In this document: piece after piece, positions 1 through 64,000 of the stretch | How the letters are laid out: each line of letters opens with the position of its first letter | Numbering within the stretch: position 1 is the first letter of the stretch | Source: Heptranchias perlo | Lineage: Eukaryota | NCBI RefSeq assembly: GCF_035084215.1 | Contig: NC_090339.1 | Coordinates: forward strand, 25,730,001-25,794,000 | Reading direction: 5' to 3' | DNA length: 64,000 nt | Translations under genes and position numbers: made by a program | The notes under the pieces: generated by a model | The model's input: the letters and a program-made list of their open reading frames with translations, nothing else | Databases searched by the model: none | Told to the model about the DNA's origin: nothing

Positions 1-262
1 TCTACTTAACTTTAAGGACCTTGAGAAGACATGATGACTCAGATCTTCACAGGCTATTCAGAGATGTGAGTTTGTAAAACATATTCACTTTGTTTGCTAT
101 CAGCTGAGGAGCTGATAGCCAAGACAAAAATATGTCAATAGCGAGTCCTATTTATAATATAAAAACATAGAATGCAACTGCCAACAGTTTGATGTTTTAG
201 AATTTTAAATTAACAAGATTAGAAAATAAGATGGTATGATAATGAACAGGATTCATTCAGCT

Positions 263-530
263 CCTGCAATCCTTTACTGAGCTCACTCAACCCATGGTGT
301 CACTGACTATATGACTGCAATCCTTTACTGAGCTCACTCACCCCATGGTGTCATTGACTATATGACTGCAATCCTTTACTGAGCTCACTCACCCCCATGG
401 TGTCACTGACTATATGACTGCAATCCTTCACTGAGCTCACTCACCCCCATGGTGTCACTGACTGTATGACTGCAATACTACACTGAGCTCACTCACCCCC
501 ATGGTGTCACTGCATCACTGCAATCCTGCA
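263..530. repeat. Tandem minisatellite, ~51-52 bp unit
   Basis: About 5 near-identical copies of tgcaatcctttactgagctcactcaccccatggtgtcactgactatatgac, decaying into degenerate units up to ~725. Confidence 0.9.
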
Positions 531-1692
531 CTGCACTCCCTAACCCACACACTTTCACTCTATCACTGTAATCCTGCACTGAGCTCTTTAAACCCTAGTG
601 TTAATATCATTGCAATCCTGCACTAGGCTCTCTAACCTCCCCCCCCACTCTTTCACTATATCGCTCAAATATTGCACCAAGTTTCCTAACTCTCACGCAG
701 TTAATATATTACTGCAGTACTGCACATAGATATTATTGTCCCACATAATTTCAGCAGTGTCACTGTGGGCCGAAACATCCTTGACTTGTGAGCCCAGTAG
801 TGGCCATTAGACCTCGGGAGTATCCTCCTGGATAGACTTCTCTGATTCCTCCCCAGTGCTTACTCCTGAGTTCTGATGGAATGACTCTCCGTGTTGTTGG
901 GCCACCTACATGTTTAGCAAATGACACTCCATGTTACTGGGTACACATCATTTACACACAAACAAGAGCATTTAAAACTCCTGTTGCTTAACAGGATGCA
1001 ACATTTACCTAATCACAATGTTCTATTCGACATCACCAAAATTCATGTGCAAACAGTCATTCTTTGCTGATGTAATCGGAACTCCCATGTAACAGGGTAA
1101 GGAAAATATTTCAGTGGCTAAGAGGGGATAAAGGAAGTTTGCAAGGAAATATATTCAGAAATGTTTGAAAACTCCATTAATAAATTTTTGTGGAAATGAA
1201 ACATATTTGGTGATGTTGATTGTATTTTCAATAAATTTTGAAAATTCATGACTTATATAAGTAATCTGTGTAAGATTCGGTCTCTTGCACAAAGAGGCTC
1301 AAGAATGTTTGTTCCAAAGTATAAAGGTTTTATTAAGAAGTTACAATATAAGTAGTAAAGATGTTAAAATGCAAGAGCACAATTATAACATACTAAATAA
1401 GATGTTGCGATACAACCTGGCAAAGCTGACATCGACAAGGTTCCGAGGTCCTTGTGGTAACATTCAAGTGGTCCAGCCTCGCTCCGAGAATATTCTAATT
1501 AGTACGCTTTAAGTCTTGACTTATATATATTATAAACACCCATTAGTTATTACAGGACCTTGAGCCCCCCTCCTCCCTTTTTGGGGCTGTACATCAATCA
1601 TTCTTTCTGTCACACTCCACAAGAAGGCAGAAACAGACAACTGATGGTTTCCCATGCCATGATCCTGTAAACATTTTGATAATAATGGAGAC

Positions 1693-2620
1693 ATGGGTCG
1701 ATTTTATAAGTGAAAAACAGGTGGGTTGGGGGCGGGGAGGCATTAAAAATTGCCACCATTTCAGACCTGCCCCCAACCCGCCCATTTCCGGTTTTCACTG
1801 GGGCGGGAAGAGGGGCGGATGACCAACCCACTCCCAGGAGGTGGGTCAGGCCTTGATACCTTTCAAGGAGACTTCGGGCCTCTTTTTTTCTGGACTTCCC
1901 AATGACAACCCCGGGGGGGCCGGGATTCCCAGGCCTTCTGTTTTACACCTCGTGCAAGGAGGTGAGCAGGCCTGAGACTATCAGGTGGGTGTCTAGAAAG
2001 GCACAGCTTGTGGGCCCGGAGGAGCAGGAGTGCTTCCCCCAGGCCCAACAAGCCTACCTGCACCGACCCCCCCCCCACCAACGATCGCGGACACACAACC
2101 TCCGATCACAAACCCCCAATCCCTGACTCCGATCCTCCCCACACTCCAATCCTCCAATCCCTGACCCTGATCCTCCTCCCCCACTCCGATCCTCCCACCC
2201 CGATCTTCCCACCCCCGACCCTCCCCCTCAACGATTGCGGACCCCCGCAATGACCCCCTGATCCTGTCACGACCTCGTGACTGACCCCTGATCGCTCCCC
2301 CCATGACTCAAGACCCCCGTGCCAACCTATACCCACCTATGCCCCATGCCCACCCATGCCTCCCCGTGACCCCCCATCCATATAAACAAAGATATACCTG
2401 CAGACTTACCTGAACATGTCCTCTCCCTGGCTGGTTTCCTGTCCGACTGAGACCAGCCTGTCAATCGGGCCGGTCAGTCGGACAGAAAACCGACAAAAAA
2501 AATAAAAGACGTCTTTACGTCAAAATCGTAAGGACATCCGGGAAACCCACACTAATGGGCTTCCTGTCCTCAATTTGACCCCCCACCCCCTTCCCGGCTT
2601 GGTTTTTAAACCGGGCCCAT
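1693..2620. mobile_element. Putative non-autonomous DNA transposon (Harbinger-like) with C-rich internal repeats
   Basis: GC-rich block bounded by imperfect inverted termini (atgggtcgattttataa ... tttttaaaccgggcccat), with low-complexity ccgatc/ccc repeats at ~2080-2380. No transposase ORF; target-site duplication unclear. Confidence 0.45.
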
Positions 2621-2887
2621 GGTGTCTCTTGACGTGGTATTCATCAAGGGTGCGCTAACCATACAAGGTTTAAACAATCTTAACAGAAGGTTTGTTGATG
2701 CTCTTAACAATCTTTAACAGAAAGCCCGTAAATACAGTTTCTTAACAAGGTTAACAATATTCAGCAGAAAGCCTGTAAACACGCTTTTCTTACATGTCCC
2801 ATCTGTTGAGCCTACAAGGTGTATCCCTGTTAGGCTCACATTTCCAACCCATCCTTTGTTCACGGCTTGGTAGCGCAATACATCCAT

Positions 2888-3027
2888 TTGCACTATATAT
2901 GAATGTACATTGCTGACATTACTGTATATCTTGCACTTTATATTAATGTACATTGCTGACATTATTGTAAATCTGGCACTATATTATTAATGTACATTGC
3001 TGACATTACTGTATATCTCACACTTTA
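2888..3027. repeat. Tandem repeat, 43-44 bp unit x3
   Basis: ttgcactatatatgaatgtacattgctgacattactgtatatc and variants starting at 2888, 2931 and 2974. Confidence 0.85.
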
Positions 3028-3184
3028 TTTTAACAATGTATAGTGGTCAGTCATGATCGACAAATTATAAGGTTGTGTAACTTTAAACAAAATATATTAC
3101 AGATAACAAAGCAAAAAGTGCAAATGGTGCCTCTAACCCTCTCACTACCCCTGCAGCAGACAGGCCCAACTAATGATTGACAGT

Positions 3185-3290
3185 GCCCCAGAGCGCGTGC
3201 ACTTAGAATGACAGGGGCGGGGAAAGAGTTTGATTAGATCATTTCCGCCGGCGTAGGCGGGTCGTTTCCGGATGAAAGGGCGGAGCGGAA
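3185..3290 (+). promoter_or_regulatory. CpG-rich FUNDC2 promoter / 5' end
   Basis: Local CpG enrichment. GC box ggggcgggg (~3214), ETS-like tttccg motifs (~3242, ~3265) and NRF1-like gcgcgtgc (~3193) lie just upstream of exon 1. Confidence 0.65.
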
Positions 3291-3305
3291 TGGCGGAGGC
3301 GAGAG
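3290..3305 (+). CDS. FUNDC2: FUN14 domain-containing protein 2, coding exon 1 (MAEAR + first base of E)
   Basis: ggaATGGCG Kozak context in a CpG island, then donor AG|gtgaga in phase 1, matching the phase of exon 2. An in-frame upstream ATG at 3272 would add MKGRSG. Confidence 0.75.
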
Positions 3306-3612
3306 GTGAGAATGTGGCACGGCAGCTGGGCTGGGAGCCAATATCGGAACGCGGACAGCGAGAGACCGGAGAAGAAAAGTGATAGGGGCGGTCCGCGCAA
3401 CGAGCAGAGGGCAGGAGGCCGAGAATACGGGGCTGGAGAGAAGGTTACACCAGTGGGCTCTCCAACGACAGGCCTGGTGGGAGGAGCCGGACTCAGTTTA
3501 TATGCAGCCCTTAACTATCTCCTCTGAGTGATGCACCTTATTAATGGAAGATGACTGAGATACAGTGATGTAGTGTCAGTGATGTACATTATAGTGCCTG
3601 ATACACAACAAC

Positions 3613-3769
3613 ATGGGTCAGACAGTTACATGGGGAAGATGGGTATCGAGGGATATGGGCCAAGTGCAGGCAATTGGGACTAGCTTAGTGGTATAAACTG
3701 GGCGACATGGACATGTGGGGCCGAAGGGCCTGTTTCCATGTTGTAACTTCTATGATTCTATGATTCTAT
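3613..3769 (+). mobile_element. CR1 LINE 3' terminal fragment
   Basis: Ends in ...ggccgaagggcctgtttccatgttgtaac plus a (tatgattc)n tail; sits inside the acaacaac tail of the adjacent L2. Confidence 0.65.
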
Positions 3770-4742
3770 AACAACAACTAGCATTTATATAACACCTTTA
3801 ACGAAGTAAAACGTCCCAAGGTGCTTCACAGGAGTGATTATCAAACAAAATTTGATACTAAGCCACATAAGGAGGTATTAGGATAGGAGACCAAAAACTT
3901 GGTGAAAGAGGTAGGTTTTAAGGAATGTCTTAAAGGAGAGAATTACAGAGCTTAGGGCCAAGGTAGCTGAAGGCATGACTGCCAGTGGTAGAGTGATTAA
4001 AACTGGGGATGTACAAGAGGTGAGAATTGGAGGAGCTCAGATCTTGTAGGGTTGGAGGGGGTTACAGAGATAGGGAGGGGTGAGGCCATGGAGGGATTTG
4101 AAAACAAGGATGAGAATTTTAAAATTGAGGTGTTTCTGGACCGGGAGCCAATATAGGTCAACGAGCACAGGGGTAATTGGTGAATGGGACTTGGTGTGAA
4201 TTAGGATAAAGGGAGCAGAGATTTGGATGAGCTCAAGTTTATGGAGGGTGGAAGATGGGAGGCTGGCCAGGAAACCATTGGTATAGTCCAGCCTGGAGGT
4301 AACAAAGGCATGGATGAGGGCAGGGGTGGAGTTTGGTGATTTTATAGAGGTGGAAGTAAATGGCCTTGGTGATGGAGCTGATATGTGGTTGGTAGCTCAT
4401 CTCGGGCTCAAATAGGACGTCAAGGTTGCGAACGGTCTGGTTCAGCCTCAGACAGTGGCCAGGAAGAGGGATAGAGTCGGTGACTAGGGAATGGAGTTTG
4501 TGGTGGGGACCAAAGACAATGGTTTCGGTCTTCCCAATTTAGTGGGAGGAAATTTTTGCTCATCCAATACTGGATGTCAGACAAGCAATGTGACAAATGA
4601 GACAGTGGAGGAGTCAAGGGAGGTGGTTGTGAGGTAGAGCTGGGTGTCATCAGTGTACATGTGGACTCTGACATGTTTTTGGATGATGTTGCTGAGGGGC
4701 AGTATGTAGATGAGAAATAGGAGGGGGATAAGGATAGATCCT
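3770..4742 (-). mobile_element. L2 LINE 3' fragment
   Basis: Minus-strand RT remnants ([34 protein letters not shown]) and an L2-type 3' end with a (gtt)n tail. Confidence 0.8.
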
Positions 4743-5105
4743 TGTAATATAGTGTCAGTGATGTACATCATAGTGCCTAATATACAATAATATAGTGTCA
4801 GTTATGTATTAATCTAAAGTGCCTGATTTTCAGTAATAGTATTTCATCTCCAGTGAGCAACATTCTGTGATTAGTGGTTAACTGTTAAACATAGGCATGC
4901 TAACCCATTAATGGCATGTACCAGGGCACAGGTTTCTGTTCATTGGAGACTTAGTTTCTTTGGTCTGATAATAGCAACAGTCTTTGCACCATCAATTCAA
5001 ATAAACTATTGGAGGGAAAATCCTGGACTATAGCTCAATTTACAGATTGGTTACAATTAGAGATACTCGAGTCATATCTGTAAACGTGACACATTCTTTA
5101 TTGAA

Positions 5106-5290
5106 AACAGAAAAAGCTGGAAATACTTGGATCAGGCAGCATCTGTGGAGAAATGGAGTTCAGTCAAATGACGTTTTTAGATCTGAAGACATTGACTGAC
5201 TTCTGTTTCTTCACGGATGCTGTCTGACCTGCTGAGTATTTCCAGTTTTTGTTTTCAGATTTCCAGCATCTGCAGTATTTTCTGTTTTTT
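5106..5290. mobile_element. Degenerate palindromic non-autonomous element (probably Penelope-derived)
   Basis: Imperfect inverted repeat: gctggaaatact...caggcagcatctgtggag versus cacggatgctgtctgacctgctgagtatttccag. Confidence 0.55.
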
Positions 5291-5829
5291 GCCTTTTGTC
5301 TATGTTCTTTATTGACTTAGAGAGGGCTGATTGATCCTTTGTTGACTTATTTTGGGCAATTGAAGAAAACCTGATTTTTCAGGTCAAATAGAGTTTGCCA
5401 ATTGAGCTACTGATAGTGATAATAGACTTACAAAAGACTGGTTTGTACATGGGTATTTTGTCTGTATCTATCATGGTCCTTTGGGCAATCACTTGTTCTG
5501 ATTGGCTGCTGAACAAGCTTTTATATGTAGTTTGAGGACAGTTAAATGCTGTAGATCCTGAATAAAATGTGCTGCTGCTAAATTTTATGGTGGCCTGCAC
5601 AAAGCTCAAGATGAAACCAGTGCTCTTTTTAAGGAAGAAGCATCCTGTGGTTAGTGCATAATTGCACTTTCAAGGTGCCAACTACCTAGCCTTTGGCCTT
5701 CCATTTGCCACAATATTTCTGCAGCTATCTATCTGCTTAATCACTCCCTCATCTCCACCTATGATGTCCTTGCACCCAGTAGAACCTTTACACTCTCCCA
5801 TCCTGGTTGTTCCAACTGGTATTGTCCAC

Positions 5830-6512
5830 CATCATCCTCCAGTTAAACATTGGGAATACTGATGCCATCGCCTTCAGCCCCCACCAAAAACTCTACATTT
5901 GCTAACGATTCCATCCCCTCCTCAACCAGTTTCAAGTTGAACCAGACTGCTTGCAATTTTGGTGTCCTATTAGACCATGAGCTAAGCTTCAGCCTTGGCT
6001 TTTCCAAAGCTCTCCTCCCATCCTTAGCGCTCTGTAAACTAGCTCATCTAAAACTCCGCTGCCCATATTGTGTATCACATCGAGTCCTTCTGACCCATTG
6101 CTCCTGTCCTTCCTGACCGACATTGGCTCCTGGTTCCCTAACACCTCCAATTTATAATTCTCATCCTTGTTTTTAAATCCCTATGTGGCCTCACCCCTCC
6201 CTATTTCTGTAACTTCCTCTAGCTCTGCACTGCCCTCACCCCCTCCAAACTGTGCTCCTCCAATTCTGGCCTCTTGTAGATCTGCACCTAGCCCCCTGCC
6301 CCACCCCACCATTGGTGGCTGAGCCTTCAGTTGTGTAGGCCCCATACTCTGGAATTCCCTCCCTAAACTCCTCACTCTTCCACCAAGCTTTTGATCACTG
6401 CTACAGTATCTCCTAGTTTGGCTCAACATCCATTTTTGTCTAATTACGCCTCTGAAGCACATTGGGATGGCTTTCTACGTTAAAGGTGCTATATAAATGC
6501 AAATTGTTGTTA
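5830..6512 (+). mobile_element. L2 LINE 3' fragment
   Basis: RT C-terminal remnants (NFGVLLDHELSF) and the same L2-type 3' end (...ggtgctatataaatgcaaattgttgtt). Confidence 0.75.
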
Positions 6513-7171
6513 ATGCTTCCGGGCTAAGGGATAAGTCAGCCAGGGTTACTGATCTTGATGGCTGTCAGATGACCTCTACTGTAAAGTGTAAAGGACTAGA
6601 CTTGGTTTTGATTGTCGTCTCGTTGTCTTGCTTACTAACACTTGTTTTCCTCATTTGTGTGCTTTAAAATAGACACATGGGGACATACTGGATACTACTA
6701 GAATACAGGGATAATTGGTTTGGGGACAAATGGAGCACTGTCCTTTTTTTGGAAGGAATTCTGGAGCTGACACAAAAATGTTCCAAGGAACTTTTACCCT
6801 TCCCCCATCCCCACTTATTTCATGGCATACAGATCTACTTTGTGCCTATGTACAGACAGCAGCTGCTAATGTCTGTCACTTCACGGTTGCTGAACTGAAA
6901 TCCTGCAAGCGTTCCTTTGATGGTTTGAGTTTGCTGAAAAGTGACAGCTGGTGTGGGTGCTTAAGAGTAAATAGCAGGATCATCAAATCTTCTTTAACCC
7001 TGGTTTATGATCTTTCCCTTCGGAGGCTGAAATGATTCTGGACAGCCGTTTTGTTTGTGAGCATTATTTGTTCTAATGGATGTGCGGCTAAGAAGAATAT
7101 AACACTGATGGTGGCTGGCATATTTGTATATTCTCTACAAAAAAAACTGAGATTTAATTGTTTCTCTCTAG

Positions 7172-7328
7172 AACAGGGCAATGATAATGATCAATTTGAG
7201 GTGCTGGATTTGGCTGAATATGCCAAACGACAAAGGTGGTGGAACCGATTCTTTGGAAGAAACTCTGGACCAATTGCTGAGAAATATACAGTAGCAACGC
7301 AGCTGATGATTGGAGGAGCCAGTGGTTG
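7172..7328 (+). CDS. FUNDC2: FUNDC2 coding exon 2
   Basis: Acceptor tttctctctag|, donor TG|gtaagc, 157 nt. Encodes [52 protein letters not shown], the FUN14-family N-terminal region with a LIR-like FEVL. Confidence 0.95.
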
Positions 7329-7670
7329 GTAAGCTTTCCACTTTTAATATTGACTAAGCAGAGGGTAACTTTTCTGCTCATTGTATTTCATATTGACAGC
7401 AATTTGAGGGGGGGGGGGGGGGGGGGGGTGGAGAGGAGAGAGTGGGAAGAGGTTGTGATGTTGCAGATTAGATAGCTCGTTATCCTCGTAACAGATTAAC
7501 ATAAGGTAATTGTAAAGAGGTACCATTGTTGCTGGATGAGGTTACTTTCTTTACAAGGAAAATGAGACGCAATCTACGTAAATTCATTCTCATGGTTTTT
7601 ATTTTAATGGAGATGTTTAATGGGAGAATTTCCTTTCCACTGGGATGCCCCAGTGAATGGATTCCAAGTG

Positions 7671-10337
7671 TAAGACCATAAGAGGTAGGAGTAGGCCATT
7701 TGGCCCCTTGAGCCTGCTCCGACATTCAATGAGATCATGGCTGATCTGATTTTTACCTCAACTCCACTTTCCTGCCCTTTCCCCATATCCTTTGACTCCC
7801 TTGCTGATCAAAAATTTGTCTAACTCAGCCTTGAATGTATTCAATGACCCAGCCTCCACAGCTTTTTGGGGTAAAGAATTCCAAAGATTCACGACCCTCT
7901 GGGAGAAGAAATTCCTCCTCATTTCCGTCTTAAACGGGCGACCCTTTATTCTGAGACTATGCCCCCAAGTTTTAGATTCCCCCATGAGGGATAATATCCT
8001 CTCAGCATCGACCCTATCGAGTCCCCTCAGAATCTTGTATGTTTCAATAAGATCTCCTCTCATTCTTCTAAACTCCAATGAGTATAGACCCAACCTGTTC
8101 AATCTTTCCTCATAAGACAACCCTTCCATACCCGGAAACAACCTAGTGAACCTTCTCTGAACTGCCTCCAATGCAAATATGTCCTTCCTTAAATAAGGGC
8201 ACCAGAACTGTACGCAGTACTCCAGGTGTGGTCTCACCAGCACCCTGTACAGTTGTAGCATGACTTCCCTGCTTTTATACTCCATCCCTCTAGAAATAAA
8301 GGCCAATATTCTGTTTGCCGTCCGGATTACCTGCTATACCTGTATGTTGACTTTTTGTGTTTCATGTACGAGGACACCAGATCCCTCTGTACAGCAGCAT
8401 TTTGTAATATTTCTCCATTCAAATAATTTGCTTTTTTATTTTTCTTCCCAAAGTGGATGACATCACATTTTCCCACATTATTTTCCATCTACCAAATTTT
8501 CGCTCATTCGCTTTGCCCCTTGATTTTCTACTATTATGTTATTAGTGTCTTCTACTCTGAAGACAGATACAAAATATCTGTTCAATTCCTCTGCCATTTC
8601 CTTGTTTTCCATTATTATTTCTCCAGTCTCATCCTCTAAGAGACCAATGTTTACTTTAACTACCCTCTTCCTTTTTATATACTTGAAGCTTTTACTGTCA
8701 TTTTTTATATTTCTTGCTAGTTTACTCTCATAATTTATTTTCCTCCCTATTTATTATTCTTTGTCATCTTTTGCTGGTTTTTAAAGTTTTCCCAATCTTC
8801 GGGCTGACCAGTAATCTTTGCCATATTGTATGCTTTTTCTTTTAACCTGATACCATCCTTTACTTCCTTAGTTAGCCATGGTCGGTTCACCCTTTTTGTG
8901 GAGTCTTTCCTCCTCACAGGGATATATTTTTGTTATGAGTCATGAAATATCTTTTTAAATATTTGTCACTGCTTATCCACCATCATACCATCTAATCTGT
9001 TTACCCAGTCCTCTTTAGCCAATTCCACCCTCATTGCTTTATAATTGCTCTTATTTAAGTTTAATACAATAGTTTCAGACCCAAGATCCTCGTTCTCAAA
9101 CTGGATGTGAAATTCATCATGTTATGATCACTGCTTACCAAGGATCCTTTACTTTGTAATCATTAACTAATCCTGTTGTTGCCCATTACCAGATCCAAAA
9201 TGGCCTGTTCCTTGACGTATTAGTCTAAGAAACAGTCCCTAATACGAACTCCTCCTCGGCTATTTTTGCCAATTTGATTTGTCCAATCTATGTGAAAGTT
9301 AAAATCGCCCATGATTAATGCTTACCTTTTTTACAAGCCCCCTTATTTCCTGATTAATATTTTGCCCTACAGTGTAGCTACTGTTAGAGGGCCTATATAC
9401 TACCCCCACCCATAATTACTTTCCCATGCTATTTCTTACCTCCACCCAAATTGATTCGACATTTTGATCTTCTGAGCCAAGATCGTTTCTCACTATTGTA
9501 CCAATTTCATCCTTTATTAACAGAACTACCCCACCACCTTTACCTTTTTTTCCTATCCTTCCGAAATTTTAAATAACCCTGAATATTTAGCTCCCAACCT
9601 TGGTCACCCTGCAACCATACCTCTAATGGCCACGAAATCATACCCATTTGTTCCTATTTGTGCCGTCAATTCATCTGTCTTATTACGAATGTTGCGCGCA
9701 TTCGGATAAAGAACCTTTAATTTTGTCTTTTTACCATTCTTTCCTACCCCGGCCCTATTTGCTAATGCACTCTTATGTTTGTACTTTCTGTCCCTTCCTG
9801 ACACACTCTGTTTATCATTATCCCCATCACTTTCCTGTACTACTTCCTTGTCTTTTCTCTTTATCAATCTAAACTTCACTCCACCTGAGCCCTCCCCTTC
9901 TATTTAGTTTGAAGCCTTCTCTACTGCCCTAGTTATTTGGTTTGCCAGAACACTGCTCCCAGCATGGTTCAGGTGAAGCCCGTCCCAACGGAACAGCTCC
10001 CTCTTTCCCCAGTACTGGTGACAGTGCCCCATGAATCGAAACCCACTTCTCCCACACCAATCTTTAAGCCATGCATTCATCTCTCTGATCTGATTTACCC
10101 TGTGCCAATTTACTCGTGGCTCAGGTGGTAATCTGGAGATTATCACCTTTGTGGTTCTGCTTTTTAATTTAGTCCCTAGCTGCTCAAACTCCCTCAGCAG
10201 AACATCTTTCTTAGTCCTAACTATGCCATTGGTGCCTATGTGGACCACGACAACTGGATCCTTCTCCTCCCACTCCAAGTTTCTCTCCAGCCCTGAGGAG
10301 ATGTCCTTAACCCTGGCACCGGGTAGGCAACACAGTA
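7671..10337 (-). mobile_element. CR1 LINE, degraded, with internal deletion
   Basis: ORF1 esterase-like motif (VVVHIGTNG...VIISRLPP, 9904-10278), endonuclease start (LKVLYPNARNIRNK), ORF2 C-terminus (LVRPHLEYCVQFW...RRMRGDLIETYKI...FFSQRVVNLWNSLP) and a CR1 3' tail at ~7671. Most of the RT core is missing. Confidence 0.9.
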
Positions 10338-10423
10338 ATCTAGTAACTTCTGTCTCTACATAAGTCTGAACTAAATGGATTTAAGAAAGTGACTAGAATA
10401 TTTCGTCCATTGTGATCTGCACC

Positions 10424-10746
10424 AATAGAAATGAAGATCGAGGCAGTTGACACAGCTGTTGGCTACCTGAATATAATGATGAGATTGTTTTATAAAACTG
10501 AGACTATATCTGTTGGGAGTTCCTGGTTGTTTCTTAAATCACAATTCTAATTACACAAAATATCTTTTTGTCTCTGTGTACTCCCAGCAGATTTCATTAT
10601 TGTAAATATTTAGAGCAGATTCCAAATCTCTAGTTGGGAAGGAGTGATTTCAAGACCAAGGATTTTAGTGCTGGAGAATGGAACACTTCCCACTTTTTGT
10701 ATTTAGTGCCAATGTCAAGCACAGCAAATGTTAGGTATAGTACTGT
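10424..10746 (+). repeat. Left arm of an inverted duplication flanking FUNDC2 exon 3
   Basis: Reverse complement of 13544-13879; the core 10501-10722 is identical to 13583-13804. Confidence 0.95.
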
Positions 10747-11208
10747 TCAATAATGTGCAATAACTTCAACCTCAATCACCACCTATACCACCCATCCTTA
10801 TGACCTCTGAGTGAGACTTAGAATTGGTGCTGAATTTTCGATGGTTTGGTGTGGGCCCGTGGGCCTGTCAGGAACCAGGTTGATTCTGCTCAATTTATTT
10901 CACTTTGGGTTCTTATACTTGTTAGGTAACTCTTTCACCCTTTTTTAGACTAAACTGCATTCAAACTTGTTTTCAGTATTGTCCAACTGCAACACACAGG
11001 CCTGTATTTCCTTGGTTTCTTTGTTACTTGCTGTCCTGCTGTAACTTGTAAATGTTCAGTTTTCTACAAAATAGCTTGCCCTTGAAGCCTTACATTCATC
11101 CTCAACTGAATCTAATATATGATGAGACTTCTTTTAGGAAGAGATAAACGAGTCTGCCCTTTTCTCCCTCTTTTTAAGTGTTTTATTTCTGCTGCTTCTC
11201 TTTTGCAG

Positions 11209-11284
11209 GTGTGCGGGGTTCCTGTTTAAGAAGGTTGGAAAGTTAGCTGCAACAGCAGTTGGTGGAGGCTTCTTCATGCTCCAG
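11209..11284 (+). CDS. FUNDC2: FUNDC2 coding exon 3
   Basis: ttttgcag| ... CAG|gtgaga, 76 nt. Encodes (W)[25 protein letters not shown], a hallmark FUN14 motif. Confidence 0.96.
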
Positions 11285-11843
11285 GTGAGACTCAGACATT
11301 GAATTGGGAAATCAAGAATCTTCTGTGCATGATGGAATGATTTACTTCATAATCTGAGGCTGAGGTACTTCAGGAAGCAGATACAATTGTGGGGGGTTGC
11401 TGGGGGTGGAAGAAAGAGAGAGCTGGGTCAAAACTTAAACTGGTGGTTTATTATAACCCATGTACAAACTGCATGTATATTTTGGAGCTTATATATGTAA
11501 TTGTTGATCCAGGCATTCAGTTTTGTAGAAAAATAAACAATCTTAATGCTTTTGATAGTTTCTGGGGTCCAAGTTGGATTTAGGCTGATATTCAACCCAC
11601 ATGGAAATGTAAAACACTTGCACCAATTAGGGCAACACAAACATCCATTCATCCCTGGCTGGCTGTGTATGCAAAGCATGCAATGTATTTGCCTTATGGA
11701 CATCTTATAAAAGACAAATCAGGTGAGTAGCCTGCATATTGGAGGAGAGTTGGTCCTATTAGATTACAGATGTATGATTTGAGTTACTGATTACATATGT
11801 GTATATGTAGACCCCCACACTTCGTAATATATACCAAGGGGTT

Positions 11844-13465
11844 CATCTCGGCCTCCTCCCGATATCCCCACCATCACAGAAGCCAGTATTCAGCCAATTC
11901 GATTCACTCCACTTGATATCAAGAAACGGCTGATTGCAAAGGCTGTGGGCCCCGACAACATCCCGGCTGTAGTGCTGAAGTCTTGTGCTCCAGAACTAGC
12001 CGTGCCTCTAGCCAAACTGTTCCAGTACAGCTACAACACTGGCATCTACCCAACAATGTGGAAAATTGCCCAGGTATGTCCTGTCCACAAAAAGCAGGAC
12101 AAATCCAATCCGGCCAATTACCACCCCATCAGTCTACTCAATCATCAGCAAAGCGATGGAAGGTGTCGTCAACAGTGCTATCAAGCGGCACTTAGTCTCC
12201 AATAACCTGCTCACTGATGTTCAGTTTGGGTTCCGCCAGGACCACTCGGCTCCAGACCTCATTACAGCCTTGGTCCAAACATGGACAAAAGAGCTGAATT
12301 CCAGAGGTGAGGTGAGAGTGATTGCCCTTGACATCAAGGCAGCATTTGGCTGAGTGTGGCACCAAGGGGCCCTAGTAAACTTGAAATCAATGGCAATCAG
12401 AGGGAAATCTCTCCAGTGGCTGGAGTCATACCTAGCACAAAGGAAGATGGTAGTGGTTGTTGGAGGCCAATCATCTCGGCCCCAGGACATTGCTGCAGGA
12501 GTTCCTCAGGGCAGTGTCCTAGGCCCAACCATCTTCAGCTGCTTCATCAATAACCTTCCCTCCGTCATAAGGTCAGAAATGGGGATGTTCACTAATGATC
12601 ACAGAGTGTTCAGTTCCATTCGCAACCCCTCAGATAATGAAGCAGTCCGTGCCCGCATGCAGCAAGACCTGGACAACATCCAGGCTTGGGCTGATAAGTG
12701 GCAAGTAACATTCGTGCCAGGCAATGACTATCTCCAACAAGAGAGAGTCTAACCACCTCCCCATGACATTCAACTGCATTACCAATGCCGAATGCCCCAC
12801 CATCAACGTCCGGGGGTTCACCATTGACCAGAAACTTAACTGGACCAGCCATATAAATACTGTGGCTACAAGAGCAGGTCAGAGGCTGGGTATTCTGTGG
12901 CGAGTGACTCCCCAAAGCCTTTCCATCATCTAGAAGGCACAAGTCAGGAGTGTGATGGAATACTCTCCACTTTCCTGGATGAGTGCAGCTCCAACAACAC
13001 TCAGAAGCTCGACACTATCCAGGACAAAGCAGCCCGCTTGATTGGCACCCCATCCACCACCTTAAACATTCATTCCCTTCACCGGCGCACTGTGGCTGCA
13101 GTGTGCACCATCCACAGGATGCACTGCAGCAACTCGCCAAGGCTTCTTCGACAGCACCTCCTAAACCCACGACCTCTACCACCTAGAAGGACAAGGGCAG
13201 CAGGCACATGGGAACAACACCACCTGCACATTCCCCTCCAAGTCTCACACCATCGCGACTTGGAAATAAATCACCGTTCCTTCATTGTCGCTGGGTCAAA
13301 ACCCTGGAACTCCCTTCCTAACAGCACTGTGGGAGAATTCACCACATGGACTGCAGCGTTTCAAAAGGCAGCTCACCAACACCTTCTCGAGGGCAATTAG
13401 GGAGGGGCAATAAATACTGGCCTTGCCAGCGATGTCCACATCCCACGAACGAATAATAAAAAAAT
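11844..13465 (+). mobile_element. CR1/L2-group LINE (Zenon-like family), 5'-truncated
   Basis: Frameshifted RT ([29 protein letters not shown]) and a 3' end gggcaataaat...cacatccc plus A-rich tail shared with the copies at 39.4, 60.1 and 62.8 kb. The subfamily name is inference. Confidence 0.88.
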
Positions 13466-13543
13466 ACAGCCCTGCACAGTAGGGATGAATTTTGCATGGC
13501 TTTTCACTATTATCTAAAACCTTGAGATTAAATCACATCAGTC

Positions 13544-13879
13544 ACAGTACTGTGCCTAACATTTGCTGTACTTGACCTGAGAGTGCTTGACATTGGCACT
13601 AAATACAAAAAGTGGGAAGTGTTCCATTCTCCAGCACTAAAATCCTTGGTCTTGAAATCACTCCTTCCCAACTAGAGATTTGGAATCTGCTCTAAATATT
13701 TACAATAATGAAATCTGCTGGGAGTACACAGAGACAAAAAGATATTTTGTGTAATTAGAATTGTGATTTAAGAAACAACCAGGAACTCCCAACAGATATA
13801 GTCTGTTTTATAAAACAATATCATCATTTTATTCAGGTAGCCAACAGCTATGTCAACTGCTTTGATCTTCATTTCTATT
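13544..13879 (-). repeat. Right arm of an inverted duplication flanking FUNDC2 exon 3
   Basis: Reverse complement of 10424-10746. Confidence 0.95.
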
Positions 13880-14721
13880 AGTGCTTCTGCTGTGTATTTA
13901 TTTTCTTTCCATGGGGTTTTTGTTCTGTTGCTTTACACTGGCAGCAGCTGTCCCAGTGCCTCCATTTCTCTATCAGTCTAACTGCAGATTTTCCTAAATG
14001 CAAGGTGAAGCCTGTCTTGTGTGTGGATTGATGTGTTTGAGGGAAGGATGAGGCAGGGAACCAGGAGACAGAATGTAAACAAGCCAGCAAACCGAAAACC
14101 AGAGTCTATTTGAAAGCTGCTTTTATTTAAGCAGTTGAGTTTGGTGTTGTCTTGAAAAATGCAGAGAGGCTGCAAAAAGTGGAAGAAGGTGGAGCTGGAA
14201 ACTAGTGAGGATTGGAGATATCCTGTTTTCCTCTTAAAGCAAGTGGATGATGTATCATGTCAAGATAAGACCAGGCAGTTGGCCAACTTTTTTTCCCTTG
14301 TCCTGCTAGCGCCGTGATTTTGTGCGCCTGCATTTCTCGGTCTGTATACGTTTGTGCTGTCCCCTCGTGGAGAGCGTGCGAATGAGTGCTGTTGAGCAGA
14401 AGTTAATCCAATCTCCAGAACACAAGTTAAAAGGTTTTGTTGATACTGCCCCCTTTCACTTCTGCTGTGGAAACTGGGATAACCAACTTCCTAATAACAC
14501 ATCCTTGTTTCCTCTTGATTTGGGGAGGAAGAGAAAAACTATATTGACAATAGTATGTGGTAAGAAACAGACACATTTGGTATAGCTTAGTACCATAACA
14601 AATGATGCATTTATCCACTAGGAGAATGTACTGCATGTCTTAATACTGAACCCCATGGTAAGTTGAGATTGTTAGAGCCTCCTCAAAGGTGGGTGTGGTG
14701 ATGCTCTAGTTTTCCTTGCAG

Positions 14722-14850
14722 ATTGCCAATCACACAGGGTACATCACTGTTGACTGGAAGCGAGTGGAGAGAGATGTGAACAAGGCAAAGAAGCAGTTGA
14801 AAATTGGCAAGAATAAGATTGTTCCGGAAGTACACAGCGCATTTGATGAG
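14722..14850 (+). CDS. FUNDC2: FUNDC2 coding exon 4
   Basis: tttccttgcag| ... GAG|gtaggg, 129 nt. Encodes [43 protein letters not shown]. Confidence 0.95.
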
Positions 14851-16540
14851 GTAGGGTGATGATGACACTGGTGTACCTATGTTGTTGCACAGTTTCAGTA
14901 ACCAACTAGAAGTCAGGGTGGTACTTTCCTTGGTTTTTCAGTTGCACCTCTTTAATGGAGCTGCATGCTTTAATTTTGGTCTAAATGAGACTTTTAAACT
15001 AAAGGTAAGTAAAACTATACCTTTACTATACTATAGGTAACTGTAGGTCTACACTATATGTAAGCAGGAATAGCCTTGCTTAGATTCCTGATTCCAAAAT
15101 AGTGGCTTTGATAAAGCTGTGTAGCTCGGTTTTTCTTATTACACTGTTCTTACAGAAACATTTCTTTTTAGTTATGGCCTGGATACCTATTTTTTTTTCT
15201 TGCAGCATTAAGTAGTTTTAATGGCGTAATCTTTCCCAAGAGCACTTTATCCTGTCACACCTCTGCCTTCACAAACCTGCTTTAAATAAAAAAAAATCCT
15301 CTTTAATCTGTCAGTCGAGTTCCTATCCCCCAGCTTCTGAATTTTTCATCTCTCCTGTAGTGTCTTTCCCACCGTATTAAGTACTGACACGTTTTCTGTC
15401 ATACAAGAAGCAGTTACATAAAAAGGAAACTGCAGCTATTGTATGGTCACATGTTCTCTGCAGAGATTGATTGATTGTGGAAAACATGATGCCATAATAA
15501 TGGTGTAATTGGATTCAGCGTGGAGAGGGAGAGCTATAAATACATCACTGTTTTATGTACAATATGGATACATCAGACACAGTGGGTATATTTATCCCAT
15601 GGGCAGACCTGAATTGATTGCCACAATATATTGAATATATTTTAAATGCTAAAATGTGGAACAGATACATTTAAGGTGTAAGTACTGATGATGAACAGTA
15701 TATTTGTCCCCATATATTTATAGTAGCTTTTGTATTAAACTTGATGACATTGTGTTGACTTGAATTAGTGTCTTCTAATTGTCAGTTATTCCTTCAAAAT
15801 GCTTCCTCCTGCCCCGCAGCAATTGAGGACATTAGAGATTTAACTTTTTATTTTCTTTCCAGTTTCCCTCCTTTTCTCGACAATGCTGATTTCATGCTAG
15901 AATCCTTGTTGCACATGCACTGCCAGTCCTCCAGTAACTTGTCCAAATGACCATTCTCCATGTGTGACACTATGCTGGCATACTACGTCACTGCGATGGG
16001 CATCACAGTTGAGCCCAATCCTGATCGCTCACACTCACTTTTCAGCAGGTGGATAATAAAGAGCAGAAACCCAAACCTTGGCTGATTTCTTTTTACTGCC
16101 TTCCCAGCTTGGGGACACTAAGGCCTATTGTAGCAGTCCAGCTGCTACTCTGGCTTAGATCAGTTAACTCAAACCAAAAATCAAGCGTGCGGCTTTCTGG
16201 TCTCTATGAATTAATGCTACGCCAGGTGCTGCCTTTATCCACTAGGCCATTTGAGGGTTTAGTTTTTTTAATTTTAAACTTGATTCCTAAGCTTTGCTTA
16301 GTTAATGCTCCTAAACAAAATGTATCAGTTTGGCATTCAAAAACAACGAATGTGTATTTGTTACAGCTTTTTATGACGTCTATCACATGGATTTATGGTT
16401 TGCATCCTGTCAGAAATCACTGTTTTGGGAATAACTTAAATTTGCAGCTGTTCCATAATGTTGTAGGGTGTCCTTTGCTCCTCCACAGATGCTGTGTGAT
16501 AATAATGCTAACCATCTTTCCTTCTTTCTCCTCCACACAG

Positions 16541-16618
16541 GTGACTGTGTTTGTGAAGAAGAATATCGTCCTCACAGGGGGTTTTGTTGGCGGCTTCCTA
16601 ATTGGACTTGCATCATGA
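16541..16618 (+). CDS. FUNDC2: FUNDC2 coding exon 5 (terminal)
   Basis: Strong pyrimidine tract and cacag|. Encodes VTVFVKKNIVLTGGFVGGFLIGLAS*. Spliced CDS is 456 nt (151 aa). FUNDC2 rather than FUNDC1 is assigned from adjacency to CMC4/BRCC3 and FUNDC2-type residues (ANHTGY, QLKI, FVKKN). Confidence 0.93.
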   Translation: MTVFVKKNIVLTGGFVGGFLIGLAS

Positions 16619-16987
16619 GGATTAGTTGAAGATGTTATTTTGATTGAAGAACTATACTGCATAACTACTTCCCTCCCTGCCCTCGAAACCAGTGATAGAT
16701 TGTATGTGCTTGTATGTAGGGTATGAGTGTCCCACAGACAGTGCTTAGATAGTGGCTTCAGTATATTGTACTGGAGGAGATTTGCTTTACTGAATTGACT
16801 CCTTGGTCTCACCATTGTGACTCAGAAGACAATCAACATTTGCTTTTGCTCTTATTTATAACCATAATCAAAATGGTGGTAAAATATTATAGTATGGTTG
16901 GTTGCACTGATTGAGGAGTGGGACTCACATTTTAACTGGATTTGCATTCATAATATAATCACACATCCTAGTGGTCTTTCCCTACTA

Positions 16988-16993
16988 AATAAA
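16988..16993 (+). terminator. Candidate FUNDC2 polyadenylation signal
   Basis: AATAAA ~370 nt after the stop, followed by GT-rich sequence. Confidence 0.45.
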
Positions 16994-17811
16994 AATCTTG
17001 ACACCTTGTGCATGACATGTTGAACATATTATCACCATGTGTAACTTTCGAACTGGCAAATTGTCTGTTTGCATGTTTGGGCTTTATGCTACACAATGCT
17101 AACTATGTAATTGCTAAATATTCAGATGTTTGTGAAGACTGGAGACATCATATAATAATTTGGAAGGATTGAAACTTAAGTCATTTGTTTGTGCTACACC
17201 ACATGCTCTAGTTGGCAGCATGACACTAGCATATGAACACATTCAATGTGATGTGCTTCAAAGACTGGATGCCTGGGAGTATTGCAAGGTCAAAACACAG
17301 TCTTAGCAGTTCAGATGACTTTTTAATAAGCACCTTTTTTTTTTCTCTTGCTTTCATGGCTTGCATTGTCCTTTGAGCATCTTTGATTATATTCCAGGTT
17401 TTGAATTCACTTCCAGGTTTCTGCGCTAATTTGTTTTGCCATGTGTTTTCAGATCATGTGGCTCATGAGCAAAATCTGAATCATCATAAGCCTTTCCAGA
17501 GCTTCATGTTTATGGTTCGATTGCTGCAGTGTACCTAGGGGTTAGAACTTATGTCTCCGCATTAGGCAGTAAAAGATTCACAACACCGGGACCTCAAGAA
17601 CTTGGTGTAATTGTAAAAGAAAAAGTACTGTGTGTTTCTGAAGCTATATATTTACTGTGGAGCTATGTATGTCGTATTACTGGTTTTTATGATGCCTTGC
17701 CTTTTCAACAGCTTCTAAACCTAAGGTTATTGCTGAGGATGCCATGTTGAATTTAAAAACTCCATCCCATGTGAACACACACATACTAAACCAATTACTC
17801 GAACATTTTAA

Positions 17812-17915
17812 GCGTCGCCTTTGGTTCAGTGGTTGCACCCTCGACTGAGTCATGGGTTTATGTCCCTCTCATGCATGTAATCTAGGTTGACACTTCAGTG
17901 CAGTACTGAGAGTGC
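17812..17915 (+). mobile_element. tRNA-derived (Deu-type) SINE 5' fragment
   Basis: tRNA-like head (ttggttcagtggttgcac) then ctaggttgacacttcagtgcagtactgag, shared with other SINE copies in this window. Confidence 0.55.
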
Positions 17916-19201
17916 ATTAGTATTAGGCACTACAGCTGTAGTTTGTATATTCATTCAGTGGAAATCCAACTTTTTTTTCTTGAACTAGCTAGTGTTTATA
18001 GCCAAAAGGCAATGTTTTCAGATATCAGTTTTCTTGATGAAAAAATGTAACTCATTAAAGATTTTGATAGATTTGTCTCCTGATTTGAATTTGAAAATGT
18101 AGCTGAAAGGCATCTTATGATGTTCTTGCACTGGTGTATTGTACTGAAATGCATTTATAAGAGTGCCAAGATGAAGACAGTGCTGTGACCTGCAATCTGA
18201 CGTGTTCAAGAAACTTGATTTTGTAGTAAAATCTCATGTATGTATAGATTTATTTTTAAATGTACACACCCAGTTACTTCTCTTGCTTAGTACTGAATGT
18301 TTTGCCACTTAGTGCCTCCTATTTACATTATGTTCATTTTTATTTATGAATTGTACTTTATTGTTTCTTGAAAGAGTACACTACTCATAACTTGGTGTTG
18401 AGAATGTGCACCATAAAGGAGTTTTACCAAATGTGTATTTAATTTCCTTTTTGTATTAGTCCTTGTAGTGAGATCCTATTCATATTGAGCCTATGTCTAT
18501 TCATAATGACAAGCTAGTGCCAGGCTTCACCAATGCCTAGGATAGTGGGAGCAAAAGCCTTTGAATCATTTAAGAAACAGCTGGATGCTGTGATGGGCAG
18601 GGATAGATAAGTTAAGATGGACCAAATAGCCTTACTCATATGTCAATCTTGTGACTCCTTAAAGGAAAAATTATAGAAAAGTGAAAAAGAAAACCTGTCC
18701 CCAGAACAGGGCTATGCTGAGGTGGAGCCTGTTCTACAAGATGCAGCCCAACAAGAAGTTTGCACGTGCAGCATTGGGCATATTTTCTCACAACTGTAGC
18801 AATGCCAATCAGACAGCTACTGTTGATGGTGATCAGGAAACCGTTGAGCCTCCAAATTTCCAAGAATCTTAACCTCTTCCTTTTTCCTTCACTACAAGGT
18901 CCTCTTTAATGCTTGAATGTACATCAAGGTGTTCATGGAATGATTCCATTCTTAGTTCATACTGTGTCCCATGCGGAAACAAACTTGCTAAGGCTATGCT
19001 GATCGTGAACAATGGTCCAGTGCATCTTGCTGATGTCCTTTGCAGATAGAGATGGCACCAGCGAAGCAGGTATTGGCAGTGTCGCTGGAAGTTATTTCTA
19101 TATTAGTGTATTGTAAAATTATAAATGTTATTAAATATTCTGAATAATCTCAGATTTTGAGAACATTCCATAAAGTTTTTATTTATAAAAATGGACAATT
19201 A

Positions 19202-19493
19202 AGACTCAATTTATAAAACTGCAAGGGCCCTGGCAAAAACTGATTTATGCAAATTCCAGCTGCTGGCCCAGTCCTACTCACCTGGACCCCACATTGCCAC
19301 TGCCTGTATTTGATATATTAGTAATTAGTCTAACATGAAAGTTGGTTTAGACACCTACTTGACTCCAATGCTAATCTCCCCTCTGAATTGTGGTCTGCCG
19401 GTTTTGTGCTCGTCTCTGACTCCCGGTCAGCATAGGATTTTACCCACCATAGAGGGAGGCGGACTGTACAGGAGTTTTCTATAAATTGAGTCC
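19202..19493. mobile_element. MITE-like element
   Basis: Terminal inverted repeats gactcaatttataaaact ... agttttctataaattgagtc. Confidence 0.55.
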
Positions 19494-20213
19494 ACCAGAT
19501 TCAAATTGATAAATCCAGTGGCATAACATTAGCGCTTACTGTTCTGCATGGTGAGAGCGGGAGACTGGCAATGGAGTCAGATCAGGTTTAGGCACACAAT
19601 TACTCTACTGTATCAGTGGCAAATGCAGACAGTCCATGAGAGCAGTGCTGGAGAGTGAAGGATCAGCCCAAATTACTTGGATATATCAAGATATACCTCC
19701 TTGTGTTACTCTCTGGAAATGTGTGACCCAACATGGAAAGTTAGAGGTCATTCCATCTCTTGTGGCCATTTCTTAGGCTGGGTGAAGATGATTCCTATAG
19801 AGAATTCCTTGCAAGGAAGCAATCTGGTACAGTGGGAGTGTTTTTACTAAGCATCACCTGAGTTTACAGGAGGATTTTGCATTAAGGAAAGAACTGGAAA
19901 CTCAACAGGACTGAGTGGCCTGGTAGAGAGCAGTTAAGGTGTCTGCTTCAAAGTCTTGCTCCACTAATAACTTCATACTAACTTGTGACTAGGAAAAGGT
20001 GCCTATTTTATATTAGGGGCTCGTGAAGGTGCTTTTCTGGGCACTCTAATGTCTCTGGAGGGAGCTAAGAGAATATATAGGCAAGTACCTCTGCTGCTAG
20101 TAAATGCCTGTATATTCATTCTGACCTATACAGATTAACAGGGAACAAATTACATTTGTCTAATTAAGGGGTTCAGATGTTCTTATATATTCTGCAGAAG
20201 GTTTGTGACAATT

Positions 20214-20905
20214 AGAACATAAGAACATAAGAAATAGGAGCAGGAGTAGGCCAATCGGCCCCTCAAGCCTGCTCCGCCATTCAATAAGATCATGGCTGAT
20301 CTGATCCTAACCTCAAATCTAAAGAACACAAGAAGTAGGAGCAGGACCTGGCCACTCAGCCCCTGGGCCCGCTCCACCACCCACAGGGCCTTGACCGATC
20401 CGAACTCAGCTTCATGTCCAATTTCCTGCCCGCTCCCTGTAACCCCTAATTCCCTTTACTTCTAGGAAACTGTCTATTTCTGTTTTAAATTTGTTTAATG
20501 ATGTAGCTTCCACAGCTTCCTGGGGCAGCAAATTCCACAGACCTACTACCCTCTGAGTGAAGAAGTTTCTCCTCATCTCAGTTTTGAAAGAGCAGCCCCT
20601 TATTCTAAGATTATGCCCCCTCGTTCTAGTTTCACCCATCCTTGGGAACACCCTTACCGCATCCACCCGATCAAGCCCCTTCACAATCTTATATGTTTCA
20701 ATAAGATCGCCTCTCATTCTTCTGAACTCCAATGAGTAGAGTCCCAATCTACTCAACCTCTCCTCATTTGTGCACCCCCTCATCCCCGGGATTAACCGAG
20801 TGAACCTTCTTTGTACTGCCTCGAGAGCAAGTATGTCTTTTCTTAAGTATGGACACCAAAACTGTATGCAGTATTCCAGGTGCGGTCTCACCAATACCTT
20901 ATATC
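20214..20905 (-). mobile_element. CR1 LINE 3' fragment with duplicated tail
   Basis: ORF 20412-20894 (VRPHLEYCIQFW...RRMRGDLIETYKI) followed by two tandem 3'-tail modules. Confidence 0.9.
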
Positions 20906-21364
20906 TGAATCCAGGGATGTGATTACTGCATTGATTGGATTCCTGTCCACTTTTATAATCAATGTATTAAATGGTTTAAGTCCCACATGGAGAGTTTGTC
21001 TCCATCATTGTGGTTATTGGTATGCTCATGTTAATACATGATAGTCACACTCTAGGATTAAACAACTGTGATACTATTAGTGACAATAAATAAATATCAA
21101 TAAATAATGTACAGCTGATGGCCAGAAAATTGTCAAGTGTAAAATTTTAATACATAATTAATTTAAATTTTTGTGCCATCTGTACACTTCTGATTTAATG
21201 TTTGACTAGGAGTGGATTTTAGGACATCACTGTGCTCATTACATCCTCTTCCCAATCCTGAATGGTCAGTAGTGATGTGACTTACAGAGTCAAAGTCTTA
21301 TGCAAGACCTTGGCAATCTGAAAAGATAAAGGGTTCACACCCACGGGTAATGAGTGCATATCAA

Positions 21365-21489
21365 TCAGCTTTTCTTTTCTTGTTCTTTCAAAAAACCAGA
21401 ACAACAAACAGACTTCTTTCCATGTATCTTACAACACTTATGCATTTCATGGATCACTTGCTGACATTTGCTTTCCTGATAACGATGAG
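21365..21489 (-). CDS. CMC4: Cx9C motif-containing protein 4 (p8 MTCP1), terminal coding exon
   Basis: Minus-strand acceptor ttttacag|CT CAT..., 125 nt. Encodes (A)HRYQESKCQQVIHEMHKCCKIHGKKSVCCSGFLKEQEKKS*, in phase with the upstream exon. Confidence 0.93.
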
Positions 21490-23203
21490 CTGTAAAAGAA
21501 ACATGAAAAAGTATGATTCATCCCGTGATTATAGGTGTTCATTCAGTTTGTCTCTCGTACAGGAGCTTCTACCAGTGATCCCAGCAGAAGCTTTTTTGGG
21601 AGGGGGGAGAATCTCGTTCCTCCAGGAGTTACTACTGATTATTGGTGGAGTTTCTGGGGAAGGAGTTACTGAGCTGAACGATGTGATGGAGCTCAAATTG
21701 CATCACCATGTTTGCTTTTTGCCCACCATGCTTTTTTCTCTTCTGCCGAAGGCACTGACTCATAGTTCTATGGGTCCATGTGGCCAGTCCTCATATGTGA
21801 GTCTAGTCAGTGTGTGACAGGCTGTTGGATTATGGGAGGTATCACAGCAAAACCTGATCCTGTCCTTAACCAATATCCACAAGCACACATTCTAGCAGGA
21901 GCCACAGGAAAATTATTAGGAACAAGAACTTTATTTTTTCCTCCCATTCCTAGGTCATGGGCGCTGAGATTGATTGTAGAGTCCCCACTACTGTCTCAAC
22001 TAAAGCACTCTATACTGATGACAGCATAGTCCATCTTACTTACATTGTCAGGCCCATTAACTTCTCCAAGCTACTGGCCTGGAAGCAGGTATCAGTTGCA
22101 GGAGGGTCACAGCTTGACAAAGACTAGAAGGGGGAGAACACTGGCTGGGATTTGGAGGAAAAATAGAGGTAACACCCTAGAAGACAAAAAATCCTGACAG
22201 TCACAATAAGCAGTACAGGAAATGCCAAATAGAGGTATAATGGGTGACTAATGGATCATCTCTTCCACTGTATTTCATACATGCCAACCAACTGTGTTTA
22301 CTGACAAAAATCAGTACAACCAGACTCCTTTCTCCTCCTCTCCCAAGTCTAGCTCCTCATGAGTAATGTGGCTAATGCATCCGAACAAGTTCTGTGCCAC
22401 TCCCAGCACTCTTGAGATTGCAGCCTCTGTATACAGTAGGCAAGAATTAGCCAACAGGTGTTCTGGAAATGGATCACAATGAATGGAAGGGGAAGAATGG
22501 ATGGCAATGAAAGGGGCAGGGAAAGGGAGAATGGATGTTAATGGAAGAAAGGAGATAGCAGCTGAGAGCAGTGCTTTGGGGTAGGGAAATAAGGAAATTG
22601 CCAGAATTAACTGAGAGGGAGTGAGGAGAGTGTGCCAGCATGAACTGGGGGCTGGGACAGAATGTCAGATGAACATGGGGGGCGGGGGGGGGGGGAAAGA
22701 GGAGTGACAGCTTGAAATGGGGAAATGGAAGAAAAGTACTGGCTTAACTAGGTCAGAGGGGAAGAGTACCAGGTTTAATTGATGGGGGAGTATACTGATG
22801 CCAGTATAATCTGGGAGGGTGAATAAGAATGTGGGAATTGGATGGGGTACAATGCCTCTAAAGAGATGGGGTGTTGAATGGGGTACAATGTCTGTGTGAA
22901 CTGGGTCTGGAAGGGGGTTGGAAGTGGGAGAGTGACAAAATAACTTTTGGGTTAGTGATGGTCTGGTTGGTCTGTTGAAACTCCAAATGTCATTTGTTCT
23001 TCCCTTTTCTAAAGTTAAAAATCCTATTGTGAAGTATAAAAGTGCTTTGAGTTATCAGCTTTTTGGAAGCTGTTGATTAACCTGTGCTAGTCAGTTTTTT
23101 GAAGGTTATGCACAAAAGTATGAAGTTGTTTTTCAGTGTTGGAAGCTAAACTTCACACCAGACCATGTTGCATTGCGCAACTGCATTTGTTTTATGTTAT
23201 TAA

Positions 23204-25545
23204 ATCATAGACTCTTACAGCACAGAAGGAAGCCATTCGGCCCATCGTGCCTGTGGTGGCTCTTTGAAGGAGTTGTCCAATTTAGTCCCACACCCCAGCT
23301 TTTTCCCCATAATCCTGAAAATTAGTCCTCTTCAAGTACATGTCCAATTGCTTTTTGAAAGTTCCTATGGAATCTGTTTCCACTACCCTTTCAGGTAGTG
23401 CATTCCAGATCTTAACAACCCTCTGTGTGAAAAAATTCTCCTCATTTCTCCTCTAATTCTTTTGCTAATTATTTCAAATCTATGATCTCTGTTTACCGAC
23501 CCACTTGCCAGAGGAAACAGTTTCTCCCTACTTGCTCTATCAAAACCACTCGTTATTTTGAATACCTCTATCTGGTCTCCCCTTACCTTCTCCGCTCTAA
23601 GGAGAACAATCCCAGCTTTCCCAATCTTTCCACATAACTGAACTCCCTCATACCTCATATCATTCTGGTAAACTTCCTCTGTACTCTCTACAAGGCCCTG
23701 ACATCCTTTCTAAAGTGTGGTGCCCAGAATTGTACACAATACTCCAGCTGAGGCATAACCAGTGATTTCTAGCATGATTTCCTTGTATTTGTATGCAATG
23801 CCCCTATTTACAAAGCCAAGTATCCCATACACTTTCTTAACTGCCTTATCAACTTGCCCTGCAACCTTTAAAGATTTGTGAATTTCCACCCCCAGGTCCC
23901 TCTGCTCTTGCATATAAATTATACTGCCGCTCCATATTATTCCTCCCAAAGTCCATCACTTCACACTTATCCGCATTAAATTGCATCTCCCATATGTCTG
24001 CTCATTTCTAAGTCTTTCTGATGTCTGCTACCATTCTGCTCACTATTTACTACTTGCCAAGTTTTGTATCATCCGCAAACTTCAAAATTGTGCTCCCTAT
24101 ACCCACGTCCTGGTCATTTATATATAACAAGAAAAGCAATGGTCCCAATACCGACCCCTGGGGGACCCCACTGCACACTTCTCTCCAGTTAGAAAAACAG
24201 CCGTTCACCACTACTCTCTGCCTCCTATCCCTTAGCCAATTACGTACCCAAGTTACCACCGTCCCTTCAATACCATGAGCTTCTATTTTCTGAATAAATC
24301 TGTTATGTGGTACTTTATCAAATGCCTTTTCAAAGTCCACATATACATCTACTGCACTACCTTCATCAACCCTCTCTGTTACTTTATCAAAGAATCATGT
24401 TAGTCAGATACGATTTGCCTTTAACAAATCTGTGCTGGCTGTCCTTTATTAACCTGTGCTTTTCCAAGTGAGAATTAATTTTGTCCTTGACAATGGTCTC
24501 TAGTAGTTTTCCCACCACTGACATTAGATTGACTGGCCTGTAGTTACCAGGATTATCCCTCTCCCCTAACATCATCCTCTTCTTTTGTTAAGACGGATGC
24601 AAAGTACTCATTCAGTACCTTTAGTCATGCCCTCTGCCTCAACAAGATTTCCTTTTTTGTCACTAATCGGTCCCACCATTCCTTTCACTATCCTTTTATT
24701 TTTATATGTTTATAAAAGATTTTTGGGTTCCCTTTTATGTTACCTGCTATCTTTTCTCATACTCTCTCTTTGCCCTTCTTATATCCCATTTCAATTTCCC
24801 CCTGCACTCTGTATTCTGCCTGGTTTTCTACTGTATTTTGTACCTGACACAAATCTTTTTGTCACAAACCTTTTTCTGTTTTATTTTAACCTCTATTTCC
24901 TTTGTCATCCATGGAGCTCTAGCTTTGGATGCTCTATCTTTCCTTCTTATGGTTTGTACCTGAACTATCTCTGCCTTGAAGGCCTGCCATTGCTCATTTA
25001 CTGTTTTTTTGGCCTATCTTTGTTTCCAGTCCACCTCTGCTAAATCTATTCTCAAATCAATGAAATTGTCTCTCTTCCAATTGAGTATTTTCACCGTTGA
25101 TTTTTTTTTGTCCCTTTCTGTAGCTACTTTAAACCTAATTATATTATGATTACTATTACCCAGATGTTCTCCCACTGAAACATGCCCAACTTCATTCCCT
25201 AGAACTAGATTCAGCTTTCTTCCTTGTTGGGCTAGAAACATACTGATTAAGAAAGTTCTTCTGTACACATTTTAGGAATTCTTCACCCTCCTTGCCCTTT
25301 ACACTCTCTTTTTTCCCCATCTATATTAAGGTAATTCAAGTCCCCTATTATTCCTGCTCTGTTATTTTTACATTTCTCTGAAATTTGCCCACAGATTTGC
25401 TCCTATCTTGTTCTCACTATTTGGGGGTCTATAGTAAACACCCAGCAACATAACTGCTCCTTTTCTGTTCCTTAACCCTAACCATCTTTGAACCCTCTAG
25501 TGTATTGTCCCTCTGTAAAAGTGTAATATTATTCTTGATCCTTAT
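23204..25545 (-). mobile_element. CR1 LINE, degraded ORF2
   Basis: [47 protein letters not shown] and endonuclease remnants; CR1 tail at ~23204. Confidence 0.9.
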
Positions 25546-25744
25546 CAGCTACAATGTTGCATTCCATGTGAAGCTGTTCAATAATAGCAAGAACCAAGCT
25601 GCATTACCTTAGTGCCTCAATGAGATTAAACTGTAATGTCATAAACTAATTTACAATAGATGATTCAGGATATAGGACAGGTGTCAGACTGAGATGCTTC
25701 AAACTAAGCACACTAAAGGAAATGGGAAAACTCTTAAATTTCAC

Positions 25745-25802
25745 CTTGTAAACACTTCTGTATTTCACAGGCCTGTGTCTGGCAGGGGTCTTTGGTAGAC
25801 AT
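25745..25802 (-). CDS. CMC4: CMC4 first coding exon
   Basis: Minus strand: tttttcag|gcacactgccATG TCT ACC AAA GAC CCC TGC...CAA G|gtgaaa, giving MSTKDPCQTQACEIQKCLQ. The joined 60-aa protein has twin CX9C motifs (C7/C17, C28/C38). The non-coding first exon is unresolved; candidate donors are CAG|gtaaag at 27710/27709 and GAA|gtgagt at 27443/27442. Confidence 0.94.
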
Positions 25803-27068
25803 GGCAGTGTGCCTGAAAAAGAAAAAGGGCATATATGGCATTTTTCCCCATTTTTATAGTTGTCTCACTTCTTTTGGTTCCTCTAAATGGTGAGATTGAT
25901 CCTCATGGAAAGTATCTGTTTATCAAAACTATGTTAGACAGCAAACACACACAATTTGATATACCAATGTGCCCAGCTTATTAAACTAGTCTCCTAATAA
26001 CTGGACGGTCCATCTCTAGAACATGTTTTTGAATCCAGTCCAAACTGAGATAAAACTCGCTTCTGTTGGCTGAGAGGATGCTGGCACCTTTATTGAGCTT
26101 GGGACTAAAGTGACAATCTTGTTGACAGAACCGACAAGGACAGTTGGAGAGAGACGAAAATTTATGTATTAGAGGGTATTTTTCTGTGTTTGCGGTAAAG
26201 ATATATTGTCGGGACAGAATAAAGAGCGCTCTATCCTACATCTACCCTGTGAATGCGTGATCTGGGAGATAAAAGTGGAAAAATGTTCCTCTTTTACTTT
26301 TTACAAATGCAAACATTGATCCCCAAAGTAAAAAATATTTTCCTGTGAGTATGATAATTGAGCTAATCAGGTGCAAGTGGGACATATATTTTGCATGTGT
26401 AACATTTTCAAGTGTGATATTTTGAGTTGTGATGGTCACATGCAAAATGCAAGACTTTTAAGTATTTAGATATTTGGAGAAATAATCACTATCCGTGAGA
26501 TGTTTGGAAATTAGCCTATCTTTGTTATAATTAAATAAGATCATGACCAAGACCGCAGCACAAAAGTTGGCAGTGCTGAAGCAAGATACTCATCTTTACA
26601 TTAGAAATGAAAGAACTACATTTAACAAAGTTGGTTTCATCAATCTCCATATTTTGTTTCAATCCAAAAAATTAAGTGGGTTTATACTGCAACTTCTCAG
26701 TTTCTGCTTCACAGTAATCCTAAAGTTTCGGTATCATCCCTGATCTGACTCTGAAAAGAAACAATATGGGACTCCCCAGAGTAGGTAGTTTGACACTGCA
26801 TGGAGTATAACTCTGGTGTCAAACCAGTGGGACACTTTTTAAAGCTATCTGCAGCTAATTTAAATGTTTTAACAACTGGCAAAAGATAAGAGAACTAAAG
26901 TTCCAGTTATGCAGTGTAAACAGGACTCATTGGGACTAGTAGCTACAGTAAATAAAGCATTACATTGTTACCAAATTTGGAACCAAACTGTTCATTTTGA
27001 GAGTGATATCCAGAAATTTTGAAAATGTAAATTTGGTACACAAAGTCCACTTCTTAAAACAGAACACC

Positions 27069-27069
<1 letters not shown>

Positions 27070-27099
<30 letters not shown>
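27070..27099. repeat. (CA)n microsatellite
   Basis: Run of about 15 CA units. Confidence 0.95.
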
Positions 27100-27101
<2 letters not shown>

Positions 27102-27899
27102 CTTGTGTCTTATGACGACGAAGACACTAACTATTAAAGTTTTCAAAGCATTTCCATCAGCACCAAAGAAAACATTAAAACCCAAGTTGTGATTCTATCC
27201 CTGCCCACTGTTTTGGACTTGCCAAATGGTATCTATTCTACCTTAAACCAGGTTCTAGAACATACACTATGCTCTATGAAATCTGTGACATACCTGCTGA
27301 TGCCTCAATGTATTATAATTCCCCAAGACATTTTCTGCTCCCAACCATGACCAGTGACTTTGGGTTAAATATACCTATTTTGGTGTATACCATTAAAAAA
27401 AATCTGTTTGCATTCAGTTTCTCTCTTTGGTCACAGACTCACTTCAACGTTGACAGATCTACAATCACAGGATTAATATTCTTGTTCTACTGATTCTATT
27501 TGTAGTTATTAAAATGGCCATGGCTGGTGGAGGCTTATGCAAACGCAGCTTCCTGGAGTGTCAAGGTGATTTAAATGCAAAAGTTAATACGTTCTCTTTA
27601 GGAGTCATTTTTTTTTTAAAGGTGCCGTAAGCTAACTATTATAAGTGATGTATTTTCCCATAAAGCTGACTTTACTCGGTTATGAAACAGCTCTCTCCCT
27701 CCCCTTTACCTGCTCTGGAAAGCCAATGTCACCTAATAATCTGTTCGGGTTCACCGCAGACGTCGCTGCATTACGAACCCATTAGAAGTAAATATTAACA
27801 TCTTCTCAAACCTGCGTTACCACAGCATGAATAATGTGAATTTCTTCAACCGCAAACTGTAATCACATTGCTTTATCACTCAGTCTGTGTGCCATTGGT

Positions 27900-28043
27900 A
27901 AAATTTCACTCCGTGAATGCCCCGGAACCCAGTTGCGACGCGCTGTTTCCACCCGGTGCCTACTGGTTTCTATATTGTCGGGAAGAGGATCCGGTTTTGT
28001 TAAATTGAGTTTAGCTTCGATTTCCAGCCTTTGCCGGGCGGAA
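27900..28043. promoter_or_regulatory. Head-to-head CMC4/BRCC3 promoter region
   Basis: CpG-rich, with ETS-like ccggaa/gcggaa motifs, between divergently oriented CMC4 and BRCC3 as in the human locus. Confidence 0.65.
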
Positions 28044-28148
28044 ATGGCGGTGTGCGGGGTTCATCTGGACTCGGATGCGTTCCTAGTATGTTTAAATCAC
28101 GCTCTGTCCACGGAAAAGGAGGAAGTGATGGGACTCTGTATTGGAGAG
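28044..28148 (+). CDS. BRCC3: Lys-63-specific deubiquitinase BRCC36, coding exon 1
   Basis: gaaATGGCG start. Encodes MAVCGVHLDSDAFLVCLNHALSTEKEEVMGLCIGE, containing the MPN+ catalytic Glu (EVMG). Donor GAG|gtaccg. Confidence 0.96.
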
Positions 28149-28161
28149 GTACCGATCGAGC

Positions 28162-28270
28162 GTTCCCCTAGCAACCGGGCCGGGAGACTGTCACCCTAGC
28201 AACCGCGCCCCCCTCCCCTCAACTAGGGCCTCATCTTAGCAACGGTGCTGGGGACTGTTACCCTAGCAAC
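28162..28270. promoter_or_regulatory. Cluster of four RFX X-box-like motifs
   Basis: gttcccctagcaac (28162), gtcaccctagcaac (28190), ctcatcttagcaac (28230), gttaccctagcaac (28257). Confidence 0.55.
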
Positions 28271-29493
28271 CGGATCTATTCCTCCCCCTCGTCACAAAAA
28301 TCAAAACTATCACTTTAGTAAGAGAGGCCCAGTCTCTTTACCCCCCCCCCCCAATAGGAACTGGGGTATTACCCTAGGCCATGGGGCATCATTATAAAGG
28401 CTACTGTATCCTCTAACCCGTGATAACCAGGTCAAGCCAGTTGGCACTGCCTGATTTTGTACTGGACCGTCAGTTCTTCAATGGGCAATGGGTGCTTCTG
28501 TTGTGCAGGGATTAATTACTGAGGTTATTGATATTTCAACAAACCAAATCTCAGGACTCAAACCCAACCCCTGCGGAAACAGTATTTTAGTGAGCAAGTG
28601 GTCAATCTATGGAACATAGAGAGACTAAGGAGTTAGTATTAATTAATTCAAATGCAAATTAGATACATTTTCAGAAAATAATATTTTGAGATTTAGTATG
28701 TGAGTAATTTGAAACATGACATATGGCAAGTGTAGCATGCATGGGAGGAACAGGTGACTTTGGACCTATGGTTCCCAAAGCTCTCCACCGCCTGGATTTT
28801 CCTCTCATTATGTCTGAGTCTGTTGTAGACCAATTGATAGAAAGTGATTGCTTTAATTAGTCAACAACTCCACTATCGTATCATGAGACTATCAGGATGG
28901 TAGAAGTCGAACTAGATGGATCCTTGTCTAGCAATTCCTATGTTCCCTGTCTGGCCTGCTGTCCAGTTTTAGACTTGGGGAAAAGGTGGCAGTCCTCATA
29001 CCATCATCCCTTAGTGACTGGACCCTGCCTTATCCCATAGCAGGATTCCCAGGTTCTGATGGGACTCTTGGCAAAGTGTACTTGAGTAGTTTTACACATT
29101 TTTTCCTTCCTAGTAATTTTACCTGTGTATTGTCAAAAACAAAATGCAGCCATAAAATAAAGTATGGAAACATTTCAATAGTGGTGCTAATTTACTACAT
29201 AACAATCAGTTTTGTAGTTAGTTATTCACTTAATTTGTATTGAAAAGCCACCCATGCTCCTGAGTTAGACCGCTTGCATGTGCTTAAAAAGGATTGACTT
29301 AGGCTGTAGATGGGGATAAGGGGGAAACTGTCCCTGTGCAGAGCAAATTTTCAATAGTATTTTTCTGTGCCTGGAGAAATTCCTGTGGTATCTGGGAGTC
29401 CCACTACAGTGAGTAGACCCAGGATTAGCTACTTTGCATTGCATCTTTGGAGCAGGGGAATCTGTTTTATGTCATTTTACACCATTCCTGAGT

Positions 29494-30590
29494 AGTCATA
29501 GAATGGTTACAGCATGGAAGGAGGCCATTAGGCCTGTTGAGTCCGTGCTGGCTCTCTGCAAGAGCAATCCAGCTAGTCTCACTTCCTGCCCTATCCCCGT
29601 AGCTTTGCAAATCTTTTCCTTTCAAGTACTTATCCAATTCCCTTTTGAAAGCCACAATTGAATCTGCCTCCACCACCCCCTCAGGCAGTCCAATCCAGAT
29701 CACAACCACTCGCTATGTTAAAAAAAAATGTTCTCATGTCACCGTTGGTTCTTTTGCCAGTCACCTTAAATCTATGTCCTCTGGTCCTTGACCCCTCTGC
29801 CAATGGGAACAGTTTCTCTCTATCTACTCTGTCCAGACCCTTCATGATTTTGAATACTTCTATCAGATCTCCTCTCAACTGTCTCTGCTCTAAGGAGAAC
29901 AACCCCAGCTTCTCTAATCTATGCACATAACTGAAGTCCCTCATCCCTGGAATCAGTCTAGTAAATCTCTTCTGCACACTCTCTAAGGCCTTCACATCTT
30001 TCTTAAAGTGCAGTGCCTAGAACTGGTCACAATACTCCAGTTGTAAGCGAACCAGTGTTTTATAAAGGTTCATCATAACCTCCTTGCTTTTGCACTCTGT
30101 GCCTCTATTTATAAAGCCCGGGATCCTGTATGCTTTCTTAACCTGCTCTGCCATCTTCAATGATTTGTGCACATATACCTCAAGATCTCTCTGTTCCTGC
30201 ACCCCTTTTAGAATTGTACCCTTTATTTTATATTGCCCCTCCTTATTCTTCCTACCAAAAATAATCACCTCACACTTTTCTGTGTTGAATTTCATCTGCC
30301 ATGTGTCCACCCATTCCACCAGCCTGTCTATGTCCTCTTGACGTCTATCACTATCCTCCTCCCTGTTCACTACACTTCCAAGTTTTGTGTCATCTGCAGA
30401 TTTTGAAATTGTGCCCTGTACACCAAGTCCAAGTCATTAATATATATCAAAAAAAGCAATGGTCCTAGTACCAACTCCTAGGGAACACCACTGTACACCT
30501 CCCCCCAGTCTGAAAAACAGAGAGTTCACCACTACTCTCTGTTTCCTATTAATTAGCCAATTTTGTGTCCATGCTGCTGCTGCCCCTTTC
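29494..30590 (-). mobile_element. CR1 LINE 3' portion
   Basis: WQMKFNTEKCEVI, QRQLRGDLIEVFKI motifs and a CR1 tail. Confidence 0.9.
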
Positions 30591-30991
30591 AGTAATGTCA
30601 GTAATGATGTTGTGATTTATGGTGTTAAAGTTCTGAGAATTGTCTTGATATATCACTGCCTCCATCAAAGGGATTTGAGCCAAAGTATTTGTTCCACTAC
30701 TGATTGAACTCAACAACCGAGTAACTGAGCCCAGAAACTAACTAGTAGCTATCAACGTTCACAACTGGGGGAGGGGGGGCAACAAAGTCAGTTGTCTTTG
30801 TAACCAGACCAGAGGACTTAGTTATGTAGCCCAGTAGCAACCAGGCCTTTGTTAATGTTCTTCTTGCTGTTCCTCAGTCGCCTGGATCTCTATCTTCCTC
30901 ACTGTTCCTTAGCAGCTTGCAATTCTGTACTTGTGTTGGTAATTTCAATTATGAGTACATTCAGATATTTGACAAGTAAATATGTAGAATT

Positions 30992-31446
30992 CCATCACCC
31001 TTGTGCTTGCTGAACTACATTGGCTCCCGGTCCAGGAATACCTCGACTTTAAAATTCTCATCCTTGTTTTCAAATCCCTCCATGGCCTCTCCACTCCCTA
31101 TCTCTGCAACCTCCTCCAGCCCTATAACCCGCCAAGATCTCTGTGCTCCTCCAATTCTTGGCTCTTGTGCACCCCCGATTTTAATCGCTCCACCATTGGT
31201 GGACATGCCTTCAGCTGCCTAGGCCCTAAGCTCTGGAATTCCCTCCCTAAATCTCTCCGCCTCTCTACCTCTATCTCCTCCTTTAAGATGCTCCTTAAAA
31301 CCTACCTCTTTGACAAAGCTTTTGGTCATCTGCCCTAATATCTCCTTATATGGCTCGTGTCAAATTTTCTTTAATAATGCTTCTTTGAAGTGCCTTGGGA
31401 CGTTTTACTATGTTTTAAAGCGCTAAATAAATGCAATTTGTTGTTG
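30992..31446 (+). mobile_element. L2 LINE 3' fragment
   Basis: LAELHWLPV...FKILILVFKSLHG...GPKLWNSLP...LKTYLF followed by an L2 tail. Confidence 0.88.
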
Positions 31447-32733
31447 AAGGTGTGTCTTTAAAGATGAGAAATGACGGCATCAATCATATATTTCACTCCA
31501 ACAGAACAACACAAGAAATTGATTATGGGGTTAATCTCAAATATGGAGGTTTAGGATAATGGAAGAGGGAGGGGTGGGGAGAGAATTAAAGTGTGCATTT
31601 AGTTTCATTTTAATCTGGCATTAATAGTTGAATTAATGGCTAGGTACTAGGATAGGTGCCACCTTAAATGATGTCTAAAATTATAATTGAAGTCGCAACA
31701 CACTTCAGGATCCTTACATAAATGTGCGCAATGCCATGTTTATTTAGCTGCACACTAATCATCCATGTGATATTTGACCCACTACGGTTTTCAGTCAAAG
31801 GGATTTTTGGTTGATTTAAATGTAAGTGCACTTTCTCTAAACAGTTGATGACAGTTATTAGCTTTAATGGACTACTGATGATCTAGATTTAAATTATTCA
31901 AATGCATCCAAGAGTCACAGTAATTCTCCTCAAAATGACATTATTTGTAAGTGTGAATAATGTATTTGCAGTTGCTGCTTTACCGAGAGAACAAATACTT
32001 AACTGGAGAAAATGCCTGGAAATCAGCATGATTGGGCAACTGCTGTATGAATATTTCCAGATATTGCAAGACAACTATAGTATCTAGATTCAATCTAAAA
32101 AGGACAAACTGTCTTTGGGAGAACCTCCGAGGAAATTCCCAACCGGCCCCCTCCACTTCAAGATTGTCAGAAACCCAGTTTACGCCGTATAAACAGGATT
32201 TCCACCAAAGTTATGATGGTCAATCGAAGAACGCCCGAGAAAATTCCCAGCACCTATCAATATTTTTGTGTTTTTAAAAAAAAATTAGAACTTATTGTTT
32301 TATTCAGTTTTATTTTTAGTAAGGTGAAGAATGTTACCAATGGGGAAAAAGAACACTTGCCATTTTAGGCATCTAGTGTTATCATTAAGCACTCCTAGGT
32401 CAGGTATAACATGGATTAGATGCAGCATTCTCTCTATCCTGCTCCAATTATATGTCTTAATCGCAATCTCAGTAGAGTACCCTGTACTACATCAGTGTGA
32501 CATTTCCATTTCCCACACTAGTCGTCTCTCATTGGTTGAAACTGCACAAACTCACTTCAGTTAGGACCTTCACAGTCAGCAGAGAGTGAGGAGATTTTCA
32601 TCTGTTCTGTCTGACTGGATGTGAGACCAGGTTCTAGAGATGAGAAACAGTGTGCTAATCCAGTGCTCCACCAATTCCATTTGATAAGCTAGGAACTAAA
32701 TAGAAGATAATGAATCTCTTCTTTTTTCCTTAG

Positions 32734-32853
32734 GTTGACACAAGCAGGATCGTTCACATTCATTCTGTCATCATCCTACGCCGCTCGGACAAACGCAAGG
32801 ATCGGGTGGAAATTTCTCCAGAACAACTTTCTGCAGCCTCCACTGAAGCCGAG
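32734..32853 (+). CDS. BRCC3: BRCC3 coding exon 2
   Basis: ttccttag|, 120 nt. Encodes VDTSRIVHIHSVIILRRSDKRKDRVEISPEQLSAASTEAE and ends at a U12-type donor |ATATCCTTT. Confidence 0.95.
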
Positions 32854-34066
32854 ATATCCTTTCAGTGACCTCAGAATAGAGATTACTATCATGACAGGCT
32901 CTGGGATTGACCTGGAATCATGTTATTGTTGGCCAGCAACATTATCTACTGCAAATGTTGTTAGATGATTTTTTTCATGTTTTATCGAGACAAGGCATCC
33001 AAATACTGGGGAATAAGGATCTTTTGCACCTAGTGTCCTCATCATGTAGTCCCAGATTGGATACAACATGGATTAGATGGAGAGTAAAGCGTCCCCTCCA
33101 TTGCCTTGTCAAGCAGCCCCAGGTCAGGTACAGCATTTTTTACCATACACTCACATTCAAGGCAACCCACAATTTTCACCCCCCAAAAAATCCATGACCT
33201 CCATATAAATTGAAGGCCGAAATGACAAAATTTCTAATAACCTAAATTCTCCCTTTCATGTAGGTTGGCAGATCCACAGCTATGTTGTCCCTCACTCTCA
33301 TTTCACACAATACATTCCTATCTGCTTATTGCTCCACTACATCAGTGTTGTGATATTTAAATGGAAGTTCTACCTCCTGACTTCAGTCCTGGCTCCTGTT
33401 GCTGATTTTGTATTTCTCCCTGCATCTATCTGCTGGGCTGTCAGCAAATCAGAGGCAGAAGCCTGAACAGGAGTGAAGAGGAAAAATTTCCATTTAAATA
33501 TCACATCACTGGAGCAGTAGCTGACAGTAATAGCCGATAGGAATGCATTGGTATACTGCTGCTGGGTCCATTATCTTTAGAGAAATTGCTCCACTAGAGG
33601 GAAACCCAAGGAACAATGTGATCTACTTACAAAATGGACCCCCCCCCCCCATTCTTGACTCTAAATAAGGACGTAACAATTTTAGTCTTACAGTTGAGTT
33701 TATAAGTTAGATGCAGAATAAAACTCCTAGAAGATGCAGAGTAAAGCTCCTTCTACGCTACTCCATCAAAATAGGAAACAGACAAATTTAAACTTTTTTT
33801 CTATATCGAACTGGGAGGTACTGGGATAAGACAGGAAAATATTTTTTTAAAACTCATAATATTCCTTCACAACCTTATCTTCCTGTGTTTCTTTATAAAC
33901 TAGAATAAGTTCACTTATTTTTGGTGTGCTTTAAGGTTTTGATGTCAGAGGGTTCTAGTGAGGATTGCATTATACAGCAGTTGTGGTGTTGCAGGATTCT
34001 GGGGAATATGCATTGCCCAAAGGTTATGTGATAGAGGTTTCATTTATAATCTTTGACGACTCATAC
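32854..34066 (+). other. BRCC3: U12-type (minor spliceosome) AT-AC intron
   Basis: 5' ATATCCTTT, branch-like tctttgac at 34050-34057, 3' end ...tcatAC. Splicing restores EAE-RLAEM in frame. Confidence 0.9.
33308..33550. repeat. Fold-back (MITE-like) inverted repeat
   Basis: caatacattcctatc / gataggaatgcattg termini and an inner gtgatatttaaatggaa / ttccatttaaatatcac pair. Confidence 0.7.
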
Positions 34067-34154
34067 AGGTTAGCTGAAATGACTGGCCACCCAATGAGAG
34101 TGGTGGGATGGTATCATTCTCACCCACATATCACCGTATGGCCCTCACACGTAG
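34067..34154 (+). CDS. BRCC3: BRCC3 coding exon 3 (JAMM motif)
   Basis: 88 nt. Encodes RLAEMTGHPMRVVGWYHSHPHITVWPSHV, then G|gtaagt; the HxH...S..D zinc-binding JAMM motif is completed in exon 4. Confidence 0.96.
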
Positions 34155-34344
34155 GTAAGTGCATGACTGAACTGTGCATCAAGTAACTGTGGAGCTAACA
34201 TGCCTTGTGTGAGCAGTTTAGAGAGTAGGTATCCTTTGTTAGTGGTGTCTTTTCTCCCCTTTGATCCTTGCTGGTGTACAATTCTACAGGCGCTGACAGC
34301 CTTGCTCAAGTAGACATTTTTTATGTATGAACCAAGACACTATG

Positions 34345-34508
34345 AGAGAGATTTTAATTTGCACCTCCTGTTGGTAAACTTGGTGTTGCAGATTGGCTGT
34401 TTGTTATACACCCTCCCCGATTTTCCTTTCCAATGACTTTAATGGAAAGAAAAATCAGGCGGGGTGTATAACAGATGTCTGATCTGCAACGCTGAGTTTA
34501 CAGCCCGG
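34345..34508. mobile_element. Palindromic MITE
   Basis: Hairpin centred on ccaatgactttaatgg; same centre as the element at 58701. Confidence 0.65.
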
Positions 34509-35384
34509 CTGGGTTTTCTAGCTATTTGACTGTGAGAGGCATCATATCTGAGCCCAATCTTATTCAAACTGGATGTCCACACCACGTGCACTTTCCAGCA
34601 GTGGTCAAAGAATAATAATCAGGCGTGGGAACTCTGGCAGATTTTTTTTTCCTCCTCCTAGCCTCGCAGTTTAGAGCCCAGTTGGAGCATTTCTGTTACT
34701 TTCATTGATTAGCTAACTCAGCACAGACCAGGGACCGTACCTGGAACCTTGTAGTCTAATGGACTCTGGAGTTATTAAAGAGACACTTAAATGATGGGGG
34801 AGCATAGGCTTCCATTTAAAGATGAGCTAGATGAACCAAAAGGCCTTCCTCATTTGTATTTATCATTATGGATGGTTTTGCATTGACCTGCTAATCCATC
34901 TGGGAGCTTTTCCTGGTGTATTTAATTTGTGAGAGATTTTGTAATCTAACACTATCATGCAGCATGAGCACCTGTGGCCTCAGAATATTTTGTTTGTGCC
35001 TATTTAAAAAAAGAGAAAAAGTATGATCCTTTGCTGTTCACTTTTTGTGTGATAGATTGTTTCACTTCTGGGTTTTTATGGTATTTGTCTGCAGGAAGAC
35101 TACTTCCATCTTATGTTGGCTAATGGGATGCTATGCATTGGACCAGAATAAGATTGCACCTTGCCAATAAAATTTCTGTTATGCCCCTACTATGCCAATT
35201 CAGATCCAAACTATGTTAAATCTTTTTGATTAAGGTCATGTGCCTTGAAGGTATTAAATGAACCTCCCTACTCTGCTGGAATAGTTAGGAGTCCATTTAG
35301 CTTGCTTGTCAGTTCAGTATACATATAAATAATCTGTTCAAGAAGCAAAGTTTGATCAATTTCTTACTCTGGTATTTCTGTCAG

Positions 35385-35473
35385 ATGTCCGTACTCAGGC
35401 CATGTACCAGATGATGGACCAGGGTTTCGTAGGGCTGATCTTCTCCTGTTTCATTGAGGACAAGAACACCAAG
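35385..35473 (+). CDS. BRCC3: BRCC3 coding exon 4
   Basis: tctgtcag|, 89 nt. Encodes (D)VRTQAMYQMMDQGFVGLIFSCFIEDKNTK; donor |gtcaat. Confidence 0.95.
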
Positions 35474-35834
35474 GTCAATACCAGCTTTCTATTCTATTGT
35501 GTGTTAGTGCCTCTGATGACAGTTAGTGGTAGTTTAATGCTTCCTCAAAGGGTGGGAGAGAAAGTCACTGGCCTTGATGTTGTCCCTTAGTGGCTGGTTA
35601 TAGAGTGGCATTAGTGCAGCCCTTACCTGCATTTTCAGCTGAGTAATGGTGTCAGATGGACCAAAATAAAAACTTACTAAAGAAAAATGTCTGTACAGAA
35701 ATGACAAGTTACCCTTTTGTGATAATCAAGGCAAGGGATGTTAGTAATCTTAAAATAACCTGCAGATATTGAAAATCTGAAATAAAAATATAGAAAATGC
35801 TGAGAATGCAGATCCATCAGTATCAGTTCTTAGG

Positions 35835-36150
35835 GAGTTCTGCATTGTTGGAGCTGCCATCTTTTGGAGGAGATATTAATCAGGCCTTTTCAGGTGGATG
35901 TAAATGATTCCACAACACCATTTGAAGAAGAGCAGGGAGCGCTCCTGGTTTCCTGGCCAACATTTAGCCCTTAACACCTGCAAAACAGATTAATTGGTCA
36001 TTCATTTCATTTGGACCTTGCTGTACACAAATTGTCTGCTATGTTTGCATACAAAAACAACAGTGACTACGCTTCAAAAGTAATTATTGGCTGTAAAACA
36101 TTTTGGAATGTCCTGAGGACACAAAAAGTGCCATACATATGCAAATTCTT
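35835..36150 (+). mobile_element. Deu-type SINE, degraded
   Basis: gcattgttggagctgccatctt...gaagaagagcagggag...cagtgactacgcttcaaaagtaa, the conserved core shared with other copies here. Confidence 0.6.
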
Positions 36151-36559
36151 TTTTCTTTTCAGATTTTTATAGACCTATAGTGCAATTTCGATTTTACACC
36201 CATGATGCTTACAGTCATCAGAGAAAAAAGACACTTTCATCCCTTCAATCTGTCCTAGATTTGAATAGAGGACCATAAAGAGAGGGTGATTTTCTAACTC
36301 ACATTATGGGCTACTTCCAGAGCAAGGTTAAGTAAAATGAGAATTAAGGTCTCGGTGTTTTCCTGCAAAATCATTAATTTTCCAAAGAAGCAGCATGTTT
36401 AGGTGAACAGTTAGTGATTAAATTCCACCCATATTTTGTGGTAGCTGTTACAGTACAAACTACCGGTTTGATTAGTTTATTGGTTACATTAAGAGGACAT
36501 TAAAAATTTGCTTGGCAGGGTTAAACAGTATATTTTGCCTTTTTCCATGTATTTTTCAG

Positions 36560-36615
36560 ACTGGCCGTGTTCTCTATACCTGTTTCCAGTCGATTCAAGC
36601 GCAGAAAGGTTCTGA
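36560..36615 (+). CDS. BRCC3: BRCC3 coding exon 5
   Basis: atttttcag|, 56 nt. Encodes TGRVLYTCFQSIQAQKGS(E); donor GA|gtaagt. Confidence 0.95.
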
Positions 36616-37327
36616 GTAAGTATATTGCAGCATACCTAATTCTAGTAAAACATAATGTATAATAAGAACCTTGGTTCTTAACTTGAGGTGATCATCAGTG
36701 TTCGATCTAGCCACATGTCGAACAGACAGTTGACATTCAAAATTGATGAAGATTGATCCAGTTGACAATCTACCAATATATGTCATCAGAAAACTAAATC
36801 CTAATTTTTTAATTAGCGTTAAAGATCTCTTGGACTAGAATTATCAATACCACATCAATTCTTTCTCTGAGAGAAAGCTCTTCTTTAAACAGTGCCATTG
36901 AACCTTTGATGTCCACCTGAACTGGCAAATGATTGATTGTATATCGTTCTTTAGTCTGTCATATTTATTGTGCATCATTATGTAGTACAACATGTTTATC
37001 ATGTTTTCTACCTCCTCTTGGAAACGATCTAATGAAAACTCCTCCCTCCCCTCCTGTTACCTGGAAGTGGCCCTTAGAACAAAGGAAAGGAAAACACGTG
37101 GCAACATTCTGAAACTATAGGGATTGTGATCGTCATTCTCCCCATTGCCACTGCTTGTGTGTAGAGGGTGGTTTCATTTGAAGAATGAGGAATATTTTAC
37201 GTTCTAACTAGGCAATAAGTCTGTGTTCCATTTAGGTTAGAATGGTGTGGGGTCACTGCTGAGAATGACACATTGTTCTATTTTAACTAACCCAGTACCT
37301 TTCAGAATTTTTGAGCGAGCGTTAAAA

Positions 37328-37565
37328 CTTCTTTACCCAAAGAGTGGTAAGAATGTGGAATGCACTACCACAAGGAGTAGTTGAGGCAAATAGCATTGAT
37401 GCATTTAAGGGGAAGCTAGATAAGCACATGAGGGAGAAAGGAATAGAAGGGTATGCTGAGAGGGTTTGATGACGTAGGGTGGGAGGATGCTCGCCTGGAG
37501 CATAAACGGCGGCATAGACCAGTTGGATTGAATGGCCTGATTCTAAGCTGTAGTTTTGATGTAAT
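37328..37565 (+). mobile_element. CR1 LINE 3' fragment
   Basis: FFTQRVVRMWNALPQ...FKGKLD remnant plus CR1 3' UTR. Confidence 0.75.
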
Positions 37566-38203
37566 TTAGAATTAATGTTTCGTTTTTCACAAAATCATTC
37601 AGGGAGGTGTATGGTAGAATCATTAGAATTCTGCTTTAGAACTACAAAATGTTTATTGTGTGACAATGTTATTCTGCAGTATTAGCATCAAAATAGCTTG
37701 TCGCAGTTCAGTCACTCTCCTTTGGAGCTCTGAATTTAGCTGTCACCCCGATGTTCAGTTGTTTGTGAGTAGAAAGCAAATGATTTAGTGGATGGTGGAG
37801 CACCAAAGTGTGTGCTCAGGAAGCACAGGTCACAATGTACTCATACTGCTCCATTTGCTGAGTTGCTGATCTCAATCTTGTTATTATGGGGAAATCTCAA
37901 GTGGAAGAAATTGGAGAGTTGGCCCATCCATACATTTGTCCTAGGACTGGCTTCAGAGTAGTTTTCACAGAGTCTGAAAGCTCATTGCTTGCCTTCTCTG
38001 CCAGGAGTTAAACTTAGTGTGAGATAACCAATTGGTGGAGAAAGTCAATTTCAAGTTAGAAACTTGTGCTCAAAATACATAGAAGTTGGTAGGGCTGTAA
38101 GTTAATCTGTGGGTCATTCAAGCATCATAAACTACTTGAACTGAACTCCTGATGGGTTAGGATGTCACCTGAATGTCATTAACCTTCGATAATTTGGTTA
38201 TAG

Positions 38204-38335
38204 GTATGAACGAATAGAAATCCCTATCCACGTAGTGCCACATGAAACCATTGGTAAAGTGTGCCTGGAGTCTGCTGTGGAACTTCCAAAAATTCTTTGT
38301 CAGGAGGAGCAGGATGCTTATAGAAGAATTCACAG
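38204..38335 (+). CDS. BRCC3: BRCC3 coding exon 6
   Basis: ttatag|, 132 nt. Encodes YERIEIPIHVVPHETIGKVCLESAVELPKILCQEEQDAYRRIH(S); donor AG|gtagag. Confidence 0.95.
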
Positions 38336-39433
38336 GTAGAGTAAGAAATGAGATGTAGCTTCCAGAATCAGACATTATTTATGTTGTATATATGATCTAT
38401 TGTCAATGAAGAACTGGAAGTCTGTTGGAACCATTTAATCCTTTGAATGGGCACATGATCACTCTAGAGAGAAAGTACCGAGGTCAGTGCTGTGGAGGAA
38501 TCTGCATCACAGTGCAGACTAAAGGTGTAAGATTTTGGACTTTCTGTCATAAAAGTGATTTACATTATGATTCTGTCAGTCACATTATGGTTCTGTTCAT
38601 TGGTTTTTATATAAACATTTGTATTTAAGATTTTGTTTTCCATTTTATAATATTTTTGTGCTTATCAAAATTATGGTGTCAATGCACCTAGTGTCACCAT
38701 CTAGTACTCCAAGATTAAGTACGATATGGGTCAGATACAGAATAAATTCCCCTGTACTTTGTCCCAACAATCTTCCAATCCAAGCCTCTAAAGAGCACCC
38801 TCTACTGCACCAGTGTGATACATACCCACATCAGCCATCTATATGATCTATCTTAGACTGGAATTACTGCTGAATTAAACCTAAATCTGCAGCAGATTTA
38901 AATTTGAATGTTAGAACCTGATTAAAGTTAAATATTCTTTGCTACAGATTCAAGCTCACAAGTATGAGGTTAAGACTGCCAAACTCATTTCAGTTAAGGC
39001 TTTTGATGGCTGTCAGAGGGTGTGGACTTTGACTGCCTCAGAGAGGTGAAAGGACAGCACTCAACCCAATGGACCATCCAGTCTTTCCCTTCTCCACTAT
39101 GATCAAATGCACTGATCCTGGTTCAGTTACACCTAATTTTTATTAATTAATATAATCTGACCAATATTTATTATATTCCATTGATCGCGCATATTATATT
39201 CCAGATATACTACGTGATTCTAATTATCTCATTACTGTCCACATCAGCAAAGCCCTTTTCACTCTGAAATTCCTGTGTTTTTGAACAGAATACTTCCATT
39301 TGAAGTCATTATTTTGAACCTGCTCTTGTTCCCATACAGTATATCTAAATACAGTAACGCTACTGTAACTCTACAGGCATCAGTCTTCTTCACCTCTTAT
39401 ATATACAATAATGAAACAGTCCTTCTCCCTGGA

Positions 39434-42025
39434 GAGTCCGGACCCCATGAAATCTCATGGCATCAGGTCAAACATGGGCAAGGAAAGCTCCTGCTGATTA
39501 CCACCTACCGCCCTCCCTCAGCTGATGAATCAGTCCTCCTCCATGTTGAACACCACTTGGAGGAAGCACTGAGGGTAGCAAGGGCACAGAATATACTCTG
39601 GGTGTGGGACTTCAATGTCCATCACCAAGAGTGGCTCGGTAGCACCACTGCTGACCGAGCTGGCCGAGTCCTGAAGGACATAGCTGCCAGACTGGGCCTG
39701 CGGCAGGTGGTGAGCGAACCAACACGAGGGAAAAACTTACTTGACCTCGTCCTCACCAATCTACCTGTCGCAAATGCATCTGTCCATGACAGTATTGGTA
39801 GGAGTGACCACCGCACAGTCCTCGTGCAGACGAAGTCCCGTCTTCGCACTGAGGACACCATCCAACGTGTTGTGTGGCACTACCACCGTGCTAAATGGGA
39901 TAGATTCAGAACAGATCTAGCAGCTCAAAACTGGGCATCCATGAGGTGCTGTGGGCCATCAGCAGCAGCACAATTGTATTCCAGCACAATATGTAACCTC
40001 ATGGCCCGGTATATTCCTCACTCTACCACTACCAATAAGCCAGGGGATCAACTCCAGTTCAATGAGGAGTATAGAAGAGCATGCCAGGAGCAGCACCAGG
40101 CATACCTAAAAATGAGGTGCCAACCTGGTGAAGCTACAACTCAGGACTACATGCATGCTAAACATCAGAAGCAACAGAGCTAAGCGATTCCACAACCAAC
40201 GGATCAGATCAAAGCTCTGCAGTCCTGCCACATCCAGTCGTGAATGGCGGTGGACAATTAAACAACTAATGGGAGGAGGAGGCTCTGTAACCATCCCCAT
40301 CCTCAATGATGGCGGAGTCCAGCACGTGAGTGCAAAAGACAAGGCTGAAGCGTTTGCAACCATCTTCAGCCAAAAGTGCTGAGTGGATGATCCATCTCGG
40401 CCTCCTCCCGATATCCCCACCATCACAGAAGCCAGTCTTCGGCCAATTCGATTCACTCCACGTGATATCAAGAAATGGCTGAGTGCACTGGATACAGCAA
40501 ACGCTATGGGCCCCGACAACATCCCGGCTGTAGTGCTGAAGACTTGTGCTCCAGAACTAGCTGCGCCTCTAGCCAAGCTGTTCCAGTACAGCTACAACAC
40601 TGGCATCTACCTGACAATGTGGAAAATTGCCCAGGTATGTTCTGTCCACAAAAAGCAGGACAAATCCAATCCGGCCAATTACCGCCCCATCAGTCGACTC
40701 TCAATCATCAGCAAAGTGATGGAAGGTGTCGTCGACAGTGCTATCAAGCGGCACTTACTCACAATAACCTGCTCATCGATGCTCAGTTTGGTTTCCATCA
40801 GGACCACTCGGCTCCAGACCTCATTACAGCCTTGGTCCAAACATGGACAGAAGAGCTGAATTCCAGAGGTGAGGTGAGAGTGACTGTCCTTGACATCAAG
40901 GCAGCATTTGACCGAGTGTGGCACCAAGGGGCCCTCGTAAAATTGAAGTCAATGGGAATCAGGGGGAAAACTCTCCAGTGGCTGGGGTCATACCTAGCAC
41001 AAAGGAAGATGGTAGTGGTTGTTGGAGGCCAATCATCTCAGCCCCAGGACATTGCTGCAGGAGTTCTTCAGCTGCTTCATCAATGACCTTCCCTCCGTCA
41101 CCAGGTCAGAAATGGGGATGTTCGCTGATGATTGCACAGTGTTCAGTTACATTTGCAACCCCTCAGATAATGAAGCAGTCCGTGCCCGCATGCAGCAAGA
41201 CCTGGACAACATCCAGGATTGGGCTGATAAGTGGCAAGTAACATTCGCGCCAGTCAACTGCCAGGCAATGACCATCTCCAACGAGAGAGAGTCTAACCAC
41301 CTCCCCTTGACATTCAACGGCATTACCATCGCCGAATCCCCCACCATGAACATCCTGGGGGTCACCATTGACCAGAAACTTAACTGGACCAGCCATATAA
41401 ATACTGTGGCTACAAGAGCAGGTCAGAGGCTGGGTATTCTGCGGCGAGTGACTCACCTCCTGACTCCCCAAAGCCTTTCCACCATCTACAAGGCACAAGT
41501 CAGAATTGTGATGGAATACTCTCCACTTGCCTGGATGAGTGCAGCTCCAACAACACTCGAAGCTCAACACCATCCAGGACAAAGCAGGCCGCTTGATTGG
41601 CACCCCATCCACCACCCTAAACATTCACTCCCTTCACCACCGGCGCATTGTAGCTGCAGTGCGTACCATCCACAGGATGCACTGCAGCAACTCGCCAAGG
41701 CTTGTTCGACAGCACCTCCCAAACCAGCGACCTCTACCACCTAGAAGGACAAGAGCAGCAGGCGCATGGGAACACCACCACCTGCACGTTCCCCTCCAAG
41801 TCACACACCATCCCGATGTGGAAATATATCGCCTTTCCTTCATCGTCGCTGGGTCAAAATCCTGGAACTCCCTTCCTAACAGCGCTGTGGGAAAACCTTC
41901 ACCACACGGACTGCAGCGGTTCAAGAAGGCGGCTCACCACCACCTTCTCGATGGCAATTAGGGATGGGCAATAAATGCTGGCCTCGCCAGCGACGCCCAC
42001 ATCCCATGAGCGAATTTTTTTTTAA
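39434..42025 (+). mobile_element. CR1/L2-group LINE (Zenon-like family), endonuclease to 3' end
   Basis: APE endonuclease motifs (YRPP, DFNVHH, LDLVLTN, SDH) and RT motifs (LDIKAAFDRVWH, FADD) with frameshifts; family 3' tail. Confidence 0.92.
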
Positions 42026-42257
42026 AAAAGGAGGCTCTGTTAGCTCCATCTTAAATTTACTTTTAGTTTATTGGTGTTAATATTATTGGAAACAGAATAA
42101 TTGTATTCTGGTGGTTTAGTATATTGTAATGTGGATCCTGCCTCTTTTTTGGTATGGTTGAAATTTACTAATCTAGTTCACTTTCTTGCTGCCAATAGAT
42201 TTGTGTATCCAACAGAAGGTTCTCCATACAGCTGTAACTCTTTATTATTTGTTTCAG

Positions 42258-42301
42258 CCTGACACATCTGGACCCAATAACCAAGATTCATAATGGATCA
42301 G
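42258..42301 (+). CDS. BRCC3: BRCC3 coding exon 7
   Basis: gtttcag|, 44 nt. Encodes LTHLDPITKIHNGS, then G|gtaaat (phase 1). Confidence 0.94.
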
Positions 42302-43153
42302 GTAAATAATGGCTCAATGCCTCCACAACCTTTTTTTAAAAAAAATTGCACATTAAATGGTGTAATAGAAGAGTTCAGCCGCAGACTTGTGTCTTTGATC
42401 CTCATGGTTGCTGGAGAAACAATAATAGGGTGGGAGGAACAATGTGGAAGTCAAAGATTTCCATTTCACAGAAGAGCTCTTTTCCCCTCCCTGAGTTCAC
42501 AAAGGACTTCTTCCCCCTTCCCCCAGTTCACAGAGGTATGCTGCAGGGAGGATAATTAACTATGTGCTTAAACTTCTATATAGAAGAGACAAAATTACAG
42601 ACAACAGCACTGTGAAAAGTGATGCTTAAAGCTTTGCCACTGGTATTCTTTGCGTACTTGTGCATATTATTCACAAATGTATAGCGCTAAGTTCAAGTGC
42701 ATCTTGAAGGATTACTGCTGCCAGAAGTAAAAGTTTTTTTTTATAATTTAGAAAACTTTCAAGATATTGCTATGAGGCTGCTTGATTTGTCATGACATTG
42801 AAAGTTTTATGGTGTTTGTCTGCAGTATAATTGGAGCATGTATGGAGTTATGCCACAGATACACAGGCAGTGTATGTCACATTACAGTTGTAGAATTATA
42901 GCTGATAGATAGAACTGGTGGCACTAGGTTAAAATGTGGAGCGTTTTGTGAAATAACACATGTTCTGTGGAAATTGCCACCCTGAACTAGGGCTCATTGT
43001 TAACTATTTGAATGTGTGCCTGTCTGGCATTATTGGATCTGCTTTCTTTACTGTTCATGGTAGTCATGATGTGGAGATGCCGGTGATGGACTGGGGTTGA
43101 CAATTGTAAACAATTTTACAACACCAAGTTATAGTCCAGCAATTTTATTTTAA

Positions 43154-43194
43154 ATTCACAAGCTTTCGGAGACTTCCTCCTTCCTCAGGTAAAT
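43154..43194 (-). ncRNA. Minimal type I hammerhead ribozyme motif (Penelope pseudo-LTR)
   Basis: Reverse complement of the motif at 46826-46866. Confidence 0.65.
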
Positions 43195-44413
43195 GTTCAG
43201 GATCTCCTTGAAGCCTACGCATTTATACATATAGAACAATAAATGGTGTTTACAGACTGCCCCTGCAACTGCCCGTTGCCAAGGCAATCACCGTGTTCAG
43301 ACAGAGAGGTGTCACCTGCAGAACCCCCGAATACACATTCAACAAAAAAACAAACAGGGAAAAAAAACAGAGAAGAAAAACAGAGAGAGGCAGAAATATC
43401 CGGAAGGCAGAGAGAGCCAGCAAATGACCCATTATATTAAAAACAGATAACATTTGTTCGCTGGTGGGGTAACGTGTAGCGTGACATGAACCCAAGATCC
43501 CGGTTGAGGCCGTCCTCATGGGTGCGGAACTTGGCTATCAATTTCTGCTCGACGATTTTGCGTTGTCGTGTGTCTCGAAGGCCGCCTTGGAGTACGCTTA
43601 CCCGAAGGTCGGTGGATGAATGTCCATGACTGCTGAAGTGTTCCCCGACTGGGAGGGAACCCTCCTGTTTGGCGATTGTTGCGCGGTGTCCGTTCATCCG
43701 TTGTCGCAGCGTCTGCATGGTCTCGCCAATGTACCATGCTCTGGGGCATCCTTTCCTGCAACGTATGAGGTAGACAACGTTGGCCGAGTCACAGGAGTAT
43801 GAACCATGCACCTGGTGGGTGGTGTCCTCTCGTGTGATGGTGGTATCTGTGTCGATGATCTGGCATGTCTTGCAGAGGTTACCGTGGCAGGGTTGTGTGG
43901 CGTCGTGGACGCTGTTCTCCTGAAAGCTGGGTAATTTGCTGCGAACGATGGTCTGTTTGAGGTTGGGTGGCTGTTTAAAGGCGAGTAGTGGAGGTGTGGG
44001 GATGGCCATAGCGAGGTGTTTGTCCTCATTGATGACATGTTGAAGGCTGCGGAGAACATGGCGTAGTTTCTCCGCTCCGGGGAAGTACTGGACGACAAAG
44101 GGTACTCTGTTGGTTGCGTCCCGTGTTAGTCTCCTGAGGAGGTCTATGCGATTTTTTGCTGTGGCCCGTCGGAACTGTCGATCGATGAGTCGAGCGTCAT
44201 ATCCCGTTCTTACTAGGGCGTCTTTCAGCGTCTGTAGGTGTCCATCGCGTTCCTCCTCGTCTGAGCAGACCCTGTGTATTCGCAGGGCCTGTCCATAGGG
44301 GATGGCCTCTTTGACGTGGTTAGGGTGGAAGCTGGAAAAGTGGAGCATCGTGAGGTTGTCCGTGGGCTTGCGGTAGAGTGAGGTGCTGAGGTGCCCGTCT
44401 TTGATGGAGATTC

Positions 44414-46585
44414 GTGTGTCCAAGTCTCGCGGCGGACACAGAGGAATTCATCAGGAGAATGAGGCTCCGGGAATTCTACCACAAACCCCAAGATTTCAGC
44501 AGCGAACCCAATGAGACAATCGACGATCCGGAACAGCAGACAGAGGGATCCGCGGTACAGCAACCGAAGAGGAAAGAGTCAAACTGGACTCCTCCGGAGG
44601 GTCGCTGCCCTCAGCTGGACATGTATGCTCAAGCTGTCAGGAAATGCGTCAATGCCAGATTCATCAGCCGCACTCAGAAGACAGTCCAGAATGTCACCCG
44701 AGCACAACGCAACGCCATCAACGCTCTCAAGACCAACCGCAACATCGTCATCAAACCAGCGGACAAAGGAGGAGCCATAGTCATACAGAACAGAACAGAC
44801 TATTGCAAAGAAGCATACCGACAACTGGACAACCAGGAACACTACAGACGGTTACCCGCAGATCCGACCAAAGAACACACCCACCAGCTCAACAAACTGA
44901 TCAAGACCTTCGATCCAGACCTTCAAAGCATCCTACGCACTCTCATCCCACGTAATCCCCGCGTGGGAGACTTCTACTGCCTCCCAAAGATACACAAAGC
45001 CAACACACCCGGACGTCCTATCGTATCAGGCAACGGAACCCTGTGTGAGAACCTCTCTGGATACATCGAGGGCATCCTGAAACCCATCGTACAGGGAACC
45101 CCCAGCTTCTGTCGCGACACTACAGACTTCCTACAAAAACTCAGTACCCACGGACCAGTTGAACCAGGAACACTTCTCACCACGATGGACGTCTCGGCAC
45201 TATACACCAGTATCCCCCACGATGACGGCATCGCTGCGACAGCATCAATACTCAACACCAACAACAGCCAATCTCCGGAAGCCATCCTACAACTCATCCG
45301 CTTCATCCTGGATCACAATGTCTTCACCTTCGATAACCAGTTCTTTACCCAAACACACGGAACAGCCATGGGGACCAAATTCGCACCCCAATACGCCAAC
45401 ATTTTCATGCACAAGTTCGAGCAGGACTTCTTCACTGCACAAGACCTCCAACCAACACTATACACCAGATACATCGACGACATTTTCTTTCCATGGACCC
45501 ACGGCAAGGAATCACTAAAGAGACTACACGATAACATCAACAAGTTCCATCCCACCATCAAGCTCACCATGGACTACTCCTCAGAATCAGTTTCTTTCTT
45601 GGACACACGAATCTCCATCAAAGACGGGCACCTCAGCATCTCACTCTACCGCAAGCCCACGGACAACCTCATGATGCTCCACTTTTCCAGCTTCCACCCT
45701 AACCACGTCAAAGAGGCCATCCCCTATGGACAGGCCCTGCGAATACACAGGGTCTGCTCAGACGAGGAGGAACGCGATGGACACCTACAGACGCTGAAAG
45801 ACGCCCTAGTAAGAACGGGATATGACGCTCGACTCATCGATCGACAGTTCCGACGGGCCACAGCAAAAAATCGCATAGACCTCCTCAGGAGACTAACACG
45901 GGACGCAACCAACAGAGTACCCTTTGTCGTCCAGTACTTCCCCGGAGCGGAGAAACTACGCCATGTTCTCCGCAGCCTTCAACATGTCATCAATGAGGAC
46001 AAACACCTCGCTATGGCCATCCCCACACCTCCACTACTCGCCTTTAAACAGCCACCCAACCTCAAACAGACCATCGTTCGCAGCAAATTACCTAGCTTTC
46101 AAGAGAACAGCGTCCACGACGCCACACAACCCTGCCACGGTAACCTCTGCAAGACATGCCAGATCATCGACACAGATACCACCATCACACGAGAGGACAC
46201 CACCCACCAGGTGCATGGTTCATACTCCTGTGACTCGGCCAACGTTGTCTACCTCATACGTTGCAGGAAAGGATGCCCCAGAGCATGGTACATTGGCGAG
46301 ACCATGCAGACGCTGCGACAACGGATGAACGGACACCGCGCAACAATCGCCAAACAGGAGGGTTCCCTCCCAGTCGGGGAACACTTCAGCAGTCATGGAC
46401 ATTCATCCACCGACCTTCGGGTAAGCGTACTCCAAGGCGGCCTTCGAGACACACGACAACGCAAAATCGTCGAGCAGAAATTGATAGCCAAGTTCCGCAC
46501 CCATGAGGACGGCCTCAACCGGGATCTTGGGTTCATGTCACGCTACACGTTACCCCACCAGCGAACAAATGTTATCTGTTTTTAA
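44414..46585 (+). CDS. Penelope-like RT + GIY-YIG endonuclease ORF (5'-truncated, uninterrupted)
   Basis: RT motifs FYCLPKIHK, GRPIVS, MDVSALYTSI, QTHGTAMG, RYIDDIF; CxxC; GIY-YIG motif NVVYLIRC...WYIGET...R...H. The listed start falls in the inversion junction, so it is not the native start. Confidence 0.92.
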   Translation: MCPSLAADTEEFIRRMRLREFYHKPQDFSSEPNETIDDPEQQTEGSAVQQPKRKESNWTPPEGRCPQLDMYAQAVRKCVNARFISRTQKTVQNVTRAQRNAINALKTNRNIVIKPADKGGAIVIQNRTDYCKEAYRQLDNQEHYRRLPADPTKEHTHQLNKLIKTFDPDLQSILRTLIPRNPRVGDFYCLPKIHKANTPGRPIVSGNGTLCENLSGYIEGILKPIVQGTPSFCRDTTDFLQKLSTHGPVEPGTLLTTMDVSALYTSIPHDDGIAATASILNTNNSQSPEAILQLIRFILDHNVFTFDNQFFTQTHGTAMGTKFAPQYANIFMHKFEQDFFTAQDLQPTLYTRYIDDIFFPWTHGKESLKRLHDNINKFHPTIKLTMDYSSESVSFLDTRISIKDGHLSISLYRKPTDNLMMLHFSSFHPNHVKEAIPYGQALRIHRVCSDEEERDGHLQTLKDALVRTGYDARLIDRQFRRATAKNRIDLLRRLTRDATNRVPFVVQYFPGAEKLRHVLRSLQHVINEDKHLAMAIPTPPLLAFKQPPNLKQTIVRSKLPSFQENSVHDATQPCHGNLCKTCQIIDTDTTITREDTTHQVHGSYSCDSANVVYLIRCRKGCPRAWYIGETMQTLRQRMNGHRATIAKQEGSLPVGEHFSSHGHSSTDLRVSVLQGGLRDTRQRKIVEQKLIAKFRTHEDGLNRDLGFMSRYTLPHQRTNVICF

Positions 46586-46825
46586 TATAATGGGTCATTT
46601 GCTGGCTCTCTGCCTTCCGGATGTTTCTGCCTCTCTCTGTTTTTCTTCTCTGTTTTTTTTCCCTGTTTGTTTTTTTGTTGAATGTGTATTCGGGGGTTCT
46701 GCAGGTGACACCTCTCTGTCTGAACACGGTGATTGCCTTGGCAACGGGCAGTTGCAGGGGCAGTCTGTAAACACCATGTATTGTTCTATATGTATAAATG
46801 CGTAGGCTTCAAGGAGATCCTGAAC

Positions 46826-46866
46826 ATTTACCTGAGGAAGGAGGAAGTCTCCGAAAGCTTGTGAAT
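46826..46866 (+). ncRNA. Minimal type I hammerhead ribozyme motif (Penelope pseudo-LTR)
   Basis: AUUUAC-CUGAGGA-A-GGAGG(AAG)UCUCC-GAAA-GC-UU-GUGAAU: CUGANGA and GAAA cores, stem II, stem I and a palindromic AGCU mini stem III. Confidence 0.68.
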
Positions 46867-47733
46867 TTAAAATAAAATTGCTGGACTATAACTTGGTGTT
46901 GTAAAATTGTTTACAATTCTTTACTGTTGGTTATCTTCTTATCTGAATACTGTTGTTGATGCAAGTGATTATAGCGAACAAAGCTATTCCTTTCTTTGAG
47001 CGCTCAGTATTTCTAAATGGAGATGGGAGGGGGAAGAGTGCCCTTGTACTTGGGGAGGAGGGAAAAAGTGCCTGTGTACTGGGGGGGAGACAGCAATAGA
47101 GTCTCTGAATTCAAGAGAGGGGAGAGTGCTTGTTTAAGTAGCTTTTGGGATAGTCATGGTGTAGTTGGCATATTGAATGTGGATGAACCTAAATGTCATT
47201 TAATTTTCCTGGAAACTTTTTTAGATTAAAAATCTATCAATTTTGAATTTAGTAAGTGTTCTAGGGTTAATCGCAATGTACCATTTTTAATGTAAAAATT
47301 CATAACTTACAAGGGGATCATCCCCCTGGACCCCCCCCCCCACTGAAATTCATGTGCCAATAGCTGCAGGAAGGGTGGGGGTCAGCATTTAGAAGGAGTA
47401 TATACAATTCTAAATTTGCTGCCTACAGCCATTGGTGAGCTAGAATTTGTGGAGCTCGTACAGTGTTGGAGAAGTTGAGCCTAGAGGTAACAAAGGCATA
47501 GATGGGGGTTCAGTGACGGGCATGGTAGTGAGATAGGAACAGAAGTACGCAATATTATCTGGGTGGAAATAGGTGGTTTTGGTGATGGACAGGACGTGTA
47601 ATATGACAGGGAACTAAGCTTGTGCACCACAGGGTACATAACCTGTGCGATGTGAAACATGTGATTTTCTCCACATGCAAATTGATTCAATAGATTATTT
47701 GTTTTTAAAGGGCAACATTACAGAAGTTAGTTT

Positions 47734-49790
47734 TCATAGAATCATAGAAGGTTACAGCACAGAAGGAGGCCATTCGGCCTATCGAGTCTGCGCTGGCTCT
47801 ATGCATGAGCAATCCAGCTAGTCCTACTGCATTGCCCTATCCCCGTAGCCCTGCACATTTTTTCATTTCAAGTACTTATCCAGTTCCCTTTTGAAGGCCA
47901 TGATTGAATCTGCCTCCGCCACTCCTTCGGGCTGTGCATTCCAGATCCTAACTACTCGCTGTGTAAAAAAGTTTTTTCTCATATCACCTTTGGTTCTTTT
48001 GCCAATCACCTTAAATCTATGTCCTCTGGTTCTTGACCATTCCGCCAATGGGAACAGTTTCTTTCTATCCGCTCTGTCTAGACCCTTCATGATTTTGAAC
48101 ACCTATATCAAATCTCCTCTCAAACTTCTCTGTTCCAAGGAGGTCAATTCCAGCCTCTCCAGTCTATCCACATAATTGAAGTCCCTCATCCCTGGAATCA
48201 TTCTAGTCACACTCCTCTGCACCGTCTCTTAAGGCCTTCACATCCTTCCTAAAGTACGGTGCCCAGAATTGGACACAACACTCCAGTTGCAGCCGAACCA
48301 GTGTTTTATAAAGTTTCAACACAATTTCCTTGCTTTTGTACTCTATGCCTCTATTTATAAAGCCCAGGACCCCGTATGCTTTTTTAACCGCTTTCTCAAC
48401 CTGCCCTGCCACCTTCAACGATTTATGCACGTAAATTATCCCTCTGTTCCTCCACCCCTTTTAGAATTGTGCCCTCTAGTTTGTATTGCCTCTCCTCATT
48501 TTTCCTACCGAAATGTATCACCTCACATTTTTCCATGTTAAACTTCATCTGCCACATATCCACCCATGCCACCAGAGTGTCTATATCCGCTTGAAGTCTA
48601 TTGCTATCCTCCTTACTGTTCACTATCCTTCCAAGTTTTGTGTCACCTGCAAATTTTGAAATTGTGCCCTGTACTCCCAAGTCCAAGTCATTTATATATA
48701 TATATATATATATATATCAAGAAAAGCAGTGGTCCCAGCACCGACCCCTGGGGAACACCACTGCACACCTCCCTCCAGTCTGAAAAACATCCACTCACCA
48801 CTACTCTCTGTTTCCTGTCACTTAGCCAATTCTGTATCCATGTTGCTATTGCCCCCTTTATTCTATGGGCTGCAACCTTAATGGAAAGCCTACCATGTGG
48901 CACTTTATCAAACGCTTTTTGAAAATCCATATACACTACATCAAGTGCATTGCCCTCATCGACCCTCTCTGATACCTCATCAAAAAACTCTATCAAGTTG
49001 GTTAAACACAATTTGCCTTTAACAAATCCGTGCTGGCTTTCCCTAATCAATCCACACTCGTCCAAGTGACTGTTAATTCCGTCCTGGATTATCGTTTCCA
49101 AAAGTTTCCCCACCACAGAGGTTAAACTGACTGGCCTATAGTTGCTGGGTTTATCTTTACACCCTTTCTTTGAACAAGGGTGTAACATTTGCAATTCTCC
49201 AGTCCTCTGGCATCACCTCCGTATCTAAGGATGTCTGGAAGATTATGGCCAATACCTCCGCAATTTCCCCCCTTACTTCCCTCAGCATCAGAGGGTACAT
49301 CCCACCCGGACCGGGTAACTTATCTATTTTAAGTACAGCTAGCCTTTCTAGTACCTCTTCTTTCTCAATTTTTAGCCCCTCCAGTATCTTAACTATATCT
49401 TCCTTTACCGAGACTCTGGCAGCAGCATCTTCCTTAGTAAAGACCGATGCAAAGAATTCATTTAATACCTTAGCCATTCCCACTGCCTCCATGAGCTAAT
49501 CTCCTTTATGGTCCCTAATTGGCCCCACCCCTCCTCTTACTACCCGTTTTCTGTTAACATGTCTGTAGAAGACTTTATTGGATTCCCTTTTATGTTGGTC
49601 GCTCGTCTATTCTCATACTTCTCTTTGCCGCTCTTATTTCCTTTTTCACTTCCCCTCTGAACTTTCTATATTCTGCCTGGTTCTCACTTGTGTTATCAAC
49701 CTGACACCTGCCATATGCTGCTTTTTTCCGCTTCATCTTATTCTTTATCTCCTTTGTCATCCAGGCAGCTCTGGCTTTAGTTGCGGCCTG
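47734..49790 (-). mobile_element. CR1 LINE, degraded ORF2
   Basis: [39 protein letters not shown]; internal (TA)n expansion at ~48693-48717; (atagaatc)n tail. Confidence 0.92.
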
Positions 49791-50434
49791 ACCCCATCTA
49801 ATACCTTACTATTTTTTACTCTACGGCTATCCTTCTCTCCTTTAAGTTAGTTTGAAACAAAAAAAAGTTGCCAAATCTGGTAGGAGAAATCTGACATCTA
49901 ACTAACTTTCTCAGTCTCCACTGTTGGATATATTCTGTGGTGCATTAGAAACTGGAATTCGGCTGGTCGGAAGCAGGCCTATTATCAAATGAATCTGAAC
50001 GCTGAATTAGGAGAAAAAAATGAGGGGGAGGAATTGTTCGATCCTAAAATTGGGGCAAATTATGTCCTGCCCTGCAGTAATATTCTTATTGAATATGGAA
50101 AATTATTGATCCAATTAAAGATGAATGATTGGGTACAAGGCACCACTGTGAATGAGCTCCTTGATTCCGATAAGTAAGTATATTTGCCTAGATATAAGCA
50201 AATCGCTGAGTAGGTGTAATTCTGAATATTTTTAATAGGGGTGGGCTAGATTCAGGGTTTGGTGAAATTTACCCTCGAGTTTCATTTGTAGTACTTAGTT
50301 GCTCTGAATTAGTTACATATTTCTTAGGATTCAACCGTGTTTTATGTTTTGTGTACAAAAATATTCTGTGGTTTGAGAATTTTTTTAATTCCTTGACTGG
50401 AAATATTTACCTTTTTCATTTTTTATTTCTCTAG

Positions 50435-50586
50435 TTTTCACAAAGAATCTGTGCAGCCAGATGTCGTCCATTAGCGGTCCTCTGCTACAGTGGCTGGAGG
50501 ATCGTCTAGATCAGAACAAACAGCACATCCTGGAACTTCAGCGAGAGAAGGAACAGCTCCTCCAGGAACTATCAGTCCTAAAGTGA
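50435..50586 (+). CDS. BRCC3: BRCC3 coding exon 8 (terminal)
   Basis: Long pyrimidine tract and ctag|, 152 nt. Encodes (V)FTKNLCSQMSSISGPLLQWLEDRLDQNKQHILELQREKEQLLQELSVLK*. Spliced CDS is 786 nt (261 aa). Confidence 0.95.
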
Positions 50587-51330
50587 AAGGAATTGTAGGA
50601 GCTGAGGGAAGAGGGACAGGAAATTTCACACAGATTACTCTTCTGCTACTGATGAGCAAGGAAGCTGTTGGACTGTGACAAAGCTGTGTAGCAAAGCTTT
50701 AATGTCATGTTTAAGACCCCACCCCCCCCACCATCTTCTTTTATTGCCTTTGATCTTACTTGCCTATCAAGCCAGTCTTATGCCCAAACAAATGGAAGCA
50801 AGCATGTTGCAGGTTTGGTTGGCTTTTGCACCAAAGGGGGATTCTTCCAGCCATTGCTGGATCTAGGAGTCCAGCACTGGAATCAGTGGATCTATTTACA
50901 TGAAGTTGTTGCATAGACAAGTTTGCTATCAATATTTTAACTAATCATTCTTTCAATTGCACGATGTGATGGTAAAAGTTGGTTTAATCAATATTACTCA
51001 AGACCAGGGACTTTGTTGACTACTTGATAAATTTGTCAACAAAAAAAATGGTTGCTTGTGTTTTTATTTATGGTCAGCATAATGGAAACTGGGACAGCTA
51101 TTATCCATTAGATGTTCTGATTGTTTTATACATGCCAGATGTTGGAAAATTCAAGAACTGGTGGATACTGGAGATTTTGAATACATCTTTGAATGATACA
51201 ATGTGTCAAAAACATTAGCTATATCTAAAGAGGTGAGACTGTTTATTTCTCATTATTCACCCTGTGAATGGAATTGGTGAGTAAAGTAGAGAAAAATCTG
51301 TGCGTAAAATAATTTTCTTCTCAACCTCAG

Positions 51331-51590
51331 ATATATTTAGGATACTTTGCCATCTAGAGCAGAGCATCAGCACATCACCAGTCTGCATTATATTGACCAA
51401 TTTCAACCTATGGATCATTAACTTAGATAAACAGCATATCCTGGAACTTCAGCAAGAGAAGGAACAGCTTTTCCAGGAACTAGCAGCCCTATAGGGAAAG
51501 GAATTATAGGGACTGTGGGAAGGGCACACAGATGACTCTTCTGTTACTGATGAGAAGGAAAGCTATTGAACTGTAACAAAGCTGTGTAGC
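51331..51590 (+). other. BRCC3: Diverged duplicate of the BRCC3 terminal exon (candidate alternative last exon)
   Basis: 51429-51590 aligns to 50518-50691 (KQHILELQQEKEQLFQELAAL*, plus 3' UTR). Acceptor ttttcttctcaacctcag| at 51330 is in phase 1 and the frame is open to TAG at 51494. The duplication is certain; use as an exon is not. Confidence 0.6.
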
Positions 51591-52148
51591 TTGGCTTGAT
51601 TGAACACGGGTGACGGCCCTACTTTACAATCTACTAGGTTGTCTATTCTACTATTTAAACAACCTTTGCGTACCTTTTGATTTTTTAGTCTAAGGCGCAG
51701 TTTGATTTACCACTTTCACTCAGCTCTGTTTATTGGTATCAGAACTGGATCTTAATGCATTTGATTATTAATATACACCTGGTGAGCTGTTAAACTGATA
51801 CAGGACCAGCAGCTACAATCCAGTCTAAAATGTACTGTGGGCCTCTACAGGGATTGAATTATTACTTTGTAGAAATAGTTCAACCATCTCCCATTGTGAC
51901 CTGTGCTGCACTTCTTGCTAAATTGTACTTTCCAAGGATAATACAAGGTTTTGGCATGCACACTACCATCATACTTGCATCCATGTAAGTTGAAGGGTGC
52001 TATCTGCCCATCTGTGACTTCTGGTAAAGTATTCTGACCTCTGCAGGTAAACCAAAGTAGCCTTCAGCCTAGATATGCACTGATATGGGTATTAGTTAAA
52101 TTAGACATTTGTATTTAAACATCTAAATTGTAATTAAACAATATTAAG

Positions 52149-52154
52149 AATAAA
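52149..52154 (+). terminator. Candidate BRCC3 polyadenylation signal
   Basis: AATAAA preceded by ATTAAA at ~52133; a second AATAAA lies at ~52372. Confidence 0.4.
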
Positions 52155-54208
52155 ACCTGCTTTCTACTGATGTGAAATAACAGTTATCAAAGCATTTTCT
52201 GCCTTAAATATTTTGCATGTGTATATGTTTATATAATCTTAAAAAGACTTGTGTCTAAGGCATGTTAAAAAAACAAAATTTGACATCATAAATCACTTGT
52301 CATGATATGTTATTTCTTACAGTCTATAACTGATTCAATGTGAGCAATAACACTGGAGACCTATATGATATAATAAAAAAGTTATGAATGCACACACTTC
52401 CTATTCACTACACACCAAATTTATGTCACACTTTTTTTTTTAAAAATTACAAAAACCATTATTTGTAATGAATAGAAAGTCTCTCCAGGCACAGAAACCT
52501 GGCTGCAGACTTCTGATTGACCTTCCCACAAACTAAGCCAGGATTCTGATTTCCAGCCTCAATAGCAATTAACTTTTGTTCACTTAACATCAATTAGACT
52601 TTGTAGCCTGAAAGGAACACACACATCCAAACTTTAGTAGATGAATAATATGTTGGATTTTACTCAGTATGTTCCTGCCTTTATAAAACAATGAATCCCC
52701 ACCCTAAGCAACACCACAGGAGATGTGCTAGTAATTCAGAAATCTTGCATCTAATGTGTACAGATTTTTGTGTCACATTTGCAGCTGATTAGCTCAAAAT
52801 TTAATCATAACAACAGCAACAAATTACACTGATTAAAGAAAATACCAATCAAAAGCAGGAATGAAAACTACCAATTAAGTACTATGCATGACCTATACTC
52901 ACTACTCAGTTTGATTAGTACTTTTCAAACTGTTACCAATAAAACACTAACAATGGGAACAGGAACCAATGAAGAGCTCAAAATATTTTTGACTGCCATC
53001 TTGCTTTTTTTTTAAACTGGGGATGCGGTATTGGAAATAAGGTTTTCAACATAATAAAGACATAAATTATAAAATTCACAAGAAAATAATTAAAAGTGCC
53101 TGTTTGTTTCTAACATTGTTTTCTGTTAGAGGATATTTGAGATATTTCAACATTTTCCTGCCTTGTCCATCTTTGAGAAGCCTGGGCCTTGATTTCATGG
53201 GGCTTCCCAAAGCTACAATTTCCACAGTGCACCAGTGTTACTCTCTGTAAGCGCTCTGGACAATGCTCCCAAAATGTTTGTGTCACTGTGTAAATAATCT
53301 GCATTATGTGTCTCCGAATACACTTTGACTGGAGTAAGGAGTTATAACACACTATGTTGCTAAAATTAATAGCAAGACTGGCTGTTTGCATTTGTAACCC
53401 CCACCTGTTCTCTTCCCCATCTTCCCTGGCCTAGCTATGGAAAGGGAATAAGAATATTTTAAAAACTAGCAATCCATCATCAGGACCAGTGAAGGTAACT
53501 GAATTTTTTTTGCATGGAAACATCAAAATAAAGTAATGCATGAACTTTTGTACTTTACTGAAGTAACTGACAGGAAAAACAATGAATTAACTATGTAAAA
53601 GGAATTGTTTATGTGACTACATCATGTTACATGCATAAATTGAATTGATTTATTTTTGCAACTGTGGTATGTAAGGGGAAAGAAGAGAAAAAAGCTTGTA
53701 TTTACATAACTTATCACCTCCCAAAGGACTTCATAACCAGCTAATTGCTTTTGAAGTGCAATCAATGTTATTATGTAGCAATATGTGTCAGCTAATTTCT
53801 GCACAGCAAGTTCCCACAAACAGCAAATGTATGACCAGATGATTACTTTTGGTAGTGTTAGTTGAGGGAGGAATGTTAGTCAGGACCCAATGATAACTCC
53901 CTGCTCTTCTTTGATTGGGCCATAGAATCAATTATATCTGTGTGAGCAGCCTTGATTTATGTCTAAATTTAGAAAGAAAAAAAATGTGTTTTTATAGCAC
54001 CTTTGACAACCTCAGAATGTCCCAAGTGTTTTACAGTCCATTAGGAACTTTTGAAGTGTAGCTACCGTTGTAGTATAGGTAAACACAGCAGGCAATTTGA
54101 GCACAGGAAGATCCCACAAACAGCAATGAGATAATTTATCTTTTTTTTAATGATATAGATTGAGGAATAAATGTTGGCCAGGATAATGCCCCTGCTCTTC
54201 TTAAATAG

Positions 54209-55115
54209 TTGTAAACAATTTTACAACACCAAGTTATAGTCCAACGATTTTATTTGAAATCTACAAGCTTTCGGAGGCTTCCTCCTTCCTCAGGTAAATG
54301 TCAGGAATTCCTCGAAGCCTACGCATTTATAAATCAGAGAACAATACATGGTGATTACAGACTGCCCCTGCAACTGCCCGTTGCCAAGGCAATCACCGTG
54401 TTCAGACAGAGAGGTGTCACCTACAGAACCCCCGAATATACATTCAACAAAAAAAAACAAACAGGAAAAAAAACAGAGAGAGAGAGAGAGGCAGAAACAT
54501 CCGGAAGGCAGAGAAAGCCAGCAAATGACCCGTTATATTAAAAACAGATAGCTTTTGTTCGCTGGTGGGCTTATGTGTAGCGTGACATGAACCCAAGATC
54601 CCGGTTAAGGCCGTCCTCATGGGTGCGGAACTTGGCTATCAATTTCTGCTCGACAATTTTGCGTTGTCGTGTGTCTCGAAGGCCGCCTTGGAGTATGCTT
54701 ACCCGAAGGTCGGTGGCTGAATGTCCCTAACTGCTGAAGTGTTCCCCGACTGGGAGGGAACCCTCCTGTTTGGCGATTGTTGCGCGGTGTCCGTTCATCC
54801 GTTGTCGCAGCGTCTGCATGGTCTCGCCAATGTACCATGCTCTGGGGCATCCTTTCCTGCAACGTATGAGGTAGACAACGTTGGCCGAGTCACAGGAGTA
54901 TGAACCATGCACCTGGTGGGTGGTGTCCTCTCGTGTGATGGTGGTATCTGTGTTGATGATCTGGCATGTCTTGCAGAGGTTACCGTGGCAGGGTTGTGTG
55001 GTGTCATGGACACTGTTCTCCTGAAAGCTGGGTAATTTGCTGCGAACGATAGTCTGAGGTTGGGTGGCTGTTTAAAGGCGAGTAGTGGAGGTGTGGGGAT
55101 GGCCCTAGTGAGGTG
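54209..55115 (-). mobile_element. Penelope-like element, 5'-truncated 3' fragment
   Basis: GIY-YIG remnant (NVVYLIRCRKGCPRAWYIGET) and the same 3' UTR as the 43-47 kb element; flanked by ttcttaaata(g/a)t at 54198 and 55116. Confidence 0.92.
54259..54299 (-). ncRNA. Minimal hammerhead ribozyme motif (third copy)
   Basis: AUUUAC-CUGAGGA-A-GGAGG(AAG)CCUCC-GAAA-GC-UU-GUAGAU; differences from the other copies preserve pairing. Confidence 0.68.
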
Positions 55116-55360
55116 TTCTTAAATAATGCCAAGGGATCTTTAATAGCCAGCTGAGAGAGGCCTCGATTTAATGTCTCATCTGAAAGACAGCACCTCTGAC
55201 AATGCAACATTCCCTCACTGCTGCACTGAAGTGTCTGCCTAGATTATGTACTCATGTCTCTGAAATGGGGCATGAACCTACAACCTTCTGACTCAGAGGC
55301 GAAAATGCTACTAACTGAGCCAAGGCTAACATTTAGCTCTAGGTATGAGGAAAACACAAT

Positions 55361-55538
55361 GGGGTTGAATTTCCATCAGAGTTCTACTGATCATCTGCCA
55401 TAACTTTTGCGGAAAATCTGCAGAAACACTGGAAAAACGACGTAAATACTATGTTATGCCGTTCCTCCAGGGTTTCTATGGATCTTCTGCTGAAATTATG
55501 GTGGACGATTCTGAGAATCCCGGCAGAAATTCAAGTCC
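55361..55538. mobile_element. Palindromic MITE
   Basis: ggggttgaatttc ... gaaattcaagtcc termini with internal fold-back. Confidence 0.6.
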
Positions 55539-57362
55539 TATATATTTGATTTTTTTTTTACTTTTTATTCATGACCAATAAAATGGGAGATCCCTACATA
55601 TAAAATCTTCTATCTAGTGTGTGTTTGTCACACAAAAAATCCTGATTGGCACAAATTTCCCTGGAGCAAATAAAGAAAAGCAACTTACTTCACTGCTGCT
55701 GACCAAATCTTTCTCACATTTAGTTTCAAATCTTTTCAGCGGCCATGTGCTCACTCCCCCACACTAGAACCACCCTCTTACAACAGGATGACCTATAGTT
55801 CATCATCAACAACACCCTGGTAGATCTGCTCATGTATAAAATTTTGAGTCCATCACACTTCAAAGTGTGAAAAGTATTGGAGAAAAAAGAGAAGTAGTCA
55901 TTTCATGCTTCTTCTGACCTTGAGCTGGACATTTACAAGCATCTGCCAATCTGCCGACTTGGCTCATAAACAGCAATTTACCTCTAATTGATCGCAGATC
56001 TACTACTTACAAGAATTAGACTGGGGATGAAATTGGTCTGTGGTGGTACCGCAAAACGAACAATAATGAATTGGCAGCCCGCTTTCCACCCTGACTCTTT
56101 TATTTTCCTCAGGCTATATAAATGTAACTTTTTTTATTATTTGAAGAAAAGCAGGAAGTTCCCTGAGTGTCCTGGCAACATTCCTCCCAACCAAAAACAG
56201 ATTGTCTGGTCGTTTATCTCATTTGCTATTAGTAGGTTCTTATTTTGTCCAAATTGGCTGCTATGTTTGCCTACAGCACAACAGTGACTGCACTTAAAAA
56301 AAAAAAGTAGTTAGTTGGTTGTGAAGTACTTTGGGATGACTTGAGGGCATGAATATAAATTAATTAATTCATTTTCTTTGCTTTGCTTTTCTTTCCCTCT
56401 CAAAGTGCTCATCTCAAGGGTATTTTTGATTCCCAGTTGGACACAGCAATTAATAAAAAATGCAGGTCATTAATTTTTACTTCAGTGTCTGTGAATGCTC
56501 TTCATTGCACCTGAGTCACATACTGCTAACTCACAACCTCTGAAGTTCTACCTATGTATAATCAACTGTCTCAAATCATAATATGAACTGGTAAAACTGC
56601 AACCTAACACTTTGATGTTTGTTGGATCTACATGGAGGTTCACTCTAGCCAGGAAAATGAAATGTTTTACAACTGCTAATTCCTTATCCCCAGAAAAATA
56701 GAATCATCCTGAGGGAACTCGTCAAGCTCCTTGAGAAGTTAAAATGGTACCATTACTATGCCTTGTCCAAGCAATGCTCCCAGAATACAGCTATTATAAG
56801 CTATCGACAATATAACTTTTGAGGCATTGGCTGATTCTTACCAGCAAATTTTAAATCTGTCTTGTTCCTGTCTCTTGTCCCTATAAGACGACAATTAGCT
56901 TAGACAGTAATAATAAAACATTGATTTGCTCAAAACTGTGACCTGAAATGCAGCCCTTTTTAGAAGCCTAAAGATATGGCTTAATTAACAGATCTGAGCA
57001 AGGTAATTTAATATTTGTGTTTAGTGTCTGGTTTTAGCCTTTCTCCTTTTTTAAATGTAATGCTATTATTTGTATATATCCAAATTAGATTCCCAGCTTT
57101 GGTTTGTCACTTGAAGCATCAAATGTATAGCCTATAACAATCTTGTCAATTGTCCCTCCTCTTGAACAGGAAGCTATTCATAAAGCAATCATACACGCTC
57201 CCTGGCTGGCAGTCAAAGGGATACACAGGTGCAGCCCAGAGCACACTAGTGATCATTGGTTGATTTAGTTGCAGCCTGGAACCAAACGGCAATAAATTGT
57301 CCAAAAACCATCACATTCAAGACAGCCCACAGAGAAGGCAAGTATAAACGGACACGGTGAAA

Positions 57363-57411
57363 ATGTCCAGTGGAAAACAAGATGTGATAATCATTGGAGG
57401 GGGCTTGTCGG
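57363..57411 (+). CDS. MAO: Flavin amine oxidase (monoamine oxidase-like), coding exon 1; remainder not found in window
   Basis: aaaATG TCC AGT GGA AAA CAA GAT GTG ATA ATC ATT GGA GGG GGC TTG TCG G|gtgagt = MSSGKQDVIIIGGGLS(G). An FAD-binding GxGxxG motif is split by a phase-1 consensus donor in the last Gly, as in vertebrate MAOA/MAOB exon 1. Only 16 codons of evidence. Confidence 0.68.
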
Positions 57412-58700
57412 GTGAGTTTCTTTGCTCTTCTTCCTTTTCAGTTTTATGCACTTCTTCCACTACATCGTCCAGCACGAAGGGCTAAGAGCTCGATTCATTC
57501 AAATGAAGACAGTTCTGGGAGCAATTTATGCTTTATGAATGAAAGGGTATTTTGAATCAATAATTATGCTTTAGGACAATAAATCAGGAAACAATAGTCT
57601 GAATTGCTGTCACCCCATATTTGTAAGTGAAGGGGATTAATACTTTTATGGATATGATAGAATTTATGCATAATTTCTGAACGATGTAATTTTTTCCCAA
57701 TTTATCCGAAGAATATTAAAGCAGCAAAATGTTTTGGATTTCAATTAACTTTAATTTAGTTTATTTAAAATGCAGACTCCATGTCTGTGGGCGCTGCACA
57801 AAACATATTGTAGTGAGCTATCTGTTACACAGAAAGCATTTAAATGCTGTCCTCTGTTAAAAGCCGAGCTGCAAACAACGCGTGTGATTTCAGAGCTGTT
57901 ATAAATGTGGGACGCATTTTAAAGATGGCATTCTATATGGTTGCATTATTAGTCATGAAGCCAGTAACAATGTGTATTATCACTGAGAGTACAGACCTTC
58001 AGGTTAATCCTTCCTCTGAGCCAATTCCCCTTCTACCGCCCCAGCAATGTAATCAGCTCTCACTGTTCAAACAGGAAGATTTTTTTTTAGTTCAACAGGT
58101 AACTGAAAATAAACAAAAGGATGTAAAATATAATATGTTTTAATAATGCTTTTATTTTTTTAATGTATTATGTTGCTGTTTAAAAAGGATCCTTGTAGAG
58201 TAGAGATTAGAGGACTAATTTTGTGATCCCCTGAGCAAGGCTACCTGTCCAAGCTGCTTGCCTGGCCTAACTGGGCGGGGAGGGGCCACAAATGCCTTTG
58301 TGGAGACTGGTGCACCCCCACTCACTCGGCACCCCAGACATCACATAAAGCCCCAATTGAGACTTGCGGAGTCCTCACCCCTGGTTCCGCCCCAGCACAT
58401 CATCTGCCTTGTAAGGGGCAGATGGAGCTGCTGCCTCTTACAAAGCAGCCATGAAACACCTGCAAATGGTAGAGTTCCGGTGTAATTGACTCTCTGCTGT
58501 TCTCCTGGGGGTTTCACAGGTCTCCCACTGGAATTACAATGGGCGGTCGGCAGATTCCCCACAGAATTTCAGGGCTCGGTGTCTATTGTTGAGGCTCCAG
58601 CTACTTAACTGCCATTATGATGGTGGGATAATAAAAACTGTTAGAGATTATGCTTAGGGGACGTGTTATGATCTTCCTTTTAGTAAACAAAGTCTTAGTG

Positions 58701-58873
58701 GGGGGTAATTCTAACCTATCCTATCTGACGGGAAACTGACAGGATTGGGATGGGCGCCCATTTTACACATGTCCATTGAAGTCAATGGAAAGTAATATCT
58801 GGTGGCTGTGTAAAATGGGCACCCAATCCAATCCTGTCAGTTCCACGTCCGGCAAGTTAGTTTAAATTACCCC
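58701..58873. mobile_element. Palindromic MITE
   Basis: ggggtaatt...aattacccc termini, aactgacaggattgg / ccaatcctgtcagtt arms, centre ccattgaagtcaatgg. Confidence 0.75.
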
Positions 58874-59092
58874 TGGTGTGTGACTTGAGTAAGCCTTTGA
58901 TTGATGACCTCAGTCTTCAGGGGACTATCGGTGCGCTAATTGTGTCAGTGCACTACTGCCCTTACTCCATACCCAACTCGCAATGAAAGATTGACGTTTG
59001 TGCAATGTAAAGAATGTAGTCCTCACAGCAATACTTCAAGGAGATCCAAATCCAGGTCTCCTTCAAAAAAAAATACAGATTGCAGAGACTTT

Positions 59093-59255
59093 GGGGTAGA
59101 TTTTCAATTTAAGCCTGAGCATAAAACTGGCATTATGGATTGACTGCCGATTATAGAAACCGCCTGATTTTCATTTCCCTTGTACGGTTTCTATTATTAG
59201 TGGCCAATCCACAATGCCAGTTTTATGCCCTGGCGGTAAGTTCAAAATCTATTGT
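59093..59255. mobile_element. Palindromic MITE
   Basis: gcataaaactggcattatggattg / caatccacaatgccagttttatgc arms; tagatttt / aaaatcta ends. Confidence 0.7.
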
Positions 59256-59534
59256 CGTGTTTCTTTTCCTGTTGAAAATTGAGTCCAATGATGCGTGCAC
59301 ATTGCATCCATAATGTCAGCAACACGGCATGCAACGTGCATTCTGACATCACAGATACAATGTACACTAATGCTCGGTCCTGATTTTTGGTAAGAAAACA
59401 ATGGGAAATTTTGTGGGGGTTTCATTCACATTTGAGAGGAAACCATATTTTACCAATTTACTACAGAAAAAAATCTGGAAATTTATTGGTGGAAATCGGT
59501 AAAAACTGATTTTAATGATCCCTACATATATAAG

Positions 59535-59955
59535 AATTTGAATTTACATAGTGCCCTTTGTGATCTCAGGATATCCCAAACAGCTTCACAGCCAATGAAT
59601 TACTTTTTGAGATGTAGTCACTGTTGTCATGCATAGAGTCACAGTAGTCAAATTGCACACAGCAAGATCCCACAAAAAACGATGAGAAAATGATCAGATA
59701 ATCAGTTGGTTGAGGGATAAATTGTGGTCCTGACATCCCCCCTGCTCTTCTGTGAATAGAGCCATGGGATCTTTTAGACCTCCTGAGATAGTAGAGAGGG
59801 CCTCTGTTTAATGTCTCATCTGAAAGACTGTTCCTCTGACAGTGCAGCACCCTATCAGTATTGTACTGAAGTGTCAGCCTAGATTATAGGCTCAAGTCTC
59901 TGGAGCGGGGTTTGAATCCACAGCCTTCTGAGCACTAAGCCAAGGCTGACACCAT
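59535..59955 (-). mobile_element. Deu-type SINE, near full length
   Basis: tRNA-like head near 59950, conserved core and L2-like tail near 59540. Confidence 0.7.
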
Positions 59956-60081
59956 ATATTATCTTTCCTTTTGATTGGTCTGCCATGATATCATTGTATA
60001 AGAAACCACAGGAAATAATTTTCAGACGTCCTTCGACTTGAATGGGAAATGTGCCAGTAAAGTCAAAATTGTAGTAATGAA

Positions 60082-61832
60082 TTTTTTTTTTTATTATTCA
60101 TTCATGGGATGGGGGCGTCGCTGGCAAGGCCAGCACTTATTGCCCATCCCTAATTGCCCTTGAGAAGATGGTGGTGGTGAGCCACCTTCTTGAACCACTG
60201 CAGTCCTTGTTAGGTAGGGAGTTCCAGGATTTTGACCCAGTGACAATGAAGGAACAACGATATATTTCCAAGTCGGGATGGTGTGTGACTTGGAGAGGAA
60301 CATTCAGGTGGTGTTGTTCCCATGCACCTGTTGCCCTTGTCCTTCTAGGTGGTAGAGGTTGCAGGTTTGGGAGATGCTGTCGAAGAAGCCTTGGCAAGTT
60401 GCTGCAGTGCATCTTGTAGATGGTACACACCGCAGCCACGGTGTGCCGGTGGTGGAGGGAGTGAATGTTTAAGGTGGCAATAAAGCTGCTTTGTCCCGGA
60501 TGGTGTTGAGCTTCTTCAGTGTTGTTGAAGCTGCACTCATCCAGGGCAAGTGGAGAGTATTCTATCACACTCCTGACTTGCGCCTTGTGGACGGTGGAAA
60601 GGCTTTGGGGAGTCAGGAGGTGAGTCATTCGGCACAGTGTACCCAACCTCTGATCTGCCGTTGTAGCCACAGTATTTATATGGCTGGTCCAGTTAAGTTT
60701 CTGATCAGTGGTGACTCCCAGGATGTTGATGGTGGGGGATTCGGCGATGGTAATGCCGTTGAATGTCAAGTGGTTAGACTCTCTTGTTGGAGATGGTCAT
60801 TGCCTGGCACTTTTTTGGTGCGAATGTTACTTGGCACTTATCAGCCCAAGTCTGGATGTTGTCCAGGTCTCGCTGCATGCGGGCATGAACTATTTTGTTA
60901 TCTGAGGGGTTGCAAATGAAACTGAACACTGCAATCATCAGCGAGCATCCCCATTTCTGACCTTATGACTGAGGGAAGGTCATTGATGAAGCAGCTGAAG
61001 ATGGTTGGGCCTAGGACACTGCCCTGAGGAACTCCTGCAGTGATGTCCTGTGGCTGAGATGATTGGCCTCCAACAACCACTACCATCTTCCTTTATGCCA
61101 GGTATGACTCCAGCCACTGGCGATTTTTCCCTCCAATTCCCATTGACTTTAATTTTACTAGGGCTCCTTGATGCCACACTTCGTCAAATGCTGCATTGAT
61201 GTCAAGGGCAGTCAGCTCTTTTGTCCATGTTTGGACCAAGGCTGTACTGAGGTCTGGAGCCGAGTGGTCCTGGCGGATCCCACCTGAGCATGGATGAGCA
61301 GGTTATTGGTGAGTAAGTGCCACTTGATAGCACTGTCGATGACACCTTCCATCACTTTGCTGATAATTGTTAGTAGACTGATGGGGCGGTAATTGGCTGG
61401 ATTGGGTTTGTCCTGCTTTTTGTGGACAGGACATACCAGGGCAATTTTTGACTTTGTCGGGTAGCTGCCAGTGTTGTAGCTGTACTGAAACAGCATGGTT
61501 ACAGGTGTGGCTAGTTCTGGAGCACAAGTCTTCAGCACTACAGCTGGGATGTTGACGGGGGCCATAGCCTTTGCTGTATCCAGTGCACTCAGCCGTTTCC
61601 TGATGTCACGTGGAGTGAATCGAATTGGCTGAAGATTGGCTTCTGTGATGGTGGGGATCTCGCGAGGAGGCTGAGATGGATCATCTGCTTGGCACTTCTG
61701 GCTGTAGATGGTTGCAAACGCTTCAGCCTTGATTTTTGCACTCATGTGCTGGGCTCCACCATCATTGAGGATGGGGATGTTCATGGGAGCCTCCTCCTCC
61801 CGTTAGTTGTTTAATTGTCTACTACCATTCAC
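60082..61832 (-). mobile_element. CR1/L2-group LINE (Zenon-like family)
   Basis: Reverse complement of the 39.4-42 kb family ([18 protein letters not shown]); A-tail appears as a T-run at 60082. Confidence 0.9.
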
Positions 61833-62775
61833 TGTGGTCACCCTTTAAGTCACCTTTTAAAGTCCTAACTGTGCATTATATTTATTATTCGTGGGGTTTT
61901 GTTAGGTTGGTTATATTGGCTTTGCCTTGGAATTTGAAGATTTTTGGCTTCAGATTGTAGATTCTTGTGTAAAAATAAATGCCATGAGTGTACTGGAACA
62001 GCACACATTCCAGGAGGGCTGATAGTGGAGAGCTGCCACTGTTATCGCCCTAGCCAGGATCATGTGAGTATACAGAAATGTACATGGCATGTAGAAAATA
62101 CCATCGCTTGTACTGGGCCACAATGGGTAGACTGATTTACAATTCATAACTTTATTGTATATGTGTCAAAGTTTAAAGAGTTTGTCATGTATCTGTCAGT
62201 ACCTTTCTACCTTTTGCTTCTTTAATTGATGACTTAGAACAAAATGTTATCTTGACGTGGAGAAGAGGGAGATCCAATGTTATGGCTTTCAGGTGTTTAG
62301 GGTATAGCCCAGATTACCTCTAAAAGGAACCAACTTGTTTTACTGTACAGTGCTAGAGAATACATCTGGAGTATCCCAATTGATGTTGAGATCAAGATGT
62401 TTTTTGGTATAGAGTTATCCAAGGTTACTCTGGTTTCTGATGAGCTGTGATGTGCCACATTTTTCCTTAATGTTTGGTTTTAAACAATTCCACAAACCTG
62501 TGTGAAGATCTCAGATGAGATTTTTAAGAGCATTGTCCCAATGAAGTATTTCAAAGACGATGAAGGCATTTCCAGGGCAAGAGATTGGTCATTGTAACAA
62601 TGCCCTTTTTAAGCTAGAAACTAAGGAGTGCACAAGAGTGACACTAAATGATTTGCTTGCCAGTCTTCCTTCAACCTTTTGAATGAGCACTTTGCCCGAT
62701 GACCAGCCCAACACTGAGAACTCGCATGTGGGAAAACATATGGGTAAAGACACATATCCTGTAATCTGTAGCATA

Positions 62776-63745
62776 GCCAACCATCTTCAGCTGCTTCATC
62801 AATGACCTTCCCTCCATCATAAGGTCAGAAATGGGGATGTTCGCTGATGATTGCACAGTGTTCAGTTCCATTCGCAACCCCTCAAATAATGAAGCAGTCC
62901 GAGCCCGCATGCAGCAAGACCTGGATAACATCCAGGCTTGGGCTGATAAGTGGCAAGTAACATTCGTGCCAGACAAGTGCCAGGCAATGACCATCTCCAA
63001 CAAGAGAGAGTCTAACCACCTCCCCTTGACATTCAACAGCATTACCATCGCCGAATCCCCCACCATCAACATCCTGGGGGTCACCATTGACCAGAAACTT
63101 AACTGGACCAGCCAAATAAATACTGTGGCTACAAGAGCAGGTCAGAGGCTGGGTATTCTGTGGCGAGTGACTCACCTCCTGACTCCCCAAAGCCTTTCCA
63201 CCATCTACAAGGCACAAGTCAGGAGTGTGATGGAATACTCTCCACTTGCCTGGATGAGTGCAGCTCCAACAACACTCAAGAAGCTCAACATCATCCAGGA
63301 CAAAGCAGCCCGCTTGACCGGTACCCCATCCACCACCCTAAACATTCACTCCCTTCACCACCGGCGCACAGTGGCTGCAGTGTGTACCATACACAGGATG
63401 CACTGCGGCAACTCGCCAAGGCTTCTTCGACAGCACCTCCCAAACCCGCGACCTCTACCACCTAGAAGGACAAGAGCAGCAGGTACATTGGAACAACACG
63501 ACCTGCACATTCCCCTCCAAGTCACACACCATCCCGACTTGGAAATACATCGCCGTTCCTTCATCGTTGCTGGGTCAAAATCCTGGAACTCCCTTCCTAA
63601 CAGCACTGTGGGAGAACCTTCACCACACGGACTGCAGCAGTTCAAGAAGGCGGCTCACCACCACCTTCTCAAGGGCAATTAGGGATGGGCAATAAATGCC
63701 GGCCTCGCCAGCGACGCCCACATCCCATGAACGAATAAAAAAAAA
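62776..63745 (+). mobile_element. CR1/L2-group LINE (Zenon-like family), 3' portion
   Basis: Open ORF 62831-63682 (FADD...WADKWQVTF...WNSLP) with the family 3' tail and poly-A. Confidence 0.9.
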
Positions 63746-64000
63746 TTACATCACCCTGTACATAGAGGAGACTGAGGAAATCCTGGAGGCAATTTTTTGT
63801 TTGAGCGTATATCGGGCGGGCGGTGGGCAGGGCATGCGATGTGCCTGCCTAAAGGCGTCAGCATAGGGTCCATATCATTATCATGGCCAGGCGTCATTTA
63901 CATTCAGTTGGATAACCGCCAGTGCAAAATGCATTCCCTAATGTGGCTCGCGATCTGGAGGTGAGAAATCCAGCAGGGCGGCAAATTTTGAAGGGTCTAC

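What the first reader, a model, noticed from the sequence alone, without database searches (positions are those of the whole stretch)
57363..57417. MAO-like gene directly downstream of FUNDC2-CMC4-BRCC3: candidate retained MAO ohnolog
Seen: a 49-nt exon encoding MSSGKQDVIIIGGGLS(G) with a consensus phase-1 donor, too short for the ORF track. Known: human MAOA/MAOB begin with this motif and intron position and lie near FUNDC1 on Xp11.3, whereas the paralogous FUNDC2-CMC4-BRCC3 block on Xq28 continues into VBP1 with no MAO. Inference: this could be a whole-genome-duplication sister of the MAO-A/B locus, kept in this lineage and lost in mammals. I recall a third MAO lineage being reported in non-tetrapod jawed vertebrates but cannot verify that here.
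Basis: partly seen in the sequence, partly recalled or inferred. Interest (0 to 1): 0.7.

Follow-up and report, generated by a model that had tools for sequence, protein, structure and literature searches.

The report
Shark MAO F gene, first exon
This short stretch is the first exon of an intact shark gene for MAO F, a fish monoamine oxidase published in 2025 and reported lost in land vertebrates, and its neighbouring genes show that it likely arose as a whole-genome-duplication twin of the gene behind human MAO A and B.

Summary
Window 57363-57411 is a 49-nt phase-1 first exon. Fourteen more GT-AG exons follow beyond the window and give an intact 519-aa monoamine oxidase, identical to the annotated protein P0259; two junctions are joined in 4 of 4 runs laid. 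It groups with the published MAO F proteins (100/99), and nesting in MAO A/B is rejected (p-AU 3.6e-6). MAO F, with its CMC4-BRCC3 neighbours and shark orthologues, is described in PMC11833248. The genome's mao A/B sits on C11 beside FUN14-, EFHC2- and NDP-like genes. One point goes beyond that paper: both loci read FUN14 gene, MAO, opposite-strand GPR34-type gene, and three further families pair C11 with C15. Whole-genome-duplication origin is therefore likely (about 0.85). The published loss is tetrapod-wide, not just mammalian. A third, older MAO-like gene on C38 is shared with lampreys; this scan noted it before on other DNA (e1-9836724). Low interest.

The parts
57363..57411 (+). Coding exon 1 of MAO F (49 nt, phase 1), start of the FAD-binding Rossmann motif
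   Evidence: identical N-terminus in P0259
57412..64000 (+). Intron 1 of MAO F, opening with the donor GTGAGT (57412-57417); about 9.4 kb, repeat-rich, runs past the window end. Exons 2-15 lie beyond the window at G000:C15:25796799-25829912 (lengths 95, 138, 105, 92, 142, 150, 160, 97, 54, 58, 98, 112, 63, 147; all introns GT-AG), followed 15 kb later by a single-exon GPR34-type gene on the opposite strand at G000:C15:25844791-25845828
   Evidence: joints for exons 6-7 and 7-8; the exon 1-2 junction itself was not seen joined; GPR34-type gene
11210..14814 (+). Two exons of a FUN14-domain gene (FUNDC2 by inference from its neighbours)
21371..21493 (-). CMC4 exon
38262..50559 (+). Two 3' exons of BRCC3 (BRCC36_C domain); the gene ends about 6.8 kb before MAO F exon 1

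Best explanation
The exon begins an intact 15-exon gene for MAO F, predicted to be a mitochondrial flavoenzyme that breaks down monoamines, and likely a whole-genome-duplication twin of the MAO A/B gene. Shown here: the exon structure, the open 519-aa frame, the tree position, the conserved residues and the gene neighbourhoods. Inferred from human MAO and tarpon MAO F: FAD is bound covalently at Cys398; Tyr399 and Tyr436 form the aromatic cage; Lys297 serves oxygen turnover; the amine is oxidised to an imine and then an aldehyde, with H2O2 released; a C-terminal helix (about 492-510) anchors the protein in the outer mitochondrial membrane. The gate pair Phe200/Met327 equals that of tarpon MAO F, so MAO-A-like behaviour is predicted (clorgyline-sensitive, deprenyl-insensitive). 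Inferred origin: duplication of an ancestral FUNDC-MAO-GPR34 segment with its whole chromosome, most simply in the jawed-vertebrate round, with this copy later lost in tetrapods.
For: Gene model open, with all 14 introns GT-AG, and identical to P0259. Joints at exons 6-7 and 7-8 in 4 of 4 runs laid, at the predicted bases. Tree of 27 rows: MAO F clade 100/99, holding four proteins that ties to the paper's MAO F list (tarpon XP_036404314.1, Chiloscyllium XP_043560518.1, Amblyraja XP_032886353.1, Stegostoma XP_048400495, version .2 here against .1 in the paper) and coelacanth XP_005992072.1; list. AU tests reject nesting in A/B (p 3.6e-6) and a C15+C11 sister pair (p 1e-43). Identity 84.6-92.5% to four shark and ray MAO F proteins, 73.5% to tarpon MAO F, 73.9% to the C11 gene. 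Active-site table. Paralogy: on C11, FUN14, DM10, NDP-like and mao are all on one strand, with a GPR34-type gene on the opposite strand 0.5 Mb on; on C15, FUN14 and MAO F share a strand and the GPR34-type gene is opposite. The C11 receptor is the closest paralogue in the genome (E 3e-72, next best 6e-52). PUFD, CRIC and MAP7 also hit both C11 and C15.
Against: No enzyme data exist here for this protein; function is carried over from tarpon. The exon 1-2 junction was not seen joined. The paired families were chosen from recalled human Xp/Xq paralogue pairs, not at random. Of 9 other Pfam families searched, 5 hit both contigs (one, Neur_chan_LBD, is too large to inform) and 4 did not (DM10, BRCC36_C, CMC4, Prefoldin). 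The GABRA3/GABRB4 3' neighbours of bony-fish MAO F are not adjacent here: the C15 hits lie at 0.85-1.38 Mb (a lower-bound search). The Met gate is not general in cartilaginous fish: the other 5 of 6 chondrichthyan MAO F rows have Leu or Ile. The bootstrap tree used LG+G4 without the mixture model. No cyclostome MAO A/B/F protein was in my sets, so the timing of the duplication rests on the paper.
Confidence: 0.9

Rival explanations
1. MAO F arose by a segmental duplication of the FUNDC-MAO-GPR34 block in early jawed vertebrates, not by whole-genome duplication.
For: Locally only two neighbour pairs are shown (FUN14, GPR34 type). PMC11833248 and its preprint speak only of a duplication event.
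Against: Pairs also occur far from the locus on both contigs: PUFD at C11 42.8 / C15 30.4 Mb, CRIC at 26.0 / 9.2 Mb, MAP7 at 3.7 / 65.4 Mb. CRIC and MAP7 each occur on four contigs.
Confidence: 0.08
2. MAO F and MAO A/B are ohnologs of the first vertebrate duplication (1R), with lamprey having lost one copy or being misplaced in the tree.
For: CRIC and MAP7 sit on four contigs each, and I did not test which pairs are sisters. The paper's tree has one lamprey sequence and only LSD1/LSD2 as outgroups.
Against: The paper recovers the lamprey protein as sister to both clades, which fits a duplication after the lamprey split; Simakov et al. place the second round there.
Confidence: 0.15
3. The exon is a stray or pseudogene fragment, belongs to another flavoprotein, or is a shark-specific copy of mao A/B.
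For: The 17-residue peptide alone matches many Rossmann-fold proteins weakly.
Against: Complete open 15-exon frame, spliced contigs, orthologues across sharks, rays, chimaera, coelacanth and ray-finned fish, AU rejections.
Confidence: 0.01

Closest known systems
MAO F (called MAO C in the preprint); Merello Oyarzun et al. 2025, PMC11833248
   Same: Same clade; CMC4 and BRCC3 on the 5' side; second MAO in a non-tetrapod jawed vertebrate; Tyr-Tyr cage, FAD cysteine, lysine and Phe/Met gate as in tarpon MAO F.
   Different: No GABA-receptor cluster directly 3'. The paper's text does not mention FUNDC, ohnologs or WGD. The Met gate residue is Leu or Ile in the other five chondrichthyan MAO F rows.
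MAO A, MAO B (PDB 2bxr, 2z5x, 1gos) and fish MAO A/B
   Same: Full-length homology (E 9e-254); 68-70% identity to mouse A and rat B; exons 1-13 have the same lengths as in the C11 mao A/B gene; C-terminal hydrophobic helix.
   Different: Separate clade (AU p 3.6e-6); different chromosome; Met at MAO A positions 325 and 335, where mouse A has Ile/Ile and rat B Val/Tyr.
C38 MAO-like lineage of sharks and lampreys (P0108, P0135; earlier scan note e1-9836724)
   Same: Same protein family; most intron positions are shared.
   Different: 48% identity; groups with lamprey and a mollusc protein outside the MAO A/B/F clade; not on a contig of the C11/C15 quartets.

Membership tests
MAO F | Monophyly with published MAO F proteins, sister to MAO A, B and A/B | tested here: met
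   100/99 clade with accessions from the paper's Table S1; also SH-aLRT 99 and 100
MAO F | CMC4 and BRCC3 on the 5' side | tested here: met
MAO F | GABRA3/GABRB4 on the 3' side (bony fish; only partly kept in cartilaginous fish per the paper) | tested here: inconclusive
   No ligand-gated channel hit near 25.8 Mb (lower bound); a GPR34-type gene is adjacent, and GPR34 appears in the text of the paper's Fig. S1. The paper does not require this feature in sharks.
MAO F | Coexists with a separate MAO A/B gene flanked by NDP and EFHC2 | tested here: met
   C11 gene in the A/B clade; NDP-like cystine-knot exon (named from recall) at 44.56 Mb, DM10 domains at 44.64-44.69 Mb
MAO F | Phe/Met gating pair as in tarpon MAO F | tested here: met
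   Phe200/Met327; present in 6 of 6 ray-finned rows but only 1 of 6 chondrichthyan rows, so a weak marker
MAO family | FAD-linked Cys, Tyr-Tyr aromatic cage, oxygen-site Lys, C-terminal membrane helix | tested here: met
   Cys398, Tyr399, Tyr436, Lys297; best 19-residue hydropathy 2.45 at residue 492; sequence-level test only
MAO family | Amine oxidase activity and mitochondrial location | not testable with these tools
   Measured for tarpon MAO F only
Vertebrate WGD ohnolog pair | Both copies lie in paralogous segments with several other paired genes | tested here: met
   FUN14, GPR34 type, PUFD, CRIC, MAP7; hand-picked families, no genome-wide statistic
Vertebrate WGD ohnolog pair | Duplication dated to 1R or 2R with cyclostome sequences | not tested
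   No cyclostome MAO A/B/F protein was returned or 29

The most novel reading that the evidence does not exclude
MAO F is the retained whole-genome-duplication sister of MAO A/B (FUNDC-MAO-GPR34 block on two paralogous chromosomes, an origin not stated in the MAO F paper), and sharks carry three MAO lineages: A/B, F and an older one shared with lampreys. The vertebrate ancestor would then have had two MAO-family genes, not the single one of the published model.
Probability: 0.75. Interest if true: 0.35.

Novelty: already known. Interest (0 to 1): 0.2.

Why it matters
The gene itself is ordinary: it is annotated, and its lineage was named and assayed in 2025. The small additions are the paralogon evidence for how MAO F arose, and a natural Met versus Leu/Ile difference at the gate position among MAO F proteins that could be used to test why tarpon MAO F ignores deprenyl. 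The third lineage on C38 would revise the vertebrate MAO gene count, but it is a different locus and this scan has noted it already.

Tried and rejected
PDB search with the 20-residue exon peptide: not diagnostic. Run search: no RNA holder listed on record. Laying four runs on the 10-kb exon 1-2 stretch: swamped by intron repeats, no exon 1-2 joint among the 15 joints shown (206 not shown), so no verdict. The ESM Atlas gave no result for the GPR34-type protein. Exons 14-15 of the C11 gene were not found, so that gene entered the trees as exons 2-13 only (433 aa). C38 as a fourth ohnolog of the same block: rejected, because it falls outside invertebrate MAOs and C38 has no CRIC, MAP7, PUFD or FUN14 hit. 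Other PF01593 hits (C1, C2, C10, C29, C33, C39) read as polyamine or spermine oxidase, demethylase or other relatives (names recalled from the peptides) and were not followed. The careful tree did not finish; the quick tree was shown and a smaller careful tree was built. No structure prediction was run.

Full report
Observation. The window shows ATG at 57363, 49 coding bases and GTGAGT at 57412, reading MSSGKQDVIIIGGGLSG. An in-frame stop lies 18 bases upstream. A motif-plus-donor pattern, written after seeing the hit, occurs once in the window and in 0 of 200 Markov simulations. Alone, the peptide matches only weakly and unspecifically in the PDB. Pfam searches of the genome place FUN14, CMC4 and BRCC36_C exons upstream in the stated order.

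The gene. The window is G000:C15:25730001-25794000, and amino-oxidase hits follow directly. Using exon lengths recalled for human MAO and then tblastn with fetched proteins, I found 15 exons over 42.5 kb, all introns GT-AG, with one open 519-aa frame. It is letter-for-letter the stored protein P0259, which its source names 'amine oxidase [flavin-containing]-like'. Contigs of 4 of 4 runs laid join exons 6-7 and 7-8 at the predicted bases; 2 of 4, from relatives, join exons 5-6 within one base. Those runs are only guessed to be RNA and represent at most three samples. The exon 1-2 junction was not seen. The nearest proteins are from sharks and rays, so the genome is a cartilaginous fish.

Family placement. 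Three trees agree: 53 rows (quick, mixture model), 54 rows (quick) and 27 rows (careful, LG+G4), each a hand-picked subset of the proteins returned. The C15 protein lies in a clade (100/99) sister to MAO A, B and A/B (98/96). and the source name tie five rows of that clade to accessions in the MAO F column of the paper's Table S1, among them the assayed tarpon enzyme. Forcing C15 into A/B, or beside the C11 gene, is rejected (p-AU 3.6e-6 and 1e-43). Of 217 proteins sorted by identity, 19 were nearer MAO F, 122 nearer A/B, 4 frog proteins tied, 7 were C38-like and 65 distant; 18 of the 19 are named fishes or coelacanth and one is unnamed. This agrees with, but does not prove, absence in tetrapods.

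Mechanism. All MAO hallmarks are present by alignment to mouse MAO A and rat MAO B: Cys398, Tyr399, Tyr436, Lys297, Tyr61, Phe344 and a hydrophobic C-terminal stretch at about 492-510. The best PDB matches are MAO A and B. The gate pair is Phe200/Met327, as the paper reports for tarpon MAO F. That enzyme localises to mitochondria, oxidises tyramine, dopamine, serotonin, phenethylamine and kynuramine, barely touches benzylamine, and is inactivated by clorgyline but not deprenyl. I infer the same for this protein. Against generalising: five other chondrichthyan MAO F rows and the coelacanth have Leu or Ile at the gate.

Origin. The genome's mao A/B lies on C11, exon 1 at 44.548 Mb (also 49 nt, phase 1), preceded on the same strand by an NDP-like exon (name recalled), DM10 domains and a FUN14 gene. 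Fifteen kb past the MAO F stop is a single-exon receptor whose best PDB match is GPR34 and whose closest paralogue in the genome lies on C11, 0.5 Mb past mao A/B. Both loci thus read FUN14 gene, MAO on the same strand, GPR34 type on the opposite strand. PUFD, CRIC and MAP7 also hit both contigs, the last two on four contigs each. I chose these three from recalled human Xp/Xq pairs. Of 9 Pfam families searched besides the oxidase, 4 did not hit both contigs and 1 is too large to inform. I put whole-genome-duplication origin at about 0.85. The jawed-vertebrate round is the simplest timing, given the paper's lamprey placement and the model of PMC7269912 (passages), but I did not test it.

What is known. 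PMC11833248: I read parts 1-4 of 7 of the text (abstract, results, conclusion, first methods), term searches, and part 1 of 2 of the supplement; figures were not visible. It names MAO F, finds it in cartilaginous fish, early ray-finned fish, coelacanth and lungfish, flanked 5' by CMC4 and BRCC3, and lost in the tetrapod ancestor. Its text and that of the preprint 10.1101/2024.08.20.608864 (passages only; supplements not seen) have no occurrence of WGD, ohnolog or FUNDC. Searches for an explicit ohnolog statement listed no other MAO paper making it; the library lacks most subscription journals. PMC10244343 (passages) describes MAO and MAO-like clades across animals; I did not see its supplementary trees.

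Side finding. A third MAO-like gene on C38 (P0108, with a copy on C1237) is 48% identical to both others. It groups with other shark proteins and lamprey P0135 (99/99), outside the clade that joins vertebrate MAOs with bivalve, centipede and sea-star proteins. The 14 members of the P0135 cluster include sea lamprey accessions but not the paper's lamprey MAO A/B/F, so sea lamprey likely has both.

Verdict. Real, correctly read by the first stage, and already known as MAO F. The ohnolog argument is a modest addition. Interest 0.2.

Noticed in passing
G000:C38:24.83-24.86 Mb (L043-L047); copy on C1237:90-133 kb: Third MAO-like gene (P0108) of an older lineage shared with lampreys; exons 9+10 and 14+15 appear fused; the protein ends in SKL. 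No bony-vertebrate member among the best 120 of 1078 hits. The C1237 copy may be a haplotig.
   Followed up: partly
G000:C15:25844791-25845828 (L036): GPR34-type receptor 3' of MAO F, 43% identical to a GPR34-type gene near mao A/B on C11: a second retained paralogue pair in this block.
   Followed up: partly
window 57343-57362: The leader reads TATAAA then ACG in frame five codons before the ATG; one shark orthologue (P0005) is annotated from a Met at that position and three others (P0006, P0242, P0255) from three codons upstream, so the start differs among shark annotations.
   Followed up: no
G000:C12:34593816-34594007 (L084): Prefoldin hit nearly identical in protein to the C15:38.35 Mb exon but running on without the intron: possibly a processed copy of a VBP1-like gene.
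   Followed up: no
G000:C10:18.58-18.72 Mb (L016, L020-L024, L027-L030): Tandem cluster of several amino-oxidase-domain genes that look like polyamine oxidases (name recalled).
   Followed up: no
G000:C38:2.9-8.9 Mb: At least seven similar single-exon GPCR genes (373-aa open frames) spread over 6 Mb: a local receptor expansion.
   Followed up: no
alignment, MAO A position 181: The residue matching MAO B Cys172 is Asn in mouse MAO A, tarpon MAO F and this protein, whereas PMC11833248 writes Gln.
   Followed up: no
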